IMG/VR virus record: IMGVR_UViG_3300046804_004438
Span: 46,387 to 110,386 of that record
Reading direction: 5' to 3' (one strand)
Length of the DNA stretch: 64,000 bases
DNA from: a virus
The number at the start of each line of letters is the position of its first letter. Within the stretch, counting starts at the first letter, position 1. Shown piece after piece: positions 1 to 64,000 of the stretch. Below the pieces are notes generated by a model that saw nothing but the letters and a program-made list of their open reading frames with translations, made no database searches and was not told the DNA's origin. The position numbers were made by a program, and so were the translations under genes.

Positions 1-794
1 GTTTAGCAGGATTCAAAGAACTTAAAGATGTAAACTTACTTTCTATAGCTGGAGGACTTCTAGCTTTAGGTCCCGCCATGTTAGCGTTCTTTGGTTCTGA
101 AGGTATTGCAGGAATTGCAGAATCATTTAAAGGATTCTGGAACTGGATGACAGGATCAGATGATAGTGGCAATACAAGTTCTAATAGAATAAAAAAATTA
201 GTAGAATCAATCAAGCCACTAGGTGAATTAAACAATCTTAAATTTGATAAATTGGATGCATTATCTGCATCTATAAGCAATCTTGCTGATGCAATGACAA
301 AAATGGCAGATGTATCAGTAGGAAGATTGCAAGATAACTTACAAAATTTTATTACGTCATTTGCTAGTCAAATTAAAAACTTAGATGTTCTAGCGCACGG
401 TGGTATGTTAGAAATAACAGAACCAGGAATGTTGTGGGGTACAAATACCAAAAAAGTTCCTCTGAAAAAAGGAATACTAGATCCTTCACTTAGTATAGAT
501 GAGATGTTTAATGTTATTTCTAAAGTAAGAGCTATAATGGGCTCAACTGATGGAAATTATAATCCAGTACAAAATGATCAGTTAAATTCTGCTAAGAAGA
601 TAAATCAAAGTGCTACTGAAAAAGAATCTGGATCTAATGTAACAGTTAACAATAACAATGTTAATAACAATTATAATGGTGGATCTGGAGCTAGGGAACC
701 AAAAATAGGTGGTAATGTAAAAACATCACCACCTAGATCAGGAATTGAAGAACGTTTATTAGGTCCTCCAAACGTATACGCAGCTACACCTTAA
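1..794 (+). CDS. C-terminal part of a large virion/tail-associated protein (5' end probably outside the window)
   Basis: Frame appears open upstream of the listed start at 78; helical Ala/Gly/Leu-rich region and Asn-rich tail; converges on gp32. Confidence 0.4.
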   Translation, partial: LAGFKELKDVNLLSIAGGLLALGPAMLAFFGSEGIAGIAESFKGFWNWMTGSDDSGNTSSNRIKKLVESIKPLGELNNLKFDKLDALSASISNLADAMTKMADVSVGRLQDNLQNFITSFASQIKNLDVLAHGGMLEITEPGMLWGTNTKKVPLKKGILDPSLSIDEMFNVISKVRAIMGSTDGNYNPVQNDQLNSAKKINQSATEKESGSNVTVNNNNVNNNYNGGSGAREPKIGGNVKTSPPRSGIEERLLGPPNVYAATP

Positions 795-1708
795 TTGGTG
801 TTAGCAAGCTTCTTGAAGAAGCTGAGATCTTCATCATCGTCCTCATCCCATGGTGCAGATTCCTGCTTAGGAATTGAAGGAGCAGCTGCTGCCTTCTGAG
901 GAACTGGGAAAGCTTCATCTTCATCGATAGCTGATGGCACGTTCTGAGCTGAATCATTACCAACACCAAGAGCCTTCTCCAAGCGAGCCTTAAGTTCTTC
1001 ATAAGACTTGAAATGCTTGTGATCAAGAAGCTCTTGAAGTGAATGCTGCTTGCCCCAGATTGCCTTGATTTCATCATCATCATTAGCAATTGCTGATGGT
1101 GCCTCAAACTCAGACTTGTCGTAATTACGATAGCCTTCTACCTGACGAATCTTCAACTTGAAGTTAGCACCATCCCAGAAGTCAAATGGATTGACTGCCT
1201 TCTCGTCAGCAAACTGAGGATGCATTGCTTCATTGAGCTTATCAAAGATCTTCTTGCCATACTTGAACAAGAACACCTTACCGTTATTCTCTGGACGAGT
1301 AGGATCATTAACAACAAGAATGTTTGAGAAGTAAGAAAGACGGCGCTTATACTTACGAGCAAGATTCTTGTTTGATTCGATACCAGAGTTCCACAACTTG
1401 TTGTTCATCTCAGATACAGGATCTGGCTTGTTGAACGTAGTCAGACTCTTCTCGATATACCAGCCACCAGGACCTTGGAACCCATGGTCCCAAATGCGTA
1501 CGAAAGGCATATCTTCTCCGGCTGGTGCGGGAAGGAAACGAATGATCGCATAACCATTGCCGGCTTTGTCGACATCTGGTTTCCAGTAGCGATCGTCGTT
1601 GCCTGAGCCTTCTTGGGGAACTGTAGAATTGAGCTTGTTGAGCTCGGAGGTAAGTTTGTCAAAGTTAGACTTACGATTTTGCTTGAGTGCTTCGAAATTA
1701 ATAGTCAT
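791..1708 (-). CDS. 32: T4 gp32-like ssDNA-binding protein
   Basis: DKAGNGYAIIRFLP, GPGGWYIE, YGKKIFDK, NYDKSEF motifs and acidic C-terminal tail. Confidence 0.97.
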   Translation of the reverse strand: MTINFEALKQNRKSNFDKLTSELNKLNSTVPQEGSGNDDRYWKPDVDKAGNGYAIIRFLPAPAGEDMPFVRIWDHGFQGPGGWYIEKSLTTFNKPDPVSEMNNKLWNSGIESNKNLARKYKRRLSYFSNILVVNDPTRPENNGKVFLFKYGKKIFDKLNEAMHPQFADEKAVNPFDFWDGANFKLKIRQVEGYRNYDKSEFEAPSAIANDDDEIKAIWGKQHSLQELLDHKHFKSYEELKARLEKALGVGNDSAQNVPSAIDEDEAFPVPQKAAAAPSIPKQESAPWDEDDDEDLSFFKKLANTN

Positions 1709-1768
1709 TATATTCTCCGTTGTATGTGTGTTTCGATATGTTTATTATATGATACGATGTATATTAGA

Positions 1769-2341
1769 TCAAGAGAATTTATTCTTCAAGATCTGACAGT
1801 ATTTATCTTTATCATATTTTATAAAGGGATGGAGCTTCTTACAGTTCATTGCTATCTGTGGCCAAAGAACTGGATCAGCAATCTCTTTATTCCATTTACT
1901 GAAGAAACGTACACAGTCTTGGATAATGATGAACGTTTCTTTTGTAATCTTTTTTCGTGTGAGTAGAGTGAGAAGGTAAGGATAGTCACCTGGCTTTACT
2001 TCAAAGTTAGAGTCAAAGTTTTCTAACAAATTATCTATGTCAGATTCAAATGTGTATTGTAGTGATTGCCTACGTCTCAAAAACTCATTGTATTTCATCT
2101 GCTGGTCAAGACCAAACAAATCACCTACCCATAACTTTTGGTACTCAGAAAAGTTAGCCACAAGAAACGTGAGAGGATCCTCGTGTTTGGACAATTTATA
2201 AAACATATACTTGTCCTTGCGAGTCTCAAAAGAATGTTCTGTTACTCTTACCTTGCCATTGTACTTAAAGTAGTCGTATGATTGGGTAGTAAAGTGATTC
2301 TTAATTGCAGTGTATAGTTTAAATGCTTCAAAAGGTGTCAT
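1769..2341 (-). CDS. 59: T4 gp59-like helicase loader
   Basis: YxAIKNHFT..YDYFKYNGK motif; adjacent to gp32 as in T4. Confidence 0.92.
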   Translation of the reverse strand: MTPFEAFKLYTAIKNHFTTQSYDYFKYNGKVRVTEHSFETRKDKYMFYKLSKHEDPLTFLVANFSEYQKLWVGDLFGLDQQMKYNEFLRRRQSLQYTFESDIDNLLENFDSNFEVKPGDYPYLLTLLTRKKITKETFIIIQDCVRFFSKWNKEIADPVLWPQIAMNCKKLHPFIKYDKDKYCQILKNKFS

Positions 2342-3051
2342 GTAAATTTTTTAATAAGTTCCGGAGCTATCCTGCCTATCTCTAGACCCTTCACTTCTGG
2401 CTTGAGATGTAAACTGGTGTCACCAACAACTGCGATTCTTCTTCCTTTGAATGGTTCTGTTGCCTTTGGATTAGCAATGGTACCATGATTTAGACCACCA
2501 GGGAATGCAACAAACATACCTTCATGTGGGTAGAAATGATACGTATTGAAGTTTGCAGTATTATATTCTCTAATCAAATTATGCTCACTATCTCTTCCAT
2601 CATCCAATGCACCTGGAAATATTTCATTTGGCTTATGCATATTAGCAAAGCTGATCACATCAGAATTTTCAGGGACATCCAAATAATATACAAAAGAAAT
2701 ATCAGAAGATGTATGACTATGATATCTCATATGAAGATCATCTTTGTCAATAATTGACAACCAACATTTCGTGATGTAGATGTCAATCAGGTTTTCTTTA
2801 TATCCTAGACCGTGGATGTATGAACGTATATTAGACGTAACCTCGTTAAAAAATATTTCTAATTGTGGAATCAGATGAATGTCTGTCTGACCATTGTACT
2901 CACCAGTAAGCAGATCTGACGTACTTTCAAATATATAATCTTTTAGATTATTTCTCAACAGTTGATTATATGTTTGGTAGTATTTGAATGTGCTTTTATA
3001 TACAGCGAGTGGAAATAAGAACACAAGCTCAGGATCTTCAACAACACTCAT
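2338..3051 (-). CDS. Putative 2OG-Fe(II) oxygenase (TIGR02466-like)
   Basis: HSH...ISFVYY, FP..L.H and terminal R-I motif. Confidence 0.75.
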   Translation of the reverse strand: MSVVEDPELVFLFPLAVYKSTFKYYQTYNQLLRNNLKDYIFESTSDLLTGEYNGQTDIHLIPQLEIFFNEVTSNIRSYIHGLGYKENLIDIYITKCWLSIIDKDDLHMRYHSHTSSDISFVYYLDVPENSDVISFANMHKPNEIFPGALDDGRDSEHNLIREYNTANFNTYHFYPHEGMFVAFPGGLNHGTIANPKATEPFKGRRIAVVGDTSLHLKPEVKGLEIGRIAPELIKKFT

Positions 3052-3293
3052 ATATGAAGTCTTCCTGACTTTCTGACAAGGTTTAGATTCTCTGCCTCTA
3101 GTTGTAGCTTTGCCTTGAGAACAGTACTTTGTTTAATAATAGATGCAGCTGTCTCTACCTCGATGTTGTTTGTCTCACAATAGTGAACGACGGCATCAAC
3201 ATATGACAGACCATTGAGACCTGCTATCCTATCAATCTCTTTTACAAATTCTGAAACAAACTCAGATGATGATTTTACTTTACCTATTCTCAT
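3048..3293 (-). CDS. 33: T4 gp33-like late transcription coactivator
   Basis: YVDAVVHYCE.NNIEVE...LKAKLQLEAENLN motif; synteny with genes 59 and 32. Confidence 0.9.
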   Translation of the reverse strand: MRIGKVKSSSEFVSEFVKEIDRIAGLNGLSYVDAVVHYCETNNIEVETAASIIKQSTVLKAKLQLEAENLNLVRKSGRLHI

Positions 3294-4456
3294 GAATCCA
3301 ACTTCTTGTATGCTAGGGTTACATTTGTTCCACCAAAACCAAATGAATTGTTGAGAACAACATTTTGTTTTTTGTTTAATAGAGATATGGGAAGAATAAT
3401 GTTTAGTGAAATGGTAGGATCTTGTTGATCAAGATGCCAGTTTGGAATTACACTATTGGTCTCTAGTGATGTTATACATGCAAGTGTTTCTATTGCACCA
3501 GCTGCTCCAAATAAATGACCATGCAATGATTTAGTAGAGCTTACAGGAATATTATTTGTATGACTACCAAACAACTGCTCTATGCTTTGAAGTTCGACAA
3601 GATCACCCATCTGTGTTCCTGTACCGTGTGCGTTGATATATGTAACATCAGAAAGTTCAAAGTCTTTGATCGATTGTTTCATACATTGAACCTGACCTTC
3701 AACATTAGGTTTAGTTACAGACTCGCTTCCATTTGATATTCCGTAACCAACGATCTCACAATATATCTTTGCACCTCTATTAACTGCACTATTATATTCC
3801 TCTAGTACGAATATAACAGAACCTTCTGACATTGTAATTCCATCTCTGTTCTTAGAAAATGGCTTACAATCAGAACTCAGTGCACCCATTGCCTTCCAAT
3901 AAGCAAACTGCAACTGATTGATGCATGCTTCGGAACCTCCGGCAACCAATACCTTGTGCTCACCATATGCAATCTTCTTATATGCTTCACCAATTGCAGT
4001 AGAAGAAGAAGAGCATGCTGTGGAGTATGTTATTGCAGGTCCTTTGATTTGATCTTTGAGTGCAATGAAGTTTGCACCCATGTTAACAACTGAACAAACC
4101 AATGCTGTTGGTTTGACCTTGCCTTTTGCAAATAATGATCTGTAAGCTTCTTCATATGCTAATGCACCACCACCATATCCAACACCAAGAAATATACCCT
4201 CTGGATAGTTGTTACTATCAAAGATTGCATCCTTATACGATAACCATGCTAGTCTTGTAAATCTGTCTGTTATGTTTAGATCATATCTATCAAAGTGCTG
4301 ATCAATGTGTGTAAGTTGATCTACGACATACGCACTACTATCAAATTGATCTACTTTTGAACCTTTAGTACCATTTAGAAAACTATCTCTGACTGTTTGA
4401 TAGTTGTTTCCTAAAGGTGTCCTACAACCAATACCAGTAATAACTACTCGGTTCAT
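3290..4456 (-). CDS. Beta-ketoacyl-ACP synthase (FabF/NodE-like)
   Basis: RVVITGIG, catalytic TACSSS, NAHGTGT, KSLHGH and NSFGFGGTN motifs. Confidence 0.93.
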   Translation of the reverse strand: MNRVVITGIGCRTPLGNNYQTVRDSFLNGTKGSKVDQFDSSAYVVDQLTHIDQHFDRYDLNITDRFTRLAWLSYKDAIFDSNNYPEGIFLGVGYGGGALAYEEAYRSLFAKGKVKPTALVCSVVNMGANFIALKDQIKGPAITYSTACSSSSTAIGEAYKKIAYGEHKVLVAGGSEACINQLQFAYWKAMGALSSDCKPFSKNRDGITMSEGSVIFVLEEYNSAVNRGAKIYCEIVGYGISNGSESVTKPNVEGQVQCMKQSIKDFELSDVTYINAHGTGTQMGDLVELQSIEQLFGSHTNNIPVSSTKSLHGHLFGAAGAIETLACITSLETNSVIPNWHLDQQDPTISLNIILPISLLNKKQNVVLNNSFGFGGTNVTLAYKKLDS

Positions 4457-4707
4457 TTTTTATCAATGTTGTTGTATAGAAAATCTATTAGTTGATCAAT
4501 TGTTTCTGTTTGTTGTTGAACAGTGATATTCAATTTGAGTTTATCTTCAAGTTCTGAAATGAATGTAATAATTTCCAAAGAATCTAACTTCTCATTTATG
4601 TTTTGTAGATCTTTTAACAAAAAGCTACCATCAAAAGAATTAAGATCAATATTGTATTCTTTTTTAAATTGATCAAATACTATCTGTCTTACTTGATCTC
4701 TTGTCAT
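4453..4707 (-). CDS. Acyl carrier protein
   Basis: 84 aa acidic protein with LDSLE phosphopantetheine-attachment motif; 4-nt overlap with the ketosynthase. Confidence 0.8.
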   Translation of the reverse strand: MTRDQVRQIVFDQFKKEYNIDLNSFDGSFLLKDLQNINEKLDSLEIITFISELEDKLKLNITVQQQTETIDQLIDFLYNNIDKK

Positions 4708-4726
4708 ATCACTACTCCATAAAAAA

Positions 4727-5020
4727 GGTGGAGAGATTCTGTTTCCAAGCTCTCTCCGGGCTCATGCTTAAGCAGCAAGTGCTAAGCTAGGTGCAAAGTT
4801 ATCGTTTGCATTTAGTTTTGTTGCATCAGTCTCAGGTCAGCCTTTACTACACCTGTCGATCCTGTTTCGTCCCCATCAAAAGCATATCCCTTGCCACTAT
4901 CTCATCCGCTAGCAGGACTATTGAGACCAACGTCAAGGGTTGGCGGATATGCTTATGGTGGAGACGCCGGGTACCGCCCCCGGGTCCAGAATGTTTATTC
5001 TACTTCCGTCAACGACATCA
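4727..5020 (-). ncRNA. ssrA: Circularly permuted two-piece tmRNA (alphaproteobacterial type)
   Basis: Acceptor piece ends ...CGTCTCCACCA (4956); intervening segment; coding piece starts GGGGACGAAA (4874); tag ORF 4809-4768 encodes ANDNFAPSLALAA-stop; 3' hairpin followed by a T-run. Confidence 0.93.
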
Positions 5021-5026
5021 GCATTA

Positions 5027-5057
5027 TATTTATAGCACATTATATTGTATAAGTCAA
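5027..5057 (-). promoter_or_regulatory. Overlapping sigma70-type (TTGACT-17-TATAAA) and T4 late (TATAAATA) promoters for tmRNA
   Basis: Minus strand reads TTGACTtatacaatataatgtgcTATAAATA just upstream of the tmRNA. Confidence 0.7.
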
Positions 5058-5091
5058 CAGTTTTTAAATTGATTATACAATACATTGTATG

Positions 5092-5286
5092 TCAATGCTT
5101 CTTCTTTCTACCTTTTTTACGATTGGTTGTACCACTCCAATCGGAACCTCCTGTTTTTTTCCAACTAGATTTACCATTAGATTTAATCTTTGTAAAGGAA
5201 GATGTTGAACCACTTTTATTTCTAACCACTTTGGTAGACTTGTTACTTACTAACGTTTTGGCTGCTTTAAAAAGACTCTTAAACAT
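5092..5286 (-). CDS. Small highly basic Lys/Ser-rich protein
   Basis: ORF coupled to the upstream gene; composition only. Confidence 0.5.
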   Translation of the reverse strand: MFKSLFKAAKTLVSNKSTKVVRNKSGSTSSFTKIKSNGKSSWKKTGGSDWSGTTNRKKGRKKKH

Positions 5287-5489
5287 TATACCTTACCCCA
5301 GTCTATACTATTCCATATTCTTTCATTAACAAAATAGGAGAGTGTCCATAGGCAATTAATTATTATTGTAGGTATGATTGCCTGAGTCATGTTCTGACCA
5401 GTAATCAGTAGCATGATATAAGTTGTAAGGATAACAAACAATCTGTACAAAAGTGATTTGACTATTGTTCTTTTTATTGTTGCTTTCAT
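5286..5489 (-). CDS. Small membrane protein (DUF2061-like)
   Basis: RTIVKSLLYR...ERIW..I.WG pattern and two TM helices. Confidence 0.65.
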   Translation of the reverse strand: MKATIKRTIVKSLLYRLFVILTTYIMLLITGQNMTQAIIPTIIINCLWTLSYFVNERIWNSIDWGKV

Positions 5490-6187
5490 ACGTCATACCT
5501 TACCTTATATTGATGCCTTACTTCTAGTAATTGTTTAACAAAATCATCTCTTCTATCTTCAAACACTTGTGGTGTGTCACCATCGACAGATATGAGAATT
5601 ACAATTCTATTTACTGGTATCTGAAATCTTTCTTCATACATTATTGCATATGCTGCAGCCTGGCAAAAATAGTTTGTAATATAATCTCTATTCTTGTGTT
5701 TTGTTGCAGTCTTGAAATCTATAATAGATAACTTACCTTTCCATTCTGCAACACAATCTACTGTTCCTGCCATTTGTAAGAAGTCAGAATATAATCTAGT
5801 TTCTTGCAAATGAATATTATCAATATAGTTATCAAGAAAAGGTTTTATCTCTCCAAAATTAATTGTATCATTATAATTATATTTACTTGAATCTATTTCT
5901 TCGTTGTCAAGATATTTCTCAAACAACTCATGCATGCGAGTCCCACGGACAGATGCCTTTGAACTTATCTTATTGGCTTCTTCGTTTCCTACTCTTTGTC
6001 TCCATTGTTGAATTGACTTTTCATTCATCAATCCTGTAACCGTTGTCACCGATGGATAAAGGGCACCGGTAGGTGACTTATAATACCTACCGGTGTCTGT
6101 ATTTACTTGTTCTAGAACTTCTTCATCAAGGGTCTTTTTGAGATGTGTGAAGTGCTTGCGCTGGGCTAAAATGTCCTTGAGTTGCAT
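5486..6187 (-). CDS. PD-(D/E)XK exonuclease (Cas4-like phage exonuclease)
   Basis: YPSVTT, RGT.MH, AGTVD, IIDFKT and Q..AYA motifs. Confidence 0.88.
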   Translation of the reverse strand: MQLKDILAQRKHFTHLKKTLDEEVLEQVNTDTGRYYKSPTGALYPSVTTVTGLMNEKSIQQWRQRVGNEEANKISSKASVRGTRMHELFEKYLDNEEIDSSKYNYNDTINFGEIKPFLDNYIDNIHLQETRLYSDFLQMAGTVDCVAEWKGKLSIIDFKTATKHKNRDYITNYFCQAAAYAIMYEERFQIPVNRIVILISVDGDTPQVFEDRRDDFVKQLLEVRHQYKVRYDV

Positions 6188-6926
6188 TATGTACTATTCC
6201 GTTTTCTATCATATTCTTTTTAATTATAAAGTCTTTTACTAGCCCAGATCTAACAATATCATTTTCATTAAATTCTATACATGAGAAGTACTTAGGCATC
6301 TTATTAAGTATCTTCATGAACTTATGAATGCCTTCTCTTTCATCATCCCATTTTAGATCAGTCTGTCTATAATCTCCACAGAAAATAATCTTTGAACTTT
6401 GACCTACACGAGTAATGATTGTATTTAATTCTTGATATGTCATGTTCTGACATTCGTCGACAATTATGATTGTATTGTCTAGTGTGAGGCCTCTAAGGAA
6501 AGATGAGGTCTCAAAATTTATCATACCTTTTTGTTTTAGGATTTCGTATGCATCGCCTCTGTTGAATAACTCTGTACAGATAGCTTGGTATGGTGCTTCA
6601 TATACTTTTGATTTATCTTTTATTGATCCTGGAAGGAATCCCATATCGCGAGAAGGGACTACGGAGCGAATTATTGTAACACTGCTATAATCTCTATACT
6701 CTTCTATTTCTGATAATGCAAGGTAAAGTGATATGAACGATTTACCCGTACCTGGAAGACCATGAATAAGAAGATGTTTACCGTTTATAAATTCTTTAAA
6801 TACTCTCTCTTGATTTGCTGTCTTAGGTGTTACTGTTTTAAGTTCGAGGTTATTTTTATTTTGTCTTTGCTCCTGACGCTTTTGTTGCTTTAGTAGTCTT
6901 TTTTCTGCGCGGGATAATCTTTCCAT
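6126..6926 (-). CDS. phoH: PhoH-like ATPase
   Basis: Walker A GLPGTGKS, MGFLPG, FLRGLT, DECQN, GDYRQTD; start reassigned to MERLS after GAGGTG RBS. Confidence 0.93.
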   Translation of the reverse strand: MERLSRAEKRLLKQQKRQEQRQNKNNLELKTVTPKTANQERVFKEFINGKHLLIHGLPGTGKSFISLYLALSEIEEYRDYSSVTIIRSVVPSRDMGFLPGSIKDKSKVYEAPYQAICTELFNRGDAYEILKQKGMINFETSSFLRGLTLDNTIIIVDECQNMTYQELNTIITRVGQSSKIIFCGDYRQTDLKWDDEREGIHKFMKILNKMPKYFSCIEFNENDIVRSGLVKDFIIKKNMIENGIVHNATQGHFSPAQALHTSQKDP

Positions 6927-6939
6927 ATAGCACCTCGTG

Positions 6940-7182
6940 TTACCATGTGTTAATAGTATTCTTCCTCCCACTAGCACTTTTGATACGCTTCAAGACATCA
7001 CGAAAACCAGAGTCAGGCTTCTTGAGGCCTAACCTGGTTGGATCCGCTATATTGGGAACGGAGAATACTTGTTGAAGATGTGGATTGTTTTCTGTGTAGG
7101 CGTCGTATTCAGAGATCGGCATAGATATGTCGAACTCTTTATTGGTCTTTGTATCTAAAAAAGTATAATTAGCCATTGACAC
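6940..7182 (-). CDS. FmdB-like small conserved T4-like phage protein
   Basis: Y.F.D..T..EF...M.ISE...Y..NPHL..V and KPDSGFRDVL; precedes phoH. Confidence 0.6.
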   Translation of the reverse strand: MSMANYTFLDTKTNKEFDISMPISEYDAYTENNPHLQQVFSVPNIADPTRLGLKKPDSGFRDVLKRIKSASGRKNTINTW

Positions 7183-7366
7183 CTATACCTTTAGACTTCC
7201 AATAAAATTGGACGTCATCTTTATTTAGCGGATCCAATCCTTTAGATCGCATTTCTTCTTCAACTAAATCCTGCAAATATGCTTTTTCGTTAAGATTTCT
7301 AGGATTATAATATTCATCTATAATATTGGTAACTGTTTGTTTGCTACTATCAAGAATCTGTGACAT
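7169..7366 (-). CDS. Hypothetical protein
   Basis: Tightly packed ORF in the operon. Confidence 0.55.
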   Translation of the reverse strand: MSQILDSSKQTVTNIIDEYYNPRNLNEKAYLQDLVEEEMRSKGLDPLNKDDVQFYWKSKGIGVNG

Positions 7367-7538
7367 CTAGGAGCTCCTGTCTAAGTTTTGTCTGAACACG
7401 TTTCAATGCATCTGGTTCATGATGATGAAAAACACTAAGTGTTTCTGTCACGCCTTTTTTATGACCCTCAAGCCAATAGTAAAATGCTACCGCTGCTAAA
7501 AGCAGAGTATACAATCCTGCAGTTATAATATTGTCCAT
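7350..7538 (-). CDS. Small membrane-anchored protein
   Basis: N-terminal TM helix; tight packing. Confidence 0.55.
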   Translation of the reverse strand: MDNIITAGLYTLLLAAVAFYYWLEGHKKGVTETLSVFHHHEPDALKRVQTKLRQELLDVTDS

Positions 7539-7539
7539 G

Positions 7540-7734
7540 TTATTCGTCGTCTTCGTAAGATAGAAGTCTATCTAAGTTTTTAGAACGAAGAGCATTTTCA
7601 TAATTGCGATAATGCTTTTGCATTTTTTCTCGCTTCACTTCTCTAAAGCTGAGATTCTCTTCGTCTATGTGATTGTAGTTATATTTCTTCTTAGTTTTAA
7701 AATCAATTTTGTTAGATTTAGGCGAGTCGTTCAT
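7540..7734 (-). CDS. Hypothetical protein
   Basis: Tightly packed ORF. Confidence 0.55.
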   Translation of the reverse strand: MNDSPKSNKIDFKTKKKYNYNHIDEENLSFREVKREKMQKHYRNYENALRSKNLDRLLSYEDDE

Positions 7735-8159
7735 TCTTTAATAAATCCTGGGATAGCTTCATTAACAATGTCTTTGGTAATCCCTTTGAAGGGACATTTC
7801 TTATCTTTCATACTTAGAAGAAGTTTAGCATCATCTGCATTTATTCTTTCCAGTACATCGATAAAGATTTGCTCTCTTCTTATCTGTTTAAGATTAGGAT
7901 TGCCACCTTCCACAAACAAATAGAATCGAGAAACTTCTTGGATGAATGCTTTTGGTTCATCAAACTTACTTTCCTTGTAAGGAGGTACACCTTCTGGAAG
8001 TAAAAATTTTAAATCAGGATCAAACCAAGCGGCCAAAACCGTACGAACAGTAAGATTATTAATTTCTCTGAGAGCCTTGACTCGATCTTCTTTCTTTTTT
8101 ATTTCACTTATTTTTGCAAATGTCTTTGCTACAGAATCCATCTTATATTGAACTGGCAT
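7731..8159 (-). CDS. Conserved T4-like phage protein downstream of rnh
   Basis: F.LPEG.PPY, RREQIFI..LE and DA.LL..MKDK pattern. Confidence 0.7.
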   Translation of the reverse strand: MPVQYKMDSVAKTFAKISEIKKKEDRVKALREINNLTVRTVLAAWFDPDLKFLLPEGVPPYKESKFDEPKAFIQEVSRFYLFVEGGNPNLKQIRREQIFIDVLERINADDAKLLLSMKDKKCPFKGITKDIVNEAIPGFIKE

Positions 8160-9016
8160 TAGAAATCACCTATGTTTTCCATCATGTTTTTGAGTTTGAA
8201 ATTAATGAAGTAATTAAACAGCTTACTTTTATCCTTACCTTGTTCGTTAATATATTTATTAAGAACTTCTGTTCTGATACTTTCAGGAACCATTGAGAGA
8301 TCAACCATGTGTTTATTACGCATAAAGTTTCTGTCAATTTGGCTATCTAGTAACACTGCACCATCATTATAAATCTTATTTATTTTCTTTTGGGTAAGAG
8401 GCTTCTGACGCTTGTCTGAAACAAACGTATCATCATCTGAAAGCACGTTTGGAATTCCGTCTCCAGCATCACCTTTAAGAATATGCTCCAACAAGAAGCG
8501 CTCAGGGTTATCGTGATTGATCCACTTCTTTCGAACAGGATCATACTGTTTGACATTATTAAAAGTCTGGAGCTGCACAAAGTCCTTGTCACCAGAAAGT
8601 ATCAATATACTTTCACCATAGTTCAAATCCTTGCCAAATTTGTTGACAAGTGAAGCTATAATGTCATCTGCTTCGGCAGATTCTACCTGAATGACACGAT
8701 AAGGGAAGTTTTCTTTGATCTCTAGTTTGATCTTATTGAAGATCTCAAACACCTGAGTCCAGTTGATCTCAGACTCTTCTCTGTTCTTTTTGCGATTGGC
8801 TTTGTAGTAAGGAAAGATCTGCTTACGCCAATAGTTCTTGTCATCACATGCAATTACCATCTCACCATATTGATCACCAAACTTCTGTTTGTATGAACGT
8901 AGTGAGTTAATAACCATATGACGAAACAATCCCTCTTCGATAGGAATGTTTGTGTGATTTCCCAACTGCATCATCAAGTTGGAAATCATTACTTGGTTAA
9001 AATCAACTATTATCAT
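8159..9016 (-). CDS. rnh: T4-like RNase H / 5'-3' exonuclease
   Basis: YWRK.IFPYYKANRK, EADDII, SGDKDFVQL and GD.GDGIPN motifs. Confidence 0.96.
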   Translation of the reverse strand: MIIVDFNQVMISNLMMQLGNHTNIPIEEGLFRHMVINSLRSYKQKFGDQYGEMVIACDDKNYWRKQIFPYYKANRKKNREESEINWTQVFEIFNKIKLEIKENFPYRVIQVESAEADDIIASLVNKFGKDLNYGESILILSGDKDFVQLQTFNNVKQYDPVRKKWINHDNPERFLLEHILKGDAGDGIPNVLSDDDTFVSDKRQKPLTQKKINKIYNDGAVLLDSQIDRNFMRNKHMVDLSMVPESIRTEVLNKYINEQGKDKSKLFNYFINFKLKNMMENIGDF

Positions 9017-9065
9017 GTTAAAGGTTCCACCTAATTTATACTATATTAATTATATAGTCTATCGA

Positions 9066-9422
9066 TTAAGTGTTCAACAGTTTTTCTTCTATCAAATTGT
9101 CAATTTGACTACGAGCATCAGGTGTTAAAGTCACAACAGTATCTGCCAATTCTTGGAATGAATGATTAAGATTTTTTGTAGAATATACCATTGCTTTGAT
9201 GGCTTCTTCTACAAAAACAATATACTTTACATTCTGTTCATCTGGCTTTACAGTGATTCCATATGATGCTAGAACGGAAAAAGCAGCTTCCATCACATCA
9301 GAACATACTTCATCACAATAGTCTCTTCTGACTTCTTCGATATGTTCGTACGATTGTTCAATTGATATTGGAAAATTTTCAGCGCTTAATTTATTTGGAA
9401 ATTTTACTATATTATCCATCAC
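9066..9422 (-). CDS. Hypothetical protein
   Basis: ORF with NIVKFP start typical of phage proteins. Confidence 0.55.
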   Translation of the reverse strand: MMDNIVKFPNKLSAENFPISIEQSYEHIEEVRRDYCDEVCSDVMEAAFSVLASYGITVKPDEQNVKYIVFVEEAIKAMVYSTKNLNHSFQELADTVVTLTPDARSQIDNLIEEKLLNT

Positions 9423-9463
9423 TGTGCCTTGTAAGAGGGCATATAATATTATTTATCATTATT

Positions 9464-9856
9464 TTAAACGCTCTCTATGATTACCGAGGCAATTGCGAGG
9501 TCTTTTTCATCTGATATTGACAATTGAATATTATATGTTTTATCTTTACCTACTAAAAGAATTAATTTAGTTAGAGCCTGATTCTTTAAAACTAGTATAG
9601 GCATTCCGTTGTCATAGTTTTTAACTGTAATGTCTGTAGGAACAACATCGACAAAACCTGTACCAAGAGCCTTGACAAATGCTTCTTTTGCTGCATACCT
9701 TTTTGCATAAAAAGCTGCTGGTTTCATCAAACCAGCAGCCTCAGCTTGTTCTTCTTTTGTAAAGATGGTGTCTATAAATTTCTGGCCATACACACTACCA
9801 ATTGATTCTTGAAATCTACTGATCGTGCAAATATCGACACCATGACCAACAATCAT
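9464..9856 (-). CDS. acpS: Holo-ACP synthase (4'-phosphopantetheinyl transferase)
   Basis: GHGVDI, RYAAKEAFVKALGTG, G.P and LSISDE motifs. Confidence 0.95.
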   Translation of the reverse strand: MIVGHGVDICTISRFQESIGSVYGQKFIDTIFTKEEQAEAAGLMKPAAFYAKRYAAKEAFVKALGTGFVDVVPTDITVKNYDNGMPILVLKNQALTKLILLVGKDKTYNIQLSISDEKDLAIASVIIESV

Positions 9857-10953
9857 TTGACTACTCTCAGCAGGATAATGTTTGGATTAATACGGTCAGA
9901 GAATGCAGCAGGCTCTGACTTGATCTCATCCATCAACTTACGGAGAACAATTTTGCCACCTGACAGAACAGTCTTAACATATTGTTCTGGCTTACGACCA
10001 ATACGTTTTGTCAAGGAAGTATCGCTATCATAGCCATCAATGCTAGAGCGGTGTACACTGAGCCCACTATGGCCACGAGCACGGAACACGCTAAGAGTTT
10101 TAGACTTAGTGTTAAACGTCCATAATTCTTGAGCGCCGATAACCGTTGCGGGGTCACACGATTGTAATTTATACTCATTGCTTTCTTTCTGATATTGAAA
10201 ATGTTTCAACAGTTTCTCAGTAGTAGGAGCTTTCTTCTTACGAGGTGCGCGAGCCTTCTTTACATTGCCTGCAAAGCGTTCACAATCCTCAATAAGTTTT
10301 AGTACATAACCAAGTTTTTGCTTGAGTTCATTCTTCGTGTAGTGTTGGTAGCCTTCGTTATCTTCTGTTAATGCATACACATATTCATCACGTAATGGCT
10401 TATAAAATTCTGCAATCTTCCCTGCATGCATTGCAGGAATCTGATTCTTCTGCAGCCATTCATAGATATTAACAATCTCACCAGAATCAAGAATAGCCTC
10501 GACATCTCCAATGATATCAGAAACTCGTTCTCTTACTCGTTCCTGAATAGAAGGTTTGTTCTTAGGCTCTTCTGGTTTCTTTTCTTGCTCTACATGGTTT
10601 GTGGCATTCTTGATAGTATCAACAACACGCTGCAGATCTTTAGAATCTAACTGCTGCTTGTTGTTAGTAGCAATCCTACAAAGCCATGCAGATGTGAGAG
10701 GTATAAACTTCTCAGGGATGTGATCAATCATCTTGATTAGCTGCTTGTCACCTGTGAAGTAATCCTTAAGATAGGTACGAGCCTCCTCGTTCTCACACAT
10801 AGTGTTATACCACGTGAAAGCCTTTATCATGTCAATCTTGGACTGTATGTTCTTTGGCTCATCACCAAGATATTTCCAGTTAACAAGATAGGTCTCGCTC
10901 TTTGTGGAGCGCTTGACCTTCTTTGTTTTTACTTTAAGTAAGGATTTAGCCAT
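9853..10953 (-). CDS. Conserved hypothetical T4-like phage protein
   Basis: 366 aa ORF with IGAQELWTFNTK and RKPE motifs. Confidence 0.65.
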   Translation of the reverse strand: MAKSLLKVKTKKVKRSTKSETYLVNWKYLGDEPKNIQSKIDMIKAFTWYNTMCENEEARTYLKDYFTGDKQLIKMIDHIPEKFIPLTSAWLCRIATNNKQQLDSKDLQRVVDTIKNATNHVEQEKKPEEPKNKPSIQERVRERVSDIIGDVEAILDSGEIVNIYEWLQKNQIPAMHAGKIAEFYKPLRDEYVYALTEDNEGYQHYTKNELKQKLGYVLKLIEDCERFAGNVKKARAPRKKKAPTTEKLLKHFQYQKESNEYKLQSCDPATVIGAQELWTFNTKSKTLSVFRARGHSGLSVHRSSIDGYDSDTSLTKRIGRKPEQYVKTVLSGGKIVLRKLMDEIKSEPAAFSDRINPNIILLRVVK

Positions 10954-11206
10954 TCTTTGTCACATCAAATGTAAAGAGAGAAACATTACATGCACCTACA
11001 CCTAAGTGATGTGCATCATGATATTTCGAGAAGTATGTATCGTTCTCGACATCTAGCACCCAGCACTTGCCGTACGTCTCGACCATCCAATCGACAAACG
11101 AATCTAGTGCCTGTGAATCCTCTTCATCAAGATCACCCTCATCGCCGTTGATAAGGATAGGAGCCCAGTGTGTAGGAAGTTCAAAGTGATCGATCTCAAT
11201 AGCCAT
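10946..11206 (-). CDS. Small acidic early protein
   Basis: LP.HWA..LINGD motif; Asp/Glu-rich. Confidence 0.65.
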   Translation of the reverse strand: MAIEIDHFELPTHWAPILINGDEGDLDEEDSQALDSFVDWMVETYGKCWVLDVENDTYFSKYHDAHHLGVGACNVSLFTFDVTKNG

Positions 11207-11421
11207 TAGTGTTGTCCTTCAAAATAACGAACATCTGCATCAGTTGTATAAGGATCCTTAATCAACTTGCCAATCAAAGCCTTCCTGAGACCATAGATCT
11301 GATCTAAGAATGCTTCTGCAAGACCATATTCCTCAGAATCAACAGCCTTGCTGTAGTTTTCCTCAATACAATCAAGAGCAAATCGAATCTGCTCAATTGT
11401 AAGTTCTGAATACTTGCTCAC
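11206..11421 (-). CDS. Early helical protein, paralogue of 12495..12686
   Basis: GTG start after GGAG RBS; the longer listed ORF overlaps its own promoter. Confidence 0.6.
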   Translation of the reverse strand: MSKYSELTIEQIRFALDCIEENYSKAVDSEEYGLAEAFLDQIYGLRKALIGKLIKDPYTTDADVRYFEGQH

Positions 11422-11444
11422 TTTTTCATCTCCACTCTTGATAT

Positions 11445-11479
11445 TATTAATATATGATATTTTCATAAAAAAGACAACA
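11445..11479 (-). promoter_or_regulatory. Early sigma70-type promoter
   Basis: TTGTCT-17-TATATT with the spacer shared by this promoter family. Confidence 0.7.
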
Positions 11480-11484
11480 GATAT

Positions 11485-11589
11485 TTAGTGCTTGTACAGA
11501 TACAAACACAGCCATAAAAACATAAGCCACGGAGTAGCCCATAACACAAAAACAAAAGTGGCCCAGATATTAAGAATAAGACGAAACAT
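11485..11589 (-). CDS. 34-aa hydrophobic membrane peptide (not in ORF track)
   Basis: AGGAG RBS; MFRLILNIWATFVFVLWATPWLMFLWLCLYLYKH; own promoter upstream. Confidence 0.65.
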   Translation of the reverse strand: MFRLILNIWATFVFVLWATPWLMFLWLCLYLYKH

Positions 11590-11609
11590 TGTTAACTCCT
11601 TATATTGTA

Positions 11610-11640
11610 ATAATACGATCTAAAGAAAATAAAGTCAACA
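11610..11640 (-). promoter_or_regulatory. Early sigma70-type promoter
   Basis: TTGACT-17-TATTAT. Confidence 0.75.
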
Positions 11641-11651
11641 ATTTTTTTAAT

Positions 11652-11684
11652 AAAAGGGGAGAGTTTATTCTCTCCCCTTTTTTT
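11652..11684. terminator. Intrinsic terminator closing the G-free gene
   Basis: AAAAGGGGAGAG/CTCTCCCCTTTT hairpin flanked by A and T runs. Confidence 0.85.
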
Positions 11685-11688
11685 GTTT

Positions 11689-11871
11689 TTATGAATTAAG
11701 AGAAGGATGTAGAGGGAAGGATTGAGGATAGTAGTGAGTGTAGTAGTTTATTAGATTTTGGTAGTTAATATTATATGGAAGATTATATGTTTGAAGTTGT
11801 TGTAAGAATTGTATTTTTTGTTGGATTGTGTTAAGGGATTGGAATGTTGAGTAGATATAATTGAGGTCCAT
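11689..11871 (-). CDS. 60-aa protein encoded by a G-free reading frame
   Basis: AAGGAG RBS, own promoter and terminator; only two G in the ORF (ATG G). Confidence 0.65.
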   Translation of the reverse strand: MDLNYIYSTFQSLNTIQQKIQFLQQLQTYNLPYNINYQNLINYYTHYYPQSFPLHPSLNS

Positions 11872-11893
11872 TTCAGTTCTCCTTTACCTTTAT

Positions 11894-11924
11894 AATATCC
11901 GATATTTTAATAAAAAAGGCAACA
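11894..11924 (-). promoter_or_regulatory. Early promoter of the G-free gene
   Basis: TTGCCT-17-GATATT. Confidence 0.7.
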
Positions 11925-11939
11925 ATTAATTTTTCGTGT

Positions 11940-11970
11940 AAAATCAAGAGGTTAGCTAACCCTTTGAAAA
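11940..11970. repeat. Imperfect palindrome at the centre of the divergent early promoters
   Basis: AAAATCAAGAGGTTAG|CTAACCCTTTGAAAA. Confidence 0.65.
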
Positions 11971-11986
11971 CACACAATTTTTTTTC

Positions 11987-12020
11987 TGTTGCCTTTTTTA
12001 TGAAAATAACGGATGATAAT
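11987..12020 (+). promoter_or_regulatory. Early promoter (rightward)
   Basis: TTGCCT-17-GATGAT; near mirror image of 11894..11924. Confidence 0.65.
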
Positions 12021-12047
12021 TATAGTGAAAAACAAAGAGATTTTCGT

Positions 12048-12218
12048 ATGAAAAACGCTAAAGATTACAACTATTTAGTAGAGATTGTTTTCAAGGATAA
12101 ACGCAGGTTTGTCAGGAAAAATCTTACGAAAAAACAAGCGGTTACGGAGTACAATCGTTATCTGCGGGATATGTCTATTCTCCAGATTCAACAGGTTGGT
12201 TGGGAACTGCAAAAATAA
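12048..12218 (+). CDS. Small early protein
   Basis: ATG start downstream of the promoter; the longer listed ORF overlaps the promoter. Confidence 0.55.
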   Translation: MKNAKDYNYLVEIVFKDKRRFVRKNLTKKQAVTEYNRYLRDMSILQIQQVGWELQK

Positions 12219-12219
12219 C

Positions 12220-12252
12220 TGTTGTATTTTTTATTAAAAAATCGGATATTAA
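12220..12252 (+). promoter_or_regulatory. Early promoter (rightward)
   Basis: TTGTAT-17-GATATT with the family spacer. Confidence 0.7.
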
Positions 12253-12277
12253 TAATATGAGCAATGGAGAGAAAAAT

Positions 12278-12502
12278 ATGACTGAGCAAGATTTTATGAT
12301 GTATGGTGTCTCAAAACAGACTATTGAAAATGTGTATATCAATTCTGGTACAACTAAATTAGCTGGTATTGAAATGACTGTTATGGGTATTCTTTCAGAT
12401 GCTCAGCATGTCTTGGAGCACGGTGATAGAGAAAGTGCTCGTAAGTATGTAAATATTGCTAAGTACATTCTTTCGGAAATGATGGAGCAGAAACGTGGTT
12501 AA
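12278..12502 (+). CDS. Small early protein
   Basis: GGAGAG RBS before MTEQDF. Confidence 0.65.
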   Translation: MTEQDFMMYGVSKQTIENVYINSGTTKLAGIEMTVMGILSDAQHVLEHGDRESARKYVNIAKYILSEMMEQKRG

Positions 12503-12686
12503 TTATTCAAATCTAGATATCGACCAAACCCGTCAACTACTTGACATGTACGAAAGCATCTATTGCGTTGCTATGGATGCTGCTGTTGATAAAGATGATA
12601 TTGAGTATGCAAGTTCAATCTACCGTAGCATACTCCTTACTCGTTACGCACTAAAAAATAAACTAGAGAAGCAGGAGCAAGCCTGA
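12495..12686 (+). CDS. Early helical protein, paralogue of 11206..11421
   Basis: Shared YS.L.I.Q.R..LD..E..Y...AVD...R.AL..KL pattern. Confidence 0.6.
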   Translation: MVNYSNLDIDQTRQLLDMYESIYCVAMDAAVDKDDIEYASSIYRSILLTRYALKNKLEKQEQA

Positions 12687-12687
12687 T

Positions 12688-12909
12688 ATGAACACTATAG
12701 ATTTGAAAGAATCTGAACAATATTTCTTTACGCATGGTAGTCGTATTCTTAATACTATCTATCCTAAACAATATGTGTTCTATAGTAAGAATCGTTCTTA
12801 CATCACAAAGAAGATCGATCAGAAGGTTGCTGATGGTTTCAAATTGAAATCACAAAGCGTCAACAGACCAGATGGTACAATCAGAGTTGTTATGGAGAGA
12901 AGCCAATGA
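12688..12909 (+). CDS. Hypothetical early protein
   Basis: Tight operon packing. Confidence 0.6.
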   Translation: MNTIDLKESEQYFFTHGSRILNTIYPKQYVFYSKNRSYITKKIDQKVADGFKLKSQSVNRPDGTIRVVMERSQ

Positions 12910-13127
12910 AACAGATCACTATACCTGTTACGTTCAATGTTTCCGACGAAGCTTATGATGCATATCATGGTTGCAGCTACATTCATTATCTTGAACAAGA
13001 ACTTGCTGATATGATGTTTGGCGCATTCCGTAAATTTGTGTTTATGGGTTCTGTTAATCAAGAGATTATCAAATTGGCAGAAGATATGAACAAGCAATTT
13101 GAGGAAATGGAAAAAGAGTATGCTTGA
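12906..13127 (+). CDS. Hypothetical early protein
   Basis: ATGA overlap and GGAGAG RBS. Confidence 0.6.
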   Translation: MKQITIPVTFNVSDEAYDAYHGCSYIHYLEQELADMMFGAFRKFVFMGSVNQEIIKLAEDMNKQFEEMEKEYA

Positions 13128-13311
13128 TATCAAGCTTCTACTACAACAAACATTAGATTCTGCAAAGAAGCTAGCAGAAGAACCTATGCCTGATTGGTAT
13201 AATATACACGATTATTCTTCTGGATTTTATTACGGAAGAAAGTCTGCTGCTCAGGATAAAATTGATTTGATAGAAGAAATTCTCAATCAATTAGACAAGA
13301 GATCTGAGTAA
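13120..13311 (+). CDS. Hypothetical early protein
   Basis: Likely start at MLDIK overlapping the upstream stop. Confidence 0.5.
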   Translation: MLDIKLLLQQTLDSAKKLAEEPMPDWYNIHDYSSGFYYGRKSAAQDKIDLIEEILNQLDKRSE

Positions 13312-14220
13312 CCCTTCCCATTCGCCTTTTCTTCTATCCCAGCTATAGAAGTAATCATAATAACTTTTTTGGAAACCAAGGTAAGGATCTTCTTTACCTT
13401 GGTTGTTTCTTATTGTATTGATTGCATGCTCAAGAGTATGAGCAAACTGCACGGCATGTGCGTTCTTATTTTCTGTCCATGGATACATCATTGCAAAATT
13501 AGCACATGTCTCGGGGAGTGCTGCATAGTTAGGACACACGACTAGATTCATTGCTGACATTGCTTCAATTACAGAAAGACAACTCGTCTCTGGCCAGATA
13601 GATGGGTATGCATAGATGTGAGACTTCTTTAGTGCTTCTCTTACTTGTTCGTTAGGAACTGCACCATGATACGTTATCTGAGGATGCTGCTTACAACGTT
13701 CAAATAATTGTCTGTATGGTTCATCTCTCTGTTCCCATCCATATATGCTAAACGAAGAATATACATCAAGGTGAATATCTTTATACTTCTGTGCGAGCTC
13801 ATGAAACACGGGAACAAGTATTTCTAGACCACGATGTGGTGTAGTATGGTATATCAGATTGATTGTATCATCATATTGTTTTGTTTCAATGTCAATTGGA
13901 TAAATTGCATTCTTGATCACAACGGATTCAGAATAAGGAAGACCAGATGCAAGATTATAAAATTGCATCTGCCAATCTGATACACAAACAATCTTGTCAA
14001 ATCTTTTACGTAGGTTGGGATCTTTGATATGTTCTGATTCTGGATCAACAGGTAGATCGTGCAACCAGAGAATCTTTTTCTTGTCTGGATCTAGATCTCT
14101 GACTCGTGATGGTATGATCTGAAACTTTTCCAAAAGATCAGCAGGCAGTGAACTGTGAAGACGTTCCTGCATAAGCTCTGTGCCACCACGAGCATTTTTA
14201 CTTAATTCATTTTTTTCCAT
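13291..14220 (-). CDS. Glycosyltransferase (GT-B/GT4-like)
   Basis: GGTE, WLHD, P.RGL and YPSIWPETSCLSVIEAM motifs. Confidence 0.88.
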   Translation of the reverse strand: MEKNELSKNARGGTELMQERLHSSLPADLLEKFQIIPSRVRDLDPDKKKILWLHDLPVDPESEHIKDPNLRKRFDKIVCVSDWQMQFYNLASGLPYSESVVIKNAIYPIDIETKQYDDTINLIYHTTPHRGLEILVPVFHELAQKYKDIHLDVYSSFSIYGWEQRDEPYRQLFERCKQHPQITYHGAVPNEQVREALKKSHIYAYPSIWPETSCLSVIEAMSAMNLVVCPNYAALPETCANFAMMYPWTENKNAHAVQFAHTLEHAINTIRNNQGKEDPYLGFQKSYYDYFYSWDRRKGEWEGLLRSLV

Positions 14221-14244
14221 AACAAAATACTCATAATATAAAAA

Positions 14245-14598
14245 TCAATCTTTAGGTTTAAAGATCTTACCTGGTAGTTTCAATTCAACTTTTTCATCTT
14301 GCAAACCAATCAATAGATGGGCAGCAAATGATAATATACTCCAAGCACTAAATCCTACAGCTACTGAAGCTGCTATAAGATTATCTGATGATAAATTCCA
14401 GTGTAGCCACTCTAAGAGTACTGGTGCAAATACGATTGCAGCCATAACACTCAGACCTGATCTAATTGCCGCATCCCAAACATTTTGAGGTCTATAGAAC
14501 GCCATAAACGACACCCCACCTATTAGCCCACCTAGACCGGTCATCATCTTGACCATCAACGGTGTTGAAATTGGATCTGACATTAGTATTCCTGACAA
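14245..14598 (-). CDS. Membrane protein, possible holin
   Basis: Three TM helices and a charged C-terminus. Confidence 0.5.
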   Translation of the reverse strand: MSGILMSDPISTPLMVKMMTGLGGLIGGVSFMAFYRPQNVWDAAIRSGLSVMAAIVFAPVLLEWLHWNLSSDNLIAASVAVGFSAWSILSFAAHLLIGLQDEKVELKLPGKIFKPKD

Positions 14599-14617
14599 TG
14601 TATAAAAACTAATGCTT

Positions 14618-14890
14618 TTATTTATGAATACTAATTATTGAATCATAGCGAAATGAACGCCAAGAATCCTTTTCAACATCCCAAACTGATAAAATATTAT
14701 CATTTATTTTCTTTTCACGATCAGTTTTTTTCTCGTGAGGTCTTACGATATGCTCCATAAGAGTACATTTCATATCACGTTCTGATCCATCTGTCTTTGT
14801 AAACTTAACGTTGACAATTCCAGATTGTAACATATGAACGATAGTAGATTTAGAAAGCTCCGTCACCGTGTCCACCTGCTGTCTCCTCAA
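14618..14890 (-). CDS. SH3-like/WYL_2-type small phage protein
   Basis: V.FTK.DG..R.M.CTL and VWD.EK..WRSFR motifs. Confidence 0.8.
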   Translation of the reverse strand: MRRQQVDTVTELSKSTIVHMLQSGIVNVKFTKTDGSERDMKCTLMEHIVRPHEKKTDREKKINDNILSVWDVEKDSWRSFRYDSIISIHK

Positions 14891-15101
14891 GATAAACTTT
14901 CAACTCTTCATAACCACCAATACGCTTACCATCAACAGCAACAATTGGAACAGTTCTTACACCCGGGAACATCTCAGTGAGTTCTGTAATACCAATATCT
15001 TCACCTACTGTAAGATATCGATAATTAATTCCACGTTCGTTGAGTAACTGTTTTGCAGCTACACACCAATTACAATTTAGTTTACCATATACTTCAATCA
15101 T
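14850..15101 (-). CDS. Glutaredoxin
   Basis: CNWC active site, RTVP and IGGYEEL. Confidence 0.93.
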   Translation of the reverse strand: MIEVYGKLNCNWCVAAKQLLNERGINYRYLTVGEDIGITELTEMFPGVRTVPIVAVDGKRIGGYEELKVYLEETAGGHGDGAF

Positions 15102-15381
15102 TTGACATCCTTATTCCCATGTCCTTGTCTGATCTCTTCCATGGACCAAATGCAGCAGGATGATTACCTTCAACTCTAATAAAAGGCTTGTTTGTTTCAT
15201 TCTTGTTTGGGTTAGGAATAGTGACCATAGTCTTCTTTCCTCTTGCCCATTGCTTAAGCTGATTCAAAAGTTTATCAGTATAACTATGATCTTTTCTCAT
15301 AGCCTTTACAGTCTCTTTTGATACACTACCATACTTACCTTTAGAAACGTATGTCTTTCTTTTCTTGGCTGCCATAATCAA
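15094..15381 (-). CDS. Conserved basic phage protein
   Basis: TIPNPNKNETNKPFIRV motif. Confidence 0.6.
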   Translation of the reverse strand: MIMAAKKRKTYVSKGKYGSVSKETVKAMRKDHSYTDKLLNQLKQWARGKKTMVTIPNPNKNETNKPFIRVEGNHPAAFGPWKRSDKDMGIRMSND

Positions 15382-15602
15382 TCATCCTCTGATACATCAA
15401 TAATCTTTTTTTCAATAACACTCATACAAGCAATACACTTAAAGTAAACCATACTTGCTTGAGGGTTTCTACCATTTAATGCAAAATTTGTGAGAACTAA
15501 GGATCTGTTACCTGAACCACATTTAGGACAATTACCTACTACTACAGGTACATTACTACCCTGTTCAGCACAGACCCTTATTTGTTCATCACTTCTTTGC
15601 AT
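15378..15602 (-). CDS. Zinc-ribbon protein
   Basis: CPKCG...CIAC; start uncertain. Confidence 0.55.
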   Translation of the reverse strand: MQRSDEQIRVCAEQGSNVPVVVGNCPKCGSGNRSLVLTNFALNGRNPQASMVYFKCIACMSVIEKKIIDVSEDD

Positions 15603-15834
15603 TCTTCTTTGTGTTCTTTGCTTTTGCTTTTGGTGCAGCTGCTTTTGCTTTCTTTGCTGGCTTTGATTCAGCTTTGATAGCTTCTGCAATCTTTGTTTCT
15701 ACTTCTTTAAGTTCAGCTGATGCTGTTTGTACTACTGCTGCAGCTGCATTCTGTACTTTTACTTCTACTTGCTTTACTTCTTGTTTGACTTCATTGAGTC
15801 CAACACCAAAGAATTCTTTAAGCCAATTTAACAT
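15589..15834 (-). CDS. Small protein with Ala/Lys-rich histone-like tail
   Basis: PAKKAKAAAPKAKAK C-terminus. Confidence 0.6.
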   Translation of the reverse strand: MLNWLKEFFGVGLNEVKQEVKQVEVKVQNAAAAVVQTASAELKEVETKIAEAIKAESKPAKKAKAAAPKAKAKNTKKNAKK

Positions 15835-16375
15835 TTTTTAACTCCTGTTCATATCCATATTTACAAATAAAATAACTGTCAATAATATCTGAAGATGGGT
15901 TCCATTGGTTATCTGATAACCCTAGCTTCTTTTTAATATTATATCCAGTGTTTTCTTCAAACACATCCTGTAATAATTGTTTGTTGGCATTTCCTTTGCC
16001 AGTTGCAAACTTCTTAATTACAGTAGGAGGAACTATAGTATAATCATAGCACCTTCTAAACAAAAAGTGTTTAAGCAAGCCAGCATTCTCGGCTATATTA
16101 AACACCCTGCCTGTCGATCCCATCGAGTACCCTTCTATGTATACCTTAGCATCTTCAGGAATCTTATTGATTGCCCATTTGGCAATATTATAGTATCTTT
16201 GTTCATCGCTGTAATAATCTTCATGTTGATCGCCATGAATATTATCAAAATCTACATCATATTTTTTAGTATCTGTCAGGTAATAAAAATTACACTTTGA
16301 GAAACCAAAATTTTTAGAATCACAAATACATACACAAGGAGATGACAAACTATAATCAATACCAACAATAACCAT
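15818..16375 (-). CDS. RuvC-like Holliday junction resolvase
   Basis: GIDYS, IEGY, P..IKKFATGKGNA.K and DIIDS motifs. Confidence 0.85.
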   Translation of the reverse strand: MVIVGIDYSLSSPCVCICDSKNFGFSKCNFYYLTDTKKYDVDFDNIHGDQHEDYYSDEQRYYNIAKWAINKIPEDAKVYIEGYSMGSTGRVFNIAENAGLLKHFLFRRCYDYTIVPPTVIKKFATGKGNANKQLLQDVFEENTGYNIKKKLGLSDNQWNPSSDIIDSYFICKYGYEQELKNVKLA

Positions 16376-16384
16376 ATAAATTAA

Positions 16385-16615
16385 TTATTCATCCTCACCA
16401 TAATCAAAACCATCTTCATCATCTTCATACTTATCTTCGTCTTCATCATCCCATACATATCTGCTCAAAACATTGTCAAATACATCATCTTGACCTTCGC
16501 TATCTGAAGCATCTCTTGTGCCAACAAGGTCAAACAATTTTCTATATATTTCGCCTCTTGTTGCATCTTCTCTAACAGATTCTGTTAAAACTTCAATTAG
16601 TGCATCCCAATCCAT
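16385..16615 (-). CDS. Small very acidic protein
   Basis: Asp/Glu-rich tail. Confidence 0.6.
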   Translation of the reverse strand: MDWDALIEVLTESVREDATRGEIYRKLFDLVGTRDASDSEGQDDVFDNVLSRYVWDDEDEDKYEDDEDGFDYGEDE

Positions 16616-16790
16616 TATTATTTTCCTTTAGTTTATTGATGATCTGCTTTCTTTGATCATTAGTATATATACGCCATTGTCTAATCTGTTCTACAGTCCT
16701 ACCACACCCAATACAAATAGATGTGACAGGATCTAATTTACACACTTTTATACAGGGTGTCAGAATAGTTCGCATCCACCACCAACACAA
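16593..16790 (-). CDS. DUF1289-like Cys-rich (Fe-S) protein
   Basis: PCIKVC.LD...CIGCGRT..I..W motif. Confidence 0.8.
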   Translation of the reverse strand: MCWWWMRTILTPCIKVCKLDPVTSICIGCGRTVEQIRQWRIYTNDQRKQIINKLKENNNGLGCTN

Positions 16791-18973
16791 GCAGCAGAAC
16801 CAATTGTATCTACATCTATATATTTGACTTCTTTTAACTCATCTTCCCACTTAATGTCTGAGATAGTCTGTTGAATCTTTTCCCACTTGTGTAGTAGATA
16901 AACATCCTTGAAGCAGTATTCTGCTTTCTTAAGATCACCATTAAAATAGTTAGTGGCAAACTTCTTGAAACGACGAATCCAATCTTTCTTAAGAGTGTTC
17001 TGATGATTATCTGCAGTAAGATCTTCACCATAACCGTTTGCAGTCATACAGGCAAGCCAAAGATTATCAAACGACTTAAGAGCCTCAACAATAAGACCAG
17101 ATGCCATAATTGCACCTGCACCGTACTTCTCAGTCAACTGAGCTGCATTCAATACCTGTGTGTTTGGTGCTTGGAAATAATCCTTATCACCCGTCATAGG
17201 AAGGAATGAAATACCAGCAAAATAATTGCGGTTGTCATAAACATAGTTTTCAATCTCGTCCCAATTGTCGACGATAACAGTATTAGACACATTGTGGCGT
17301 ATGCCAGGATGAGCACATCTATCAATATTCGTACCTGCATTAACCCAGAACTCCTGTGCTTTCTTAATTAGATCAAGGTGCTTGATACCAATGAGATCAT
17401 CCTTGAAGATTGAGCCTTCTTTAGCAACAACTGGGAATGAAACAACATAGTCAGTCTTACCTGCTGACCATGCTGACTCTTCTACCATGTTAGGATTAAT
17501 TCTCTTGATTAGTTTTGCAACTTCTGTATCTTTGTTTAACTGAATGTTACGAATATACATTGGAGAGTGATCGGCATGAATACCAGATGCAGTCATGAGA
17601 AGTACTGATGCATTACCAGATGGCTTAACGCATGTTGTACGAGCAGCAGGGTTAATACCAAGAAGCTCTGCTACTTCTTTGTTTGTTTGCTTGACAATCT
17701 CTGCACCCTTTGCAAGGATCTTTTCATCAAACAATGTTTTAGGATTGTTCATCCAGCCTGTTACAGATACACCGAGCAGTGCCTCACGGTCAAAAATTGC
17801 CTTTGATGTTTCAGAAAGAAACTTAAAGTCTGTATAACCAGCCTGTAGTGTTCCTAAGATAGAAGCAGCACGACATGCCTTATAGAATGTTTCTTCGTTA
17901 TCACATTGACCACCGTTGATCTCAGTGAGATTACATCCTTGCCAACCTGACTTACCATCAATCTGAGGATACATACCAATCTCAACACATGGATTAGTTG
18001 TAATATCTTTATCATCAACAAAGAAGAATCCTGGCTCACCATACTGCTTGATTGATGTCATTAAGGAAGCAAATTGTTCTCTTGTAATTTCATTACGAAC
18101 AATAACAGCACTGTTGTTAGAACGACCGCGCTGTGGGTTATCAATATACCAACTACCAGTCTTGGCACTTGCCATCTCTTGATCGTCTGCAGAGAAAAGA
18201 CAGATAGTAGCAGAACGGCGAACGCCGCCAGCAAGCACTGCATCAGCAGCATGCATAACAATATCATAGACATGGATTGGCCTCAATGATGCGGTCTTCT
18301 CGTTAAGAGTAAGACCTGTTAAAATATATTCAATACGATCTAGTGAACGACGAAGAGGTTCTGGACCTGGTGCCTTGAAACCTCCAGAAATCTTTGATCC
18401 TTTAGGACGAACTAGTGAAAGATCAAATGCTACCTTACGGCCTGCATATTCAGGAAATTTACCACCATTTTCAAAGAATGAAGACATAAGAACATCTAGT
18501 GCAGTTGCCCATCCTTCAATAGAATCTTCTACTGTATGAAGTTTAGGAGCCTTTGTACGATGTATTAATTTAGGAAGCTTTCCTACATGATGAGACTGAA
18601 CAGAAAATCCTGCACCAGCACCACAAAGAAGAATATAGAACACTTCACCAAAGAACTCAGGACGATCTGCATATGATGATGTACAATTATACATTCTCAT
18701 CTGATGTTTGAATAGTTGCTCACCACCAAACTGTAGAGCGCGCTGTGCACCAAGTACTAGCTTCTGCTTATATGCTGCAGCAGCCTCATCCATATAACCC
18801 ATTAACTTTGATGACATCTTGTCTGCATAGAAACCAGAATGCATTTTCATAACACGGTTAACAGCTTCTGACCATGTTTCATAACGACCCTCTTCTTCTA
18901 TGAAGCGAGCATAACCTTCATAAAACTTAGCATCGGAAAGTAATTTTTTTGTATCTTTATAAGCTGCAACCAT
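16760..18973 (-). CDS. nrdJ: Ribonucleotide reductase, probably class II monomeric (B12-dependent)
   Basis: RYETW, YNC, GGVRRSA, TNPCVEI, CNLTE, KPSG and C-terminal CVGGGC; no adjacent nrdB. Confidence 0.8.
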   Translation of the reverse strand: MVAAYKDTKKLLSDAKFYEGYARFIEEEGRYETWSEAVNRVMKMHSGFYADKMSSKLMGYMDEAAAAYKQKLVLGAQRALQFGGEQLFKHQMRMYNCTSSYADRPEFFGEVFYILLCGAGAGFSVQSHHVGKLPKLIHRTKAPKLHTVEDSIEGWATALDVLMSSFFENGGKFPEYAGRKVAFDLSLVRPKGSKISGGFKAPGPEPLRRSLDRIEYILTGLTLNEKTASLRPIHVYDIVMHAADAVLAGGVRRSATICLFSADDQEMASAKTGSWYIDNPQRGRSNNSAVIVRNEITREQFASLMTSIKQYGEPGFFFVDDKDITTNPCVEIGMYPQIDGKSGWQGCNLTEINGGQCDNEETFYKACRAASILGTLQAGYTDFKFLSETSKAIFDREALLGVSVTGWMNNPKTLFDEKILAKGAEIVKQTNKEVAELLGINPAARTTCVKPSGNASVLLMTASGIHADHSPMYIRNIQLNKDTEVAKLIKRINPNMVEESAWSAGKTDYVVSFPVVAKEGSIFKDDLIGIKHLDLIKKAQEFWVNAGTNIDRCAHPGIRHNVSNTVIVDNWDEIENYVYDNRNYFAGISFLPMTGDKDYFQAPNTQVLNAAQLTEKYGAGAIMASGLIVEALKSFDNLWLACMTANGYGEDLTADNHQNTLKKDWIRRFKKFATNYFNGDLKKAEYCFKDVYLLHKWEKIQQTISDIKWEDELKEVKYIDVDTIGSAACVGGGCELF

Positions 18974-18974
18974 T

Positions 18975-19133
18975 TCAGACCTCTTTTTGTTTTTCTTTTA
19001 AAATAATTTTATTATCTTCTATAACCCATTCGAGCTCAGTCTCTCGATTCCAACCAAGCTCATTAACCATTTGTTCAGGTATCTCAATATAGAGTTCGTT
19101 ATCTATATCCTGTTTTATTTCTACTATATGCAT
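18975..19133 (-). CDS. AbrB/MazE-like small DNA-binding protein (not in ORF track)
   Basis: MHIVEIKQDIDNELYIEIPEQMVNELGWNRETELEWVIEDNKIILKEKQKEV. Confidence 0.7.
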   Translation of the reverse strand: MHIVEIKQDIDNELYIEIPEQMVNELGWNRETELEWVIEDNKIILKEKQKEV

Positions 19134-19135
19134 AA

Positions 19136-19720
19136 TCAATCTCTACTATAAAAACCTGTATTAAACGCAAACGATATTCTATCCTCACCTGATAAATTTT
19201 GCTTCACCTCATGTTCAACCCAACTAGGAAACATAATTAAATTACTTTCGCTTGGATATATACCCAACTTTGAACTATTAAATATATTATAGTTTTTCAT
19301 AATATCTGTTGGTGTGAATAATGATATTAAATTTGAAGGATGCTTTAGAACTAAACTACCAGAGTTTTCAGGAATCTTAACATAATACACACCAGAAATA
19401 TATGAGTTTGGATGAATATGATTTGAATTGTAGCTGTATGGATGATTAATATTGATCCACATACTTTCTACTCTAAGGTGTAAACTATCAATAAACTCTA
19501 TGCTATTTCTTATTTGCTCCAGTCTTTGATTTATTTCCTCAACTAACGGCTGTACTATCGGTTCATGGTCAATAAAGCTACTTTGCCAACCTCCCATATT
19601 AGTATACTTACGACCATCAGTGTTTTTCATTTGCTGATATGCAAATATTTCAAGCTTGTGATTATCAACAGTAAGTTTATCGGTAACCAACAATGTTGAA
19701 AATATCGATTCCACCTTCAC
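19136..19720 (-). CDS. Putative 2OG-Fe(II) oxygenase (TIGR02466-like)
   Basis: GGWQS, WININ, H.HP..ISGVYY, FPSW..H.V and RISFAFN motifs. Confidence 0.85.
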   Translation of the reverse strand: MKVESIFSTLLVTDKLTVDNHKLEIFAYQQMKNTDGRKYTNMGGWQSSFIDHEPIVQPLVEEINQRLEQIRNSIEFIDSLHLRVESMWININHPYSYNSNHIHPNSYISGVYYVKIPENSGSLVLKHPSNLISLFTPTDIMKNYNIFNSSKLGIYPSESNLIMFPSWVEHEVKQNLSGEDRISFAFNTGFYSRD

Positions 19721-20769
19721 TATACCTTACTCCACTGTTGAAGTCTCATCTTAGCAGAAAGACCAGAAAATGTATTAGAGTCAATAATAGCCTGTACAGC
19801 AGAACCGGATAGATCCTGCTTTAAAACCATATCATTTATATCTTTGTGTTCAATAAAATCTGGCCAGATACAGACTTTGTAGCCTTGATCCACTGCTTTG
19901 GAAATCTTTTTAACAATCTCTTTGTTTCGTGGCTCATTGTCATATACTACCGTTATCTTATCTCTATCTGTAATATTATTCAAGTTAATATCGGCTCCGG
20001 CCATTGCAATACAATTATCTAAGAAAAGACTATCAATTGGACCTTCTACGACATAGACATTCTTGTCTTTGTTGATCGTATCTAGTCCAAATACCTTTTC
20101 TTTTGTCTCGTCTAAGATAATTGTTGAATAGCGCATGCTAGTCGATTTACTCAACGAACGTCCAGTAAACCCAAAAACATAGCCTTTGGAATCAATGAAG
20201 GGAAAAACGATGCGTGGTTCATCGAGCTTTAAAGCTTTGTCGTTGAACTTGTTTGGCACTATCGAGTTTACCCAAGTGTAGTATATATGAGAATAGTAAA
20301 TTCGGTAGTGAGTGCTTGGAGGAATTTTTCGTTGCAAAACATATAGTTTTGCTGGATGATTTGCCTTCAATTGAGAAATTTTCTTTAATTCTTTGAATGG
20401 TTCAAAAGAATCAATACGCCTGCTAGAAAATTTTTCTATAGCAGGTGTGAATATTTCGCTTATCTCTTGAACAACATTATTGCCAGATTCTTTAAGGATT
20501 TCCAGCTTATATTCTGTATATAATGATTGGTTTTGTGTCTTTACGAAGTTGGAAAGCGAAGTACTAGCGCTACAATTAAAACACTTAAAATTGATGTGAC
20601 CATTGTGCTCGTAGAAATGTCCACGTGTCTTAAACCTATTACGTTGTGAATCTCCGCAAATTGGGCAACGGAACTTTGCAATATAAGGCTTAGTCTTTAC
20701 TACCTTGAACTGCTCGAGCTGTGTACCAACTAGTGAAGCATACTTTTGGTCAATCCATAATGTACTCAT
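19720..20769 (-). CDS. 61: T4 gp61-like DNA primase
   Basis: CPICGDS..CFNC zinc finger, VEGPIDS, DNEPRN and KDINDM. Confidence 0.96.
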   Translation of the reverse strand: MSTLWIDQKYASLVGTQLEQFKVVKTKPYIAKFRCPICGDSQRNRFKTRGHFYEHNGHINFKCFNCSASTSLSNFVKTQNQSLYTEYKLEILKESGNNVVQEISEIFTPAIEKFSSRRIDSFEPFKELKKISQLKANHPAKLYVLQRKIPPSTHYRIYYSHIYYTWVNSIVPNKFNDKALKLDEPRIVFPFIDSKGYVFGFTGRSLSKSTSMRYSTIILDETKEKVFGLDTINKDKNVYVVEGPIDSLFLDNCIAMAGADINLNNITDRDKITVVYDNEPRNKEIVKKISKAVDQGYKVCIWPDFIEHKDINDMVLKQDLSGSAVQAIIDSNTFSGLSAKMRLQQWSKV

Positions 20770-20829
20770 TAAACTCTATCCTTTATGTGAACAGAGTTAT
20801 TATACAGTAACTATTTGAGAAGACAACAA

Positions 20830-21108
20830 TTATTTTTGTTCGGATACAGTTTTTTCTGCATCATCATAAAACTGCTTTACAGCATCCATTTTTTGTTTGC
20901 ATGTGATGTTGTTCTTTTGCAGTTTTAAAATTAGCGCACCGACTTGTTTATTTGTCAGAGTATCAGATTTTGGGAACTTGGTTTCTACCGGACAGTCATA
21001 CATTGTATCTGGTGCCTTGACAACCTTATATTCTGGCGCAATAAGTTGTACAGCAGTCTGTGAGCAACCAGTAAGTAAAAGAGGCAATAATATAACTAAT
21101 CTTTTCAT
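20830..21108 (-). CDS. Lipoprotein, probable o-spanin
   Basis: Lipobox LLTGC; overlaps the upstream TM/coiled-coil gene. Confidence 0.7.
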   Translation of the reverse strand: MKRLVILLPLLLTGCSQTAVQLIAPEYKVVKAPDTMYDCPVETKFPKSDTLTNKQVGALILKLQKNNITCKQKMDAVKQFYDDAEKTVSEQK

Positions 21109-21509
21109 TTCTTTTTCTCACCATAAGTTGCATCTAACTGTTTAACAATACTCTTTAGATAGGGAGAAGCATCATCTGTTACAGGTTTTGCTTCTGGAGT
21201 AGCTGGTTTAGTATCTTCTGCAGCCTGTCTTTCAATATCTTCTAGAAGTTTCTTTGCTTCTGCTTCTTTCTTTGCAGTCTCTTCTTGAATCTTAGTAGCA
21301 GTATCAGCAATAACTTCCGTCTTCTGTTGAAACTCTTCTTGTTTCTTATTAAACAATTCTTGCTGCATAGTATTAAACTTTTCAGTAGCCTCATTCCACA
21401 AATTGTGATCATGAACAGCAAGCCAACCAAAGAATGCAGAAGACAATAAAATAGCAATACCAATATATTGGCCAATACGATTATTTAAAAAGAAACCAAT
21501 GAAAGGCAT
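21105..21509 (-). CDS. Probable i-spanin
   Basis: N-terminal TM helix then coiled coil; precedes the lipoprotein. Confidence 0.65.
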   Translation of the reverse strand: MPFIGFFLNNRIGQYIGIAILLSSAFFGWLAVHDHNLWNEATEKFNTMQQELFNKKQEEFQQKTEVIADTATKIQEETAKKEAEAKKLLEDIERQAAEDTKPATPEAKPVTDDASPYLKSIVKQLDATYGEKKK

Positions 21510-21510
21510 A

Positions 21511-22875
21511 TCAGGGTCTTCCTAATGATAAAAATTTATCTTGTTTTGTTTTCTTGTAGTCGTTAAGTTTATCCAGATATCCAGCATTACGGAGATCTTT
21601 GAAAATAAGATTACCAAATGCAAACTCACCTTCTTTGGCAATAGAATCACCACGCATCTTTTTAATCTTGTCTTTTAGAATGTCAATTGTATCATCACTG
21701 GAATTATCTGTGATTAGCTTATCAATCATATCCTTGTAGAACTGTACCTTCTTTTGTAGATGATAATCATCTTCAAAATTTAGATCTAACATCTGAGGAC
21801 GAGCAATCCATCTGTTCTGAATTAAGGAATACACACCCTGATTTGCATGAGGCTTTTCATCTATATCCTGAGCATATAGTTCTACAGGATATCCGTAGAT
21901 TGAAATATTTGGATGTTGTAGAGTCCAAAGAATCTTCTTATCTTGCAGATACTCATCAACAAATGCTCTGTCAGGATTGATTGATGCTCTTGACATAACT
22001 ATATGAAGATCTATATCAGAGTTAGGTGTATAGTTGTAGTTTACATTACCACCAGTGATTACTACATCATATATTAAATCAGGGGATATCTTTGCAAATG
22101 CTACCCATGCATCAGCAATTTGTATCAACTTGTCTTTTACATCCTGCTTCAATTCACCTACCGTATCCCAGATCTTTGGATTCAATTGTTTGTGGTATTG
22201 AAGTGTAGTTTCTTCTAAAAGACTTTCTGCTACCTTATTTTGTACTGTAACAATTTCTGTAGAAGATTTATTATTCTTTTTTGTCTGAACACCAACAGTA
22301 TTCTGAGAACCCTGCATAATCTGTTCAGATTGTGTCATAGCTTTTGCTCGTCTTAGCTGAACAAGAAATGGTTGTAGACTCTGTGATGATTTTTTCTGAT
22401 GTTTTTTCTGAGCAGCAATAGACACACCAGGCTCTCCTTTATATGATCCAGGAGGCTGACCAAGCCCTGCTATATCTCCAGAACCTGCACTATTGATAGC
22501 AGCAGTGCCGTCTTCGTTGAGTTCTACTAACTGATCGTATATCTCGTTAAATTGTTGTTCTACAAATAATTGTAGCTGTTCGTCTGTCACATCTTCTCTG
22601 ATAGGAGTAGATCTTAGAAGGAACATTGCAGCAGCAATCGTACCTAATCTTGAAGCACCACCAGGAATTTTTGAAATTAGTTTTTTCAAATTGATTACCA
22701 TTACATCAAATAAACCAAGAATTCTGGTTTCTTGAGGAGTAAATCTGCTACGAGGTTTTAGGAAATTACCTTTGTCATCAATGAGATTGTATGTATACGC
22801 AGGCATCTTATTAAAAGGTGTTGTAAGTTTTTTAATAAACTGGTATGCTAATACAGTATCAACAACGCCTGCCAT
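21511..22875 (-). CDS. Late protein with C-terminal Pol-beta-family nucleotidyltransferase domain
   Basis: TGGN.NYNY...SDIDLH and VELYAQD motifs; late promoter at 22930. Confidence 0.65.
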   Translation of the reverse strand: MAGVVDTVLAYQFIKKLTTPFNKMPAYTYNLIDDKGNFLKPRSRFTPQETRILGLFDVMVINLKKLISKIPGGASRLGTIAAAMFLLRSTPIREDVTDEQLQLFVEQQFNEIYDQLVELNEDGTAAINSAGSGDIAGLGQPPGSYKGEPGVSIAAQKKHQKKSSQSLQPFLVQLRRAKAMTQSEQIMQGSQNTVGVQTKKNNKSSTEIVTVQNKVAESLLEETTLQYHKQLNPKIWDTVGELKQDVKDKLIQIADAWVAFAKISPDLIYDVVITGGNVNYNYTPNSDIDLHIVMSRASINPDRAFVDEYLQDKKILWTLQHPNISIYGYPVELYAQDIDEKPHANQGVYSLIQNRWIARPQMLDLNFEDDYHLQKKVQFYKDMIDKLITDNSSDDTIDILKDKIKKMRGDSIAKEGEFAFGNLIFKDLRNAGYLDKLNDYKKTKQDKFLSLGRP

Positions 22876-22876
22876 T

Positions 22877-23275
22877 TTAGATTTTCCTAAGTTCTTCTAG
22901 TATTTTTTCGTCGTGGGAAATTTCTTTAGTATTTATAGTTCTGTTTTCTATGCCAACATTCTCTACTTTTTCAGGAAGAACATTCAAAAATAGCAGAAAA
23001 GATTTAATCTGTGATTCTAGACCTTTGCATTTTAAAAACAACATCTTCACTGTTGCATGAGGTCCAAATACGTTATTGAGAATTATAATATGATTAAGAA
23101 TTAGACGTTCTTTGAGGTCACCCTCTTCTATGTAACGATTTAACAATCTCTTTATATATTTTAGTCTTTTGAGATCATCATAAAATTCTACAGTATCATA
23201 ACACTGTGGATTATCATAATGTTTGGCTGCATATAAAAGAAAATTAAATTCGTCTAATTTATCCATTTTTAACAA
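22877..23275 (-). CDS. Conserved T4-like phage protein
   Basis: YA.KHYDNPQC...EFYDDLKR.KYIKRL and ERLILNHII. Confidence 0.7.
   Translation of the reverse strand: MLKMDKLDEFNFLLYAAKHYDNPQCYDTVEFYDDLKRLKYIKRLLNRYIEEGDLKERLILNHIIILNNVFGPHATVKMLFLKCKGLESQIKSFLLFLNVLPEKVENVGIENRTINTKEISHDEKILEELRKI
22930..22937 (-). promoter_or_regulatory. T4-type late promoter
   Basis: TATAAATA upstream of the 22875 start. Confidence 0.6.
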
Positions 23276-23892
23276 TTATCAAATAAAATTACATGAGCAT
23301 TAAAATTAGCATTGAACGATTGATCATAAATTTCCAATCCATCACCTTCACCATATTGATCAACACTACCACTTACAATGTATAGGTAGCTTTTACCATT
23401 TGGAACAATTGTAAAGTTTTTATTAAGGTTTCCACAATATATTTTCATATTATTATTTAGAGTCAAATTTAACAACTCAAAATTTATACCTCTTTTAACT
23501 ATACTATATCTTGGTTGAGGTTCTTGTTTATTAGGAATCATCCATAATTGAAGATATCTAGCGGGAGTACTTGAAATACATTTTTCAGTATGCCATATAC
23601 TATCACCGCACCACATATGTTGAACATCACCGGGTTCAGCATATGTTACATTACCAAGATTATCAGTATGTTCTAGTTTACCCTCTACTATATAACCAAG
23701 TATATCATAATTCTTATGTTCATGGTTTGGAACCATTTTACCTGGTTGTAAAATATCATCATTAATAACTTTTAGCGATCCATAATTCATGTATTTTGGA
23801 TCCCAATATGTGTTATTACTAAAAGTTCTTCTGCTAGTGATCCATGGCCAATCTAACAAACCACGAGTGTTAGCAGGTCTATATACGATCAT
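23269..23892 (-). CDS. Pirin-family cupin (YhhW-like)
   Basis: W..S.RTFS, L.VINDD, H.H, H.DNLGN and HTE...LQLW motifs. Confidence 0.88.
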   Translation of the reverse strand: MIVYRPANTRGLLDWPWITSRRTFSNNTYWDPKYMNYGSLKVINDDILQPGKMVPNHEHKNYDILGYIVEGKLEHTDNLGNVTYAEPGDVQHMWCGDSIWHTEKCISSTPARYLQLWMIPNKQEPQPRYSIVKRGINFELLNLTLNNNMKIYCGNLNKNFTIVPNGKSYLYIVSGSVDQYGEGDGLEIYDQSFNANFNAHVILFDNC

Positions 23893-23901
23893 TAATTTTT
23901 A

Positions 23902-25110
23902 TTAAATTCCATCAAATTCTATAGCTTTAACATTATAACCGTTACCAAAACCATTAGGATCAAGATGTGTTACATATAAACAATTGTTACCATCTAAACC
24001 CCCACCAATTGTGCTGGTACCATAGCTTGTATTAGAAGTAGTTTGATTTATTATAGTAATATTAGCGTGACCACTATCCTTGACTAACATAGCAGTAAAC
24101 AATTCAGTTCTTGAATTCATATCACTCTGAACTCGAACCCTGACCTCAGCTGCAACTATATGAGAATTGGATGCTGTCCATACTGTGGCAGTTGCACCTC
24201 CACTTTTATATCCATCACCATAAGGATTATTAATACTTGATACTATTTCGCGACTTTTGTTAATGGAACTACCATTTGAAAATATAATTGTGTTTGGAAA
24301 ATTGGTAGATCCATCCTTATTAAACTGCCATGCGTAAGTATTTGCACCAGTATCAGTATAAAAATAAATTACTGTATTAGAATAGAAGGATACATATTCA
24401 CCTCCATTAGTACTAGTATCTACGTAGATACCTGTGTAGTTTAAAGCACTGAGTGAATCTGAACCAATTGTTATTGTATTAGGACCAGGAATAATAACAG
24501 GACCACCAGGAAACGATAGAGTACTATCTGTTCCAAATGTCCATGAATAATTATTACCAGCAATGTCTGAATCTACGGTCAGCATAAAAGGATATGAAAG
24601 TGGTGTATCTATCCTGAAAACTGCTGGAGAAGCACCCGTCTCATCACCAATAAATGTACCACCTCTAAATCTTACATAGTTGTTTGCATTAATATCATAA
24701 GTAGATGATATCATATTAAATACAACATTATCAGTAGTGTTCAAGCTTTGATCATAGCTACCTCCACCAGTGCCAGCGGAACCTGTGAAACCTACTGCAC
24801 CTTCAGATCCAGCATATCCTAGACCACCTTCAGATCCAGTGTATCCTGTACCAACAGAACCAGTGAACCCTATAGGGCCTTCTGAACCAACGTATCCTGT
24901 TGCACCTGCTATACCTTCTGATCCAGTATAACCTATATCACCTTGAGATCCAGCATATCCAGTAGCTCCTACTATATTGCCTTCTACAGTAGAACCATCA
25001 TGAAGTCTAAGTCCATGGGAATCGCTCCATACCAAAGTACCATTCTCATATACATCATTATCGCCATTTCCAGTATAAAGCTTTGAACCTACAAATTTTA
25101 CTACACTCAT
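23902..25110 (-). CDS. Fibre/structural protein with collagen-like repeats
   Basis: GY(T/A)GSxG triplet repeats; beta-rich C-terminus. Confidence 0.7.
   Translation of the reverse strand: MSVVKFVGSKLYTGNGDNDVYENGTLVWSDSHGLRLHDGSTVEGNIVGATGYAGSQGDIGYTGSEGIAGATGYVGSEGPIGFTGSVGTGYTGSEGGLGYAGSEGAVGFTGSAGTGGGSYDQSLNTTDNVVFNMISSTYDINANNYVRFRGGTFIGDETGASPAVFRIDTPLSYPFMLTVDSDIAGNNYSWTFGTDSTLSFPGGPVIIPGPNTITIGSDSLSALNYTGIYVDTSTNGGEYVSFYSNTVIYFYTDTGANTYAWQFNKDGSTNFPNTIIFSNGSSINKSREIVSSINNPYGDGYKSGGATATVWTASNSHIVAAEVRVRVQSDMNSRTELFTAMLVKDSGHANITIINQTTSNTSYGTSTIGGGLDGNNCLYVTHLDPNGFGNGYNVKAIEFDGI
24760..24970 (-). repeat. Collagen-like G-X-X coding repeats
   Basis: Repeated G(Y/F)(T/A)GS(E/Q/A)G units. 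Confidence 0.8.
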
Positions 25111-25120
25111 TTCTTATTCC

Positions 25121-26749
25121 TTAACATGCATAGTCTCTACCATAGAACACTCTTGCAGTCCATTGTATGAAAAAACTCTGTGGAGAGTTGGTAGTGTTTT
25201 TAAAATATAATCCATCATAGCCAGTTATATGCCAGAAGATATCATTTGGTAAGTTTGAATTTCCACTCATGTGTTCTATGTGAGTCACGTCCATATTTTC
25301 ACCATAGTCTGATGCCCAATGTATGGTACCTACAATAGTACCATAATGCCCACCACCACCAGTCATATATGCGTGATATTCGACAATTGCTCCTCTGACA
25401 TCCTCACCAGTGTTAGGAACATTAGCAACATCAAACCATTTTACGGGTGTTGTACCATCAAAAGCACCTGAAAACCCACCATTATAGTTTCTTATATACC
25501 ACTTATGATTATTTGGAGTTGTCCATTCTGAATCTACAGTATTAGCTGCACCACCAGTAGATACTGGACTATTGTTAACAAGAAGATTACCTGTGTTATC
25601 AATAGTAAGTGGAGTATTATTAATATAGATTGTGTTATTACTTACGTAAAGATCTTTCCACTGCTTATCCGCAGATCCCAGACTAAACACATTATTCTGA
25701 GTGGGAATGAAGCTGGTATTAGAATATATTGAAGTGGAATTTATAACTAATTTAACATCTTCTGTATTAGTATTACCAGCAAGAAATTTTATAGAATGAT
25801 CTGATTGTGGACCAATAATTAAGTTACCACCTGTGTTATATAAGTAACCATCGCTTGGACCCCATACATTTCCGTATGTTGTATCCGTATAGGTATTACT
25901 ATTAATACCCATATCAATAAACGGACCTAAACCTTGTTCGTAGTTGCCTTCATTATTATAAGCAACCCAGTCACCAGAGGCATTATTAGCATTAGAACTG
26001 TTTTGAATGACTACTTGATGAAATGTGTCTTGAGATGCAAGAAAAATAGGAGCGCTAGTTAGACTGCCTGAGTGACGGTATATAGAACCATCAAATATCC
26101 ATTCTTGCTGATCGTTTGTTAATGTAAGATCATAGTAGAGAGAAAGATCGCCTGTAATAGGATTTTCAATATACAAACTACCTGGGTTATCTGTGGTAAC
26201 CCTTACCTTCAATCCACCACCTGAATTATTTAAATTCTTAACTGTATATTTCTTACCAGTAGTATGAGGTGCTGTGATAGGTAGTATAATTGTTATATCT
26301 TGAGAAATATTATTAGGATCACAATATATGACACTATCATCTAATGTTGCTGTGTAAGTATTAGCTGCATTAACTGTTCTGAAAGCATATACACCCTCTG
26401 GTGCAGTAGAACCAGTATAACCTATCGCTCCCGAAGAGCCTGTATATCCATTGGTACCATTAGTACCAGAAGATCCTGTGTAACCATTTGTACCAGCAGG
26501 TCCTGTTGAACCAGCATAACCATTAGTACCTGCAGAACCGGAATATCCATTAGTACCTGCAGAGCCAGTATAACCAGCACTGATACCTGCAGAGCCTGTA
26601 TAGCCTCTCAATTGAGTACTGACAGAAGAAACAAAATTATTTACTGTAATTTTATTAGTAGAGGGTAGACCTGCTGGATCATGAACAACCATTAACAGGT
26701 CATTATTAGCAACCGATGTAATGGCATTTAATTCAGAAATCTTAGGCAT
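25121..26749 (-). CDS. Fibre/structural protein with collagen-like repeats
   Basis: KISEL N-terminal motif and GYTGSAGTN repeats. Confidence 0.72.
   Translation of the reverse strand: MPKISELNAITSVANNDLLMVVHDPAGLPSTNKITVNNFVSSVSTQLRGYTGSAGISAGYTGSAGTNGYSGSAGTNGYAGSTGPAGTNGYTGSSGTNGTNGYTGSSGAIGYTGSTAPEGVYAFRTVNAANTYTATLDDSVIYCDPNNISQDITIILPITAPHTTGKKYTVKNLNNSGGGLKVRVTTDNPGSLYIENPITGDLSLYYDLTLTNDQQEWIFDGSIYRHSGSLTSAPIFLASQDTFHQVVIQNSSNANNASGDWVAYNNEGNYEQGLGPFIDMGINSNTYTDTTYGNVWGPSDGYLYNTGGNLIIGPQSDHSIKFLAGNTNTEDVKLVINSTSIYSNTSFIPTQNNVFSLGSADKQWKDLYVSNNTIYINNTPLTIDNTGNLLVNNSPVSTGGAANTVDSEWTTPNNHKWYIRNYNGGFSGAFDGTTPVKWFDVANVPNTGEDVRGAIVEYHAYMTGGGGHYGTIVGTIHWASDYGENMDVTHIEHMSGNSNLPNDIFWHITGYDGLYFKNTTNSPQSFFIQWTARVFYGRDYAC
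26400..26605 (-). repeat. Collagen-like GYTGSxGTN coding repeats
   Basis: Tandem ~27-nt units. Confidence 0.8.
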
Positions 26750-26787
26750 ATCTACCCTCTATTATATTATTGATTATTTAATTAGTA

Positions 26788-27630
26788 TCAAGAATCTGGT
26801 AATACTGAGTCTTCAGCATCGCCTGACATTGAACCCATTGCTACTAGAGTTTCATACTGAACACGTCCAGCACGACCACCCGTACCTACTTTACGAACTA
26901 CCCAACCAGCATGTGTAATACCCTTGTTGCTACCACCACCTACTACGGCTGCACCAGTTGCTGTATCACCAGTAAGAGTATGACCAGTTTCTGTGAGACC
27001 CTTAGTAAGAGTAATTCTTGAGCCACCAGGAGCGGAAGCAAGAGCAACTACAGTTGCGTTAGCAAACTGAACATAGTACTTAGTTCCTGATGTAAGACCA
27101 CCAATTGCAGTGTTACCAGCTGCTACTGCATATGTTACAGGATCACCCGCAACAAATGCACCTGCGGATGAGATAGTAATAACACTGTTAGAACCACCAC
27201 CACCGTTTCCAGTTACAGCAGAGTTAGCATTGAATGATGTAGAGCTAGGAGCGGCAAATGAGATAGTAGGATTAGTTTCATATGATGAACCAGCATTGCT
27301 GATATTTGATCCACCAATCTTACCTGTGCTATTTGCAGTACCAGTTGCAGCTGCACTAGAACCACCGCCACCAGAGAAGGTAACAGTAGAGTTTGCAGTA
27401 TAACCGGAACCTGCATTAGTTACTATAATTTGAATAACACCACCAGAACCTACACCCATTTCAGTAGTATCAACACCAAACTGACCAACAGTCAATCCTG
27501 AGACTATTGCGCTTTGTGTTACGTTACTAAAAAATGCTGTTCTATTAGTTGTATTTGGTGCAAGGTTGAACCCTGTACCTGCCCACAGCACTGAATTTGC
27601 TGCTGAGTCATCATTTTTCCATTGAGACAT
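26788..27630 (-). CDS. Gly/Ser/Thr-rich virion structural protein
   Basis: N-terminal W.NDD and C-terminal HAGWV...GRAGRVQYETLVAM motifs. Confidence 0.7.
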   Translation of the reverse strand: MSQWKNDDSAANSVLWAGTGFNLAPNTTNRTAFFSNVTQSAIVSGLTVGQFGVDTTEMGVGSGGVIQIIVTNAGSGYTANSTVTFSGGGGSSAAATGTANSTGKIGGSNISNAGSSYETNPTISFAAPSSTSFNANSAVTGNGGGGSNSVITISSAGAFVAGDPVTYAVAAGNTAIGGLTSGTKYYVQFANATVVALASAPGGSRITLTKGLTETGHTLTGDTATGAAVVGGGSNKGITHAGWVVRKVGTGGRAGRVQYETLVAMGSMSGDAEDSVLPDS

Positions 27631-27698
27631 TGTTTTTCTCCTTTAAGTAGAATTACAGACTTCTACAAAGGTATTTATGAATTTCAATATTGTTTGGA

Positions 27699-28133
27699 TT
27701 ATGAAAGAATGGATCTTAACATCCAACCATGTTTTTTATGAATGTCAATGCGATCTTGGATGAAATTAGCTAGACCATGCTCAGCATTTTGCTCTGCAGA
27801 AAGATACGCCTGAGTCAATGCATCTATAACCTTGTCATTATCCTGTGCAGCTATAGAAATCATTTGCTCTGCAGGAACAACATCTAACTGATCCTTAATA
27901 GTGGTTTGATCCATGAAACGTGATAGTGAACCAGGAGCAAATCCTTTTACAGCTCTGATATGTTCTGCAATATCATCCACTGCACCCCATACGTCTGTAT
28001 ACAATTCCTCAAAGAACTCGTGGTATTGAGGAAAGTTAGGACCAGTTACATTCCAGTGAAAGAAATGTAGTTTTAGATAAAATGAAAAGTTAGTTGCGTG
28101 TAAAACCTTAAGTTTTTCTAATAGTTGTTCCAT
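27699..28133 (-). CDS. dps: Dps/ferritin-like protein
   Basis: HWNVTGPNF..H..FE..Y, D.IAE.IR and H.K..WML motifs. Confidence 0.93.
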   Translation of the reverse strand: MEQLLEKLKVLHATNFSFYLKLHFFHWNVTGPNFPQYHEFFEELYTDVWGAVDDIAEHIRAVKGFAPGSLSRFMDQTTIKDQLDVVPAEQMISIAAQDNDKVIDALTQAYLSAEQNAEHGLANFIQDRIDIHKKHGWMLRSILS

Positions 28134-28135
28134 GA

Positions 28136-28339
28136 TTAGTCTCCGTTTCCATTCCCTGAACCTCCGGAGCCACCAGAACCACTTCCACCACCGCCACCAG
28201 AGCTAGAACTCTTACCTGGATTAGCAGAATGTAGTTTCATATCAGCACCGCGATATTTTTGTTTTCTAATATTAATAATTTTTCCTGAAGGATCCCTTAC
28301 ATAAAGCTCATCAAGAAACTCTCTGAAAGTCTTCACCAT
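28136..28339 (-). CDS. Small putative internal head protein
   Basis: Capsid-targeting-like leader MVKTFREFLDE; Gly/Ser tail. Confidence 0.6.
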   Translation of the reverse strand: MVKTFREFLDELYVRDPSGKIINIRKQKYRGADMKLHSANPGKSSSSGGGGGSGSGGSGGSGNGNGD

Positions 28340-28716
28340 GCCTTACAGCTCCAGTATCTTGCCTTAGTTCTTGGACCTGGATTATCACAGTTATGTCTTG
28401 CACGGAATGATCTTCTACGAGCAGGAATGTTCTTTTTAATAGTCATGTTTGGATCACCAAAGTTTACCTTTACAACATTTCCTCTTTCATTCTTAACATA
28501 GACAGCTCTCTTCTTTGGACCACCAGGAGTCAAGAAAGGCTTTCCCAACTTAACATTGTGACCACCGTGATCTGCTTCTTCTAAAGGTTCACCCCAGTCT
28601 TCATATAGCTCATCGCCAGAAACCAAAAATGTTTCTTCAATCAACTCATGAAGTTCTAGTTCTTCGTCTAGTAAGCAACCGCTTTCTTCTGTGTATTGTT
28701 TGAATGTTTTAATCAT
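28333..28716 (-). CDS. Putative internal head protein
   Basis: MIKTFKQYTEE leader; RRSFRARHNC...ARYWSC domain. Confidence 0.65.
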   Translation of the reverse strand: MIKTFKQYTEESGCLLDEELELHELIEETFLVSGDELYEDWGEPLEEADHGGHNVKLGKPFLTPGGPKKRAVYVKNERGNVVKVNFGDPNMTIKKNIPARRRSFRARHNCDNPGPRTKARYWSCKAW

Positions 28717-31265
28717 CCTGATCTCCAGCCTCCACCTTTACTCTTGTACCATTTAGCTGCCCAGCCATTAGCATAAGCAGAAGGATATACATCAAACTTA
28801 CTTCTTGCTAATGCTTTTGCTCTTGACCACAGAGAAGGATTAGTTGGCTTACTTCCTTCATCAATATGCTCAACTTCTTCTGTTCTTACGTTTATAGGAG
28901 CACCACCTTTGCCAGAACGATCTGCAACAGGATCTTCTCTTCTTTTTCTTACTGCAGCTGCTGCTCTCTTTGTTTTATCCATTGCTCTTGCTTTTGCAAG
29001 AGGAAGGCACTTTGGCTTACCTTCACCTTCTTCTCTTGCACAATCACCTTTTATGTTACCCTTGGTATCCATACGGACCCATTTATCCTTGAACCATTGA
29101 CGAAGATCTTCGTTCACTTTTGGCTTATAATCAGAAGGTACTTCTTTTTCGTAATCTGCACGAGTCTTTGTCTTGCGATCGTCAATTGCTTTCTGAGAAG
29201 GAACAGCTCTTCTTCCTATTTCATCTTCTGCAGCTTTTAATATATCTAATGATTTCTGACTGAGTGGCTTTCTTTGAGCAATGTATCTTTCTCTGTTTTT
29301 ACCAAAGTATATTGCTTCATTTACATATTGATCAGGTGTTATACCAGTCTTCTTTACCCACATATCATGCAAATCATGTACATCAATATTAAAATTATCA
29401 GCAACTTGTCTCATAATCTTATCAATGCCATCATATGATGTATCAGTAGCAACATTTAATTTATCTTCCAAATAATTTATAGGATCCATTTCAGAGGTTA
29501 CATCATCGTGAAGATGTCGATAAGGAATAAAATTATGATGTTGTCCTAAAGCTGTATTTCTATAAACTCCTAGATAAGCATTTTTAGAATGATGAGTATA
29601 GTGTCTCATAGCCATTCTTCTTTTTCTATAATATTGTTTTCTCTTAATTCTCTGCATTTCTGAAGATTGAGCAACTGGCACTTTACCAAATGTTTTTTCA
29701 AACAACTCATCCACATCTACATCTTCTTTTACTCTTTTAGTAGTCTTGTTCATTATCTGATCTTGAGTATCAGATTCTGGTTGATCTGCAACCGATGCAT
29801 TCATATGCATAGTGAAATGCTGGTTAACGTGTGCTTTAATTATGTTATCGCGAGTGTCGGCATCTGCTATGTTTTGACCAACATAACCACTGCTTTCACC
29901 ATCCGGACTGCCGGATACATTACCTAGACCTCTTACTCCTCCACCACCAGAAGAGTTGACAGATTCGTTAGTGTTTTTTTTTGCTTCTTTATCTAGAATA
30001 GCCTGATAATCTTTAGCGGCTTGTTGGAGACCTGCCTTTGCAGCTTGTGCTCTTTGCTCGCTATCCTTGAGACGTGGCATTGCTGTTAACATCTTTTCCC
30101 AAGGTGATTTCTTCTCGTCTATTATCTTTTTTTGAATTTGTTGTTGACGGAAAGGTCTGTCATCTTGCTTACGATCTCTCTGATCTCTAGGCACTAGTTG
30201 GATTTTTTTACGATCTTGTTGATGACGATTAACTGCTTCTCTATATTTTGGATCTGGATTTTGATCATCAACCCAACCTTCAAATGCATGATTAATATCG
30301 TCTTTTACAAGATTAGATTTTGGTTCACCTGGAGTATCATGCTTGAACAATACTACTCTTGTTGATGTACCATCATCTCTAAAATGTGAGTTTGAATGAT
30401 TAATTGATTTATGTTGTTTTTTAATATTAGATATTTCTTTATCTTCATCATATTCTTCATTAATAACTAAATCATATATTTGATCCAATTCTTGATATGA
30501 TGTTTCTAATATGAAATGATCAAATATATCATCAACATCTTCTTTTACTGATTTAATCTGATCTGCAATTTCTTTTGCATGTGGATGTAATCCCTTAGGA
30601 AGACCCTTTTTGAATTCTTTCATGTTTCCAGAACGAGCATGGTCACGCATCTTTGTGCCAGACATTCCAGTTGTACCTTCGGCATCAGGATCTCTATCAC
30701 CAGCAGAAACTACATTGATAGATTTAAAATTATAATGACCGTGTGTACCTTTAACACCATTATACTTATTAATCAATTTATGAAATTCATTTACTCTATC
30801 AGATCCTGCAACCATCGTAATATGTTGAACACCAGCTTCATGGAGAGCTGAAAGCTGGTGAAGTAGAGTAGGATGCTCAGAGGTAGAAGAGCGAACATTA
30901 GTACCTTTACCAGCAATCTTCTTGAGGTATTCTACCTTCTTTTCTTTAGGAAGTGGATTCTTAGAATTACCCTCTGTATGCGAAGCAATAACATGAGCCT
31001 CACCACCAACAGATTTTGCAGTATCTTCAACTTTATGAATTAGTTTTTCGTGGCCAATTGTAGGAGGATTGAAACGACCAAATGCAAATACAGCTCTTTT
31101 TTCCTTAGCTTCAAGGACAGGATTCAAAATGATTTCATCTGGCTTTTGGCCAGTCATCGTTCTTCCTTTGGAAATAATGTCCTTGACAACTTCTGTCTTA
31201 CCCTTTTTGAGAGGCTTAGTATCAGAAGTTACTTTATTTGATTGAGGATCATTATACTCTGGCAT
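28713..31265 (-). CDS. Large multidomain late protein with N-terminal cytidyltransferase-like domain
   Basis: FGRFNPPTIGH, AGSDR and MSGTKMR motifs; further modules separated by xxE sites. Confidence 0.75.
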   Translation of the reverse strand: MPEYNDPQSNKVTSDTKPLKKGKTEVVKDIISKGRTMTGQKPDEIILNPVLEAKEKRAVFAFGRFNPPTIGHEKLIHKVEDTAKSVGGEAHVIASHTEGNSKNPLPKEKKVEYLKKIAGKGTNVRSSTSEHPTLLHQLSALHEAGVQHITMVAGSDRVNEFHKLINKYNGVKGTHGHYNFKSINVVSAGDRDPDAEGTTGMSGTKMRDHARSGNMKEFKKGLPKGLHPHAKEIADQIKSVKEDVDDIFDHFILETSYQELDQIYDLVINEEYDEDKEISNIKKQHKSINHSNSHFRDDGTSTRVVLFKHDTPGEPKSNLVKDDINHAFEGWVDDQNPDPKYREAVNRHQQDRKKIQLVPRDQRDRKQDDRPFRQQQIQKKIIDEKKSPWEKMLTAMPRLKDSEQRAQAAKAGLQQAAKDYQAILDKEAKKNTNESVNSSGGGGVRGLGNVSGSPDGESSGYVGQNIADADTRDNIIKAHVNQHFTMHMNASVADQPESDTQDQIMNKTTKRVKEDVDVDELFEKTFGKVPVAQSSEMQRIKRKQYYRKRRMAMRHYTHHSKNAYLGVYRNTALGQHHNFIPYRHLHDDVTSEMDPINYLEDKLNVATDTSYDGIDKIMRQVADNFNIDVHDLHDMWVKKTGITPDQYVNEAIYFGKNRERYIAQRKPLSQKSLDILKAAEDEIGRRAVPSQKAIDDRKTKTRADYEKEVPSDYKPKVNEDLRQWFKDKWVRMDTKGNIKGDCAREEGEGKPKCLPLAKARAMDKTKRAAAAVRKRREDPVADRSGKGGAPINVRTEEVEHIDEGSKPTNPSLWSRAKALARSKFDVYPSAYANGWAAKWYKSKGGGWRSG

Positions 31266-31288
31266 TTGATTTCCTAATGTTTATTTTG

Positions 31289-31296
31289 TATTTATA
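31289..31296 (-). promoter_or_regulatory. T4-type late promoter
   Basis: TATAAATA. Confidence 0.7.
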
Positions 31297-31327
31297 ACTG
31301 TATAGTTACTACCAAAGCCGTAACAAA

Positions 31328-32461
31328 TCATCCTCTGCCAAACCTTGGATTATTCAAGATTGCTGTCGATACTTTTCTAGGAACTAGTTTTGCTACCGGT
31401 CTTCCACCCTTTTGAAGAACAACACCTTCACCAGCTGATTTCTTCCCATCAATAGACGTTTCCATATCTGGATGATGTACACCCTTTAATACATGCTCAG
31501 TTGCCTGTTCAAGGTGATGGTGAATATCGATAGAACGTTGGAAATGTTCCGCATGCTTATCTACATGAGCAATCATTGCAGCATGTTGATCTCTAACTCT
31601 TTGTTGAGCAGCAGGTGTCTTTAACTTGCTAGCTTTCTTTTCAGCCATCGCTTGAAGATGCTTCTTGTAACCTTCAACTGAAGGTGTTGTACCACCACGG
31701 GTAGTACTATTCATATATGTGGTGAAATGAGTAACATGCTCAGGTGTTAAGTGCTTTGTAGTATGACCCTTGAGTAGCTTCTCAGCAGCAGCAAGATGAT
31801 GTTCTGTAGCTTTTCTATCTTCTGCTGAATAATGTTCAGGATCAGGCTTATGTTCATGTTCAGGAACAAATACATTGTCACTGTGTCTCAATGCACCTTT
31901 AGATAAAGCTGATGCAGTCTTACCATGAACTTCAGTATGAATAGCAACACCAAGTGGAGCTTTCGTTTTAGCTTTGTATGTAATTCTATTGGGAGTAGTT
32001 GAAATAGAACTACCAGTTTTCTTTGTATGATTATCAGAAGGTGTATGTAAAAGATCACCTTGTACATGATGGCCTTTATTTACAAACTCATGACCGTGAG
32101 CAAGAAGGTGCTTCATTGCTGCTGCATATTCAGGAGCATGACCAAAATGCTTGTCTACTTCTTCTGGAGTTCTTGCAACTATACCACGCTTCCATCTATG
32201 CTTGTCTGTAACACCAACTCCTTTTTCATCGTTAATGATGTGAACAGAAGCACCACCATCAGTCTTCAGTGATGCTTTAATAGTGCTTTTCTTACCTTGT
32301 CTGTGATTGTGAAACTGACGAATTAAATCAACACCAAGCTTTGCATGCTTTGGGTCTGCATAGTGCAATTCCTTTGCATGAGTAAGATGAGTCAATTCTT
32401 CTTCTTCGACAGACGATGCTGGACGAGCTGCTTCTGATATAAAATTTAAAAACGTTTTCAT
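31328..32461 (-). CDS. His-rich protein with ATP-dependent ligase-like motifs and capsid-targeting leader
   Basis: MKTFLNFISE leader; KTDG, QGDL, GEGVV and KLV motifs. Confidence 0.6.
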   Translation of the reverse strand: MKTFLNFISEAARPASSVEEEELTHLTHAKELHYADPKHAKLGVDLIRQFHNHRQGKKSTIKASLKTDGGASVHIINDEKGVGVTDKHRWKRGIVARTPEEVDKHFGHAPEYAAAMKHLLAHGHEFVNKGHHVQGDLLHTPSDNHTKKTGSSISTTPNRITYKAKTKAPLGVAIHTEVHGKTASALSKGALRHSDNVFVPEHEHKPDPEHYSAEDRKATEHHLAAAEKLLKGHTTKHLTPEHVTHFTTYMNSTTRGGTTPSVEGYKKHLQAMAEKKASKLKTPAAQQRVRDQHAAMIAHVDKHAEHFQRSIDIHHHLEQATEHVLKGVHHPDMETSIDGKKSAGEGVVLQKGGRPVAKLVPRKVSTAILNNPRFGRG

Positions 32462-32464
32462 GTG

Positions 32465-33457
32465 TTAACCTTTAACACCTACAGATTTTTTAAATTCTTC
32501 CATATGATCATCTTTGTCTAAATTGACATGACTTTTATCTAATCCGTTAACTCCATCAGGATGGAATGCAACAGTTCTAGATCTTTTATTGCCTAGTTGT
32601 TTTTCTCTAACAACCCACTTACCCTTACCAGAAATTTCTGGAAGACCATGACCTGTTTCATCTTTTCCAACTCTATATGTGCCATAATTATTTCCTACTT
32701 GGAGAACATTAACTCCATGATCTCTCAAGTAAGCTTTAGCTGGTTCTAGATCAGGATGTTTAATAGAAATGGTTTTTGCTCTACCACTCTTTGTTGTCTC
32801 TTGTTGATCAGGATTAGGAACATGCTTATTCATATGTTCTAATACTCCTGATTTTTCAATAGCTGCTGCGTATTCTGGTCTTTCTCTTCTCAATCTATCA
32901 GGTATATGCCAGCCACCTTTGTTAGGATGGAAGTGGATAGTTCCTTGTCCAAAAGCAGCATTTACACCACCCTTGGCCTCACCAGATAACACTCTTTCAG
33001 CGCTCGTTACTCTACCACCATGATTCTTTTTCTTTTTTCTATTAATAATAGGAAAATCTGTACCAGCAGTAGAACCAGCAGGCTTGTATCCTTCAGGAAC
33101 CAAACCGTGACTTTTTGCTCTGTTGAAAAAATCTGACTCATATTTGTGACCACGATTTTCAGCAGTTGTTGATCCTGCTGGTTTATTAAGTCTAGAAGCT
33201 CTTACTGTTACAGTCTCTTTTGATCCTTCAGGTCTAACTTCTACATGATGTTCGCCATTTATTACTTTATGACCAACCAACGTAACTCTAGTACCTTTAG
33301 CATGTTGGCCAACTTTTGAAGCAAGCGTATGGGAGTTTTCTTGATGGCTTTCTCCACCAGGAAGATATGGCTTTATATACTTTTCAGCATGCCTATCACC
33401 TTCCAATCCTCTGAATTTAATAGTGGCCTCAGATAAAATTTGAGTAAAAGTTTTCAT
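32465..33457 (-). CDS. His-rich protein with capsid-targeting leader, possible PD-(D/E)XK nuclease
   Basis: MKTFTQILSE leader; G..YE, TD and EAK motifs. Confidence 0.5.
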   Translation of the reverse strand: MKTFTQILSEATIKFRGLEGDRHAEKYIKPYLPGGESHQENSHTLASKVGQHAKGTRVTLVGHKVINGEHHVEVRPEGSKETVTVRASRLNKPAGSTTAENRGHKYESDFFNRAKSHGLVPEGYKPAGSTAGTDFPIINRKKKKNHGGRVTSAERVLSGEAKGGVNAAFGQGTIHFHPNKGGWHIPDRLRRERPEYAAAIEKSGVLEHMNKHVPNPDQQETTKSGRAKTISIKHPDLEPAKAYLRDHGVNVLQVGNNYGTYRVGKDETGHGLPEISGKGKWVVREKQLGNKRSRTVAFHPDGVNGLDKSHVNLDKDDHMEEFKKSVGVKG

Positions 33458-33496
33458 TAGATTCTCCTTAAAGATTATCTAAGTATTTATCGAAAC

Positions 33497-33525
33497 AAAA
33501 AAAGAGGGTATTTCTACCCTCTTTT
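33497..33525. terminator. Intrinsic terminator
   Basis: AAAAGAGGGTA/TACCCTCTTTT hairpin. Confidence 0.8.
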
Positions 33526-33580
33526 ATATGATATTGTTATTAAAATATCAACTATTAAGATTCAAATTTAGAACGGAATT

Positions 33581-33988
33581 TTATTCACCATATGAATTGT
33601 GATCATCAGCTACTGCTTTGGCATGTTCCGCAGAAACACCACCTGGCACTACTTTATCCATGATCTTCTTGACATGCTCTGGTTTTATTTTTTTAGGAGG
33701 AAGATCGAAATCATAGGATTTACCTGTTTTTGCATCATGTGTAACATGGTGAGCCGGCTCACCATCATAAGACCATGCTGATTCTCCTACATGGTATGTG
33801 TGATGATTACCGTGTGTTGCAACATGGCTAATAACAGCATCATGTGATTCATCTTCTGGAAACCCTATATGCTTAGCTACTGCATCTGTTATTTTGCTGT
33901 TTTCTTTTGTTGCTTCATTAACTACAACTTTACCTTCATTAATTTGACTTGAAATAAAGTTTGCATATGCGTTGATTCTATCGTTCAT
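33581..33988 (-). CDS. His-rich putative internal head protein (paralogue A)
   Basis: MNDRINAYANFISSQINE leader. Confidence 0.65.
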   Translation of the reverse strand: MNDRINAYANFISSQINEGKVVVNEATKENSKITDAVAKHIGFPEDESHDAVISHVATHGNHHTYHVGESAWSYDGEPAHHVTHDAKTGKSYDFDLPPKKIKPEHVKKIMDKVVPGGVSAEHAKAVADDHNSYGE

Positions 33989-33999
33989 TGTTGCTTTCC

Positions 34000-34398
34000 T
34001 TATTCACCATTATATGTAGCGTTAATTTCTTTCTTTGCATGGCCCATAATGGCTTTCAGAGCCTTATCATGATGTGCACCTGAAATACCTTGAGCTTTCA
34101 ACCCATTACTAAAATCACTTTTAGCTCTGTTAGTTTCTGCACTTTGATCATCATCGCCTCCTACTTCTCTAGAAGTAACTGTGAATTTCTTACCACCAAC
34201 ATGACCATGATAGTGAAAATCGTTATCATCACCTGCTGTAAATCTTATTTCGTGATCATCACCCTTAGAAACTGGCTCTGATTCATACTTCTGTACTTTT
34301 GGTGACATTGCATGATCTGATTTAGCGTCTTCTTTAATAACGCCTTCGTTTACTTGCTTTGAAATAAAGTTTGCATATGCTTTAATTCTATCATTCAT
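34000..34398 (-). CDS. His-rich putative internal head protein (paralogue B)
   Basis: MNDRIKAYANFISKQVNE leader after AAGGA RBS; late promoter at 34439. Confidence 0.65.
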   Translation of the reverse strand: MNDRIKAYANFISKQVNEGVIKEDAKSDHAMSPKVQKYESEPVSKGDDHEIRFTAGDDNDFHYHGHVGGKKFTVTSREVGGDDDQSAETNRAKSDFSNGLKAQGISGAHHDKALKAIMGHAKKEINATYNGE

Positions 34399-34438
34399 TG
34401 TTTTTTCCTTAGAAGTTAGATAAACTTGTCCAATGGTA

Positions 34439-34446
34439 TATTTATA
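34439..34446 (-). promoter_or_regulatory. T4-type late promoter
   Basis: TATAAATA. Confidence 0.7.
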
Positions 34447-34660
34447 GACCAATCATTTTAGAGCTATAAATGAACGATCCTCTAAAGTCGTTTCTAAGCC
34501 AATCTTCCAGAACCTCAAATCGAAGAGCTGAATCTTCTTCGCCAGCATTCTCAAGATCTACTCGTGCTTTCTTACAAAATTCTACTAGGGACTTATACGA
34601 AATCTTATCTGAATCTGACAGTGCTGCCTTATGCATCTTGCCTGCTCGTTGATTGGACAT
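34442..34660 (-). CDS. Hypothetical protein
   Basis: GGAGG RBS within an upstream hairpin. Confidence 0.6.
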   Translation of the reverse strand: MSNQRAGKMHKAALSDSDKISYKSLVEFCKKARVDLENAGEEDSALRFEVLEDWLRNDFRGSFIYSSKMIGL

Positions 34661-34732
34661 AAAAAAGCCTCCATTGCTAGTCCTATTTTATTAGTATAGC
34701 ATGGAGGCTTTAATAAGTCAACTGGCAGCTAA

Positions 34733-35656
34733 TTACTTGATTTCTGCGAGGATTTTCTTAACTTCTGCCTTCTGGGCAGCATTCAAAGGAATGTAGTCAA
34801 GTGCTTCTGCATCCTTGTCATGCGCAAGTCCAAATTCAAAGAACTTGATTGCAACTTTTGCTGCATCAACGTCTGCTGATTCCTTATACATTACGATATA
34901 AGAAGTAGCAACCATTGGCCAAGTTGTCTGGAATGCCTTAAGACCAGGAGATACCTTCTTACCATCCTTACCAATCATATCAGCAACCTGGAGATTGTTT
35001 TGCTTAGCAAAAGCATATTCGACGTAACCAATGGAACCATTTGTCTGGTATACGTTGTTTGATACACCATCGTTACCCTTTGCTCCAATTGCACCACCAA
35101 CCCATTCAACTGTCTGACCAGTACCAAAGTTTTTCTTCCAATCAGCATTTGCTTCTGAAAGAAATTTTGTAAAGTTCCAGGTTGTTCCTGAACCATCTGC
35201 TCTACGAATTTTAATAATTGGAAGATCGGGAAGTTTTACTCCAGGATTAACATCAGCAATTTCTTTGTCATTCCAACGTTTAATCTTTTCCATATAGATT
35301 TTTGCAAGAATATCTGTTGTTAATGTTAAATGATCAACTTCTTTAAGATTAAAGATTGGAACAATTCCACCAACAATCATTGGGAATTGTACTTGACCTT
35401 TCTTCTCAAGGTCTTCTGGCTTTACTGGAACGTCAGTAGCACCAAATGTTACGATCTTAGAATCAATTTGCTTAATACCTGCACCAGAGCCAATACCCTG
35501 ATAGTTAATAGTGTTGTTTGTATCTTTCTTAAAAGAGTCGGCCCACTTTACATAAATTGGTTGTGGAAATGTAGCACCAGCTCCTGTAGCTTCACCTGCA
35601 AAGGCTGAAGTTGCAATAAACATAGATCCAATTACGGCAAGAATGTTCTTTAACAT
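34733..35656 (-). CDS. pstS: Phosphate-binding periplasmic protein
   Basis: Signal peptide; GAGATFP, YQGIGSGAG, FGATD, RADGSGTT and GYVEY motifs. Confidence 0.96.
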   Translation of the reverse strand: MLKNILAVIGSMFIATSAFAGEATGAGATFPQPIYVKWADSFKKDTNNTINYQGIGSGAGIKQIDSKIVTFGATDVPVKPEDLEKKGQVQFPMIVGGIVPIFNLKEVDHLTLTTDILAKIYMEKIKRWNDKEIADVNPGVKLPDLPIIKIRRADGSGTTWNFTKFLSEANADWKKNFGTGQTVEWVGGAIGAKGNDGVSNNVYQTNGSIGYVEYAFAKQNNLQVADMIGKDGKKVSPGLKAFQTTWPMVATSYIVMYKESADVDAAKVAIKFFEFGLAHDKDAEALDYIPLNAAQKAEVKKILAEIK

Positions 35657-35725
35657 GTTAACTCCTGGGTTATAAAAAAAACGAAGCTCGACTTTTATAT
35701 CGAGTTCGTTATATATAAACCAATT

Positions 35726-35754
35726 ATTAAAGTTTTATTAAAATCGCGTTACTT
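35726..35754 (-). promoter_or_regulatory. Candidate Pho box upstream of pstS
   Basis: Three degenerate half-sites at 11-nt period (AAGTAAC, TTTTAAT, CTTTAAT), 10 nt before TATATA. Confidence 0.5.
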
Positions 35755-35771
35755 TTTGAGACATCAGATAT

Positions 35772-35798
35772 AAAAAAAGGGGGCATCTCTGCCCCCTT
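35772..35798 (-). terminator. Intrinsic terminator of the outer-membrane protein gene
   Basis: AAGGGGGCA/TGCCCCCTT hairpin plus T-run on the minus strand. Confidence 0.85.
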
Positions 35799-35804
35799 AA
35801 TCTA

Positions 35805-36449
35805 TTAGAAATTAAGTGCATAACCTATTGTTACTGAATCAGCAGTTGAAGTATTCCACTTCTTGTCGTATGAACGAGCAACGGAAACGTTTACTGATTG
35901 ATCCTTAGCAAACTTGTAAGTTAGACCTGTACCAACCTGATGTGACTCATAATCGTATGCAGCATCAAATGAGTTGCGATAGCGATAGTTGGCAGCATTG
36001 ATAACAATGTTATCAGTAAGGCTATAGTCCATACCTGCACGAAGTGCATAGTAGCCATAGTTGGCACCGTTGGTGAACTTTTGACCAACGCCTGCACCAG
36101 CCTTAGCAACGAAACCAGCAAAAACTGGAAGCTTATAGCCAGCCTGTGCTTCAATAGTCTGAGTCAATGCACCAGCATTAGCTGCTTGGTTTGTACCAGC
36201 TGCAACTCCAGCTGAGAAACCACCACCAACGTTACGTGAATATGCTACAGAATAGTTAGTAGCTGTGGACTTGCTAAAATCACCTGTGTTATAGTCGAAA
36301 CCATAACCAGCTGAAATCGTATTGTCTGCAGTTGCTGCTGCAGGTGCTGCTGCAGGGGCTGCAGGAGCGGCCTTCTTTGAAGGAAGGTCTGTAGCATACG
36401 CGCCAGTTGCAAAAGCAATAGCGGCTGCAGTAATAAGTAGCTTCTTCAT
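35805..36449 (-). CDS. Outer-membrane beta-barrel protein (rhizobial Omp-type leader)
   Basis: Signal peptide, ATDLPSKKAAPAAP linker, amphipathic strands and terminal Phe. Confidence 0.8.
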   Translation of the reverse strand: MKKLLITAAAIAFATGAYATDLPSKKAAPAAPAAAPAAATADNTISAGYGFDYNTGDFSKSTATNYSVAYSRNVGGGFSAGVAAGTNQAANAGALTQTIEAQAGYKLPVFAGFVAKAGAGVGQKFTNGANYGYYALRAGMDYSLTDNIVINAANYRYRNSFDAAYDYESHQVGTGLTYKFAKDQSVNVSVARSYDKKWNTSTADSVTIGYALNF

Positions 36450-36476
36450 TATTTACTCCTTGGTTAGAATGAAGGG

Positions 36477-36962
36477 TTAGCCTTCGAAAACAAGTTTTTG
36501 ACCAGTGAGTTTTTCTTTTCTTACCCACTGAACGACTAACCCGATTGCACGACCGTGGGCTTCTATTTCCCAGGGCGTATCCCAGTAATCTACCTTTTTA
36601 GTATCTACTTGTTTACCATTAAACTTGTAGACTTTTGGTTGATTACAAAGCTCGTAATATTCACCTTTAGCCCATTGTTTAACATGTACCAATTCATGAG
36701 CTAGACTATTTAGTAAAAGTTGAATCTTTTGATCTGGATCCATATGGATTGTAAACTCATTGGGACGGTAGTGATTGTCTTCCCAGATACAACTTGCATA
36801 TGTATTGTGGTCTTGAAAAAGCTTTTTCATAAAAACAATATCAATAACCAGCTTATCTTTCCTTGATTTAGTAAAGAATTTGTCTAATACAAAATTACCA
36901 AGGCTTCTTAGCTTGGCAAGATCTTGTTTTTGTACTAGCTTTGTATTCTTAAACTTAATCAT
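36477..36962 (-). CDS. Zincin-like metallopeptidase domain protein
   Basis: AHELVHVKQ and PWEIEA motifs. Confidence 0.75.
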   Translation of the reverse strand: MIKFKNTKLVQKQDLAKLRSLGNFVLDKFFTKSRKDKLVIDIVFMKKLFQDHNTYASCIWEDNHYRPNEFTIHMDPDQKIQLLLNSLAHELVHVKQWAKGEYYELCNQPKVYKFNGKQVDTKKVDYWDTPWEIEAHGRAIGLVVQWVRKEKLTGQKLVFEG

Positions 36963-37013
36963 TGTGAAACACCTTTACAATAATATAGTATATATTGTTA
37001 CCAAAGTCAACTG

Positions 37014-37670
37014 TCATTTCTCTAGAAGATCTAATTCTTTTAAAGAAGGAAACATATCCATGATCTTGTACCAACAATCTATTGCAATCTCACGGTGTTC
37101 TTTCTGAGTGCCATTAGAACATCTCAGTTGGCAATAATGGATCCAAGAACGTAAAGAGCCAGACATGTACATACGAGAAACAGTAAGACCTTCTGGAAGA
37201 ACTGCTCGTGCCTGTTCCTTGGCAATTCCTTGTTCAATTGCCCATTTATAGATTTTTCGTGAGTAGTTAATTGAGTTTTGTTGAAAATGTTCCCATGTTC
37301 CTTTGATTTGTTCATCATCAAATTCAATTGAGTTTTGTCTGTTCTTTGTATCTTGGAGACGCGCGTCACGAGTGATGAAACCAAGATCTTTCGTTGGATC
37401 TGCATAGCGTTGAGAAAACTCCTGGAATGTAAACGAACGATGTCTTAGAATCTGACGAGCAATATCACGTGTCGTTTCTATTTCCATAACAACATGAACA
37501 AGTTCAAAAGGAGACCAGTGCTTGTTCTTTACAAGATATTTAATCAGACGACCTGATGTTTCATTATTATTCTGATTAGAAGGATTGGATACTCTTGCAA
37601 CATATGCAATAAATTCATCAATTCCTAGACCAGATGTTGGCCTGGTGACAGCAACTATATTAACACTCAT
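37014..37670 (-). CDS. thyX: Flavin-dependent thymidylate synthase
   Basis: H.SPFE, RHRSFTFQEFSQRY, EQARAVLP and TQKEHR motifs. Confidence 0.97.
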   Translation of the reverse strand: MSVNIVAVTRPTSGLGIDEFIAYVARVSNPSNQNNNETSGRLIKYLVKNKHWSPFELVHVVMEIETTRDIARQILRHRSFTFQEFSQRYADPTKDLGFITRDARLQDTKNRQNSIEFDDEQIKGTWEHFQQNSINYSRKIYKWAIEQGIAKEQARAVLPEGLTVSRMYMSGSLRSWIHYCQLRCSNGTQKEHREIAIDCWYKIMDMFPSLKELDLLEK

Positions 37671-37671
37671 T

Positions 37672-37950
37672 TTAGTCCCTCAAGAATTCATATGATTTAA
37701 TCATAATAGATTCTTTTACAGGGTAATAATCATTACCTTGTACACCTTGCATAATATAGTCACCATAGTATGCCTTCATCGCACCTTCCAATGTAAGAAT
37801 CATTACACAAGGAGTATCATCACGATCTAGATGTGTAATGAAAGCCTTACCATCTGACCAACTTTGTAGTTCTTCGTTAGTCAACTCTGGAGTGAATTGA
37901 ATTGCTTTTTGATGAAATGGTTTTTTCTTTACAACATACTCACGAATCAT
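37672..37950 (-). CDS. Conserved small phage protein
   Basis: TLEG.M....GDYI..GV.G..YP motif. Confidence 0.7.
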   Translation of the reverse strand: MIREYVVKKKPFHQKAIQFTPELTNEELQSWSDGKAFITHLDRDDTPCVMILTLEGAMKAYYGDYIMQGVQGNDYYPVKESIMIKSYEFLRD

Positions 37951-38164
37951 ATACTAATCCTTCACTATAAATTTTATCTATAACTTGTTTGGGAGATTCT
38001 TCTACTTCCCATTGTACACCAGTATGACCACCAAATACAAATGTCTTAAACCCACCAGGAGGATTTGCTACCTCATAGATAGCTGTGATGTGATCAATAT
38101 TAATGTATATTGGATTGCCTTTATGTGCTTCATTATCATTAATAAGTTTAACAAATTTAGCCAT
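37940..38164 (-). CDS. FlbD-like small protein
   Basis: IYINIDHI..I and V.ES..V..KI pattern. Confidence 0.55.
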   Translation of the reverse strand: MAKFVKLINDNEAHKGNPIYINIDHITAIYEVANPPGGFKTFVFGGHTGVQWEVEESPKQVIDKIYSEGLVYDS

Positions 38165-38184
38165 AATGTAACTTTCTTATATGT

Positions 38185-38261
38185 TGGTACCCTCGACCGG
38201 ATTCGAACCGGTAACACGGAAATTTTAAGTCTCCTGACTCTGCCAGTTGGTCTACGAGGGC
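38185..38261 (-). tRNA. tRNA-Leu(TAA), short variable loop
   Basis: Cloverleaf, anticodon loop CTTAAAA, CCA encoded. Confidence 0.9.
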
Positions 38262-38266
38262 ATGAA

Positions 38267-38343
38267 TGGCGATCTCAACAGGACTCGAACCTGTAACCTA
38301 CAGCTTAGAAGGCTGTTGCTCTATCCAGTTGAGCTATGAGACC
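38267..38343 (-). tRNA. tRNA-Arg(TCT)
   Basis: Cloverleaf, loop CTTCTAA, CCA encoded. Confidence 0.95.
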
Positions 38344-38350
38344 ATATGAA

Positions 38351-38644
38351 TTAGTATATATTCACATCTAACTTGTCACGAAAGTATTTCTTAAGTTCTT
38401 TCTGAAAAAACTCTGGTGATGTTGTCATATAAGTTTTGTAGAGACCATGTACGTCATCGTTACGATCATGTAACTTACCATATACTGTATAACCTCTTTC
38501 TTGAACTTTTTCAATAAGATCTTCATCTCGATCACCAGGTTCATAAACCGTGAATCCACGAAATCTCAATTCATCCACAAGTTGATCGTCATCAAAATCG
38601 TCTAGATCAATATCAACGTCTACTTCTGTTGTGATTGTAGGCAT
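38351..38644 (-). CDS. Acidic hypothetical protein with internal repeat
   Basis: Two D..L..E..RG(F/Y)TVY units. Confidence 0.6.
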   Translation of the reverse strand: MPTITTEVDVDIDLDDFDDDQLVDELRFRGFTVYEPGDRDEDLIEKVQERGYTVYGKLHDRNDDVHGLYKTYMTTSPEFFQKELKKYFRDKLDVNIY

Positions 38645-38802
38645 ATTACTTGTACCTTTTAGTTATTTCATCAACTCTAATCTTAAGATACTCTATAATG
38701 AAATCTTTTGCAACTGAATTCTCAAAATATATTTTGGCATAGTTTATTTCATCAATAAATGCTGCCTTTTTAAGTTGATCGACAGAATAGTTATAAGGCA
38801 GT

Positions 38803-39546
38803 TCAGTCCCAAAGTGCTTCAAAGTATTTGCCGAAAAGCTTGAATCCGTTTCGTTTTCTTGCATTCCATTTCTCCCAGCCTTCTTTGTCAAATACATGAG
38901 TGTCATTTGGACCTGTGACCATCTGCCAAAGGAATTTGCCTTTTTCTTCACTAGGAAGAGGATCACGTTCACCTAATGGTTTTGGTTCACCTACAGGATT
39001 GTATTCTTGATCTACTTTTTGCCAATGTATATCATGTTTACCTGAATGAAATTGATCTTCTGCATTATCATCTAATTTCTGTTCGAATGCCCAGATCATT
39101 TCATCAAGCACCCAATCCCATCTCTTATGATGATTATCATCTATATCATAATCATGTTTTGGTTTAGGTGCAGAAGTAGATTTAAGTTCTTCTGGAACAT
39201 CTTCATCATCTACATTTGGAGATCCATGCTTAGTATCTCTCAACTGTTTAAGAAGAGGAAGAGTTATAATAGAAATCGTATGATCTGCACTCCATGTATC
39301 ATAACGGTGCAACTTAATTACTTCTTTACGTTTCTTTTTGCTATCAATCCAGTTACAAAATTTATTAACCCAGGTAGAAGCTAGCCAATCACCTAGTCTA
39401 TCTTTGAGTTTATAATCCCATCGCTCCTCGATAGTCTCATCAAGAGGATATTTTTCTTGCCAGAAGAACAACATATCAAGAAGCTGATATGGTCCTATCC
39501 AGTTTTTGTATGGTCCAATATAAACTTTCATTAGAACACCATCCAT
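38803..39546 (-). CDS. Conserved hypothetical phage protein
   Basis: YDTWS.DHT, RWDWVLDEMIWAF and NGF.LFGKY..LWD motifs. Confidence 0.7.
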   Translation of the reverse strand: MDGVLMKVYIGPYKNWIGPYQLLDMLFFWQEKYPLDETIEERWDYKLKDRLGDWLASTWVNKFCNWIDSKKKRKEVIKLHRYDTWSADHTISIITLPLLKQLRDTKHGSPNVDDEDVPEELKSTSAPKPKHDYDIDDNHHKRWDWVLDEMIWAFEQKLDDNAEDQFHSGKHDIHWQKVDQEYNPVGEPKPLGERDPLPSEEKGKFLWQMVTGPNDTHVFDKEGWEKWNARKRNGFKLFGKYFEALWD

Positions 39547-40337
39547 CCATTCTTTTCATCTATCTCATACTTATCGACAGCAGAATCTTTGATTCCTTTC
39601 AGAAAACCATCAGGAGGAATCATATTGTATCTAGCAGTCTTTTGATCTGGTTGTGTATGAGATATTTTGTTTTCCACAGGAACTATTACAGGAGCAGGAT
39701 CTACAACATACAGTGGGAATCTAAATCCATTTTGAATTCCCATCATGTGATCGATAGAAACACCTAGAGGAAAATATCCTCTATTACCATCCCATGTATC
39801 TAATGCATGCAGACAATGCTTTGCAGTGTTGGGTGTAATAGCATAAGCATGAGTACCTTCAAACTTATTCAATTGCACTTTAGTAAAAGGCTCATCAATA
39901 CATTCATAATCATCTCTGTCGTCAACTCTAAATCCTAAAAATGTCCATTGAAAATCTTCAACTTCTATATCAAGAAAATTACGTTTTACAATCGCATCGT
40001 GTTCAAATACTGCTACTGCACCCTGATGTTCATTGGCAACTTTTTGCCATATTGAAAGGTGACCGGTAAGACAAAGTTGTTCTTTGAACCAAATGTTAAG
40101 AACTTTATGTTCTTGTGGATTAGGATGGTTAGGATTAATAACTTCATTACCATCTACACGTGGATCAACTCTGAATCCCCATTTGTCTTTGATAGCCTGT
40201 GTTGTTGTTGGAAGTTTCATCCCAAGATGAGGTGTGACTGGGATACCATACTTCTCACATGATGCCTTGCATTCCTCCATATACTTAACAGCATCTGGAG
40301 TATCAATGTAAAGAATATATGCATGCTCAATTTTCAT
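39531..40337 (-). CDS. GT25-like glycosyltransferase
   Basis: C..GH..IW, VFEHDA and GTHAYAI motifs. Confidence 0.65.
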   Translation of the reverse strand: MKIEHAYILYIDTPDAVKYMEECKASCEKYGIPVTPHLGMKLPTTTQAIKDKWGFRVDPRVDGNEVINPNHPNPQEHKVLNIWFKEQLCLTGHLSIWQKVANEHQGAVAVFEHDAIVKRNFLDIEVEDFQWTFLGFRVDDRDDYECIDEPFTKVQLNKFEGTHAYAITPNTAKHCLHALDTWDGNRGYFPLGVSIDHMMGIQNGFRFPLYVVDPAPVIVPVENKISHTQPDQKTARYNMIPPDGFLKGIKDSAVDKYEIDEKNGWMVF

Positions 40338-40355
40338 ATCACACCTATTATAAAA

Positions 40356-40430
40356 TGGTTGCGGGGGATGGATTCGCACCACCGACCTTCGGATTATGAG
40401 TCCGACGCTCTTCTACTGCGCTACCCCGCG
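40356..40430 (-). tRNA. tRNA-Met(CAT), initiator-like
   Basis: CGCGGGG...CCCCGCAACCA with C1:A72 mismatch; atypical T-loop TGCGAAT. Confidence 0.88.
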
Positions 40431-40628
40431 TCACTGTTTTCTATGAGATCTCTTATACCATTTACACCAGCCATCAGGATCAATGTTACCTGCAACTGCT
40501 GTACATTTATTAGGAGCTCTCCACATAGTACAATTCTCACAAACCTGTCCATTGTGAGGATGAGCTTGATAACCAGCTTCTTGCTTTGAAGATTTATCTT
40601 CGTTAAGAAACTCGTTAAAACTTTTCAT
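40431..40628 (-). CDS. HiPIP-like [4Fe-4S] protein with capsid-targeting leader
   Basis: MKSFNEFLNE leader; YQ..P..CENC..W..P..C..V.G.I.P.GWC.WY. Confidence 0.82.
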   Translation of the reverse strand: MKSFNEFLNEDKSSKQEAGYQAHPHNGQVCENCTMWRAPNKCTAVAGNIDPDGWCKWYKRSHRKQ

Positions 40629-40990
40629 TATGCATCTCTCGAAATATAATGCATACGAACTTTCTCAGGCTTAAAATACTTATCTACCGTTTCAATTACT
40701 GTATCATTATTGAATGGCTTACATGAAAACACATCAATATAGAAGTTACCATTTGCTTCTACAAAATGACCTGTAATATTTGATGTCTCAATCATCTGAC
40801 AAAATGATATACCAGACTTAGAAAGATCATGAGTAGCAAAACGTTCAATCCATGGCTCACCAAATGCAACCATGTCAATAGCAACTACAAGCTCCTTAAT
40901 GAACTTATATACATTTTCTTTTGAACTAATTAGTCCAACATCACCACTTGTACAATCAAGTAAAAGATGATAGCCCCATGTATCTTTCAT
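40628..40990 (-). CDS. speD: S-adenosylmethionine decarboxylase proenzyme
   Basis: G.HL..D, IETSNITGH and YIDVFSCK motifs. Confidence 0.8.
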   Translation of the reverse strand: MKDTWGYHLLLDCTSGDVGLISSKENVYKFIKELVVAIDMVAFGEPWIERFATHDLSKSGISFCQMIETSNITGHFVEANGNFYIDVFSCKPFNNDTVIETVDKYFKPEKVRMHYISRDA

Positions 40991-41029
40991 TCTAGTTTCC
41001 TTTTCAGGGTAAATGTAAAACATTATTTA

Positions 41030-41548
41030 TTATCCAAATTTCTTAATAGGTCTTCTGATCTCTACTACGAGGTCGACAGGATATGCAGTAATGTTTACAG
41101 ATTTGTCCTGATTGCCACCCAACAACTGAATATACTTTACTCCATTTTCAGTATAATAGCTATGAAAAAATGCAACATGCCTTCCACTTCCACCAGTTCT
41201 TTTTACCAAAACAATATCACCTGGTTGTGGCTGATTTACTTTCATTCCATAGTTATGATAACTGGCAGCGGAAAGATTGTCGGTAGAATAATAACCAGCT
41301 TTTTCTAAAACAAAATTAATAAACCCTGCACACCAAGGTACTTGCACAGGGTCTACATCCAAGAGCTGTTTTAACTCTTTTCTATTTTTATTAGCATTGT
41401 AGCCATCATAATCCATGGCTATCTTCATTATATCTCCTCCCTTTGATCCTTGAAACATACCATTAAAGTCAACAGACATAGTAAGCTCAAAGGCAACTAC
41501 CTTGAAAGGAAACAGACATAGAAGAGCAATTGCTAATATTTTTTTCAT
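41030..41548 (-). CDS. TIGR02594-like NlpC/P60-CHAP peptidase with signal peptide
   Basis: PWCAGF, PGDIV, GRHVAF and LGGNQ motifs. Confidence 0.85.
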   Translation of the reverse strand: MKKILAIALLCLFPFKVVAFELTMSVDFNGMFQGSKGGDIMKIAMDYDGYNANKNRKELKQLLDVDPVQVPWCAGFINFVLEKAGYYSTDNLSAASYHNYGMKVNQPQPGDIVLVKRTGGSGRHVAFFHSYYTENGVKYIQLLGGNQDKSVNITAYPVDLVVEIRRPIKKFG

Positions 41549-41994
41549 TGTAGATGGGTAAGCATTTTTCTGCAGTATGCGGTCTTGTTTGATCTAGGGA
41601 TCTGACCACTGCTATAAAACGATGCTGCTTTGCAGATATCGTTGTTGGTTCTATCTAAAGCATAACGAAGATATGCCATGCTATACTCTAAGTTTACTTC
41701 AGGCTTATAAAGTTCAGTACACTTACCCACAAACCCCTCCGTCTTCGCAGTCTTGCAACGAATCTGGCCTAGACCAATCTCTCCAAGCTTGCCTGTGACA
41801 GTGGGATCATAATTAGATTCCAGACTAACAATAGCATGCGCCAAGTCGTTTGGAACTTTATGTCTTTCTGCGATTATATCTACTAGTAATTTTATATCTT
41901 GTATATTGTACGATGTATTTTTCGGTTTATCAACGGCGTATGATGCAGAAGACATACTAACCCCTATAACGAGGGCTAATAGTACTTTCTTCAT
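41545..41994 (-). CDS. Lytic transglycosylase (SLT) with signal peptide
   Basis: A....ESNY.P, GLGQI and L..PEVNLEY...YL motifs. Confidence 0.85.
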   Translation of the reverse strand: MKKVLLALVIGVSMSSASYAVDKPKNTSYNIQDIKLLVDIIAERHKVPNDLAHAIVSLESNYDPTVTGKLGEIGLGQIRCKTAKTEGFVGKCTELYKPEVNLEYSMAYLRYALDRTNNDICKAASFYSSGQIPRSNKTAYCRKMLTHLQ

Positions 41995-42077
41995 TTTTCT
42001 TCCTTGGGTTGACATTAGGATACTCTCCCAATGCTTCTTGTGCCGGAAGGGCACAATAGAATATTTATTCTATTTGA

Positions 42078-42845
42078 TTATTGTAAATTAGTCCACTGCT
42101 TTTTATCTGGATCTGTATTTTCCAGTACCTTTAGATCACCTGGGATCATAGGACTAAAGTCAATCTTTGTTTCCTGCTCAATTTTTTGCACAGAAACCAC
42201 ATACTTAGGAAGGTCTTTTACTTCCAACTTCTCATTTGGGAATATAAAACCAATCATCTTTTTATTAGTTGGATCTATAACAATTTTGAATAGTCTTGTT
42301 GGCACTGCTACTTTGTTAGGACCAATAGTCTTATATCCGTTGTCATAGATTGATCCCTGAATCACATAAAGATCTGCACCCTTGACAACCCAGTCTCTCA
42401 CAAATACTTCCAACTGTTTCCATATTCCTCTGTTATTGCCAGGATTCTGAGGAACCATGTTAGAAAGAAGAAATGATTCAGACATTGCTTGTTTGTTGGC
42501 ACCATTGTTGGCAGCAGGACTCATATGACCTCGATCGTAACCAGCACTATTGTAGTCTTGTAGAGTTGATTGAAATTCTGGTTTAATTTCCGGATCTGGT
42601 CTGAAATCTTCTGTGCGAGGTTCTTCACCAATACGAGTCTTAGATACATGTTCGGCAACATAGAGAGGATTTTTATATACTGTACTATATGCTACAGCAT
42701 AACCTGCACGACAAAGATACTGTATGTTTTCCTTTACAAGAGGAACTGGTGCACCCCATTGTACATGTTGTGGGCATTTATCATCAATAGGATTAGCAAA
42801 TGCTAATGTTGGAAAAAATAGTAAAGCTAATAATAACTTTTTCAT
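42078..42845 (-). CDS. Secreted DNA/RNA non-specific endonuclease (NucA/EndoG family)
   Basis: Signal peptide; GYDRGH, SNMVPQ and NRGIW..LE motifs. Confidence 0.93.
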   Translation of the reverse strand: MKKLLLALLFFPTLAFANPIDDKCPQHVQWGAPVPLVKENIQYLCRAGYAVAYSTVYKNPLYVAEHVSKTRIGEEPRTEDFRPDPEIKPEFQSTLQDYNSAGYDRGHMSPAANNGANKQAMSESFLLSNMVPQNPGNNRGIWKQLEVFVRDWVVKGADLYVIQGSIYDNGYKTIGPNKVAVPTRLFKIVIDPTNKKMIGFIFPNEKLEVKDLPKYVVSVQKIEQETKIDFSPMIPGDLKVLENTDPDKKQWTNLQ

Positions 42846-42855
42846 TCTGTATTCC

Positions 42856-43890
42856 TTATGTAACGAGCCAATCTGGTCGACTCAATGTCCAATCAACAAC
42901 TTGTTTTATTCGTTCAGTCAATTCAATTTTTGGTTCCCAACCCATTGCCTTCATTCTCTCTCCACTCAGTGCATATCTGAGATCGTGACCAGGACGAGAA
43001 GAATGGAAGTCAACTAATTCATACTTTAATTCTTTGCCCTGAGCATCAGCAATAATTTGAGCCAGCTGTAGATTATTTATTTCTTGTTTTCCAACGATGT
43101 TAAACTTAGGACACTTAACACCAGATGTAGAAGTATCGTTAGGATCATTGTTTGTTTCTGCATTATTAATCAAAAACATAATAGCATCAGCAACATCTAC
43201 AGCATGTATGTAGTGTCTGCTTCCTGGAATTGTTCTGGATGCATCAGAATGTACTGTGATAGTCTCACCATCTCTGATTTTCTTGATACATTTTGGAATA
43301 TACTTCTCTGGATGCTGTCTTTCACCAAACACATTCATCGTATGTGTAACTATGATAGGAAGTTTGTATGTATTGTGGTATGCAACTGCCAACTCTTCAC
43401 CACCTGCTTTGGTTGCAGAATATGGATTGGTTGAATTGTAACGATCGTATTCATCATAATTGACACCGTGTGGTGCAGGACCAAATACTTCGTCTGTTGA
43501 GAAGTAAATAAACTTTTCTAATGATCCATTACAACTGCGTGCATATTCTAAAATATTACATGTTGCCACAACATTATCAAGAACAAACTCCATGGGATAA
43601 TCAATAGAGCGATCGACATGACTACCAGCGGCAAGATGAACGACAATATCGATTGGCCCAATACGAGAAGCAGTAAGAGGAGTAATTGCTGCCTTAAGGT
43701 CATGATATACAATCCTCACTCTGTGTTTGTTAGGATTATCTTTTACTAGATCATGAAGACGATTCAAGTTACCAGAAAAATCTAAACGATCTAATGTTAC
43801 AATATTCCAATCTGTATTATTAAGAAAATAATTTACAACATGATGTGCAACAAATCCTGCACCACCAGTAATCAAAACATTTTTACTCAT
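42856..43890 (-). CDS. dTDP-glucose 4,6-dehydratase-like (RmlB family)
   Basis: TGGAGF, SHVDRSI, STDEV, YSATK and RPGHDLRY motifs. Confidence 0.9.
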   Translation of the reverse strand: MSKNVLITGGAGFVAHHVVNYFLNNTDWNIVTLDRLDFSGNLNRLHDLVKDNPNKHRVRIVYHDLKAAITPLTASRIGPIDIVVHLAAGSHVDRSIDYPMEFVLDNVVATCNILEYARSCNGSLEKFIYFSTDEVFGPAPHGVNYDEYDRYNSTNPYSATKAGGEELAVAYHNTYKLPIIVTHTMNVFGERQHPEKYIPKCIKKIRDGETITVHSDASRTIPGSRHYIHAVDVADAIMFLINNAETNNDPNDTSTSGVKCPKFNIVGKQEINNLQLAQIIADAQGKELKYELVDFHSSRPGHDLRYALSGERMKAMGWEPKIELTERIKQVVDWTLSRPDWLVT

Positions 43891-44474
43891 TATTTTTCAA
43901 CCTTATATAACCAACTGTCCCAACCACCAGATTCATAAACTTTAATATTTTGTTTACCTAATATTTCATTTACTGCTAGATATACACCATGATCTGCATG
44001 TCCTGGTGTACTTACATAATCATGTCCTCCAATAGAGCCACCTTTTTTAATTTTAGGTAGCCAAGCTAATATATCTGCTTTTACATTTTCATATTTGTGA
44101 GAAGCATCTATAAAAACAAAATCAACTGATCCATCTTCAAATAATGTAGAAGCTTCAACACTATCATTAATTATAGTCGTCAAGTAATCAGAAATAGGAT
44201 CTGTGTTTATTGTATATTCATTATATAACATACCATCTAAAACAGATTGATCATTGACCATATGTTCGTCTGGAGAACCTTCGAAAGTATCTACACCATA
44301 AAATTTAATATTTTTATTTCTGTTTATACCTTCAACAACAGCATAACTTATAGATTTACCCTTCCATACTCCAACTTCCACAAATATAGAATTGTCTGTG
44401 ATATTGTCTAACACATCATTATATAATTGTTCAAAATTAAAGAAACCTGGAACGGTATGGAAGAAATGTTCCAT
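43890..44474 (-). CDS. Class I SAM methyltransferase (Methyltransf_24-like)
   Basis: [17 protein letters not shown] and GHDY motifs. Confidence 0.85.
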
Positions 44475-44476
44475 AT

Positions 44477-45088
44477 CTATTCGCCTATAATGAATGCATT
44501 TCCAAATTGGTGTGTCTTGGTCCAATTGCCTTTGAGATGTCCCATCTGATAATCAAAGAACTTAATCTTAAATCCAGCATCACCCAATGCTTTCAACCAG
44601 AACTCTTCTGGCTCTCTAATCACATGGGTTACATCCATCTCATATTGTCGAATACGAAACTTCTTATTGTCTCCCAATGGTACAGCAACAAGAATATTTC
44701 TACAACGAATACGAAATGCTTTCAATATACTTGGTAGCACATCATATGGCACATGCTCTAGAACATCCTTTGCCATGATTAAATCGTAGTTGCCTTTAAT
44801 ATCATCTACACTATTAATAATGCTAAGATAGTCTTTTACTTCTGGCATACCTGCATTAACAGCATAATCTGAAATATCAACACCGTATGCTTCTTTACCA
44901 AGAAGTCTCATTGCATATACCATAAAACCCTTTGCACAACCAAAATCTAGTACAGTCTCAAAATTAATCTTTTCAATAATTGAAGTCGCTTCACGAATAG
45001 TACGCTCAGGCATCCAGCGATAGTTTTCATAACCACTGATGTGATTATTAATACCATCCTCATAATATTTCTCATCAAATATATTCAT
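44477..45088 (-). CDS. Class I SAM methyltransferase
   Basis: [13 protein letters not shown] and DVLEH motifs. Confidence 0.85.
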
Positions 45089-45100
45089 AATAAAATCCTT

Positions 45101-46192
45101 TTACGCAAATTCGTTATGTCTTGTCTCTGTTACGATATCATCGATCAATTCGTTCTGAAGAGCATACTTACAGAATGAGCAGTTGTGATGTCTACGCTTA
45201 TCATTGGCATCATCACCATCAATTGAATTATAATAATCTAAAATAGTATCGATGTTTGCAATCTTAAATTGTGGGTGAACCATATAACCATTTTCTGGTG
45301 CAAGTTCTGCAGAAGGGCAAACATACACATTACCGTCAGTAAACACGCAAGGCTTGACCATATGCATGTAGCAATGATCATTACGACGTGTACCTTTGAA
45401 GTTAAAATCAGAAAGGAATGCAAATTTTAGAGGACCATTTTCTGCTTCAAAATTGTTTAGAATACCACGAATCTTTTCAATATCTTTTGCAGTTTCTTTT
45501 GTATCTTTGATTGCATTAAAAGCAATACGACAAGGAATTTTCTTTTCTTCGACCCACTTGAGCATACGTATGAAGTTTTCTTCCTTGTATGTATTCTTAG
45601 AAAGTACTTTCTTACCTGCAAGCTCACTACCAGTATCTAACCACTGTCCTGTGATGTTAGGATTTGTTGATGTCTCCAATGCACCATCCCATACATATGC
45701 AGCTGAGATCTCAATGTTTGTTAGACCTTCAAATACTGAAAGGTCGTAATCATAACCTTCATCAAAGCCGTACATACCAAGACGAACCCATGATACCTTA
45801 TCCCAGTTCTTGATTTTCTTTAGACGTGAACCATTGGTGACGATACCAATTTTGATACCTTTTGCATGAATGTAGTCAATCATGAAGTTGAGATCGGGAT
45901 GGAGAGTAGGTTCACCACCACCAGTGAATTCCATACCAAGAACACCAAGTTCATGAAACTGATCAACAGCTTTCATCATTTGTTCTTTGGTAAGCATTTC
46001 TTTTAGGTTACGGTTTGCAAAGCAACAGAATGAGCAAGTCAAGTTACATGGATTACATGGCGACATGTGAAACATTACTGGCTTTGGTCTACCACCTTTT
46101 TGGATAATAGAAAGCCTATCCATGTGCTTGAGAAGCTTGACATGATTACTTGTGTAGCTTCTGCCTTGAACTTTGGTTTCCATCTCATGCAT
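45101..46192 (-). CDS. Radical SAM protein with C-terminal SPASM/twitch-like cysteines
   Basis: CNLTCSFC, GGGEPT, TNG and additional C-terminal Cys cluster. Confidence 0.88.
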   Translation of the reverse strand: MHEMETKVQGRSYTSNHVKLLKHMDRLSIIQKGGRPKPVMFHMSPCNPCNLTCSFCCFANRNLKEMLTKEQMMKAVDQFHELGVLGMEFTGGGEPTLHPDLNFMIDYIHAKGIKIGIVTNGSRLKKIKNWDKVSWVRLGMYGFDEGYDYDLSVFEGLTNIEISAAYVWDGALETSTNPNITGQWLDTGSELAGKKVLSKNTYKEENFIRMLKWVEEKKIPCRIAFNAIKDTKETAKDIEKIRGILNNFEAENGPLKFAFLSDFNFKGTRRNDHCYMHMVKPCVFTDGNVYVCPSAELAPENGYMVHPQFKIANIDTILDYYNSIDGDDANDKRRHHNCSFCKYALQNELIDDIVTETRHNEFA

Positions 46193-46204
46193 AATTTATT
46201 TTCC

Positions 46205-46819
46205 TTATTGTTTAACCCAATACCAGACATTGTCTCGGCATGTTGCAATTGGAGGATAATTACCTTCTGATCTAAATTTATTTAGAGCAGAATTTACTGC
46301 CTGCATTCCATAATCATGGCCTGAAAAAATTCCACCTTTTCTCACTTTAGGATAGAAATTTTTACAATCTCTGTATACAGATTCTTCTGAATGATCTCCA
46401 TCTATAAAAATATAATCTAAAGATTCATCGGGATAATCACCTAGAATGTTTTCACATCTATCTTTGATAAGTAAAATTCTACCTTCAAATTGTTTTGTAT
46501 TTTCAATAGCTGCTTGATGTTGTGCTGACAGAATATCTTCACCAACAAAAGTATTCCAATCCTGAAAAGGAATATATGGATCTACTCCAATCAGATGAAG
46601 ATTGGGTATATTGCTTAAAAAATTATAAATGTTCCATCCACTAGCTACTCCTATTTCCATTCCAACTATTGGAGTGTTAATATCAGGGGATAGTTGTTTA
46701 ACAACATTAATCAAATCAGGAGCAGAAAAATATTTTTTACTTTCCCATTCATTTCTATCTATAAGTTCAGAAATCAACCAAGGATAAAGTTCTGATGTAG
46801 GGTTGTCTATCACACTCAT
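46205..46819 (-). CDS. Class I SAM methyltransferase (Methyltransf_24-like)
   Basis: EIGV, FIDGDH and GGIFSGHDY motifs. Confidence 0.85.
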   Translation of the reverse strand: MSVIDNPTSELYPWLISELIDRNEWESKKYFSAPDLINVVKQLSPDINTPIVGMEIGVASGWNIYNFLSNIPNLHLIGVDPYIPFQDWNTFVGEDILSAQHQAAIENTKQFEGRILLIKDRCENILGDYPDESLDYIFIDGDHSEESVYRDCKNFYPKVRKGGIFSGHDYGMQAVNSALNKFRSEGNYPPIATCRDNVWYWVKQ

Positions 46820-46821
46820 TA

Positions 46822-47610
46822 TTAGCTTGTCCTGTAAATAAAATAATTGGGTTGATGATTTGGATTATCAACATAACCATAAATCATGAATTGTCTTTGA
46901 AAAGGTCCAGTATCGATGTCGTATTGGTGCTTCATGAACTTAGGAAATATATCATTTAAAATATGATTCATTTCCTGTTCTGCTTCTGTTCTATCATAGT
47001 AGCTTGGAATGTATCCATAAAAAGAAGCAGGAGGATGAAACATTGTTCTGTCATGAACAATCATAGACTTTTCATTCAATATTGTCGATAAAATTAGATC
47101 TAATCCATAACCAGACTTACATACATGAAACTTATAGAATTCTAAAAAAGTAGGAATTAATGAAGTATGGATGAATGGTCCCATCCCTTCATTAAAGTTA
47201 GTCACAGTAAGAATTTTGGACGGATCATTACCAACTATTTGATGAGTATACTCTGAAGATGGATGAACAGACAACTGAAATAATTTGATATTGTTTTCCC
47301 TTGCAAGGTCTAGTCCATGATTAATACTTTCAATATCAGTTATCATGTCATCATCAAAGAACCCAATATATTCATATTGTGTATAATCAATAGAATTTAA
47401 AAACTGATATGCAAGTTCCCATTTGAATCCTTTTGCCTTAACCAAATAATCATATGTGTTAGGTTCAATTTCTATTTCATCTTTATATTGGTACACATAC
47501 GTTTCATATTGTCTCTCTGGCTTCGTATATCTCCAATGATTTTCTTTGTCATACAAATCAGGATGGTTGTATACGGGGATGCCAACTGGAACAAAGATGG
47601 CACTCTTCAT
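46822..47610 (-). CDS. Glycosyltransferase-like protein (DUF707-like)
   Basis: GFKW, YEYIGFFDDD, TNF.E and GYGLD motifs. Confidence 0.6.
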   Translation of the reverse strand: MKSAIFVPVGIPVYNHPDLYDKENHWRYTKPERQYETYVYQYKDEIEIEPNTYDYLVKAKGFKWELAYQFLNSIDYTQYEYIGFFDDDMITDIESINHGLDLARENNIKLFQLSVHPSSEYTHQIVGNDPSKILTVTNFNEGMGPFIHTSLIPTFLEFYKFHVCKSGYGLDLILSTILNEKSMIVHDRTMFHPPASFYGYIPSYYDRTEAEQEMNHILNDIFPKFMKHQYDIDTGPFQRQFMIYGYVDNPNHQPNYFIYRTS

Positions 47611-48509
47611 TGCCTATTTTCCCTAATATAATCTGCAATGAAATATTCTGGTGACCAACCTAACAAATTCTTAGCTTTGGAAATATCTGCTAATGTTACT
47701 TTAGCTTCACCAACTCTTGGTTCTATCATAACTTGATTGGATGATATCATATCAGCTAATTCTTTGACGGAATGATTTGTACCTGTTCCAATATTAATCA
47801 GTTCGCCGTGAACTTTACTTTCCATTGCTAAGATGTTTGCTCTTACTACATCATAGACATGAGTAAAGTCTCTTCTTTGATTTCCATCAGGAACAATTGT
47901 AAGAGGTACACCTGCTTTGTATTGTCTTAGAAACAAACCTACAACAGGTGCATATGGACCTTTTAATGGTTCTCTTGGTCCATATACATTAAAATATCTA
48001 AACCATAATGTTCTCAGACCAAACAAATCATTGTACATCTTGCAAAGCTTTTCACCTGATACCTTTGCAACAGAATATGGATTGAGACAATCATCTTGCA
48101 TTTCTTCATTAAGAGGAGGATCATTTTTTAAACCATATCCAGAAGATGTGGAAGAATATATAACCTTCCTTACACCAGCCTCACGTGAACATTGCAGGAC
48201 TACACCTGTACCATATGTGTTAGTTCTGATGGCAAGGAGAGGATTGTTAATTGCAGGTTGTATTCTTGACTCTGCTGCACAATGAAATACAGTATCCACT
48301 CCATTGTATAATTTTCTTGTAGCATCATAGTCAGCAATGTCTGCCATAACATACTTTGCATTATCATTGTAATAAAACTGATCATGAACTGTTGCACTTT
48401 CATTATCAATTACAATAACATCATAACCAAGATCAATTAATCTATCGACAAGATGTGAGCCAATAAATCCTGCTCCACCTGTTACCAAACAAGTTTTATT
48501 ATTATGCAT
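47607..48509 (-). CDS. NAD-dependent nucleotide-sugar epimerase/dehydratase
   Basis: TGGAGFIGSH, YSVAK, RYFNVYG and RDFTHV motifs. Confidence 0.92.
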   Translation of the reverse strand: MHNNKTCLVTGGAGFIGSHLVDRLIDLGYDVIVIDNESATVHDQFYYNDNAKYVMADIADYDATRKLYNGVDTVFHCAAESRIQPAINNPLLAIRTNTYGTGVVLQCSREAGVRKVIYSSTSSGYGLKNDPPLNEEMQDDCLNPYSVAKVSGEKLCKMYNDLFGLRTLWFRYFNVYGPREPLKGPYAPVVGLFLRQYKAGVPLTIVPDGNQRRDFTHVYDVVRANILAMESKVHGELINIGTGTNHSVKELADMISSNQVMIEPRVGEAKVTLADISKAKNLLGWSPEYFIADYIRENRQ

Positions 48510-49356
48510 ATTTTTCACCCAATATTCTATTCCACTCTGGTACACGATTAAACTGATGTACCATCACATACTTCTCACCCTTACTGTTGTATACATGATT
48601 GCCATCAAAAATTGGTTCAGGACTCATCAAGTGAGGTCTGAATGTATGAATTTTTGAGGGATCAACAGTTGTACCACACTGGCATGCCCAGTTAGTATCA
48701 TGGTCGTTATATTTAGTTATAGACTTATAAGGTTCTAAAGTCAACATAAAATTTACACCTGCCTGATCTGGGATAGGATCAAATTTGTCTAGATGTTGAA
48801 TTGTATGAAATACAGAAAGAGAAAAGTCAACAAAAGTAGAATGTTCACCTGCCATAGAGCCAGCATTATAGATTGGTTTATCCATCATATAATCTGCAAC
48901 CATAGGATTAAATATCTTTTCTACGACACTCTTTGACCATGCTTCATTTTGATGGGTCAATGCTTCACAGCCATAATTTAATTTTTTATCGCCAAGATTA
49001 TTTTCTAGCCATTCTGAAGGATCTGTTTGAAATACAATATCTGTATCACAAGCAATAACATATCTAATATCCTTCATGTCCTTAAGAAAATACCAATAGA
49101 AGAAATGACGGGCAATGATAGATTTAATAGTAAATCCTGGCTCAAAAATAAAACCATCATTGGAAGGATTTCTAGTCTGAGATGTGAGAAAAACTTCAAT
49201 TCCATTTTGTTGGAGTTTATTGATTGTACTATCACTGATGTTAAAAGCTACAATAGCTTTTCTTCCTTTGAATCCACATCTGTTGAGAGAATTGACCCAC
49301 AATTTAATTTTATCAAATTCCCAATCTGACAATACACTAATAACCATATCTTTCAT
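48502..49356 (-). CDS. GT-A fold glycosyltransferase-like protein
   Basis: CDTDIVFQ.DP, NAG, DQA..N and VHQ..R motifs. Confidence 0.7.
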   Translation of the reverse strand: MKDMVISVLSDWEFDKIKLWVNSLNRCGFKGRKAIVAFNISDSTINKLQQNGIEVFLTSQTRNPSNDGFIFEPGFTIKSIIARHFFYWYFLKDMKDIRYVIACDTDIVFQTDPSEWLENNLGDKKLNYGCEALTHQNEAWSKSVVEKIFNPMVADYMMDKPIYNAGSMAGEHSTFVDFSLSVFHTIQHLDKFDPIPDQAGVNFMLTLEPYKSITKYNDHDTNWACQCGTTVDPSKIHTFRPHLMSPEPIFDGNHVYNSKGEKYVMVHQFNRVPEWNRILGEKYA

Positions 49357-49366
49357 AATAAAATCC

Positions 49367-50110
49367 TTATACCATTTCACCCCAGATAGCCAAGTAATCA
49401 CTTTGTTGATATTTCTTATGATCAACATGTTCTAATTTTAGAGTAGTGAATGCTAAGTAACATTCTTTGTCACTTGTCTTGAATTCTTGTCTTGCACCTT
49501 TACGAGGTTCAGGAATCTCAAACAATCTAAAATCATTTAGTGGTTTTTCTAATTCATATAAGTACATACCAAGTGGTTCATATCCAGCTTGTTTGGAAAA
49601 AACTGTTCTGAATAATTCAGGACTAAACTGATAGAATCCATGACCAGCAAAATTATTACAAGGTGTGACAACTGAAAATACGCCACCCACCTTCAACATA
49701 TTTTTAATATTGTCGGTTACCATCTTAACATCAAAGATGTGTTCCATAGTACCACAATCTAAAATATAATCAAATTTGTTATGAAGTTCTTCCGATACAG
49801 GAAGATTGAGATCGTGTATTATTGTAGCATTCTCATAAGGAGAATAGTCCATAGTATCTACTGATTCAGCACCAAGTAAACGAAATAATTTTTCTGTATG
49901 ACCGTCACCATCAACAACAGTTTCCTCTACAGTAAAATCTATTTCATATTTTTTAAATAATTCTGTGCTTACTATTGCCTTACGACCATCTGCATCGGCC
50001 CATGATCCAGCATAATGTAAACCTTGTCTACCTATCTGTAAACAAGTTTTTCCTTTAATAAATTCTTTGTAAGCTAAAACGTGATTCAAACCAGAAAGAT
50101 CAATAGCCAT
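49367..50110 (-). CDS. Methyltransferase-like protein
   Basis: D.S.YE.A...HDLN, D.GT.EH.F and GHGFYQFSP motifs. Confidence 0.7.
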   Translation of the reverse strand: MAIDLSGLNHVLAYKEFIKGKTCLQIGRQGLHYAGSWADADGRKAIVSTELFKKYEIDFTVEETVVDGDGHTEKLFRLLGAESVDTMDYSPYENATIIHDLNLPVSEELHNKFDYILDCGTMEHIFDVKMVTDNIKNMLKVGGVFSVVTPCNNFAGHGFYQFSPELFRTVFSKQAGYEPLGMYLYELEKPLNDFRLFEIPEPRKGARQEFKTSDKECYLAFTTLKLEHVDHKKYQQSDYLAIWGEMV

Positions 50111-50125
50111 AATAAACCTCATAAT

Positions 50126-50152
50126 AAAAAAGAGGGTGCTAGAGCACCCTCT
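50126..50152 (-). terminator. Intrinsic terminator
   Basis: AGAGGGTGCT/AGCACCCTCT hairpin plus T-run on the minus strand. Confidence 0.85.
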
Positions 50153-50167
50153 GCATAGTATTATTTA

Positions 50168-50746
50168 TCAGTCTTGTTGAACACGCTTTTGTAAGTAGTT
50201 CAAGAGGATACCATATGTTGGAAGAATAATTACAAGACTTACTATAATCTTGAATACTACGTCTGCGTTAGCAACTGCAAGCCAGTTAGCAGCCATATAT
50301 TCATTTGCACCATTATGGAATGCAGTACCAAAGAACACGTAGGTATCTACAATGTTTGATATAATGCTTGCAGCAAATGGAGCAGCCCACCATACCGTAA
50401 ACTTTTCACGAATACGTTGGAATACAGTAACGTCAAACAACTGTCCAATCAAATATGCAAATGCAGATGCAAAACCAATCCGCCACTCAGAAATCAAACC
50501 GCTAACAATGATAGCAGGAATAAATGCAAGAGCAACTACTGCACGTGCCTGATGCTTATTAGTCAAACGAACTGTCAAGTCAGTTGCAACGAGTACTAAT
50601 GGAAATGTAAACATTGCCCATGCTGCCTTGATTCCAAAAATTTCTAATGGAAACTGGACAATATAGTTAGACAATGCAATAATAAAGACGTGTACTAGCA
50701 TTAACTTCAATGCTAGGTTTTTATTTACTTCTGATAGATTAATCAT
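50168..50746 (-). CDS. yhhQ: YhhQ-like preQ0/preQ1 (queuosine precursor) transporter
   Basis: IIALSNY.VQ.P, FP....ATDLTVR, AY..GQ..DV.VF and DT..FF motifs. Confidence 0.85.
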
Positions 50747-51864
50747 ATAGTATTCCTTTCAAATACATTATTATATTGCTGATTAACTCGAACAAATGTT
50801 GTGCACTTGCTCAGGTATTTCAACTTTGAGGCTCCGACATAGGTGCATGCGGACCTCAAACCACCTAGTATATCTCGTACAGTGTTGGATATCTTACCCT
50901 TATAAGGTACGAGAACCTCTCTTCCTTCTGAAGAGCGGTATTCCTTCAGACCACCAAAGTGCTTATCATTGGCAGCCTGAGAACTCATTCCATAGAACTT
51001 AATAAATTTCTTTTCTTCAATGACTGGCTTATATGTATCCCAATCACGATCATATCTCCACTCGTTGTCTTTTTGTTGAAGCTTGGTAACAATATCACCA
51101 CCACCTTCATCATGACCTGCAAGCATACCACCAAGCATCACAAAGTCAGCACCAGCTGCAAATGCTTTTGCTACATCACCTGGAGAAGTACAACCACCAT
51201 CGGCAATAATATGACCGCCAAGACCATGAGCAGCATCCGCACACTCAATGATAGCTGAGAGTTGCGGATATCCCACTCCAGTCTTAATACGGGTAGTGCA
51301 AACAGAACCTGGACCAATACCCACTTTAACAATGTCAGCTCCTGCAAGAATCAACTCCTCAGTTATATCACCAGTTACAACATTACCAGCAATGATTGTC
51401 AATAATGGATAATTATCACGAACATGTTTTACAATCTCAATAAAACGTTCTGTATATCCGTTTGCAACATCAATACAAACATATCTCAAATTACTTGTAT
51501 GTCTATGTACATTTTGTAACTTTTCTAAATCTTCATCTTTAATGCCAATGCTCATGGCAACATGATCTTGAACATCATCTTTAATTATAGATGCATCTTT
51601 AAAGAACTCAATTAGTTCTTCCTCTGTATAAGTCTTAACAAGAGTAGTGAACATGTTAAAGTTGGCAATCTCAACAGCAACACGTCGAGTACCAACTCCA
51701 TCCATATTAGAAGCAATAATAGGAACACCATAATAGTTAGCCTGACTATTACGAAATGTGTATTGACGTTCTAGATCAACATATTTTCTAGAAGTAAGTG
51801 TGCTACGTTTTGGTCTTAGCAGTACGTCCTTAAAATCAAGTTTGACATCATTATCAATACGCAT
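50743..51864 (-). CDS. guaC: GMP reductase
   Basis: [31 protein letters not shown] and FYGMSS motifs. Confidence 0.96.
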
Positions 51865-51963
51865 TATTCTGCTACACCAATAATCTTAAACGTGCGACCA
51901 ATCCAAAATCCTACGAACCATTTCTTTAAGAATACATCATATCGCTTTACCATTTTGTTTTCC

Positions 51964-52254
51964 TCATACAGACCAACGAGTCTTGTTTGTGATCTTATCA
52001 CGGACGATAGGCTTGTCATAGATTTCTATAAACCCTTTCAAGATACGAATTTGATTCTCAATTGCTCCTGACCAGTCACCCCAGTCATAGAAAGAATCTT
52101 CTTCATTTGTACACTTACGAAGATAGTCAAGAAAATTATTGGTACAGGCGTCTGCATATTCCTGCTCGTCTGAACCGTTACGTACGGATGCACGATGATA
52201 GGCAACATATGCCAACCAAAGGCGTTTGATGTGGGAGTCTAGTTTGTTTTCCAT
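51964..52254 (-). CDS. Hypothetical protein
   Basis: Start reassigned to MENKLD. Confidence 0.5.
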   Translation of the reverse strand: MENKLDSHIKRLWLAYVAYHRASVRNGSDEQEYADACTNNFLDYLRKCTNEEDSFYDWGDWSGAIENQIRILKGFIEIYDKPIVRDKITNKTRWSV

Positions 52255-52273
52255 ATTATTATAATAGGGTATT

Positions 52274-52990
52274 TCAAATAAAAAGTCCAGTACGATGTTT
52301 GTTTTCGTTGGCAATATTTTGCAATAAACTTGGCATAACTTGGTTGTACACCTGATGTTCTCTACTAAGAATTTCACCAGAATTACTTATAGTTGAAGTA
52401 GTTACAGCATATGGTGTATGGTAGAATGTATTAACAATTTGATAATTGTGGTTTAGTTTATAATACAAAGTGTCGTAAATAAAGTTGTCACCCCAGTACA
52501 GATCAAGTCCATCTACAATTGGAATATACTCACACTTAGGATAAAACATTAAAGTTCCCATCCCGAAGTGTATTCTGGGATTATATGGCATTGGACTATG
52601 TACTAGTTCAATCTCACCTGTTGTGATAGGAATATGACCAAACTCTTGCTGTAATCCAGGACATATTCCACAAACCCCAATCCCAGGTCTGAGAAATTGA
52701 TCCATACGATGAAACAATTTAAGATCTACAATAACATCATCATTTAGAAGACAGATGTTTTCATGTTTGGCTATAGAAGTGCCTATATTCCAAGCAGGGT
52801 TAACATATATGTTTTTTCCATACGATATACAATTTACCTTCTCATGTGAAAAGATAGGATCATTAGGCATTACTTCAGGATCATTATCGATAATAATAAT
52901 TTCACCAATAGAAGGTATCGATACCATATCCTCAACGAATTTGAGGAATGGTTTATATTTCCACATTGTAGGAACAACAACAGTAATCAT
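52274..52990 (-). CDS. GT2-like glycosyltransferase
   Basis: VVPT.W, EIIIIDN, N.YVNPAWN, LLNDD and GDN motifs. Confidence 0.8.
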   Translation of the reverse strand: MITVVVPTMWKYKPFLKFVEDMVSIPSIGEIIIIDNDPEVMPNDPIFSHEKVNCISYGKNIYVNPAWNIGTSIAKHENICLLNDDVIVDLKLFHRMDQFLRPGIGVCGICPGLQQEFGHIPITTGEIELVHSPMPYNPRIHFGMGTLMFYPKCEYIPIVDGLDLYWGDNFIYDTLYYKLNHNYQIVNTFYHTPYAVTTSTISNSGEILSREHQVYNQVMPSLLQNIANENKHRTGLFI

Positions 52991-53007
52991 ATCTACCTCA
53001 TAAACAA

Positions 53008-53097
53008 TGGCGGAGAGTGTGGGATTCGAACCCACGGAACCGGTTAGGGTTCGCTCATTTAGCAAACGAGTGCTTTAGGCCACTCAGCCAACTCTCC
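53008..53097 (-). tRNA. tRNA-Ser(GCT)
   Basis: Cloverleaf with long variable arm, loop TTGCTAA, CCA encoded. Confidence 0.95.
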
Positions 53098-53098
53098 G

Positions 53099-53329
53099 TT
53101 AAAATTTAATATCGTAAACTTTACTCCAACTGGATCTACTGTAATTGTATCTCCAAGTAAACTCCCGCCAGTACTCTACTTCTTCTGGTATTTTATAAAA
53201 TGTTTTTGTTTCATTATCAAATAAAAAAGGTTCGAAATCTTTTTCACTAATAACAACCTGTAACTTGTCGTCAGCATACATTTTCATAATATCGGATGTA
53301 GGTAGATTTAAGTCAACAGGTTCTATCAT
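53099..53329 (-). CDS. Hypothetical protein
   Basis: Tight packing. Confidence 0.5.
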   Translation of the reverse strand: MIEPVDLNLPTSDIMKMYADDKLQVVISEKDFEPFLFDNETKTFYKIPEEVEYWREFTWRYNYSRSSWSKVYDIKF

Positions 53330-53330
53330 T

Positions 53331-53864
53331 TCACCATTCCAATTTATCTAAAAATTCACTAATACCTTTATTAATGTTTTCTTGCCAATGCATAGCTGCA
53401 TTTTCATCTGCAAAGTCTGTTAGATATTTGTAGCAATGAAATGGTTTATTATATAATTGACAAACTTTTGCTATTGCGTATGCTTCCATATCAACAGCAT
53501 CAGTTACAATCTCAGGAATAGATGTAACAAAGTTATCACCTGTACTGAGGGTAAATGGGGATTCGTTTAAAACTATAGGGCCACCATTATTATCAAAAGG
53601 AGTATATCCAAGCTTGGCTAATGGCCTCGCATCCATATCTCTTTGATATAAAGTACCAATAGAGATTAGCTTGCCAATGATAGCTTTGTTGAGTGCCCCT
53701 GCTGTTCCATAATTAATGATCTCAGTACAATTACCAAACAGACAAGATTCCATAGCAGCAACAGTAGCATTAATTTTACCAACACCAGTATATTTTATAA
53801 TTAAATTTTTACTATCAAATTTAATTGGAAACTCTTGTTCTAGAGCAACGAGTATATGAATCAC
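53331..53864 (-). CDS. MTA/SAH nucleosidase-like (PNP/UDP family) protein
   Basis: GVGKINA, NYGTAG, TGDNF, DMEAYA and K...D.ADE motifs. Confidence 0.85.
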   Translation of the reverse strand: MIHILVALEQEFPIKFDSKNLIIKYTGVGKINATVAAMESCLFGNCTEIINYGTAGALNKAIIGKLISIGTLYQRDMDARPLAKLGYTPFDNNGGPIVLNESPFTLSTGDNFVTSIPEIVTDAVDMEAYAIAKVCQLYNKPFHCYKYLTDFADENAAMHWQENINKGISEFLDKLEW

Positions 53865-54265
53865 TTAATACTCTTTTCATATTCACTAGTGATTTCTTCT
53901 TGAAGATACCACAAAGCTTTATGAAGGTCTTCTAGTCTTTTTAGTGGATCTTTCTTACCAGCACGAGCAACATACTTAACAACATTGCCTAATGAAAACG
54001 TAAGATTCCAAGCTCTGATAACTTTGATTGCTTCATAAGGATTATCCTTACCACCGTAGTGATCTGGATGATTAACCATTTCTTTTCTACGTCCAAGTTC
54101 TCTCTGAACTGGTTGAGCAATTGGTGTTTGTTTTGCTGGTGGTGTAGGAGTATTAATTGTTTGCTGGAATCCCAAGTTATTGTCTTCCTTCTTAACATTC
54201 TCTACAACAGTAGGTTTTTGTTGTGTCTGAATTGAGGAATTAGGATTATTAAATTTCATTGCCAT
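53861..54265 (-). CDS. DUF3310-like phage protein
   Basis: VNHP.HY, F.LGN.VKY..RAGKK and EDL.KA.WYL motifs. Confidence 0.85.
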   Translation of the reverse strand: MAMKFNNPNSSIQTQQKPTVVENVKKEDNNLGFQQTINTPTPPAKQTPIAQPVQRELGRRKEMVNHPDHYGGKDNPYEAIKVIRAWNLTFSLGNVVKYVARAGKKDPLKRLEDLHKALWYLQEEITSEYEKSIK

Positions 54266-54277
54266 ATAAAATTTCCA

Positions 54278-54694
54278 TCATCTTTTTACGATAGAGGTTC
54301 TATTACGAAGTTCGGTAGTAGAGAACCTGTGCTTACGACTATTATAAATTAATTCAATATTATTATCTAAACAATAATCTTTACCGGTAAAATCTTTGTT
54401 ACGATATTCTTCACCAACAAATCTAACACCAACAGGATATATTGTTAGAATATCTAAAAGATCTTTTTCTGTTTGATAAATGACAACCTCATCCACATAT
54501 TTAACAGCAGCAAGCTGTATCTGTCTTTCTACAATGGATTGAGCTGGAATATTTTTTGTTTCTGGTCTATCAATTGTAGGATCAGTTTGTAGACCACATA
54601 TAAGGTAATCACAATGCTGTTTTGCTTCTTGGAGCATTAAAATATGTCCAGCATGTAATAAATCAAAAGTAGAGAAAGTAATACCAACAATCAT
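54278..54694 (-). CDS. Glycerol-3-phosphate cytidylyltransferase-like (TagD family)
   Basis: FDLLHAGH, VKYVDE and R.H.FSTT motifs. Confidence 0.85.
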   Translation of the reverse strand: MIVGITFSTFDLLHAGHILMLQEAKQHCDYLICGLQTDPTIDRPETKNIPAQSIVERQIQLAAVKYVDEVVIYQTEKDLLDILTIYPVGVRFVGEEYRNKDFTGKDYCLDNNIELIYNSRKHRFSTTELRNRTSIVKR

Positions 54695-54705
54695 ATAAAA
54701 AAACC

Positions 54706-54912
54706 TCAATTAGCTTTTTCAGCTATCTCTTTTTCAAGCCACTCTATTTCTTTTTTAACTTGTAATTTCTTTATTTTGAGATCCTTGACTTTTTCATCTG
54801 GATCATAATGTATGTATGCTTCTTGAATTTGAGCCTCTAAATCACTATGTTTTGTTTTGAGACTTTCAATGTGGTGTTTGATCTTTTGTACGTTCATATA
54901 TTTTTCACCCAT
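54706..54912 (-). CDS. YdcH/DUF465-like coiled-coil protein
   Basis: L...H..LE..I and LK.KKL..K.EI pattern. Confidence 0.65.
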   Translation of the reverse strand: MGEKYMNVQKIKHHIESLKTKHSDLEAQIQEAYIHYDPDEKVKDLKIKKLQVKKEIEWLEKEIAEKAN

Positions 54913-54940
54913 TTTTTACATAATACCTAAATATATATGC

Positions 54941-55018
54941 GTTGATAAAATATATCAACTCTAAAATTATGGCTGTCCAATTATATTTTTGACAGCATTT
55001 TTACCATGTTTATATTAT
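54941..55018 (+). promoter_or_regulatory. Sigma70-like promoter with two inverted repeats
   Basis: TTGACA at 54989 and TATATT/TATTAT -10; inverted repeats GTTGATA/TATCAAC and GCTGTC/GACAGC. Confidence 0.5.
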
Positions 55019-55070
55019 ATGAATTGACTGATTGATTGAATTAGTATGTTCAACCAATGAGGGAATAAAC

Positions 55071-57461
55071 ATGTCTTTTTTACGTAAAATAGCTCTTGCT
55101 GTAGTAGGATTAATGTCAAGTTTTACTATTGCAAAAGCTGATATTGCTGACGGGCAATTCAGCACAAATCAAATATTTGATGTACAATATTACTGGTCAG
55201 GTACAACACTAAACGCATCTAGTTTTATTGCACCATACGATATGAACTTCACACACCCTACTGTAAGTTCAGGTCAATACTTTCAATTTTTTAACAGCAC
55301 TACAAATCCAGGAACATATGGTCTAGGATTATATAACAGTGACGGAACACTTGCACAGGTTGTACACAATACTGGTACACTACAGGCTATTGGTCCTGAT
55401 GCATTATTTTATATTGGATCTGGATTCTTTGGTACTGTTATTACAACATCTGCTGGTTATAGTTACGGTGATAATGCTAGTTTTACTAATATGGATACAT
55501 CAGTATCTGGAACTGATACATCTAGCTATACATGGGCAAGTACTACACCACTAGCAGCAGGTCAGACAGCTGGTTCTGGAGGTTCAGGGTCAGGATCTGG
55601 AGGTTCAAGTAACTATGTTAGTAATCCAACTAATATGAATTTTGCCACCAATGATCTTACAGGATGGACTTCTGGTGGTGGTACAGGAAATCAAACATCA
55701 ACTTATACAGGTACTGGTGTAGGTGTTGATGTAGTACAGGGTATGCAAAACTTCAATGCAGGTGGTTCACATAGTTGGACTATCACACCACCAACTGGCG
55801 ACTACATGGTAAGCATTCAACCAACAGGTCAACAACAAACTGGTACTAATGATTTTCAAACAATGGCAACTGCTCTAAATCTTAGTGCAACCAGTGTAAC
55901 TCAAATCCAGAATGCCATGACTGCATCTGGTAATGGTCTACCAACTAATGCTGCATGGTTGTATCAAGATTTAGTACTAGCAAATGGAACCACATTTAAC
56001 GTTGCATGGCAGTATGTTTCATCTGACTATGAACCATTTAATGATGGTAGCTTAACATCACTTGTCAATACAACAGGTACTGTGGTAGCAACTGTCAATG
56101 GAGAGAACAAGGAGTATGCTCTTCTTGGATTTACTAATGCAGGTACAGGTAACTATTCTGTTGGATCATATGGTGCAACAGGATGGCAGCTTGCAACTTA
56201 TCTTGTAAATGAAAACGGAACTTATAGATTAGGTTTTGGTTCATTTAATCTATCAGATACTGCACTAAGTCCTATTCTATTTGTAACTCAATATCAAGGT
56301 ACTACACTTGATCATGGTGTTGCATTTGGACCTATTGCTCCTAATGCTGGAAGTAGCGCACCTAATAACTCAGGTGGTGGTGGATCTGGTGGTGGAGGTT
56401 CTCCTACTATAGTAAGTACAGCACCTGGTGCTGATATTGTTACATCTTCATCTACGGTTGGTGCAACAGTAGATCAGGACACAGTAAATTATACAGCTGC
56501 AACTTCTGGTGATACTAAGACTATCACTCAGACTACAATAACTGCTCATACAACTCCTACAACTACTGTAACTGTCATAACACCAACTACTGTAGACACT
56601 TATAGTGATGGTTCAACTGTTACTACTAATGGCACTCCTGTAACAACAACTACAACAGTTAATACTATTACTTTTAACCAAGCAGAAGTAGTAAAGACTG
56701 CACACGTTGGTGGTGGTAAGGATGCATACAATAATACAATTGTAAAGCCATTCTTTGTAGATCCGTTTGGTATTTCTGATGGGTCATGGGCAGATGTTTC
56801 ATTATCTTCTGGTAATAATATTGGTAGCACAAATGTAAACTTTGGTTATCAAAAGACTGTAGATAATATCACTGCAGGTGTTGCAGGTTCAGCTGGTAAG
56901 GTTGCATCAAGTGGTCTTAACAATTCTTCTGTAACAGGTGAGACGTATGCTGGAACTGCATATGTGTTAAATAAATCTGATTTAGTAAACGTAAAAGGTT
57001 CTATTGGATTTGGTATTGGTAATTATGTTGTTGATAATTCGATTGCATCTTTTGGTCTTTCTAATAAAACTAAGTCACAACAGAAGACTGCATATGCTGA
57101 TATGGCATTCTATTCTGCAAAAGACTATGCAGGATGGACACCATTTGCTGGTGTGACCGTTCTTAATAGTGACATTGGTAATGTAGAAGAAACTGGAACT
57201 TCACTACTCTCTAGCGGTACTGTTGCATCAAACAAGACATACACAATGCCTTATGTTGGTGTAAAGAATGAAGTATCACCTGGTGTAGTGGTTGAAGTAA
57301 AGGCAACTCAGACAGAACCATATGGAACTGTGGTGTCAGGTAAGGTGACTGCAAAAAATAAAATTACAGATAACGTTTCTCTAAATCTTACAGTAGGTGC
57401 TGATAAAGGTCAGAACTATGATAGTTTAGCAGTAATGTTAGGTCTTGTAGTTAACTTCTAA
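55071..57461 (+). CDS. Autotransporter-like surface protein
   Basis: Signal peptide, beta-rich passenger domains, Gly/Ser linkers, Thr-rich stalk, C-terminal barrel-like region ending in Phe. Confidence 0.7.
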   Translation: MSFLRKIALAVVGLMSSFTIAKADIADGQFSTNQIFDVQYYWSGTTLNASSFIAPYDMNFTHPTVSSGQYFQFFNSTTNPGTYGLGLYNSDGTLAQVVHNTGTLQAIGPDALFYIGSGFFGTVITTSAGYSYGDNASFTNMDTSVSGTDTSSYTWASTTPLAAGQTAGSGGSGSGSGGSSNYVSNPTNMNFATNDLTGWTSGGGTGNQTSTYTGTGVGVDVVQGMQNFNAGGSHSWTITPPTGDYMVSIQPTGQQQTGTNDFQTMATALNLSATSVTQIQNAMTASGNGLPTNAAWLYQDLVLANGTTFNVAWQYVSSDYEPFNDGSLTSLVNTTGTVVATVNGENKEYALLGFTNAGTGNYSVGSYGATGWQLATYLVNENGTYRLGFGSFNLSDTALSPILFVTQYQGTTLDHGVAFGPIAPNAGSSAPNNSGGGGSGGGGSPTIVSTAPGADIVTSSSTVGATVDQDTVNYTAATSGDTKTITQTTITAHTTPTTTVTVITPTTVDTYSDGSTVTTNGTPVTTTTTVNTITFNQAEVVKTAHVGGGKDAYNNTIVKPFFVDPFGISDGSWADVSLSSGNNIGSTNVNFGYQKTVDNITAGVAGSAGKVASSGLNNSSVTGETYAGTAYVLNKSDLVNVKGSIGFGIGNYVVDNSIASFGLSNKTKSQQKTAYADMAFYSAKDYAGWTPFAGVTVLNSDIGNVEETGTSLLSSGTVASNKTYTMPYVGVKNEVSPGVVVEVKATQTEPYGTVVSGKVTAKNKITDNVSLNLTVGADKGQNYDSLAVMLGLVVNF

Positions 57462-57468
57462 TAGAAAC

Positions 57469-57499
57469 AAAAAGAGCGGGATTCAACTCCCGCTCTTTC
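57469..57499. terminator. Bidirectional intrinsic terminator
   Basis: AAAGAGCGGGA/TCCCGCTCTTT hairpin between convergent genes. Confidence 0.85.
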
Positions 57500-57505
57500 T
57501 ATATT

Positions 57506-57583
57506 TGGTGCCCCACCTCCGATTCGAACGGAGAACCTCTTGCTTCTAAGGCAAGCACCTCTAACCAGTTGGGCTAGTGGGGC
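57506..57583 (-). tRNA. tRNA-Leu(TAG), short variable loop
   Basis: Cloverleaf, loop CTTAGAA, CCA encoded. Confidence 0.9.
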
Positions 57584-57589
57584 TTATTG

Positions 57590-57928
57590 TCAGGCACTCT
57601 TACGTGCTTTAATATATTCTTTCAAAGAACGTGTACGCTTGCGATTGTTTTCTTGCCAACACACTAGATGTACGTTGCCAGGAATATATCCACGATTATT
57701 GTTGATCCGATCAATAGAACAATTAGTAGGAACACGAAGACTGATACTACCAGGCTTCTTAATGGTCATCTTCTTACCAGAAATGGCACACAAACCCTTT
57801 TGCTTAAGCCACAATTTTGTAGCATATTCCTTATCAATACGAATCTCTTTTGGTGATTCACGACTAGCAGCTACGCTAAGACGATGAGATAGGAACTTCT
57901 TGACTTCGTTGATATCTACTTGTTTCAT
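57590..57928 (-). CDS. HNH-like endonuclease inserted between tRNAs
   Basis: Q.G.CAISG and SIDRINN..GY..GNV.LVC...N motifs. Confidence 0.75.
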   Translation of the reverse strand: MKQVDINEVKKFLSHRLSVAASRESPKEIRIDKEYATKLWLKQKGLCAISGKKMTIKKPGSISLRVPTNCSIDRINNNRGYIPGNVHLVCWQENNRKRTRSLKEYIKARKSA

Positions 57929-57971
57929 AATATACTCCAGTTGTTTACGATGTGTGTTACGATGTATAGTT

Positions 57972-58046
57972 TGGTGGACCGTCGGGGAATCGAACCCCGT
58001 CCTGAAGCGTGCAAGGCTACCGTGCTCCCGTTATCACTAACGGCCC
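57972..58046 (-). tRNA. tRNA-Ala(TGC)
   Basis: Cloverleaf with G3:U70, loop CTTGCAC. Confidence 0.93.
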
Positions 58047-58111
58047 ATTTATTATAATAGCAGATAACATTTAATATTGCTACTATTTTTTTACAACACG
58101 TGGTTGTAGAT

Positions 58112-58185
58112 TGGAGCGGGTAACCAGACTCGAACTGGTTTCTACAGCTTGGAAGGCTGGGGCACAACCCATATACCATACCCGC
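58112..58185 (-). tRNA. tRNA-Gly(TCC)
   Basis: Cloverleaf, loop CTTCCAA, TCCA end. Confidence 0.92.
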
Positions 58186-58193
58186 AAATCTCC

Positions 58194-58670
58194 TTACGCA
58201 GCCAGAATCTCTTTGAGACGATCAGCTGCGTAAGACGCTGCAAAAGCGTTTGGCTTAACAAGAGGTACGACATTACACATACCTCTGATATAGCCAGTTG
58301 CTTCTTGGATCACACATGAAGACCCATGATGTTCATCAGGGTTAATGTCAAGATGTACTTCTACATCTCTATCTTCAAGTATGTCGTGCAGCTTCGTATA
58401 AAGTTCTGCAATCTTGTAAACTTCTGTCATAAGACGCATACGAGGTCTATCTCTTTGTTGATCAAAGTCTCTTTCACGCTGGATTTCACCAAAGATCTTA
58501 CAACCTCTGTTACCATCTTTATGAACAACAACACAAAGAGTATAATCAGCAAACCACACACCATCTATCATAAAGCGCTCAGAGTCACCACCAATATAAA
58601 TCTTTGTCTGTGGTGATTGTGCATTGATATAGTTAGCTACTTCTTCTATATTCATTTCTTTACGTAGCAT
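58194..58670 (-). CDS. RNase H-like YkuK/DUF458 family protein
   Basis: IYIGGDS, RLM.EV, VHLDIN, KP.A.AAS.AAD motifs. Confidence 0.85.
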   Translation of the reverse strand: MLRKEMNIEEVANYINAQSPQTKIYIGGDSERFMIDGVWFADYTLCVVVHKDGNRGCKIFGEIQRERDFDQQRDRPRMRLMTEVYKIAELYTKLHDILEDRDVEVHLDINPDEHHGSSCVIQEATGYIRGMCNVVPLVKPNAFAASYAADRLKEILAA

Positions 58671-58685
58671 GATGTATACTCCTTG

Positions 58686-59327
58686 TTAATTATCTATAAA
58701 GAACCCCCATCTTTTTTGATCAGGAGCTTTTACCATTCTTAGTTTAGACATTCCGTTTTCATTATAATATTCATCTTCTTGTGGAATGTAAAACCCATCT
58801 TTCCAAATAGGTATAGCAATTGAATTGCCCCATACAAAATCTGGATTGTGTCTAAAATGTACTTCTATTGGTTTGCCATCAATATATTCTATATTAATGT
58901 ATTCATATTTTTTAATCAACGGTAAAAATAGATCTGGCATTGGAATAGTGTCATCTACTTTTTCCCATTTTGAAAATCTCCACAACTCTGTATTCATTAA
59001 CGAGTTGGATTCCCTAAAACCTTCGACTGCAAGGACTTGTTCTCCGTCCCTGTAGTCGACGCTGATGTGGCGGCCGGTAAACATCTCACACCAGAAAGTT
59101 CCTGGAGGAAGTTCGTCTGTTAAATGCTGTAGAGCATAGAACTGAGCTCCCTTACCCATTCCAGGAATATTAACACAAGGTCTTACAATATAAGTACCAA
59201 GCTTTGGCACATTCATACCTGCAGGACCACAAACATACCCTAGACGTCGTGACAAAATTAACTTGTCAAAAACCCATAGATCTTCGTCGTGTGCATTCTT
59301 CCAGGATATAGCTTCGATGTCTTCCAT
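58686..59327 (-). CDS. Conserved phage protein, possibly ATP-grasp-like
   Basis: LGY.CGPAG, YIVRPCVN..GMG, FWCE.F.GRH.SVD and IEVHFR.NPD motifs. Confidence 0.6.
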   Translation of the reverse strand: MEDIEAISWKNAHDEDLWVFDKLILSRRLGYVCGPAGMNVPKLGTYIVRPCVNIPGMGKGAQFYALQHLTDELPPGTFWCEMFTGRHISVDYRDGEQVLAVEGFRESNSLMNTELWRFSKWEKVDDTIPMPDLFLPLIKKYEYINIEYIDGKPIEVHFRHNPDFVWGNSIAIPIWKDGFYIPQEDEYYNENGMSKLRMVKAPDQKRWGFFIDN

Positions 59328-59328
59328 A

Positions 59329-59535
59329 TTATTCTGATCTAATAGTTAATGTGTTGTCTAATTTTGTTACTTGACCATTACACTCAATATAATTACCATT
59401 ATCATCTACAATAGTCCAACTTGGCACTCCAATTGTGACGTTTTGACCAAGTAACGTATCACCATTTACTTCTTGTACTGACCATTGTTCATCTGATGTA
59501 TTATTAGCTTGAAATTGAATTCTTAAAGTTGACAT
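59329..59535 (-). CDS. Hypothetical protein
   Basis: GGAGA RBS. Confidence 0.55.
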   Translation of the reverse strand: MSTLRIQFQANNTSDEQWSVQEVNGDTLLGQNVTIGVPSWTIVDDNGNYIECNGQVTKLDNTLTIRSE

Positions 59536-59553
59536 TTACTTCTCCAAAAATGG

Positions 59554-59628
59554 TGGAGCGGAGAATGGGATTCGAACCCACGACCGTCTGCTTGGCAAGC
59601 AGAAGCTCTACCCCTGAGCTACCTCCGC
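59554..59628 (-). tRNA. tRNA-Gly(GCC)
   Basis: Cloverleaf, loop TTGCCAA, TCCA end. Confidence 0.95.
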
Positions 59629-59657
59629 ATTATAAATATTTATTTGGAGACTATACA

Positions 59658-59954
59658 ATGAAAAAGTTATTAATTGCAGTCCCGTTTTTATTGGTATCGT
59701 TTAATTCCTTTGCTGCAGAACCACCTGGTCAGGTTGTAAGAAAGCCTGTGGTTTGTTTTGCATTGGATGAAGGTTTGAATTATCTAAAGTCTGAGTACGG
59801 TGAAACTATAAAAAGAAAACTAGGTAAGAATCAATATTTTGATACTGAGTTTACTTTATTAGAGAATGAAGAAAAAGGCACCTTTACTGTACTTGAACAC
59901 AAAGATAATATTGGTTGTATTATAGCCTCAGGTAAAGGTGATAAGAAAGTCTGA
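59658..59954 (+). CDS. Small secreted protein
   Basis: TATAAATA at 59631, GGAGA RBS, signal peptide and two Cys. Confidence 0.65.
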   Translation: MKKLLIAVPFLLVSFNSFAAEPPGQVVRKPVVCFALDEGLNYLKSEYGETIKRKLGKNQYFDTEFTLLENEEKGTFTVLEHKDNIGCIIASGKGDKKV

Positions 59955-59955
59955 T

Positions 59956-59984
59956 AAGAGGAGCCGTAGCTCCTCTTTTTTTTT
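59956..59984. terminator. Intrinsic terminator between convergent genes
   Basis: AAGAGGAGC/GCTCCTCTT hairpin plus T-run. Confidence 0.85.
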
Positions 59985-59985
59985 G

Positions 59986-61404
59986 TTAGTAATCGTAGCG
60001 ATCGCTCATGATTGTCTTCAACATGATTGCTTCTGGTGTGAATGATGACAAGTCAGCAGACAACACAGACTTAACAATCGCTGGTGAGAAACCAGATACA
60101 AGAGCAACACCACGTTCGTCAAACTTAGCAGGAACGTTGTCGTGTGCATTTAGATTCCAGAACACAATGTTTGGCATTGCATAACCAGCTTCTGCATACT
60201 TACGTGCAATCATTTCCATTGCAGAGTTATCATATCTGACACAAGCATCGAACTGCATGTCTGACAAGATCAGAAGGTTCTGTGGCATTTCTTCCTGAGG
60301 AACATTACCGTTAACTGCAACATCCAGGATCTTCTGAATTGCTAAATGAAGGTTAGTATTCATCTCCCAATCAGAAGACTTCATCTGATTAACCTTATCA
60401 ACAATGTTACCCTTGAGGTTAACAAGTTGTGGCTTTGCAGAGAAGGTCAAGAAAGTATCCTTGAACTTACCCTTGTTCTTGTCTGCAAGATACAGACCAA
60501 GAGATACTGCAACATCAAGATGAGACAGATCGCTGTTCTTGCTCACACGTGAGGTCATAGAACCTGACACGTCAACAAGAGGAAGGATAGAACCATCACC
60601 AACATAGTTAGGAAGTGCATCCCACTGTGCAATGATATGATTCTTGTTCTCTACTGAGTAACCACGATAGTCGTTAAGACCCTTGATAACATCATAAGGA
60701 TATACTGCACCAGCATTAACCTTGACAGTAGATGATACAGAAAGGTCCTTAGAAACAAGAGCAGTTACCCACTCCTTATACTTGTCAGTATGACGAGCAA
60801 ATGCCTTCTTGTAACGAGCTGATGCAACAGATGGTACGTGATTGAAATTGATGTTATCCCAATCCTTTGCACACATCTGAGTCTCAACAACCTGTGTTAA
60901 CTCAACCAGACGCTTACGGTAGTACTTTGGAGACCAACCACAATGTGCACGAAGCTTTGCAGCTACTTCACCCTGACGAGGCATCCACTTAGCACAGAGA
61001 CCATTACCGGCATCAAGTGCTTCGTGAATCATTTTAAATGCTTCATCCTGAAGGCTAGTACCAACAAGAGCTAATAAATCATCCCAACGACCAAGCTCAG
61101 GAACCTTTGTCATCAACGCACGAGCGCGAGATTCGTCAGTGTTAGCAAGATCAACGAGAATATCACGAAAGATCTTACGCTCACCCGCACCACCACGAAC
61201 ATCACGTGCCCAAAGTGCAACACGACCGGCAAGGTCAGCATCGACAATACGAGCAGCAGTCCATTCAGGGATTACGTTCTTACCACGCATCGCACCGATC
61301 TTGAAGAACAAGTCAGTAAGAGCATTACCAGTACCAGAACGAGCCTTCATACCATTCTCTGTACGAGCTTCCTGGTTAATCACAGCGTTAACAAAAGTAG
61401 ACAT
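59986..61404 (-). CDS. Ro60-like TROVE + vWA protein (DUF2828 type)
   Basis: RD.RGG.GER, GRWDDL and AKW.PR in the helical part; MIDAS DVSGSM, SDMQFD, FWNL and SGFSP in the vWA part. Confidence 0.85.
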   Translation of the reverse strand: MSTFVNAVINQEARTENGMKARSGTGNALTDLFFKIGAMRGKNVIPEWTAARIVDADLAGRVALWARDVRGGAGERKIFRDILVDLANTDESRARALMTKVPELGRWDDLLALVGTSLQDEAFKMIHEALDAGNGLCAKWMPRQGEVAAKLRAHCGWSPKYYRKRLVELTQVVETQMCAKDWDNINFNHVPSVASARYKKAFARHTDKYKEWVTALVSKDLSVSSTVKVNAGAVYPYDVIKGLNDYRGYSVENKNHIIAQWDALPNYVGDGSILPLVDVSGSMTSRVSKNSDLSHLDVAVSLGLYLADKNKGKFKDTFLTFSAKPQLVNLKGNIVDKVNQMKSSDWEMNTNLHLAIQKILDVAVNGNVPQEEMPQNLLILSDMQFDACVRYDNSAMEMIARKYAEAGYAMPNIVFWNLNAHDNVPAKFDERGVALVSGFSPAIVKSVLSADLSSFTPEAIMLKTIMSDRYDY

Positions 61405-61420
61405 TTCACTTCTCCATTAT

Positions 61421-61853
61421 TCTACAGATTGAACTTTTTTTGCTATTTCAAAAGCTTTAGGTTGCGGTAGTCAATCTAAATTCAACAGGATCATCTTTTG
61501 TGCTATTAGCAAGCATTTTTAATAGTTGCTGAACTGATCCTTAATTACTCATATTATTATATTACTGTATCTTTGATATTAAATCAACAGGATCCGCTTT
61601 CTGCTTTTTCCCAAAAAAAGTGCCTAAAAGGCGAGAGTTGCTGTTGGGATCCTTAAACTAAATTACTACAGGATAGTTGTTAGAGTTTTTTTAATTATCG
61701 TCTAGATCACGTAATTCTAACAACTAGACTATCTATGTTACAACCACATAACAGGTTGACGAATTATTAGTTCGCCGAGGAGAGTCGACAAGCGACTCGT
61801 TGGTGAGGCATGAAGCCCCTGGCTTTATTAAAGCGTATGCAGTAACTATCCTT
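61421..61853 (-). ncRNA. Array of four related stem-closed small-RNA units
   Basis: Each unit starts AG(G)ATnnnnnC(A/C/T)GCA and ends with the complementary ...AT(C)CTGT; stems differ between units but stay paired. Confidence 0.7.
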
Positions 61854-61858
61854 AAACT

Positions 61859-61935
61859 TGGTGGGTGATGAGAGACTCGAACTCCCGACATTCTGCGTGT
61901 AAAGCAGACGCTACTACCAACTGAGCTAATCACCC
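61859..61935 (-). tRNA. tRNA-Val(TAC)
   Basis: Cloverleaf, loop TTTACAC, CCA encoded. Confidence 0.95.
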
Positions 61936-62063
61936 TAAACTTGTATTACATACAGAGATCTTCATACTTAGTGGTAAACTGTCTATGTTTTGATTGTTCA
62001 CCATTAAACTGATCGTACCAGAATCTATATAAAATATCTACTAGTTTTTTCATTCCATTTCCT

Positions 62064-62348
62064 TTAAATTTTATACCAATCTTTAAGATTTTGTTTTGCT
62101 GTGAGTAAAGAAAAGTTAGGATGTTTTTCCCACCAAGATAATTTCTTTTGAGCTATTAGAATTTCTTTGTTAGCTTGGATCTTTTCTTTCATATTCGTTG
62201 TTGAGTTTGCAATATGTTTAAGGACAAAAAGATTGTATGAATGATTTGCCCAGTTCTTGTTTGCATTTAGTTTGTTATATGGAATAGCAAATTTAGGATT
62301 GAAACGCTCTAATTCATTATAAAGAATGTGTGACATTTTTAACTCCAA
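62064..62348 (-). CDS. Hypothetical protein
   Basis: Promoter-like TTGATT-17-TATTAT upstream. Confidence 0.55.
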   Translation of the reverse strand: MELKMSHILYNELERFNPKFAIPYNKLNANKNWANHSYNLFVLKHIANSTTNMKEKIQANKEILIAQKKLSWWEKHPNFSLLTAKQNLKDWYKI

Positions 62349-62472
62349 ATTTCCAGAATCTTTATAATACCATTTTTTATTAATAAAATCAACGGATCAT
62401 AACCCTTTGAAATAAAAGAGAATTTTGGCACCTATTATTTGTAATACACATCCTATTTAATAATAAGTCAAC

Positions 62473-62546
62473 TGGCTGGGGATCAAGGTTTCGAACCTCG
62501 AATTACTGAGTCAGAGTCAGTCGTGATACCGTTTCACCAATCCCCA
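62473..62546 (-). tRNA. tRNA-Gln(CTG)
   Basis: Cloverleaf, loop CTCTGAC, GCCA end. Confidence 0.93.
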
Positions 62547-62547
62547 A

Positions 62548-62623
62548 TGGTGCTTAGAGATGGAATCGAACCAACGACACCTGGTTCTTCAGACCAGTGC
62601 TCTACCAACTGAGCTATCTAAGC
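62548..62623 (-). tRNA. tRNA-Phe(GAA)
   Basis: Cloverleaf, loop CTGAAGA. Confidence 0.94.
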
Positions 62624-62627
62624 AAAA

Positions 62628-62703
62628 TGGCACCGGTGGTAGGAATCGAACCCACGCTTACAGAGTTTTGGAGACTCCAGCTCTACCCCTGAGCTACACC
62701 GAT
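62628..62703 (-). tRNA. tRNA-Trp(CCA)
   Basis: Cloverleaf, loop CTCCAAA, GCCA end. Confidence 0.92.
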
Positions 62704-63107
62704 AATCTATTATTATAATGTAACTTTCTATGACAATTGGAACATAGAACGATACATTTAGATATTTCCTTAAGTACTATTTCTCTAGATACTCTATTAG
62801 AAATTAATCCAGAAACTTCTAAATCCTTTTGATTGGGATCTTTGTGATGAAAATCTAAAACTGCTATATGACTTTCATCACATTGTTCGCACTTAAGTGA
62901 ACTCTTTATCTCATAGAACCAATCTAGATATATTTTTCTGTATTTTTTAGATGAATTTATATAATCTTGTTTGTTTTGTAAATAATGTTTTTTATTCTTT
63001 AATTTGTGACATTCTTTACAATACCTTTCAAGTCCATCTTTATTAGAAGATTTTTTATTAAACATTGTAATATCTTTTAATTGTTTACATTTACTACAAG
63101 TTTTCAT
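62694..63107 (-). CDS. Zinc-finger HNH homing endonuclease
   Basis: CSKC/CKEC, C..C, DFHH.DP and LCSNCHR motifs; TATAAATA at 63128. Confidence 0.85.
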   Translation of the reverse strand: MKTCSKCKQLKDITMFNKKSSNKDGLERYCKECHKLKNKKHYLQNKQDYINSSKKYRKIYLDWFYEIKSSLKCEQCDESHIAVLDFHHKDPNQKDLEVSGLISNRVSREIVLKEISKCIVLCSNCHRKLHYNNRLSV

Positions 63108-63153
63108 TGTATTCTCCTGTCTCCAAATATTTATAAAAATTAGAGACTAGAGA

Positions 63154-63396
63154 CTACACCACACTGATATTAATTTTTACACCTATATAAGTTCCAACAA
63201 AAGCACCAAGCCCTGCAGGAATTAATAACCACGGATCGATAACAAAGTTAATTGTTATAATTGCATTTATTACATATATCCCAGTAGCAAGCAATGATGC
63301 ATAGGCTGGTTTATTTTTGACAACTTGTTTTGTATAAACAGCATATAGTATATCAATCACTACCAATGCCAAAAAAACTTGTAACCACAATATCAT
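63154..63396 (-). CDS. Small multi-pass membrane protein
   Basis: Three TM helices; GAFVGTYIG motif. Confidence 0.6.
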   Translation of the reverse strand: MILWLQVFLALVVIDILYAVYTKQVVKNKPAYASLLATGIYVINAIITINFVIDPWLLIPAGLGAFVGTYIGVKINISVV

Positions 63397-64000
63397 CGTC
63401 TAATCAATTCATTTGTAAAATCTAAAAGTAAATCCCAGTTAGACGTCTTTTCTGGATTCCATTTTTTCTTCATCCACGAGTGACAACTATACCAGTTCTC
63501 ATCTGCCTCTGGATGTGAACCTATCAATCCCACCCGTCCTTGATAGCCTGCCATAACATCGCCATTAGGGTAAGTGGCAACAATATCCATTTTACCGCTT
63601 CCAATAATACTGCACCCGTCATACCAATATATTTTTTCTTGTTGTCCATGCCAATTGACCTCTAGATCTTTGGGATGGGGTCTTTTTGTTTTTGATCCAG
63701 GACGACCCATGAACTGGACACAATCTCTGTCTTTGACTAGATTTAAATATTTACTTCCTGCCCAATATGCACCCATACAAATACCAAGATAATGTCCACC
63801 ATGAGCCACATAATCTCTAATAGCATCTTTGTGGTTTTTCATAACCTTATCAAAAGTATTGACATCTCCTATTCCACCAGGAACAGCAATAACATCTACA
63901 TCGTCGAAAAAATTATCATAAGGAATCTTGTGACGTGTAAAAATTTTAAATGTATGTTGTGATTGTAATGCATTCATGATGGCGTTAACACCATCAACCG
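63393..64000 (-). CDS. BPL_N / class I glutamine-amidotransferase-like protein (5' end probably outside the window)
   Basis: PGG, YLGICMGAY and HPE motifs. Confidence 0.75.
   Translation of the reverse strand, partial: VDGVNAIMNALQSQHTFKIFTRHKIPYDNFFDDVDVIAVPGGIGDVNTFDKVMKNHKDAIRDYVAHGGHYLGICMGAYWAGSKYLNLVKDRDCVQFMGRPGSKTKRPHPKDLEVNWHGQQEKIYWYDGCSIIGSGKMDIVATYPNGDVMAGYQGRVGLIGSHPEADENWYSCHSWMKKKWNPEKTSNWDLLLDFTNELIRR

Follow-up and report, generated by a model that had tools for sequence, protein, structure and literature searches.

An early gene of an uncultured T4-like phage with almost no guanine in its coding strand

The window analyzed here, a 64,000-nt stretch (positions 46,387 to 110,386) of the IMG/VR record IMGVR_UViG_3300046804_004438, comes from an uncultured freshwater T4-like phage whose contig of 110,386 bp has a GC content of 36% and is estimated to be 68% complete. 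T4-type genes in the window comprise gp32, gp59, T4 RNase H, PhoH, and primase-like proteins; ribonucleotide reductase, 2OG-Fe(II) oxygenases, and a PstS-like protein are also encoded there. Compared with gp32 of T4-like cyanophages, the gp32 of this phage shows about 55% identity, and DNA searches of cultured phage records returned no DNA-level match to the region. The locus under study is organized as follows, in the direction of leftward transcription:

11894-11922, minus strand: predicted early sigma-70-type promoter, with TTGCCT (11922-11917), a 17-nt spacer, and GATATT (11899-11894), read from the sequence
11872-11893, minus strand: 5' leader with an AAGGAG ribosome-binding site (11884-11879) 7 nt before the ATG, containing G, read from the sequence
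11689-11871, minus strand: 60-codon open reading frame (stop included), a three-helix protein of a family of about 50 amino acids, ending in TAA
11678-11867, minus strand: message without G (template strand without C), 190 nt, starting in codon 2 and reaching the base of the terminator
11652-11681, no single strand: predicted intrinsic terminator hairpin of 8 to 12 pairs, GGGGAGAG / CTCTCCCC, two-way, each strand having its T-run, from folding
11610-11638, minus strand: promoter of the next cassette, TTGACT-17-TATTAT, directly after the terminator and driving a 34-amino-acid open reading frame

The plus strand from 11678 to 11867 presents no C over 190 nt (T 81, A 55, G 54, C 0), and the runner-up among C-free runs measures 59 nt, in the window and equally in the whole 110,386-bp contig. 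The base count thus confirms the run to which an earlier note on this DNA had drawn attention. With 19.9% C on the plus strand, the chance of such a run is (0.80)^190, or about 6e-19 per position, which makes the 1e-14 of that note a conservative estimate. The run was also correctly described as something other than a simple repeat, with Tandem Repeats Finder reporting just a 2-copy 12-mer with a score of 36. Read on the minus strand, the open reading frame (11871..11689) has two G in 183 nt, both within ATG-GAC, and after D2 the residues of the protein are limited to F, L, S, Y, P, H, Q, I, T, N, and K. Its RNA is 29% C and about 0% G, and that of the relative L006 is 15% C. About 15 G remain in the leader and terminator of the transcript, which as a whole is not immune to G-directed attack. 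An assembly artifact, which the earlier note had named as a concern, is excluded because the near-G-free relatives L006 and L187 come from other samples, L187 with an identical 5' leader.

The view of the locus as a stand-alone early transcription unit with its own promoter, AAGGAG ribosome-binding site, and terminator is borne out by the sequence, and the unit is a promoter-gene-terminator early cassette. In the predicted fold of the transcript, the terminator hairpin is the sole stable structure; the body of the open reading frame is unstructured, and the centroid contains the terminator only. A pattern search for the 20-nt promoter type TTGCYTTTTTTATNAAAATA retrieved four copies (0.32 expected), all between 11458 and 12241, two of them leftward and two rightward, and a regular-expression search of the whole contig found no further copy in the rest of it. 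With two copies pointing each way, the G-free gene comes first on the left side of a divergent early promoter cluster. The same promoter type drives neighboring genes with 20 to 22% G. The four predicted promoters point away from a short control region in which a palindrome lies near 11940-11975, and the matching control region of a relative (L030:690-790) contains three direct repeats of about 27 nt that are iteron-like. The 34-amino-acid open reading frame of the adjoining cassette (11485-11589, minus strand) is very hydrophobic and is equipped with a promoter of its own and a strong ribosome-binding site; L006 lacks it.

The window open reading frame alone gave no match in a word-based protein search or in a single-sequence locus scan. 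Relatives were found via the neighboring 366-amino-acid gene, small alignments, and a full HMMER search, in which a profile built from the window, L006, and L031 sequences retrieved 77 cluster representatives at E<=1e-3, with 30 at E<=1e-10. The members are usually 44 to 72 amino acids long and share the conserved pattern 'MxLxxIY...NLPYxINYxNLI', and the window protein matches the family over its full length. The family is widespread in uncultured T4-like phages, and its gene is spread across phages sharing only about 39% protein identity. One member, P0011, is 66% identical to the window open reading frame by tblastn (E=9e-25) and shares its proline-rich C-terminal tail; since P0011 keeps this tail despite still having E and V, the tail appears to be translated. 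Among the window, L006, and L187 genes, dN/dS is 0.10 to 0.17, with dS of about 0.7 to 0.9 or saturated. By these comparative measures, the window open reading frame reads as a real, translated gene under purifying selection.

An AlphaFold model based on the family alignment predicts three helices (residues 3-12, 16-28, and 37-47), with a pLDDT of 85 overall and about 95 over residues 1 to 40. No PHROG family matches the open reading frame or 41 family members, and Pfam likewise gives no match. The normal-composition member P0013 found nothing by tblastn in cultured phage records. Foldseek against PDB and BFVD returned nothing at E<=0.001, VIA-align gave Z<=5.2 with generic helical repeats only, and ESM Atlas scores were <=0.85. 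The fold and the family are thus without a known counterpart in the databases searched.

Among the approximately 55 family members with DNA, most have 17 to 27% G in the open reading frame. The G content of the low-G members, and the synonymous third-position G observed and expected in these and in two ordinary members, are as follows:

L190: 16 G in 144 nt (11%); synonymous G 4 observed, 9.2 expected, depleted
L046: 13 G in 141 nt (9%), in a background of 49% GC; synonymous G 2 observed, 8.1 expected, depleted
L044: 13 G in 150 nt (9%), in a background of 48% GC; synonymous G 2 observed, 8.4 expected, depleted
L202: 11 G in 150 nt (7%); synonymous G 2 observed, 8.2 expected, depleted
L006: 6 G in 144 nt (4%); synonymous G 0 observed, 4.8 expected, depleted
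L187: 4 G in 147 nt (3%); synonymous G 1 observed, 5.5 expected, depleted
Window: 2 G in 183 nt (1%); synonymous G 0 observed, 5.6 expected, depleted
L034: synonymous G 8 observed, 10.8 expected, ordinary
L049: synonymous G 9 observed, 7.3 expected, ordinary

In a maximum-likelihood tree, the seven low-G members form one group with support of 90/89, beside the ordinary-G member L031, and the nesting tracks the G content (18, 11, 9/7, and 4/3/1%), a grouping that shared base composition may inflate. The ordinary composition of most members indicates that the purge belongs to one sub-lineage and not to the whole family. The earlier note had counted homologues with ordinary G content against its reading; to the letter such homologues exist, most of the family lying at 17 to 27% G, but the anomaly itself stands. 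The note also asked whether frame and G avoidance persist while the sequence diverges; among the window, L006, and L187 genes, dS is near saturation, and the window and L006 retain zero synonymous G.

A codon comparison with L031 shows how the G was lost. GCA (A) is replaced by TCA (S), CGT (R) by CAA or AAA, GAA (E) by CAA, AAC, or AAT, GTA or GTT (V) by ATC or ATA, AAG (K) by CAA, and TGG (W) by TAC or TAT. The resulting residue swaps (E to Q or N, V to I, A to S, R to Q or K, and W to Y) are conservative, and each removes G. Because all mutation types are used, including G to C, the purge is not explained by one mutational process alone, be it deamination or oxidation. In one sub-lineage, selection removed G stepwise from the coding strand, with the frame and the fold of the protein preserved, and the window gene is the end point.

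Given the window protein and the codon usage of this genome, the probability of finding no G is 3e-4. The pressure against G is not uniform, since L219, a close relative of L044, has an ordinary number of synonymous G (7 in 48 codons, compared with 2 in L044). The family genes of these two relatives (L219:3001-3150 and L044:4001-4150) are about 75% identical, with flanking genes 87 to 98% identical in the comparison of the genomes G001 and G016; divergence is much more rapid in the cassette gene than around it. A second gene of the window served as a control for the method. This gene (16385-16615, minus strand) encodes a very acidic protein of 76 amino acids, with 7.8% C in the coding strand and a C-free run of 94 nt, and it is conserved in G005 and L026. 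Its synonymous C is not depleted (7 observed, 7.9 expected), and as a candidate base-purged gene it was rejected, amino acid composition alone explaining its low C. In the family gene, the absence of synonymous G, together with the replacement of G-requiring residues by similar G-free ones, indicates that G avoidance was selected at the nucleotide level. We therefore consider it very probable that the gene is genuine and that selection against G has recoded it.

The depletion is specific to this gene. With low-G genes defined, among greedily called genes, as those whose G content falls short of 55% of the genome mean, the family gene is the only one in the window contig (G000, 142 called genes) and likewise in G001, a complete genome of 167.8 kb with terminal repeats and 238 genes. 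Among the called genes of G003, G004, and G005, no low-G gene was found; G005, at 73% median protein identity, is without the family gene. In the relatives L023-L030, an unrelated gene encoding 88 amino acids occupies the same slot, first left of the divergent promoters. It has 10 G in 264 nt in L024 (4133-4396) and 19 G in 267 nt in L030 (864-1130), and in both cases 2 synonymous G are present where 11 are expected. The family of this 88-amino-acid protein also occurs in L023, L025, and L027-L029, with 12 members in the alignment and a structure model with a pLDDT of 61. Distant kinship with the window family was considered and rejected, as hhalign gave a probability below 1% twice and BLASTP found nothing. 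The depletion of the 88-amino-acid gene stops at its stop codon, and a gene with normal G follows within about 20 nt downstream, which indicates that the unit protected is the open reading frame. A sole G-poor gene in two genomes, joined by an unrelated G-poor gene in the same slot, argues for selection on the nucleotide and not only on the protein.

The explanation that we tentatively place first is that the G-free message of the open reading frame escapes something that acts on G in RNA. The agent would be a G-dependent ribonuclease or an RNA-modifying toxin, belonging either to the host or to the phage's own host shut-off, and the protein would still be made early in infection while other messages are disabled. 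Such protection would fit a counter-defense or take-over protein, although for a protein with no Pfam, PHROG, or structural match an anti-defense role is something that we purely infer. The gene-specific, graded, and open-reading-frame-limited pattern is consistent with escape at the RNA level, as is the way it travels with the gene among phages of only about 39% shared protein identity. In the partly purged relatives, the surviving G is mostly in GA, so a GA-specific toxin of the CmdT type, the known motif of a G-directed mRNA toxin, is not favored as the driver; a constraint on acidic residues could alternatively account for the surviving GA. Among the genomes G000 to G004, no phage barnase/T1-family G-specific RNase was detected, nor was RegB, for which the control gave no signal anywhere.

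A related explanation, which we rank second and regard as doubtful, places the pressure on the DNA template. In a phage that modifies its cytosines, the C-free template strand of the gene would stay transcribable if the modified base were attacked or removed, or if it slowed the polymerase. The models of escape in the RNA and in the template predict the same sequence pattern. G001, the sole complete genome with a depleted member, encodes a dCMP hydroxymethylase of the T4 gp42 type (PDB 1B49, E=3e-84), and this enzyme is absent from the near-complete normal-G genomes G003 and G004 and from five partial ones, although the association then amounts to one genome against two. G001 also contains a sugar-nucleotide gene cluster beside a glycosyltransferase. 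The hydroxymethylase gene lies at L056:1435-2109 (G001:96615-97289) and is followed by a dCMP-deaminase-like gene. The heptose-nucleotide-like cluster (G001:84-5748) surrounds a GT1 gene and comprises a cytidylyltransferase, a SIS isomerase, a phosphatase, a transaldolase-like protein, and a GHMP kinase, assignments that are a reading of N-terminal sequences and not the outcome of searches. By its predicted gene content, G001 may carry sugar-modified hydroxymethylcytosine. The GT1 glycosyltransferase that adjoins the locus was discarded as a clue to modification, as it occurs with and without the hydroxymethylase.

No dCMP hydroxymethylase was found in the 110-kb window contig, which is missing the part syntenic to G001 59-112 kb, where the hydroxymethylase of G001 resides, and the window phage may therefore have the enzyme; G016, the close relative of G001, stops short of this region as well. 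Several observations weigh against the template. The 110-kb contig has no thymidylate-synthase-like gene, TGT/DpdA, C5-methylase, or TET (Tet_JBP) above the cut-off. The approximately 1,950 genes on hydroxymethylase-bearing contigs, three of these contigs being 56 to 118 kb long, include no low-G gene, and blastn and tblastn comparisons of such contigs with the window lineage gave one 62 to 70% match only, which establishes no link. Even in G001 just one gene is depleted, which shows that a C-free template is no general rule of C-modifying phages, and we know of no such base-purged gene in T4 itself. Furthermore, the non-template strand of the window gene is 29% C and would be fully modified.

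Kinetic or structural explanations come third and also appear unlikely. An RNA without G cannot fold, has no G-dependent pauses, and is independent of GTP, which might make its product the fastest first protein of the infection or allow its synthesis in GTP-poor cells. The lack of predicted structure in the body of the open reading frame agrees with this, as does an enrichment of synonymous C in the window gene (18 compared with 8.5 expected) and in the 88-amino-acid gene of L024 (22 compared with 9.5), and nearly G-free leaders such as the TMV omega leader boost translation. However, C is not enriched in L006 and L187, where A and U are balanced, so that A-U pairing is not minimized in them; ordinary-G homologues serve other phages well; translation itself requires GTP; and no reason emerges why only one gene should need speed.

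That the pattern has no adaptive meaning, and reflects drift, AT pressure, or strand-biased mutation in a small, fast-evolving, low-complexity gene, we consider improbable. The gene is indeed faster than its neighbors (75% versus 87 to 98% identity between G001 and G016), G-requiring residues form a continuum across the family, and the synonymous G of L219 is normal. Nevertheless, not only T but also C and A take the place of G, which no one mutation type fits, and the GC content of the window open reading frame (30%) is near that of the genome. The low-C acidic control gene, unlike the window gene, has no synonymous depletion (7 versus 7.9), zero G is kept through near-saturated synonymous divergence, and an unrelated gene in the same slot displays the same depletion.

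The least probable of all is a non-coding role, either as a Rho-loading or Rho-titrating RNA that is rich in C and free of G, as another decoy RNA, or as an origin DNA element: the window RNA, unstructured with 29% C and no G, has the make-up of a Rho loading site, and the gene adjoins a promoter cluster with a palindrome, but the frame is conserved (dN/dS 0.1 to 0.17), as is the C-terminal tail, the ribosome-binding site is strong, the RNA of L006 has just 15% C, an intrinsic terminator follows directly, the G-free stretch matches the open reading frame and not the intergenic control region, and Rfam 15 gives sub-threshold hits only, all on the terminator hairpin. The decoy or origin-associated RNA proposed by the earlier note is therefore set aside, given that the frame is under purifying selection and the stretch runs from codon 2 to the terminator stem; the 88-amino-acid analogue also speaks against it, since there depletion stops at the stop codon and the operon continues.

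It is possible, taking escape in the RNA together with its template counterpart, that some phage early genes have been rewritten in three letters, leaving the message or the template untouchable by base-directed attack. Nature is not expected to contain protein genes written with only three of the four bases, and this family lets the loss of a base be followed, from 17 to 27% G in most members to 11, 9, 7, 4, 3, and 1% in one sub-lineage. Such single-base selection, extending over an entire message, is here strong enough to confine the protein to 11 amino acids. The source of this pressure would be undescribed phage-host biology, whether G-directed RNA attack, modified-cytosine template damage, or nucleotide limitation. 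If the favored reading is true, it would represent a general new counter-defense strategy, a 'whole-gene nucleotide stealth', and the ordinary and purged members side by side would constitute a natural experiment for finding the agent. The same homologues provide matched constructs, and results from them would bear on how to design messages able to withstand RNA-targeting toxins.

Several known systems share part of this design. Phage genomes avoid restriction sites, and messages without ACA resist MazF; as in these cases of target-site avoidance, selection on the cassette gene acts on nucleotide words through synonymous and conservative changes, presumably to escape a recognizer. In contrast to them, the avoided 'word' is a single base, on one strand, over a whole open reading frame, and the protein is limited to 11 amino acids. 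The TMV omega leader and the synthetic 'G-less cassette' of transcription assays are long, G-free, unfoldable, and transcribable without GTP; they are non-coding or artificial, whereas the window gene is a natural conserved coding frame. Rut sites are C-rich, G-poor, unstructured RNAs of 80 nt or more, a composition that the window RNA resembles with 29% C, 0 G, and no predicted structure. Unlike rut sites, it appears to be translated, judging from dN/dS and the ribosome-binding site, it is followed by an intrinsic terminator, and its C-richness is not conserved in relatives.

Long natural stretches that lack one nucleotide are rare, according to PMC6526412, and the papers searched contain no description of such a phage gene. 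The PeSL cassettes of the T4-type phages RB49 and phi1 (Arbiol et al. 2010, PMC2839356) consist, as summarized in the abstract of that paper, of a strong early promoter of the sigma-70-like type, a small gene whose function is unknown, and a terminator formed by a stem-loop. The window gene differs from these in having a cargo gene purged of one nucleotide, base composition being unmentioned in the PeSL abstract. In other respects the correspondence with what that abstract describes is close: the host phage is of the T4 type, a predicted promoter type is repeated at neighboring cassettes, a predicted stem-loop terminator lies at the border, and the cargo gene is present, absent, or swapped in close relatives (absent from G005, and replaced by the 88-amino-acid gene in L023-L030). 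To the extent covered by the abstract (PMC2839356), the PeSL early cassette is the closest published frame for the gene described here.

What the first reader, a model, noticed from the sequence alone, without database searches (positions are those of the whole stretch)
59986..61853. Ro60-like protein preceded by a tandem array of Y-RNA-like units
Seen, minus strand between tRNA-Val and the TROVE/vWA gene: unit 1 (61853-61666) AGGATAGTTACTGCATAC...AACTATCCTGT; unit 2 (61654-61585) AGGATCCCAACAGCAAC...GCGGATCCTGT; unit 3 (61542-61483) AGGATCAGTTCAGCAAC...GATGATCCTGT; unit 4 (61478-61421) AGATTGACTACCGCAAC...GTTCAATCTGT. The closing helices differ in sequence but stay paired, the C(A/C/T)GCA(A/T) motif is conserved, and the interiors vary. 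Known: bacterial Ro60 (Rsr) binds Y RNAs through a helix formed by their 5' and 3' ends, and the RNA genes lie next to it. Inference: a phage ribonucleoprotein system in which one Ro-like scaffold loads several small RNAs with interchangeable payloads.
Basis: partly seen in the sequence, partly recalled or inferred. Interest (0 to 1): 0.86.

Follow-up and report, generated by a model that had tools for sequence, protein, structure and literature searches.

The report
Phage Ro60-like protein with partner RNAs
An uncultured phage carries, inside its tRNA cluster, four small folded RNA genes that share one conserved "handle" and run straight into a gene for a ring-shaped Ro60-like protein; the same RNA-protein pairing recurs in very different phages, so these are probably the protein's partner RNAs, in a family that is in no RNA catalogue or paper I could search.

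Summary
On the minus strand, between tRNA-Val and a 472-aa gene, lie four units (61853-61668, 61654-61587, 61542-61485, 61478-61424). Each has (A/U)AG, a 7-9 bp closing helix, a C-N-GCA-(A/U) motif, a variable interior, the 3' arm and CUGU.

The protein (Pfam DUF2828 + DUF7788) folds at pLDDT 90.8. Its 13 best PDB matches are all full-length Ro60.

- **Close relatives:** in 68 related viral contigs the 5' motif occurs 173 times upstream of the gene, and 152 of these have an exact 7-nt complement (control 0).
- **Distant phages:** a covariance model of the handle finds it beside or near the gene in cyanophage, Felix O1, Listeria, Staphylococcus, Mycobacterium, Campylobacter, Ralstonia, Klebsiella and Bacillus phages.
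- **Controls:** nothing below E 0.05 in T4, T5, SPO1, phiKZ or RB32, which lack the gene.

Rfam does not hit the window's units. Some units in relatives carry a permuted tRNA body that matches YrlA below threshold. The handle also matches the "Class I" RNAs of dictyostelid amoebae (CCUUACAGCAA, CUGU end).

Binding and expression are not shown. I read this as a divergent Ro60/Y-RNA system, a new variant of a known kind. The scan has already noted the same pairing on other DNA (184 notes, at least 152 genomes).

The parts
61859..61935 (-). tRNA-Val(UAC). It ends 5 nt before unit 1, and the units continue the tRNA operon with tRNA-like spacing.
   Evidence: ARAGORN; Rfam tRNA 62.5 bits.
61668..61853 (-). 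Unit 1 (186 nt): AAG, 9-bp closing helix AGGATAGTT/AACTATCCT, diverged motif TTACTGCAT, long multi-hairpin interior, CUGU end.
   Evidence: Sequence. Fold -52.3 kcal/mol, z -4.1. 5' motif plus exact complement. The covariance model cannot reach it because the insert is long. The interior has no blastn relative in the fetched loci.
61587..61654 (-). Unit 2 (68 nt): AAG, 7-bp helix AGGATCC/GGATCCT, motif CAACAGCAAC, two small hairpins, CUGU end.
   Evidence: Model R1 50.7 bits. Orthologous units in L001, L003, L011 and L013 keep the helix and both inner hairpins.
61485..61542 (-). Unit 3 (58 nt): AAG, 7-bp helix AGGATCA/TGATCCT, motif GTTCAGCAAC, variable interior, CUGU end.
   Evidence: R1 60.6 bits. 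Orthologues in L002, L005, L006, L007 and L009 show a compensatory G-C/A-U change in the helix.
61424..61478 (-). Unit 4 (55 nt): UAG, 7-bp helix AGATTGA/TCAATCT, motif CTACCGCAAC, hairpin with a UYGAAA-type loop, CUGU end. It is the last unit and abuts the gene's ribosome-binding site.
   Evidence: R1 43.8 bits with filters off. Orthologues in 8 loci show C-G/G-C and A-U/G-C changes. In 45 of 56 related loci the last unit ends 11-35 nt before the start codon.
61412..61415 (-). Shine-Dalgarno GGAG of the Ro60-like gene, 8 nt after the CUGU end of unit 4 and 7 nt before the ATG.
   Evidence: Sequence. No terminator-like site lies between tRNA-Val, the units and the gene.
59986..61404 (-). Ro60-like protein, 472 aa: an N-terminal helical-repeat ring (Pfam DUF2828) and a C-terminal vWA domain (DUF7788) with a MIDAS DxSxS at D278/S280/S282.
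   Evidence: Pfam. PHROG 850, 1.4e-140. AlphaFold2 pLDDT 90.8, pTM 0.89. Foldseek: Ro60 of phage phiLo, Xenopus, human and Deinococcus are ranks 1-13. Invariant columns.

Best explanation
The four units are genes for small non-coding RNAs that partner the neighbouring Ro60-like (DUF2828/DUF7788) protein. They are a divergent counterpart of Ro60 with its Y RNAs.

Proposed mechanism (all steps inferred):
1. The units are transcribed with the tRNA operon and the gene, and are cut out of the AU-rich spacers by host RNases.
2. Each mature RNA runs from (A/U)AG to CUGU. Its two ends pair into a 7-bp helix, followed on the 5' strand by the single-stranded (U)U(A/U)CAGCAA motif.
3. This shared 'handle' is the protein's binding site, as the 5' strand of the terminal helix is for Ro60.
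4. The variable interiors are different bodies on the same handle. In relatives they include permuted tRNA bodies. They would tether or gate the ring protein towards different host or phage RNAs and enzymes.
5. The last unit sits in the gene's own leader next to the ribosome-binding site, so it may also let the protein set its own translation.

What is shown: the RNA architecture, its covariation, its co-occurrence with the gene family, and the protein's Ro60 fold. The likely biological role is RNA surveillance or counter-defence during infection. A Felix O1-type homologue (Bas63 gp130) is reported to counter the Ppl defence system.
For: **Fold.** AlphaFold2 with a 78-sequence alignment gave pLDDT 90.8. 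Foldseek ranks 1-13 are all Ro60 over about 500-560 aligned columns (9KOP at 2.6e-9; also 1YVP, 2I91, 9NEN, 2NVO; TM 0.46-0.66). After those come only vWA domains. The MIDAS D-x-S-x-S is invariant in 78 family members.

**Handle in close relatives.** In 68 distinct IMG/VR loci (55-78% protein identity) the 5' motif occurs 173 times within 1.7 kb upstream on the gene's strand, and 152 have an exact 7-nt reverse complement plus G within 425 nt. The control gave 0. The opposite strand gave 56 motif hits and 0 partners. Positions I did not select on are also conserved: U-rich 5' flank, U at +2 and +3 after the helix (78% and 75%), C90 A74 G C93 A A75 in the motif.

**Covariation.**
- A1: 52 units, 87.7% paired, 7 of 10 pairs with double changes, score 0.536 against 0.193 shuffled.
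- A6: 18 distinct hits from 12 distant phages, the 7 core pairs about 100% paired, all 10 pairs with double changes, score 0.727 against 0.221.
- RNAalifold independently predicts the closing helix in three subfamilies.

**Co-occurrence across phyla.** Model hits on the gene's strand:
- Immediately beside the gene: cyanophage BUCT-ZZ01 (53 bits), Listeria WIL-1 (2e-6, 7e-5), Staphylococcus S-CoN_Ph11 (7e-5), mycobacteriophage Rumpelstiltskin (1e-3), Campylobacter Los1 (3e-3), Klebsiella FBKp34 (4e-4), Bacillus PBC2 (2e-3).
- 0.5-1 kb downstream, among the tRNA genes: Felix O1 (3e-3), Ralstonia RSP15 (4.5e-9).
- Genome-wide: WIL-1 has only 2 hits in 134 kb, both just upstream of the gene. Rumpelstiltskin has 1 hit in 69 kb, 35 nt after the gene.
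- Unlinked copies exist in phiAS5 and GAP32.

**Negative controls.** T4, T5, SPO1, phiKZ and RB32 (870 kb, no homologue) have a best E of 0.06.

**Link to Y RNAs.** 49 of 175 distinct units in relatives carry a T-loop motif. One unit (L001 2564-2677) aligns to Rfam YrlA at 37 bits, E 2e-6, through T arm, closed acceptor and D arm.

**Literature.** Ro60 contacts mainly the 5' strand of the Y RNA terminal helix, and the RNA genes lie next to the protein gene (PMC4201824). A phage Ro60 binds two upstream Y-like RNAs (PMC12135203). Bas63 gp130, a Ro60-like protein directly upstream of the tRNA block of a Felixounavirus, counters Ppl (PMC11482910).
Against: - No expression or binding data exist for this phage.
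- The handle is not the canonical Ro-binding motif (GNCGAAN0-1G or GGUCCGA, PMC4201824). No Rfam family, including Y_RNA and YrlA, hits the window's units even at E up to 10.
- None of the four window units has a tRNA-like module.
- The protein does not match Pfam TROVE, and sequence searches against solved Ro60 structures are not significant (E 0.1-1).
- Three DUF2828 phages gave no model hit (Vibrio 6E35-1b, phiM12, a Twort-like phage). In GAP32 the hits lie about 200 kb from the gene.
- Units for alignment A1 were picked by requiring at least 7 paired bases, and A6 is fitted to the model, so both pair counts lean towards the structure.
- U2-U4 do not fold better than shuffles on their own.
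Confidence: 0.75

Rival explanations
1. The units, or at least the last one, are mainly cis-acting leader elements. The Ro60-like protein binds the handle in its own 5' untranslated region and controls translation or mRNA processing. The upstream copies are extra operators or decoys, not free-standing RNAs.
For: In 45 of 56 related loci the last unit ends 11-35 nt before the start codon. In the window, U4's CUGU ends 8 nt before the GGAG. In several relatives (L017, L022, L023) a single short unit lies between a near-consensus TTGACA/TATAAT promoter and the ribosome-binding site. No terminator separates units and gene.
Against: In Staphylococcus, Mycobacterium, Felix O1, Klebsiella and Ralstonia phages the units lie downstream of the gene, among the tRNA genes or in the stretch just before them. 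In phiAS5 and GAP32 they are 11-200 kb away, so they cannot act as leaders there. Arrays of up to 7 units with tRNA-like bodies are hard to explain as operators. The RNA alone does not sequester the ribosome-binding site. This reading can also hold alongside the main one.
Confidence: 0.3
2. The handle is a processing or stability signal of phage tRNA operons, for example a site for RNase P, RNase E or a phage nuclease. It sits near the DUF2828 gene only because that gene is usually in the tRNA region. The protein does not bind it.
For: The units are spaced like tRNAs, follow tRNA-Val directly, and have U-rich spacers. In most loci the gene lies in a tRNA cluster. YrlA-type RNAs are RNase P substrates (PMC4201824).
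Against: T4, T5 and RB32 have tRNA clusters but no DUF2828 gene, and they have no hit below E 0.05. In Rumpelstiltskin and Staphylococcus S-CoN_Ph11 the best genome-wide hit abuts the gene and no tRNA was found in the stretches fetched. A pure processing signal would not need a strictly conserved single-stranded CAGCAA across hosts of five phyla.
Confidence: 0.1
3. The interiors are anticodon-loop decoys. Each unit displays a mimic of a tRNA anticodon stem-loop to soak up host anticodon nucleases. This is another note on the same window, e1-5988009.
For: After the T-loops, some of the commonest 7-nt hairpin loops in unit interiors are CUUAUAA, CUUGUAA, CUUGAAA, CUCAUAA and CUUCUAA, which have the C/U-U-NNN-A-A form of anticodon loops. 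U1 has a 6-bp stem with loop CUAAUAA. The Class I-like handle plus tRNA parts suggests tRNA-related partners.
Against: In orthologues of U2 and U4 the loop size drifts between 5 and 8 nt, and only UUGG(G)A or UYGAAA is kept. That does not fit a strict 7-nt anticodon loop. The general pattern YU-NNN-R-N is as frequent on the reverse complement (0.20 against 0.23), so AT-richness explains much of it. The window's U3 subfamily has G at loop position 2.
Confidence: 0.12
4. The units are chance inverted repeats in AT-rich intergenic DNA.
For: U2-U4 have unremarkable folding z-scores. A loose pattern finder gives many false pairs in the window.
Against: Conservation with compensatory changes in 68 related loci and 12 distant phages, the strand and position bias, and the controls.
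Confidence: 0.01

Closest known systems
Ro60 (Rsr, TROVE + vWA) with Y RNAs: Deinococcus Rsr-Yrn1, Salmonella and mycobacteriophage YrlA/YrlB (Rfam RF02553; Chen et al. 2014, PMC4201824), Thermus phage phiLo Ro60 with Yrl1/Yrl2 (PMC12135203; PDB 9KOP, 9L5Y)
   Same: Ring-plus-vWA fold with MIDAS. Small RNA genes lie next to the protein gene on the same strand. The RNA ends pair into a terminal helix with a conserved motif on the 5' strand just inside it, and the second module is variable. Relatives' arrays hold permuted-tRNA bodies like YrlA. Several RNAs serve one protein.
   Different: The protein belongs to Pfam DUF2828/DUF7788, not TROVE, and shares only 13-18% identity with solved Ro60 structures. 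The motif is (U)U(A/U)CAGCAA, not GNCGAA or GGUCCGA. The ends are fixed as (A/U)AG and CUGU. Most units are short (median 96 nt, many 50-65) and lack a tRNA-like domain. There are up to 7 units in head-to-tail arrays inside tRNA operons. No unit reaches an Rfam gathering score.
Class I RNAs of dictyostelid social amoebae (Kjellin et al. 2021, PMC7919456)
   Same: Same build. They start AAG/G, have a short terminal stem whose sequence varies with compensatory changes, and carry the motif CCUUACAGCAA next to the 5' arm. The interior is variable, the end is CUGU with its C paired to the conserved 5' G, and they are about 60 nt long. The motif and example sequences come from the paper's supplementary code. 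Window units U2-U4 fit point for point, and distant phage units carry UUACAGCAA or UAACAGCAA exactly.
   Different: Class I RNAs are eukaryotic and singly transcribed from a DUSE promoter. They were reported as unique to Dictyostelia, and the known direct binder is the RRM protein Rnp1A. No link to a DUF2828 or Ro60-like protein has been reported. Whether dictyostelids encode such a protein was not tested here. Homology as opposed to convergence is not shown.
Bas63 gp130 (Felixounavirus; PhageMaP preprint, PMC11482910) and CKA15_055 (Listeria P100-like phage, PMC12282133)
   Same: Both proteins are called Ro60-like, from a structural comparison (gp130) and an HHpred match (CKA15_055). gp130 lies directly upstream of a tRNA block, as in Felix O1. 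CKA15_055 lies downstream of the tRNA genes, as in Listeria phage WIL-1. Both papers guess that nearby RNAs might be Y RNAs. gp130 counters the Ppl defence system. CKA15_055 was detected in purified virions, and unannotated regions near the tRNA genes are very highly transcribed.
   Different: Neither paper identifies the RNAs. Here the candidate RNAs are defined: the CAGCAA handle lies in the gaps between the tRNA genes in Felix O1 (L082 4380-4451) and just upstream of the gene in WIL-1 (L084 2159-2315). I did not align gp130 or CKA15_055 themselves; orthology is inferred from genus and gene position.
Type III toxin-antitoxin loci (ToxIN): a tandem RNA repeat array upstream of a protein gene
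   Same: An array of small RNA units directly precedes the gene of a protein that would bind them.
   Different: ToxI repeats are near-identical 36-nt units cut by the toxin endoribonuclease. Here the units differ in length and interior, share only a handle, and the protein has a Ro60 fold with no nuclease domain. Rejected.

Membership tests
Ro60 / Rsr (TROVE + vWA) proteins | Helical-repeat ring followed by a vWA domain, seen as full-length structural similarity to solved Ro60 structures | tested here: met
   The 13 best Foldseek PDB matches are all Ro60 over the full length, E 2.6e-9 to 1.3e-4, TM 0.46-0.66. The next matches cover the vWA domain only. Model pLDDT 90.8.
Ro60 / Rsr (TROVE + vWA) proteins | MIDAS motif D-x-S-x-S in the vWA domain | tested here: met
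   D278, S280 and S282 are invariant in 78 family members.
Ro60 / Rsr (TROVE + vWA) proteins | Sequence match to the Pfam TROVE domain, or significant sequence similarity to solved Ro60 proteins | tested here: not met
   Pfam at E up to 1 lists only DUF7788, DUF2828 and a weak VWA_2. phmmer and hmmsearch against PDB give Ro60 chains only at E 0.1-1, over the MIDAS region.
Ro60 / Rsr (TROVE + vWA) proteins | Binds Y RNA on the outer surface and RNA 3' ends in the central hole | not testable with these tools
   The tools offer no RNA-protein complex prediction and no binding data.
Bacterial/phage Y RNAs (YrlA RF02553, Y_RNA RF00019) | 5' and 3' ends pair into a terminal stem, and the gene lies next to the Ro60 orthologue | tested here: met
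Bacterial/phage Y RNAs (YrlA RF02553, Y_RNA RF00019) | Conserved Ro-binding motif GNCGAAN0-1G (bacteria) or GGUCCGA (vertebrates) near the 5' end (PMC4201824) | tested here: not met
   The conserved motif is C-N-G-C-A-(A/U), with invariant C17, G19, C20 and A21 in alignment A1.
Bacterial/phage Y RNAs (YrlA RF02553, Y_RNA RF00019) | tRNA-like domain (T arm, closed acceptor stem, D arm) in at least one RNA per genome | tested here: not met
   No window unit has a T-loop motif, and no YrlA hit falls on the units. Some relatives do meet it: 49 of 175 units carry the motif, and L001 gives YrlA 37 bits. The held genome is only about 68% complete.
Bacterial/phage Y RNAs (YrlA RF02553, Y_RNA RF00019) | Reaches the Rfam gathering score | tested here: not met
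   No hit on the units at E up to 10 in the window. None at gathering in 20 related loci. The best YrlA score is 37.2 against a gathering score of 69.
Class I RNAs (Dictyostelia) | About 42-65 nt, starting AAG/G and ending CUGU, with the 5' G paired to the C of CUGU | tested here: met
   U2-U4 are 55-68 nt; U1 is 186 nt and falls outside the range. All four end CTGT. U1-U3 start AAG and U4 starts TAG. The G8-C83 pair is invariant in A1. Criteria are taken from PMC7919456.
Class I RNAs (Dictyostelia) | Short terminal stem whose sequence varies with compensatory changes | tested here: met
Class I RNAs (Dictyostelia) | 11-nt motif CCUUACAGCAA next to the 5' arm (nearly fixed T3, C6, C9, A10, A11) | tested here: inconclusive
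   Positions 6-11 (CAGCAA) are matched by U2 and U3. U4 has CCGCAA and U1 has CUGCAU. Positions 1-5 differ in the window, whereas distant phage units carry UUACAGCAA. No joint alignment or model score with dictyostelid sequences was possible, because those sequences cannot be given by reference.
Class I RNAs (Dictyostelia) | DUSE promoter about 60 nt upstream; found in Dictyostelia | tested here: not met
   The context is a phage operon, continuous with tRNA genes.

The most novel reading that the evidence does not exclude
The CAGCAA-handle RNAs of phages and the 'Class I' RNAs of dictyostelid amoebae are one RNA family. Its ancestral partner is the DUF2828 branch of Ro60-like proteins, so Class I RNAs would be the Y-RNA equivalents of that branch. 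In phages the arrays would act as a set of swappable adaptors or decoys (tRNA bodies, anticodon-like loops) that aim one ring protein at different host RNA enzymes or defence nucleases.
Probability: 0.2. Interest if true: 0.9.

Novelty: new variant of a known kind. Interest (0 to 1): 0.7.

Why it matters
The DUF2828/DUF7788 protein is one of the more widespread phage proteins without a defined function. It has 6,160 cluster representatives at 50% identity and occurs in 711 of 50,697 phage records, including Felix O1, P100/A511-type Listeria phages, Staphylococcus and Enterococcus phages, T4-like Vibrio and Aeromonas phages and mycobacteriophages.

Two recent papers guessed that it works with unidentified Y RNAs. 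One of them showed that it counters a bacterial defence system (PMC11482910, PMC12282133). Defining the partner RNAs gives direct experiments:
- which RNAs to pull down;
- which bases to mutate;
- which bodies to swap.

If binding is confirmed, the Ro60/Y-RNA principle extends to a second, much larger protein branch with its own recognition motif and a modular, array-encoded RNA repertoire.

The match to the amoebal Class I RNAs, reported as unique to Dictyostelia and of unknown mechanism, could give those RNAs a candidate protein partner and an origin.

Tried and rejected
- **Loose pattern finders.** Hand-written finders for helix plus GCA gave about 100 false pairs in the window. I replaced them with a test on the 5' motif alone and a covariance model.
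- **Covariance model with default filters.** It missed U4, which was found with filters off. It cannot span the 160-nt interior of U1, so U1 rests on the motif-plus-complement test and its fold alone.
- **Rfam.** No family hits the units. No YrlA hit reaches gathering in 20 related loci.
- **AlphaFold2 on the single sequence.** The model was unusable (pLDDT 37). I repeated it with an alignment.
- **Sequence searches against PDB.** Only insignificant Ro60 hits.
- **RNA repair ligases in the held 110-kb record.** Searches for RtcB and two RNA ligase families found none. The record is about 68% complete, and one family's control rang nowhere.
- **Ribosome-binding site sequestration by U4.** Not seen.
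- **blastn of the four units against all loci.** Only handle and short subfamily matches were found, and nothing for the interior of U1.
- **Promoter scan.** Only weak, ambiguous sigma-70-like sites in this AT-rich stretch. I make no promoter claim for the window.
- **ESM Atlas.** Only viral DUF2828 clusters, so it says nothing about eukaryotic relatives.
- **Older Class I papers.** Aspegren 2004 and Avesson 2011 are not held, so the identity of the other three Class I-binding proteins could not be checked.
- **Rejected readings.** ToxI-like antitoxin repeats, CRISPR-like arrays and retron RNA: the units are not identical repeats, and the protein has no nuclease or reverse-transcriptase domain.
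Full report
**1. What is in the window**

On the minus strand, tRNA-Val(UAC) lies at 61935-61859. Five bases later comes a row of four units:
- U1, 61853-61668
- U2, 61654-61587
- U3, 61542-61485
- U4, 61478-61424

A GGAG follows at 61415-61412, then the ATG at 61404 of a 472-aa ORF that ends at 59986.

Every unit has the same ends. It begins (A/U)AG and has a 7-9 bp arm. After two to four further bases comes C-N-G-C-A-(A/U). At the far end sit the complementary arm and C-U-G-U. The arms differ between units (AGGATAGTT, AGGATCC, AGGATCA, AGATTGA), but each is matched by its own complement. The interiors have nothing in common.

The record is an IMG/VR virus contig of 110 kb, estimated 68% complete. 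The window holds 12 tRNA genes.

**2. Is it more than chance?**

Single-sequence folding is not convincing for the short units (z -1.0 to -1.5). U1 is better (z -4.1).

The decisive evidence is comparative. I fetched 80 loci encoding relatives of the protein from IMG/VR (55-78% identity). Their upstream regions show the same kind of array.

I then ran a test that does not presuppose pairing. I searched only for the 5' motif ([AG]G[AG]NT-N5-YNGCA) and asked whether the first 7 bases have an exact reverse complement followed by G within 425 nt.

| Where | 5' motif hits | With exact partner |
|---|---|---|
| 68 distinct loci, gene strand, within 1.7 kb upstream | 173 | 152 |
| Same hits, complement-not-reversed control | 173 | 0 |
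| 68 loci, opposite strand | 56 | 0 |
| Window, minus strand | 10 | 4 (the four units) |
| Window, plus strand | 5 | 0 |

Positions I did not select on are also conserved: a U-rich 5' flank, U at +2 and +3 after the helix, and C90/A74/G/C93/A/A75 in the motif.

An alignment of 52 short units (A1) has invariant G8, T11, C17, G19, C20, A21, C83 and G85. The helix is 87.7% paired, with double changes at 7 of 10 pairs. The units in A1 were picked by requiring at least 7 pairs, so the first seven pairs are paired by construction there. RNAalifold predicts the same closing helix independently in the three subfamilies to which U2, U3 and U4 belong, with compensatory changes.

**3. Does the RNA travel with the gene?**

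I built a covariance model of the handle (R1). In the window it finds U2, U3 and U4 and nothing else above 11 bits. In the whole 110-kb record it finds the same three.

The protein family occurs in 711 of 50,697 phage records, all below 60% identity to the window's protein. I took 15 lineages.

| Phage | Model hit | Position relative to the gene |
|---|---|---|
| Cyanophage BUCT-ZZ01 | 53 and 23.5 bits | directly upstream |
| Listeria WIL-1 | E 2e-6 and 7e-5 | directly upstream |
| Campylobacter Los1 | E 3e-3 | directly upstream |
| Bacillus PBC2 | E 2e-3 | directly upstream |
| Enterococcus EFDG1 | E 0.06 (marginal) | upstream |
| Staphylococcus S-CoN_Ph11 | E 7e-5 | directly downstream |
| Mycobacteriophage Rumpelstiltskin | E 1e-3 | directly downstream |
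| Klebsiella FBKp34 | E 4e-4, plus two weaker | directly downstream |
| Ralstonia RSP15 | 40.8 bits | about 1 kb downstream, after the tRNA genes |
| Felix O1 | E 3e-3 | about 0.5 kb downstream, between tRNA-Met and tRNA-Asn |

These hits are all on the gene's strand.

Whole-genome scans show that the hits are not scattered:
- WIL-1 has two hits in 134 kb, both just upstream of the gene.
- Rumpelstiltskin has one hit in 69 kb, 35 nt after the gene.
- S-CoN_Ph11 and Felix O1 have their best hits next to the gene.

Aeromonas phiAS5 and Cronobacter GAP32 carry good hits 11 kb and about 200 kb from the gene. Vibrio 6E35-1b, phiM12 and a Twort-like phage gave none.

Five large phages without the protein (T4, T5, SPO1, phiKZ, RB32; 870 kb) have no hit better than E 0.06. 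Three of them have tRNA clusters.

The 18 distinct distant hits have the seven core pairs almost always paired, with double changes at every pair. That alignment is fitted to the model.

**4. The protein**

- Pfam gives DUF7788 (4e-49) and DUF2828 (1e-15), not TROVE.
- PHROGs gives family 850, 'RNA-binding protein'.
- A search of 1.84 billion cluster representatives found 6,160 relatives.
- With 77 of them as an alignment, AlphaFold2 gave pLDDT 90.8 and pTM 0.89. The single sequence alone failed.
- Foldseek against the PDB ranks Ro60 structures 1 to 13: phage phiLo 9KOP and 9L5Y, Xenopus 1YVP/1YVR/2I91, human 9NEN and others, Deinococcus 2NVO. They align over the full length with TM 0.46-0.66. 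After those come only vWA domains at TM about 0.25.
- The MIDAS D-x-S-x-S is invariant.

So it is a Ro60-fold protein from a branch too divergent for the TROVE profile or for sequence searches against the PDB.

**5. Relation to Y RNAs**

Known Y RNAs pair their ends into a stem and carry a conserved motif on the 5' strand that Ro60 contacts: GGUCCGA in vertebrates and GNCGAAN0-1G in bacteria. They are encoded next to the protein, and at least one per bacterial genome has a permuted tRNA-like domain (PMC4201824). A Thermus phage Ro60 binds two upstream Y-like RNAs (PMC12135203).

The units here share the layout but not the motif, and no Rfam family hits them.

In relatives, T-loop sequences are the commonest 7-nt hairpin loops in unit interiors, and 49 of 175 distinct units carry the T-loop motif. 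One unit in L001 aligns to Rfam YrlA through T arm, loop-closed acceptor stem and D arm at 37 bits (E 2e-6 in that small search; gathering score 69). A unit in Klebsiella phage FBKp34 has the same build.

The window's own four units have no tRNA-like part. U1's interior has no relative among the fetched loci.

**6. Relation to Class I RNAs**

Earlier notes of this scan pointed to the 'Class I' RNAs of dictyostelid amoebae. I checked the paper (PMC7919456). Class I RNAs have these features:
- 42-65 nt long;
- start AAG/G;
- a 6-bp terminal stem whose sequence varies with compensatory changes;
- an 11-nt motif next to the 5' arm;
- a variable interior;
- an end of CUGU whose C pairs with the conserved 5' G.

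The paper's supplementary code gives the motif as CCTTACAGCAA, with sequences such as GTTGAC-CTTACAGCAA...GTCAAC-TG.

The authors report the class as unique to Dictyostelia, with an RRM protein as the direct binder. I could not test whether the resemblance is common descent, nor whether dictyostelids have a DUF2828 protein.

**7. How it most likely works**

Shown:
- a conserved, covarying RNA handle;
- variable bodies;
- arrays of 1-7 units;
- co-occurrence with a Ro60-fold protein across phages of five host phyla.

Inferred:
- The units are co-transcribed with the tRNAs and the gene. No terminator lies between them.
- They are released by host RNases from the U-rich spacers.
- They bind the protein through helix plus CAGCAA.
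- They use their bodies to direct or gate the protein.

A second, compatible role is autoregulation. In 45 of 56 relatives the last unit ends 11-35 nt before the start codon, as in the window. The RNA alone does not hide the ribosome-binding site.

For biological role, the best lead is experimental work on homologues. Bas63 gp130 is a Ro60-like protein directly upstream of the tRNA block of a Felixounavirus. It is needed to counter the Ppl defence system (PMC11482910). The Listeria phage homologue CKA15_055 is found in virions, and unannotated regions near the tRNA genes are very highly transcribed (PMC12282133). Both papers guessed at Y RNAs without finding them.

**8. Rivals**

- **Pure leader or operator reading.** It fails where the units lie downstream or far from the gene.
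- **Pure tRNA-operon processing signal.** It fails the T4/T5/RB32 controls, and fails in phages where the unit abuts the gene and no tRNA was found in the stretches fetched.
- **Anticodon-loop decoys** (another note on this window). Loops of the form CU-NNN-AA are common, but orthologues of U2 and U4 let the loop size drift from 5 to 8 nt, and the reverse-complement control is nearly as high.
- **Chance.** Excluded.

**9. Verdict**

The system works like Ro60 with Y RNAs. It is not a member of the curated TROVE or YrlA families, because defining sequence features were tested and not met. It is best called a new variant of a known kind.

I found no description of the RNA family in Rfam 15 or in the papers searched. 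The same pairing has already been noted many times in this scan on other DNA (184 notes in at least 152 genomes), so this window is one more, fairly typical, instance.

Particular to this window:
- an array without a tRNA-mimic unit;
- a 186-nt unit with a body that has no relative among the fetched loci;
- a last unit lying against the ribosome-binding site.

Noticed in passing
L084 971-1522 (Listeria phage WIL-1, NC_025440.1 5308-5859): A sub-threshold but strong Rfam hit to ROOL RNA (87 bits, E 2.4e-16; gathering 99.1). It lies between tRNA genes about 1 kb upstream of the Ro60-like gene and is overlain by annotated tiny ORFs. It may be one of the 'highly transcribed unannotated regions' reported for the related phage CKA15.
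   Followed up: no
L095 3503-3616 (Klebsiella phage vB_KpM_FBKp34): A 114-nt gene annotated tRNA-Asp carries an insertion after the D arm that looks like a handle: a hairpin AACTTCT/AGAAGTT followed by TTACAGCAT. This looks like a whole tRNA with the CAGCA motif built in. The unit at about 3188-3310 in the same locus is a permuted tRNA body on a CAGCAA handle.
   Followed up: partly
Supplementary file 56 of PMC7919456 (not in the window): Among the candidates outside Dictyostelia that the authors dismissed is an Arabidopsis sequence with stem GTTTTC/GAAAAC, ATTACAGCAA and a CTG end (Infernal score 40). Plants are reported to have DUF2828 proteins (papers found). It may be worth a second look.
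   Followed up: no
window 62694-63107 (-): An HNH endonuclease ORF (PHROG 2255, 1.6e-33) sits inside the tRNA cluster, next to tRNA-Trp/Phe/Gln. It is probably a homing endonuclease.
   Followed up: no
L011 6087-6193 (-): An Rfam hit above gathering to the Rhizobiales sRNA Atu_At1 (70.8 bits against 60) in a related viral contig. It lies on the opposite strand, next to a tRNA gene. It is unexpected in a phage and I cannot explain it.
   Followed up: no
L090 4-1269 (GAP32), L084 5350-6503 (WIL-1), L091 208-771 (phiM12): In several distant phages, RNA-repair-type genes lie close to the Ro60-like gene: an RNA ligase directly upstream in GAP32, a 'tRNA splicing ligase' (RtcB-type) and an HD protein downstream in WIL-1, and a macro-domain (Appr-1-p processing) protein upstream in phiM12. 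None was found in the held part of this window's genome.
   Followed up: partly
PMC12282133 (Listeria phage CKA15) and hit H10 (Salmonella phage 7t3): The Listeria homologue was detected in purified virions (20 peptides, 57% coverage), and the Salmonella phage 7t3 homologue is annotated 'structural protein'. The Ro60-like protein may be packaged and delivered with the DNA.
   Followed up: no

What the first reader, a model, noticed from the sequence alone, without database searches (positions are those of the whole stretch)
61440..61780. Array payloads resemble tRNA anticodon loops (possible decoys)
Seen: unit 2 holds a clean 5-bp stem and 7-nt loop, CTTTT-TTTGGGA-AAAAG, matching the tRNA-Pro(UGG) anticodon loop. 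Unit 3 holds TTGCTAA, identical to the loop of this phage's tRNA-Ser(GCT). Unit 4 holds TTTGAAA (Ser UGA-like). In units 3 and 4 the heptamer is followed by TAGCA and the stems are imperfect. Unit 1 has several hairpins, one with loop CTAATAA. Inference: protein-stabilised anticodon mimics could titrate host anticodon nucleases (PrrC, RloC, VapC, PARIS types) or tRNA-modifying enzymes.
Basis: inference. Interest (0 to 1): 0.75.

Follow-up and report, generated by a model that had tools for sequence, protein, structure and literature searches.

The report
Anticodon-like loops on Ro60-partner RNAs
Four small RNA genes in front of a phage gene for a Ro60-shaped protein share one conserved "handle"; in this phage one, perhaps two, of them display a look-alike of a tRNA anticodon arm, a feature far above chance across related phages, so they are probably partner RNAs of that protein that imitate tRNA parts, while their use as decoys is untested.

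Summary
The array is real. It has four minus-strand units (61855-61422) between tRNA-Val and a 472-aa gene whose model folds like Ro60. Each unit is a covarying terminal stem plus C(A/C/U)GCA(A/U), ending in CUGU.

The anticodon claim holds only in part in this window. U2 has a 5-bp stem and the loop UUUGGGA, the usual tRNA-Pro(UGG) loop of related phages. U1 has a 6-bp stem with CUAAUAA. U3's conserved fold puts G, not U, at loop position 2. U4's stem is eroded.

Non-T-loop YUNNNRN heptaloops number 63 against 12±4 in shuffles. CUNNNAA loops number 36 against 1.1, and 1 on the reverse complement. Stems covary and the middle three letters change.

Other units carry T and D arms, as in YrlA. 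The best reading is Y-RNA-like partner RNAs of a DUF2828-type Ro60-like protein that present tRNA parts. Decoy action on anticodon nucleases is possible but untested. A homologue, Bas63 gp130, is reported to counter the Ppl defence system.

This scan has already found the family on many other genomes. I found no publication or Rfam family describing it.

The parts
61859..61935 (-). tRNA-Val(UAC). Its encoded CCA end lies 3-4 nt before the first unit, which suggests the array is co-transcribed with the tRNA cluster.
   Evidence: ARAGORN; Rfam tRNA 62.5 bits; sequence.
61669..61852 (-). Unit 1, 184 nt. Handle AGGAUAGUU...CUGCAU / AACUAUCCUG, followed by UAG to 61666. The payload has about six hairpins. 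No homologue among the 80 related loci.
   Evidence: Pattern finder; constrained fold; blastn finds no match for array positions 1-193.
61758..61776 (-). Anticodon-arm look-alike in unit 1: 6-bp stem GGCGAA/UUCGUC with 7-nt loop CUAAUAA.
   Evidence: Free MFE fold; direct scan; coordinates.
61588..61653 (-). Unit 2, 66 nt. Handle AGGAUCC...CAGCAA / GGAUCCUG. The payload is a small hairpin (61632-61622) plus the U-rich hairpin.
   Evidence: Model R1, built without window sequences: 36.0 bits, E 3.5e-6. Orthologues in L001, L003, L004 and L006 by blastn; L013 and L038 carry look-alike units by eye.
61604..61620 (-). Anticodon-arm look-alike in unit 2: CUUUU-UUUGGGA-AAAAG. The loop is identical to the tRNA-Pro(UGG) loop of related phages.
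   Evidence: Orthologues keep UGG, but in loops of 5-7 nt.
61486..61541 (-). Unit 3, 56 nt. Handle AGGAUCA...CAGCAA / UGAUCCUG. The payload hairpin is UGCU-[UGCUAAU]-AGCA (61515-61501), not an anticodon-type loop.
   Evidence: R1 55.5 bits, E 8e-11; orthologous hairpins; coordinates.
61425..61477 (-). Unit 4, the leader unit, 53 nt. Handle AGAUUGA...CCGCAA / UCAAUCUG. The payload GCU-UUUGAAAU-AGC (61455-61442) is an eroded version of the CUUGAAA hairpin of its orthologues. It ends 9 nt before the GGAG (61415-61412) of the Ro60-like gene.
   Evidence: R1 51.6 bits, E 6.5e-10; orthologues; in 60 of 69 loci a unit ends within 45 nt of the start codon.
59986..61404 (-). Ro60-like protein gene, 472 aa: DUF2828 + DUF7788, PHROG 850 'RNA-binding protein'.
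   Evidence: Pfam; PHROGs E 1.4e-140; AF2 model pLDDT 75.5; the 13 best Foldseek PDB hits are all Ro60/TROVE, E 4e-9 to 1e-4; 37% identical to Bas63 gp130.

Best explanation
The four units are Y-RNA-like partner RNAs of the phage's Ro60-like (DUF2828-type) protein.

Each unit has two parts. The first is a conserved handle: 5' (U/A)AG, a covarying 5-7 bp stem, three or so bases, then C(A/C/U)GCA(A/U), and at the 3' end the complementary strand followed by CUGU. The second part is a variable payload.

In this RNA family the payloads are built from tRNA parts:
- short units carry a lone anticodon-arm look-alike;
- longer units carry T, acceptor-like and D arms in the YrlA layout, often with an anticodon arm as well;
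- some are whole tRNA bodies with the handle in place of the acceptor stem.

This phage has one exact anticodon-arm copy (U2, Pro-UGG loop) and one canonical but unnatural one (U1, CUAAUAA). Its other two hairpins are not canonical: U3 belongs to a different conserved heptaloop class, and U4 is an eroded Ser-UGA type.

Inferred mechanism: the array is transcribed with the tRNA cluster and cut into units. The handle docks on the Ro60-like ring. The payload offers tRNA-like surfaces to proteins that bind tRNA, such as host nucleases, modification enzymes or repair enzymes. The particle would thereby bait, block or recruit them during infection. The last unit lies in the 5' UTR of the protein gene and may also let the protein control its own synthesis.

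Shown here: the units, the handle covariation, synteny with the gene, the Ro60 fold of the model, and the excess of anticodon-type loops. Inferred: protein-RNA binding, processing, and any target.
For: Units and handle:
- The motif-plus-stem pattern occurs 226 times on the gene strand and 12 times on the other strand of 80 related loci.
- 65 of 69 loci have a unit within 500 nt upstream of the gene, against 2 of 77 downstream.
- Four of the seven handle pairs show changes on both sides, in 59 cells against 18 in shuffles.
- A covariance model built only from other phages finds U3, U4 and U2 at 55.5, 51.6 and 36.0 bits. The next best hit in 64 kb scores 12 bits.

Protein:
- The best Foldseek hits are all Ro60/TROVE, including phage phiLo Ro60 and Xenopus and Deinococcus Ro.
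- phiLo Ro60 binds two Y-like RNAs encoded upstream of its gene (PMC12135203).

Payload:
- 7-nt loops number 103 against 19±4 in shuffles.
- Non-T-loop YUNNNRN loops number 63 against 12.1±3.6.
- CUNNNAA loops number 36 against 1.1±1.1, and 36 against 1 on the reverse complement.
- The 45 distinct hairpins have 30 different stems. Loop positions 32, 33, 37 and 38 are nearly fixed while 34-36 vary, and the same stem carries different triplets.
- The loops equal real tRNA loops of these phages: CUUGUAA, CUUGAAA, CUUCUAA, CUCAUAA, UUUGGGA.
- The Rfam YrlA model matches the T/acceptor/D core of a relative's unit at 38 bits, E 5e-7.

Function: the homologue Bas63 gp130 (37% identity) sits beside four handle units. 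It is reported to counter the Ppl defence system (10.1101/2024.10.10.617714).
Against: - No expression, processing or binding data exist for this phage.
- In this window only two of the four payload hairpins are canonical. U2's register is ambiguous, and its orthologues have 5-7 nt loops that keep only UGG.
- The units used for the covariation count were selected with a pairing requirement, so the percentage paired is circular. Related sequences are not independent, so the enrichment counts overstate the number of events.
- Pfam TROVE is not hit, and sequence searches of the PDB find nothing. The Ro60 assignment rests on a model of moderate confidence.
- The Bas63 units themselves do not show canonical anticodon loops. 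The mechanism of Ppl is unknown.
Confidence: 0.62

Rival explanations
1. Decoy proper. The anticodon-arm units, held by the protein, act as competitive substrates or inhibitors. They soak up host anticodon nucleases (PrrC, RloC, VapC, colicin-like, PARIS AriB, Cas13-type) or tRNA-modifying enzymes and so spare real tRNAs.
For: - The loops copy real tRNA loops, and the triplet changes between related phages on the same stem. That is expected if specificity tracks the target tRNA of a host enzyme.
- Mimic anticodons are enriched for U36, the ANN-reading tRNAs: 27 of 45 against 160 of 538, p 8e-5.
- A homologous protein counters a defence system.
- tRNA-cutting defences and phage tRNA counter-measures are established (PMC11464382, PMC12409363, listed).
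Against: - There is no assay of any kind.
- Mimic stems are AU-rich and unlike tRNA stems; none of 57 is identical to a tRNA arm.
- Many nucleases need more of the tRNA than the arm.
- Mimic anticodons are unrelated to the tRNAs carried in the same locus (15 observed, 15.3 expected).
- The one defence countered by a homologue (Ppl) is not known to cut tRNA.
- Two of the four units here are not anticodon-like.
Confidence: 0.22
2. Cis-acting leader and processing elements. The units are mainly structures of a long tRNA-mRNA precursor. The handles would be processing or stability signals, and the last unit an operator through which the Ro60-like protein represses its own translation. On this view the payload loops have no target of their own.
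For: - In 60 of 69 loci a unit ends within 45 nt of the start codon. In the window it ends 9 nt before GGAG.
- Units follow tRNA-Val directly and are joined by U-rich linkers of about 9 nt.
Against: - Units also lie far from the gene among tRNA genes, for example in L020, L033 and Bas63.
- Some relatives have their own promoter-like TTGACA-N17-TACAAT just upstream of a unit.
- A pure processing signal does not explain the excess of tRNA-type loops or the T and D arms.
Confidence: 0.12
3. For this window only: the anticodon resemblance of U1-U4 is coincidental. The payloads are fast-evolving spacers whose exact loops do not matter.
For: - U1 has no homologue.
- U2 orthologues shift loop size.
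- U3 and U4 fail the canonical test.
- About 0.3 canonical hairpins are expected by chance in these payloads, against 2 seen.
Against: - The U2 loop equals the tRNA-Pro loop exactly.
- U4 orthologues carry CUUGAAA on three different stems.
- The family-level excess is 30-fold for CUNNNAA.
Confidence: 0.1
4. The U2-type loop is a CCA-end binder rather than a Pro anticodon mimic. The conserved UGG would pair with the 3' CCA of tRNAs, as in the T-box discriminator.
For: Orthologues keep UGG while the loop register shifts: UUUGGGA, AUUGGA, UAUGGA, AUUUGGG.
Against: - This rests on five related sequences only.
- The window's loop is an exact tRNA-Pro loop.
- No other support was found.
Confidence: 0.04

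Closest known systems
Ro60 (Rsr) with Y RNAs, especially the tRNA-mimicking YrlA of bacteria and phages (Rfam RF02553; Chen et al. 2014, PMC4201824) and Thermus phage phiLo Ro60 with Yrl1/Yrl2 (PMC12135203)
   Same: A ring-plus-vWA protein with small RNAs encoded beside its gene. In phiLo the RNAs also lie upstream. Each RNA has a terminal stem with a conserved motif in an adjacent internal loop, plus a second module. In relatives of this phage the second module has the YrlA layout of T arm, acceptor-like hairpin and D arm.
   Different: The protein hits Pfam DUF2828/DUF7788, not TROVE. The handle motif is C(A/C/U)GCA(A/U), not GNCGAA or CGAA. No Rfam Y-RNA model reaches threshold, and none matches in the window. 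The RNAs come as tandem arrays of up to five or six units. Many units carry only an anticodon-arm look-alike, the tRNA part that YrlA lacks.
Bas63 (Felixounavirus) gp130, a Ro60-like protein that counters the Ppl defence system (PhageMaP preprint 10.1101/2024.10.10.617714)
   Same: Homologous protein: 37% identity over 458 residues, E 3e-94. It lies next to the tRNA cluster, which contains four units with the same handle grammar.
   Different: In Bas63 the units lie downstream of the gene among the tRNAs, and their small hairpins are not canonical anticodon loops. The authors only guessed that some 'tRNA genes' might be Y RNAs. No mechanism is known.
Class I RNAs of Dictyostelia (Rfam RF01414; Kjellin et al. 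2021, PMC7919456)
   Same: The grammar matches: 42-65 nt, a 6-bp terminal stem conserved in structure but not sequence, start AAG, end CUGU, a conserved motif ending in CAGCAA next to the 5' strand, and a variable remainder. All dictyostelid groups encode a DUF2828 protein of about 500 aa.
   Different: Rfam scores are far below threshold: 14.8 bits for U4 and 21.8 bits for a relative's unit, against a gathering score of 41.5. The D. discoideum DUF2828 protein is DDB_G0281913. It is not DDB_G0281243, the unknown protein pulled down with DdR-21. Class I RNAs are separate eukaryotic genes, each with a DUSE promoter element. This is a resemblance, not shown homology.
tRNA anticodon stem-loop, and mRNA operators that imitate it (E. 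coli thrS leader; from my own knowledge, not checked here)
   Same: A 5-bp stem, a 7-nt loop with U33 and a purine at 37, placed just upstream of a ribosome-binding site in the leader units.
   Different: The neighbouring gene is not an aminoacyl-tRNA synthetase. The arms sit on a shared handle, and most are not next to an RBS.

Membership tests
Handle RNAs of DUF2828-type phage Ro60-like proteins (apparently undescribed; seen repeatedly in this scan) | Terminal stem with (U/A)AG at the 5' end and CUGU at the 3' end, plus C-N-GCA-(A/U) three or so bases after the 5' strand | tested here: met
   All four units. Model R1, built from other phages, gives 55.5, 51.6 and 36.0 bits for U3, U4 and U2. 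U1 is met by pattern only; it is too long for R1.
Handle RNAs of DUF2828-type phage Ro60-like proteins (apparently undescribed; seen repeatedly in this scan) | Same strand as, and next to, a DUF2828/DUF7788 gene or inside the tRNA cluster | tested here: met
   The array lies between tRNA-Val and the gene. Synteny holds in 65 of 69 loci.
Handle RNAs of DUF2828-type phage Ro60-like proteins (apparently undescribed; seen repeatedly in this scan) | Physical binding of the handle to the protein | not testable with these tools
   No RNA-protein prediction or binding data were available.
Y RNA / YrlA (Rfam RF00019, RF02553) | Encoded beside a Ro60 orthologue | tested here: met
   The neighbouring protein's model matches Ro60 structures over its whole length. 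It is not a Pfam TROVE hit.
Y RNA / YrlA (Rfam RF00019, RF02553) | Ro-binding motif GGUCCGA, GNCGAA or CGAA in the stem or bulge; match to the Rfam model | tested here: not met
   The motif here is CAGCAA, CCGCAA or CUGCAU. There is no Y_RNA or YrlA hit in the window even at E up to 10.
Y RNA / YrlA (Rfam RF00019, RF02553) | tRNA-like domain with T and D arms (YrlA) | tested here: not met
   None of the four window units has a T or D arm. Units of relatives do: YrlA 38.4 bits, below the gathering score of 69.
tRNA anticodon arm (mimic) | Stem of 4-6 bp closing a 7-nt loop with pyrimidine 32, U33 and purine 37 | tested here: met
   Met for U2 (61620-61604) and U1 (61776-61758).
tRNA anticodon arm (mimic) | The same test applied to U3 and U4 | tested here: not met
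   U3's conserved register gives the loop UGCUAAU, with G at position 33. U4 has a 3-bp stem and an 8-nt loop.
tRNA anticodon arm (mimic) | Excess over chance across homologous units, with a fixed frame and a variable triplet | tested here: met
   63 against 12.1±3.6; CUNNNAA 36 against 1.1, and against 1 on the reverse complement. Entropy is low at positions 32, 33, 37 and 38 and high at 34-36.
tRNA anticodon arm (mimic) | Recognition by anticodon-binding proteins or tRNA modification enzymes | not testable with these tools
   Needs biochemistry.
Dictyostelium Class I RNA (RF01414) | Score at or above the Rfam gathering threshold (41.5 bits) | tested here: not met
   14.8 bits, E 4.2 for U4; 21.8 bits, E 0.12 for L027.
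Ro60 / TROVE protein family | HEAT-repeat ring plus C-terminal vWA domain | tested here: met
   AF2 model pLDDT 75.5, pTM 0.69. Foldseek TM 0.5-0.58 to 9kop, 9l5y, 1yvr and 2i91.
Ro60 / TROVE protein family | Sequence membership (Pfam TROVE PF05731) | tested here: not met
   Only DUF7788 and DUF2828 are hit. No PDB sequence match, even with a profile.

The most novel reading that the evidence does not exclude
Hundreds of phages carry a Ro60-like particle whose interchangeable RNA subunits display bare tRNA anticodon arms, with the anticodon swapped from phage to phage, to bait or disarm host proteins that read anticodons, chiefly tRNA-cutting defence enzymes. The same handle grammar in Dictyostelium Class I RNAs would then mean that DUF2828 proteins of eukaryotes also have Y-RNA-like partners.
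Probability: 0.2. Interest if true: 0.85.

Novelty: new variant of a known kind. Interest (0 to 1): 0.6.

Why it matters
Ro60/Y-RNA particles are known from animals to bacteria, but what the tRNA-like part of bacterial Y RNAs is for remains open.

Here a second, sequence-distinct branch of Ro60-like proteins appears in 711 phage records. It comes with arrays of partner RNAs that carry separate tRNA parts, including the anticodon arm that YrlA lacks. That makes the question testable piece by piece: which host protein binds which part.

A homologue already has an anti-defence phenotype in Bas63. The anticodon-arm units are therefore an obvious lead in the contest over tRNA cleavage between bacteria and phages.

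It also matters for annotation. These units are missed or called 'hypothetical protein' in deposited genomes, for example two CDS in Bas63.

Tried and rejected
- Rfam at gathering and at E up to 10: nothing but tRNA in the window region, plus weak chance-level hits.
- PDB sequence searches with the protein and with a 32-sequence profile: no relevant hit.
- Other ATCCTGTWG sites in the window (9 against 1.2 expected) lie in coding sequence without a 5' handle partner. No further units were found in the 110-kb record.
- Tandem-repeat and simple repeat finders see only fragments of the handles.
- Promoter and terminator scan: not informative.
- Neighbouring ORFs: no RNA-repair or nuclease clue. 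They comprise one RNaseH-like ORF, an HNH ORF and several of unknown function.
- Hypothesis that mimic anticodons copy or complement the tRNAs of the same locus: null result, 15 against 15.3.
- Hypothesis that mimic arms are duplicated tRNA arms: 0 of 57 are identical in stem plus loop.
- Hypothesis that DDB_G0281243, pulled down with Class I RNA DdR-21, is the Dictyostelium DUF2828 protein: rejected. The DUF2828 protein is DDB_G0281913.
- Avesson et al. 2011 is not held in the library.
- Literature searches for DUF2828, for Ppl mechanism and for anticodon decoys: no paper describes these RNAs.
- tRNA-pseudogene remnants were rejected, because the handles covary and the units are syntenic across proteins of 55-78% identity.
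Full report
LOCATION AND ANATOMY

The reported stretch lies on the minus strand in a 454-nt gap. The gap runs from tRNA-Val(UAC) (61935-61859) to a 472-aa gene (61404-59986). The window is the last 64 kb of a 110-kb viral record with 12 tRNA genes and a tmRNA.

Read 5' to 3' on the minus strand, the gap holds four units:
- U1: 61852-61669
- U2: 61653-61588
- U3: 61541-61486
- U4: 61477-61425

Each unit opens with (U/A)AG, a 5-7 nt stem strand, three bases and C(A/C/U)GCA(A/U). Each closes with the complementary strand followed by CUGU(U/A)G. U1 starts 3-4 nt after the CCA of tRNA-Val. U4 ends 9 nt before the GGAG of the gene.

ARE THE UNITS REAL?

In 80 related viral loci, fetched through the neighbouring protein, the motif-plus-stem pattern occurs 226 times on the gene strand. 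It occurs 12 times on the opposite strand.

- 65 of 69 loci have at least one unit in the 500 nt upstream of the gene.
- 60 of 69 have a unit ending within 45 nt of the start codon.
- 2 of 77 have one in the 500 nt downstream.

The stem sequences differ (GGAUCG, GGUUAA, GAAUGU, GAUUCA and others) while pairing is kept. Four of the seven pairs show changes on both sides, in 59 cells against 18 in shuffles. One caveat applies: the units were picked with a pairing rule, so only the variety of pairs is informative, not the percentage paired.

A covariance model built from 27 short units of other phages, with no window sequence, finds U3, U4 and U2. They score 55.5, 51.6 and 36.0 bits (E 8e-11 to 3.5e-6). 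The next best hit in the whole window scores 12 bits. U1 is too long for that model and has no homologue among the loci.

THE NEIGHBOURING PROTEIN

The protein hits Pfam DUF7788 and DUF2828 and PHROG 850 'RNA-binding protein' end to end. It has no sequence match in the PDB.

An AlphaFold2 model has pLDDT 75.5. Its 13 best PDB matches by Foldseek are all Ro60/TROVE structures over the full length, with E from 4e-9 to 1e-4. They include Thermus phage phiLo Ro60, Xenopus Ro60 and Deinococcus Rsr.

tblastn finds the family in 711 phage records. These include Felix O1-like, Listeria P100-like, Twort-like, mycobacteriophage ('Ro-like RNA binding protein'), Vibrio, Campylobacter and Lak phages.

Known Ro60 proteins bind Y RNAs encoded next to their genes. 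Bacterial YrlA RNAs mimic tRNA (PMC4201824). phiLo Ro60 binds two Y-like RNAs encoded upstream of its gene (PMC12135203).

THE CLAIM ITSELF: THIS WINDOW

- **U2.** CUUUU-UUUGGGA-AAAAG (61620-61604) is a 5-bp stem with a 7-nt loop. The loop is identical to that of 16 of 20 tRNA-Pro(UGG) genes in the related loci. The seven-U run allows other registers and a rival fold. Orthologous units have loops AUUGGA, UAUGGA and AUUUGGG, so only UGG is constant.
- **U1.** This unit has a 6-bp stem with the loop CUAAUAA (61776-61758). The hairpin is predicted even in the unconstrained fold. No tRNA with anticodon AAU occurs among the 538 tRNAs compared.
- **U3.** TTGCTAA is indeed the loop of the window's tRNA-Ser(GCU), but nothing closes it in that register. 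The hairpin conserved among orthologues is UGCU-[UGCUAAU]-AGCA. Their loops are CGGCAAU, UGCAUAC, CGCAAAA and UGCAUAU on four different stems. This is a conserved heptaloop class, Y-G-C-N-N-A-N, without U33.
- **U4.** UUUGAAA sits on a 3-bp stem with a U.U mismatch. Orthologues have clean stems (UCUUA, UCGA, CUUUU) with CUUGAAA, the loop of every tRNA-Ser(UGA) in the loci.

Taken alone, the window gives two canonical hairpins against about 0.3 expected.

THE CLAIM ITSELF: THE FAMILY

| Measure | Observed | Control |
|---|---|---|
| 7-nt loops in thermodynamic folds | 103 | 19±4 in shuffles |
| T-loops, direct scan | 42 | 0.4 in shuffles |
| Other YUNNNRN loops, direct scan | 63 | 12.1±3.6 in shuffles (max 25 of 300) |
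| CUNNNAA loops, direct scan | 36 | 1.1±1.1 in shuffles (max 5) |
| CUNNNAA loops, sense strand | 36 | 1 on the reverse complement |

The direct scan counts heptaloops closed by at least 4 pairs. The reverse-complement control keeps the stems.

After removing T-loop-like UUUCGAY, 45 distinct hairpins remain, with 30 different stems. Positions 32, 33, 37 and 38 are almost fixed (C/U, U, A/G, A) while positions 34-36 vary. Identical stems carry different triplets. For example, UUCA/UGAA carries GUA, UGU, CAU and GCA.

The heptamers are those of real tRNAs in the same phages, where CUNNNAA is the commonest frame (248 of 538). Thr(UGU), Ser(UGA), Arg(UCU), Ile(UAU), Met(CAU) and Phe(GAA) lead.

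U36 anticodons are over-represented: 27 of 45 against 160 of 538, p 8e-5. There is no relation to the tRNAs encoded in the same locus (15 against 15.3 expected). No mimic arm is a copy of a tRNA arm (0 of 57); mimic stems are AU-rich. Related sequences are not independent, so these numbers overstate the count of separate events.

OTHER PAYLOADS

- Units of about 113-120 nt carry an anticodon-like hairpin, a variable-loop-like linker, a T arm, a closed acceptor-like hairpin and a D arm. That is a circularly permuted tRNA with the handle at the 26/27 junction.
- The Rfam YrlA model matches the T/acceptor/D core of one of these units at 38.4 bits, E 5e-7, below its threshold of 69.
- Units of about 92-102 nt are tRNA bodies in normal order, with the handle in place of the acceptor stem. 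Rfam reports two of them as truncated tRNAs.

The anticodon arm is therefore one of several tRNA parts placed on the same handle.

FUNCTION

Nothing here measures function. The closest published evidence concerns Bas63 gp130. It was described as structurally Ro60-like and as lying next to the tRNA genes. It counters the Ppl defence system, and the authors guessed that some neighbouring 'tRNA genes' might be Y RNAs (10.1101/2024.10.10.617714).

I confirmed that gp130 is a homologue of the window's protein: 37% identity over 458 residues, E 3e-94. The Bas63 tRNA cluster contains four units with the handle grammar. Two of them overlap annotated hypothetical CDS on the other strand. Their small hairpins are not canonical anticodon loops, and the mechanism of Ppl is not known.

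The reading best supported is a Y-RNA-like particle that presents tRNA parts to tRNA-binding proteins. Titration of anticodon nucleases is one attractive special case, at about one chance in five. The leader position of the last unit also suggests autoregulation or co-processing with the mRNA.

DICTYOSTELIUM RESEMBLANCE

Rfam's Class I RNA model gave weak hits: 21.8 bits for a relative's unit and 14.8 bits for U4. The published description of Class I RNAs matches the handle grammar (PMC7919456):
- 42-65 nt long
- a 6-bp terminal stem conserved in structure only
- start AAG and end CUGU
- an 11-nt motif next to the 5' strand

All dictyostelid groups encode a DUF2828 protein of about 500 aa. In D. 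discoideum it is DDB_G0281913. It is not DDB_G0281243, the protein of unknown function pulled down with DdR-21, so that pull-down gives no direct support. This remains a lead.

PRIOR SIGHTINGS AND NOVELTY

The scan's own index shows this protein-handle family, including anticodon-arm units and the decoy idea. It has been reported on at least fifteen other genomes and on this window. My results agree with those notes. In this freshwater clade the leading mimics are Thr, Ser and Arg rather than Lys and Asn.

I found no paper or Rfam family describing these RNAs. Relative to the literature this is a new variant of the Ro60/Y-RNA kind. This window is a modest example of it.

Noticed in passing
window 61501-61515 (-), with L002, L005, L007 and L009 orthologues: U3-type units share a heptaloop class Y-G-C-N-N-A-N (UGCUAAU, CGGCAAU, UGCAUAC, CGCAAAA, UGCAUAU) on four different stems. 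It is conserved in size but lacks U33, so it is a payload type of unknown meaning.
   Followed up: partly
window 61604-61620 (-) and orthologues in L001, L003, L013, L038: U2-type loops keep UGG while the loop length shifts. UGG is also complementary to the tRNA 3' CCA end.
   Followed up: no
L086 (Bas63, MZ501086) 22073-22140, 22240-22298, 22695-22763, 22782-22908: There are four handle units inside the Bas63 tRNA cluster. The last two overlap the annotated 'hypothetical protein' CDS bas63_0137 and bas63_0138 on the opposite strand, which are probably mis-annotations.
   Followed up: partly
related loci, e.g. L034 2598-2689, L042 2379-2478, L048 2648-2749, L028 367-459: These are tRNA bodies (D arm, anticodon arm, T arm in normal order) whose acceptor stem is replaced by the handle. 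Rfam reports two of them as truncated tRNAs.
   Followed up: partly
family level (45 distinct mimic hairpins against 538 tRNAs of the loci): Mimic anticodons are enriched for U36, the ANN-reading t6A37-type tRNAs: 27 of 45 against 160 of 538, Fisher p 8e-5. Sequence relatedness was not corrected for.
   Followed up: partly
P0137 (D. discoideum DDB_G0281913, Q54T94) and P0013, P0029-P0036: Every major dictyostelid group has one DUF2828 protein of about 500 aa. Homologues also occur in Naegleria, Vannella, chytrids, oomycetes and plants. This is relevant to the orphan Class I RNAs.
   Followed up: partly
window 4727-5061 (-): A phage-encoded tmRNA of the alphaproteobacterial, permuted two-piece type (Rfam 137.5 bits). 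It hints at an alphaproteobacterial host.
   Followed up: no
window 62694-63107 (-): An HNH endonuclease-like ORF (PHROG 2255, E 1.6e-33) lies inside the tRNA cluster, next to tRNA-Trp.
   Followed up: no
window 58194-58670 (-): ORF with a Pfam RNaseH_like (PF04308) domain, about 1.3 kb downstream of the Ro60-like gene, beside tRNA-Gly(UCC) (58112-58185).
   Followed up: no
L058, L059, L065 and L068 upstream regions; L014 and L020: Promoter-like TTGACA-N17-TACAAT elements lie a few bases upstream of single units in relatives. This suggests that some units have their own transcription start.
   Followed up: no
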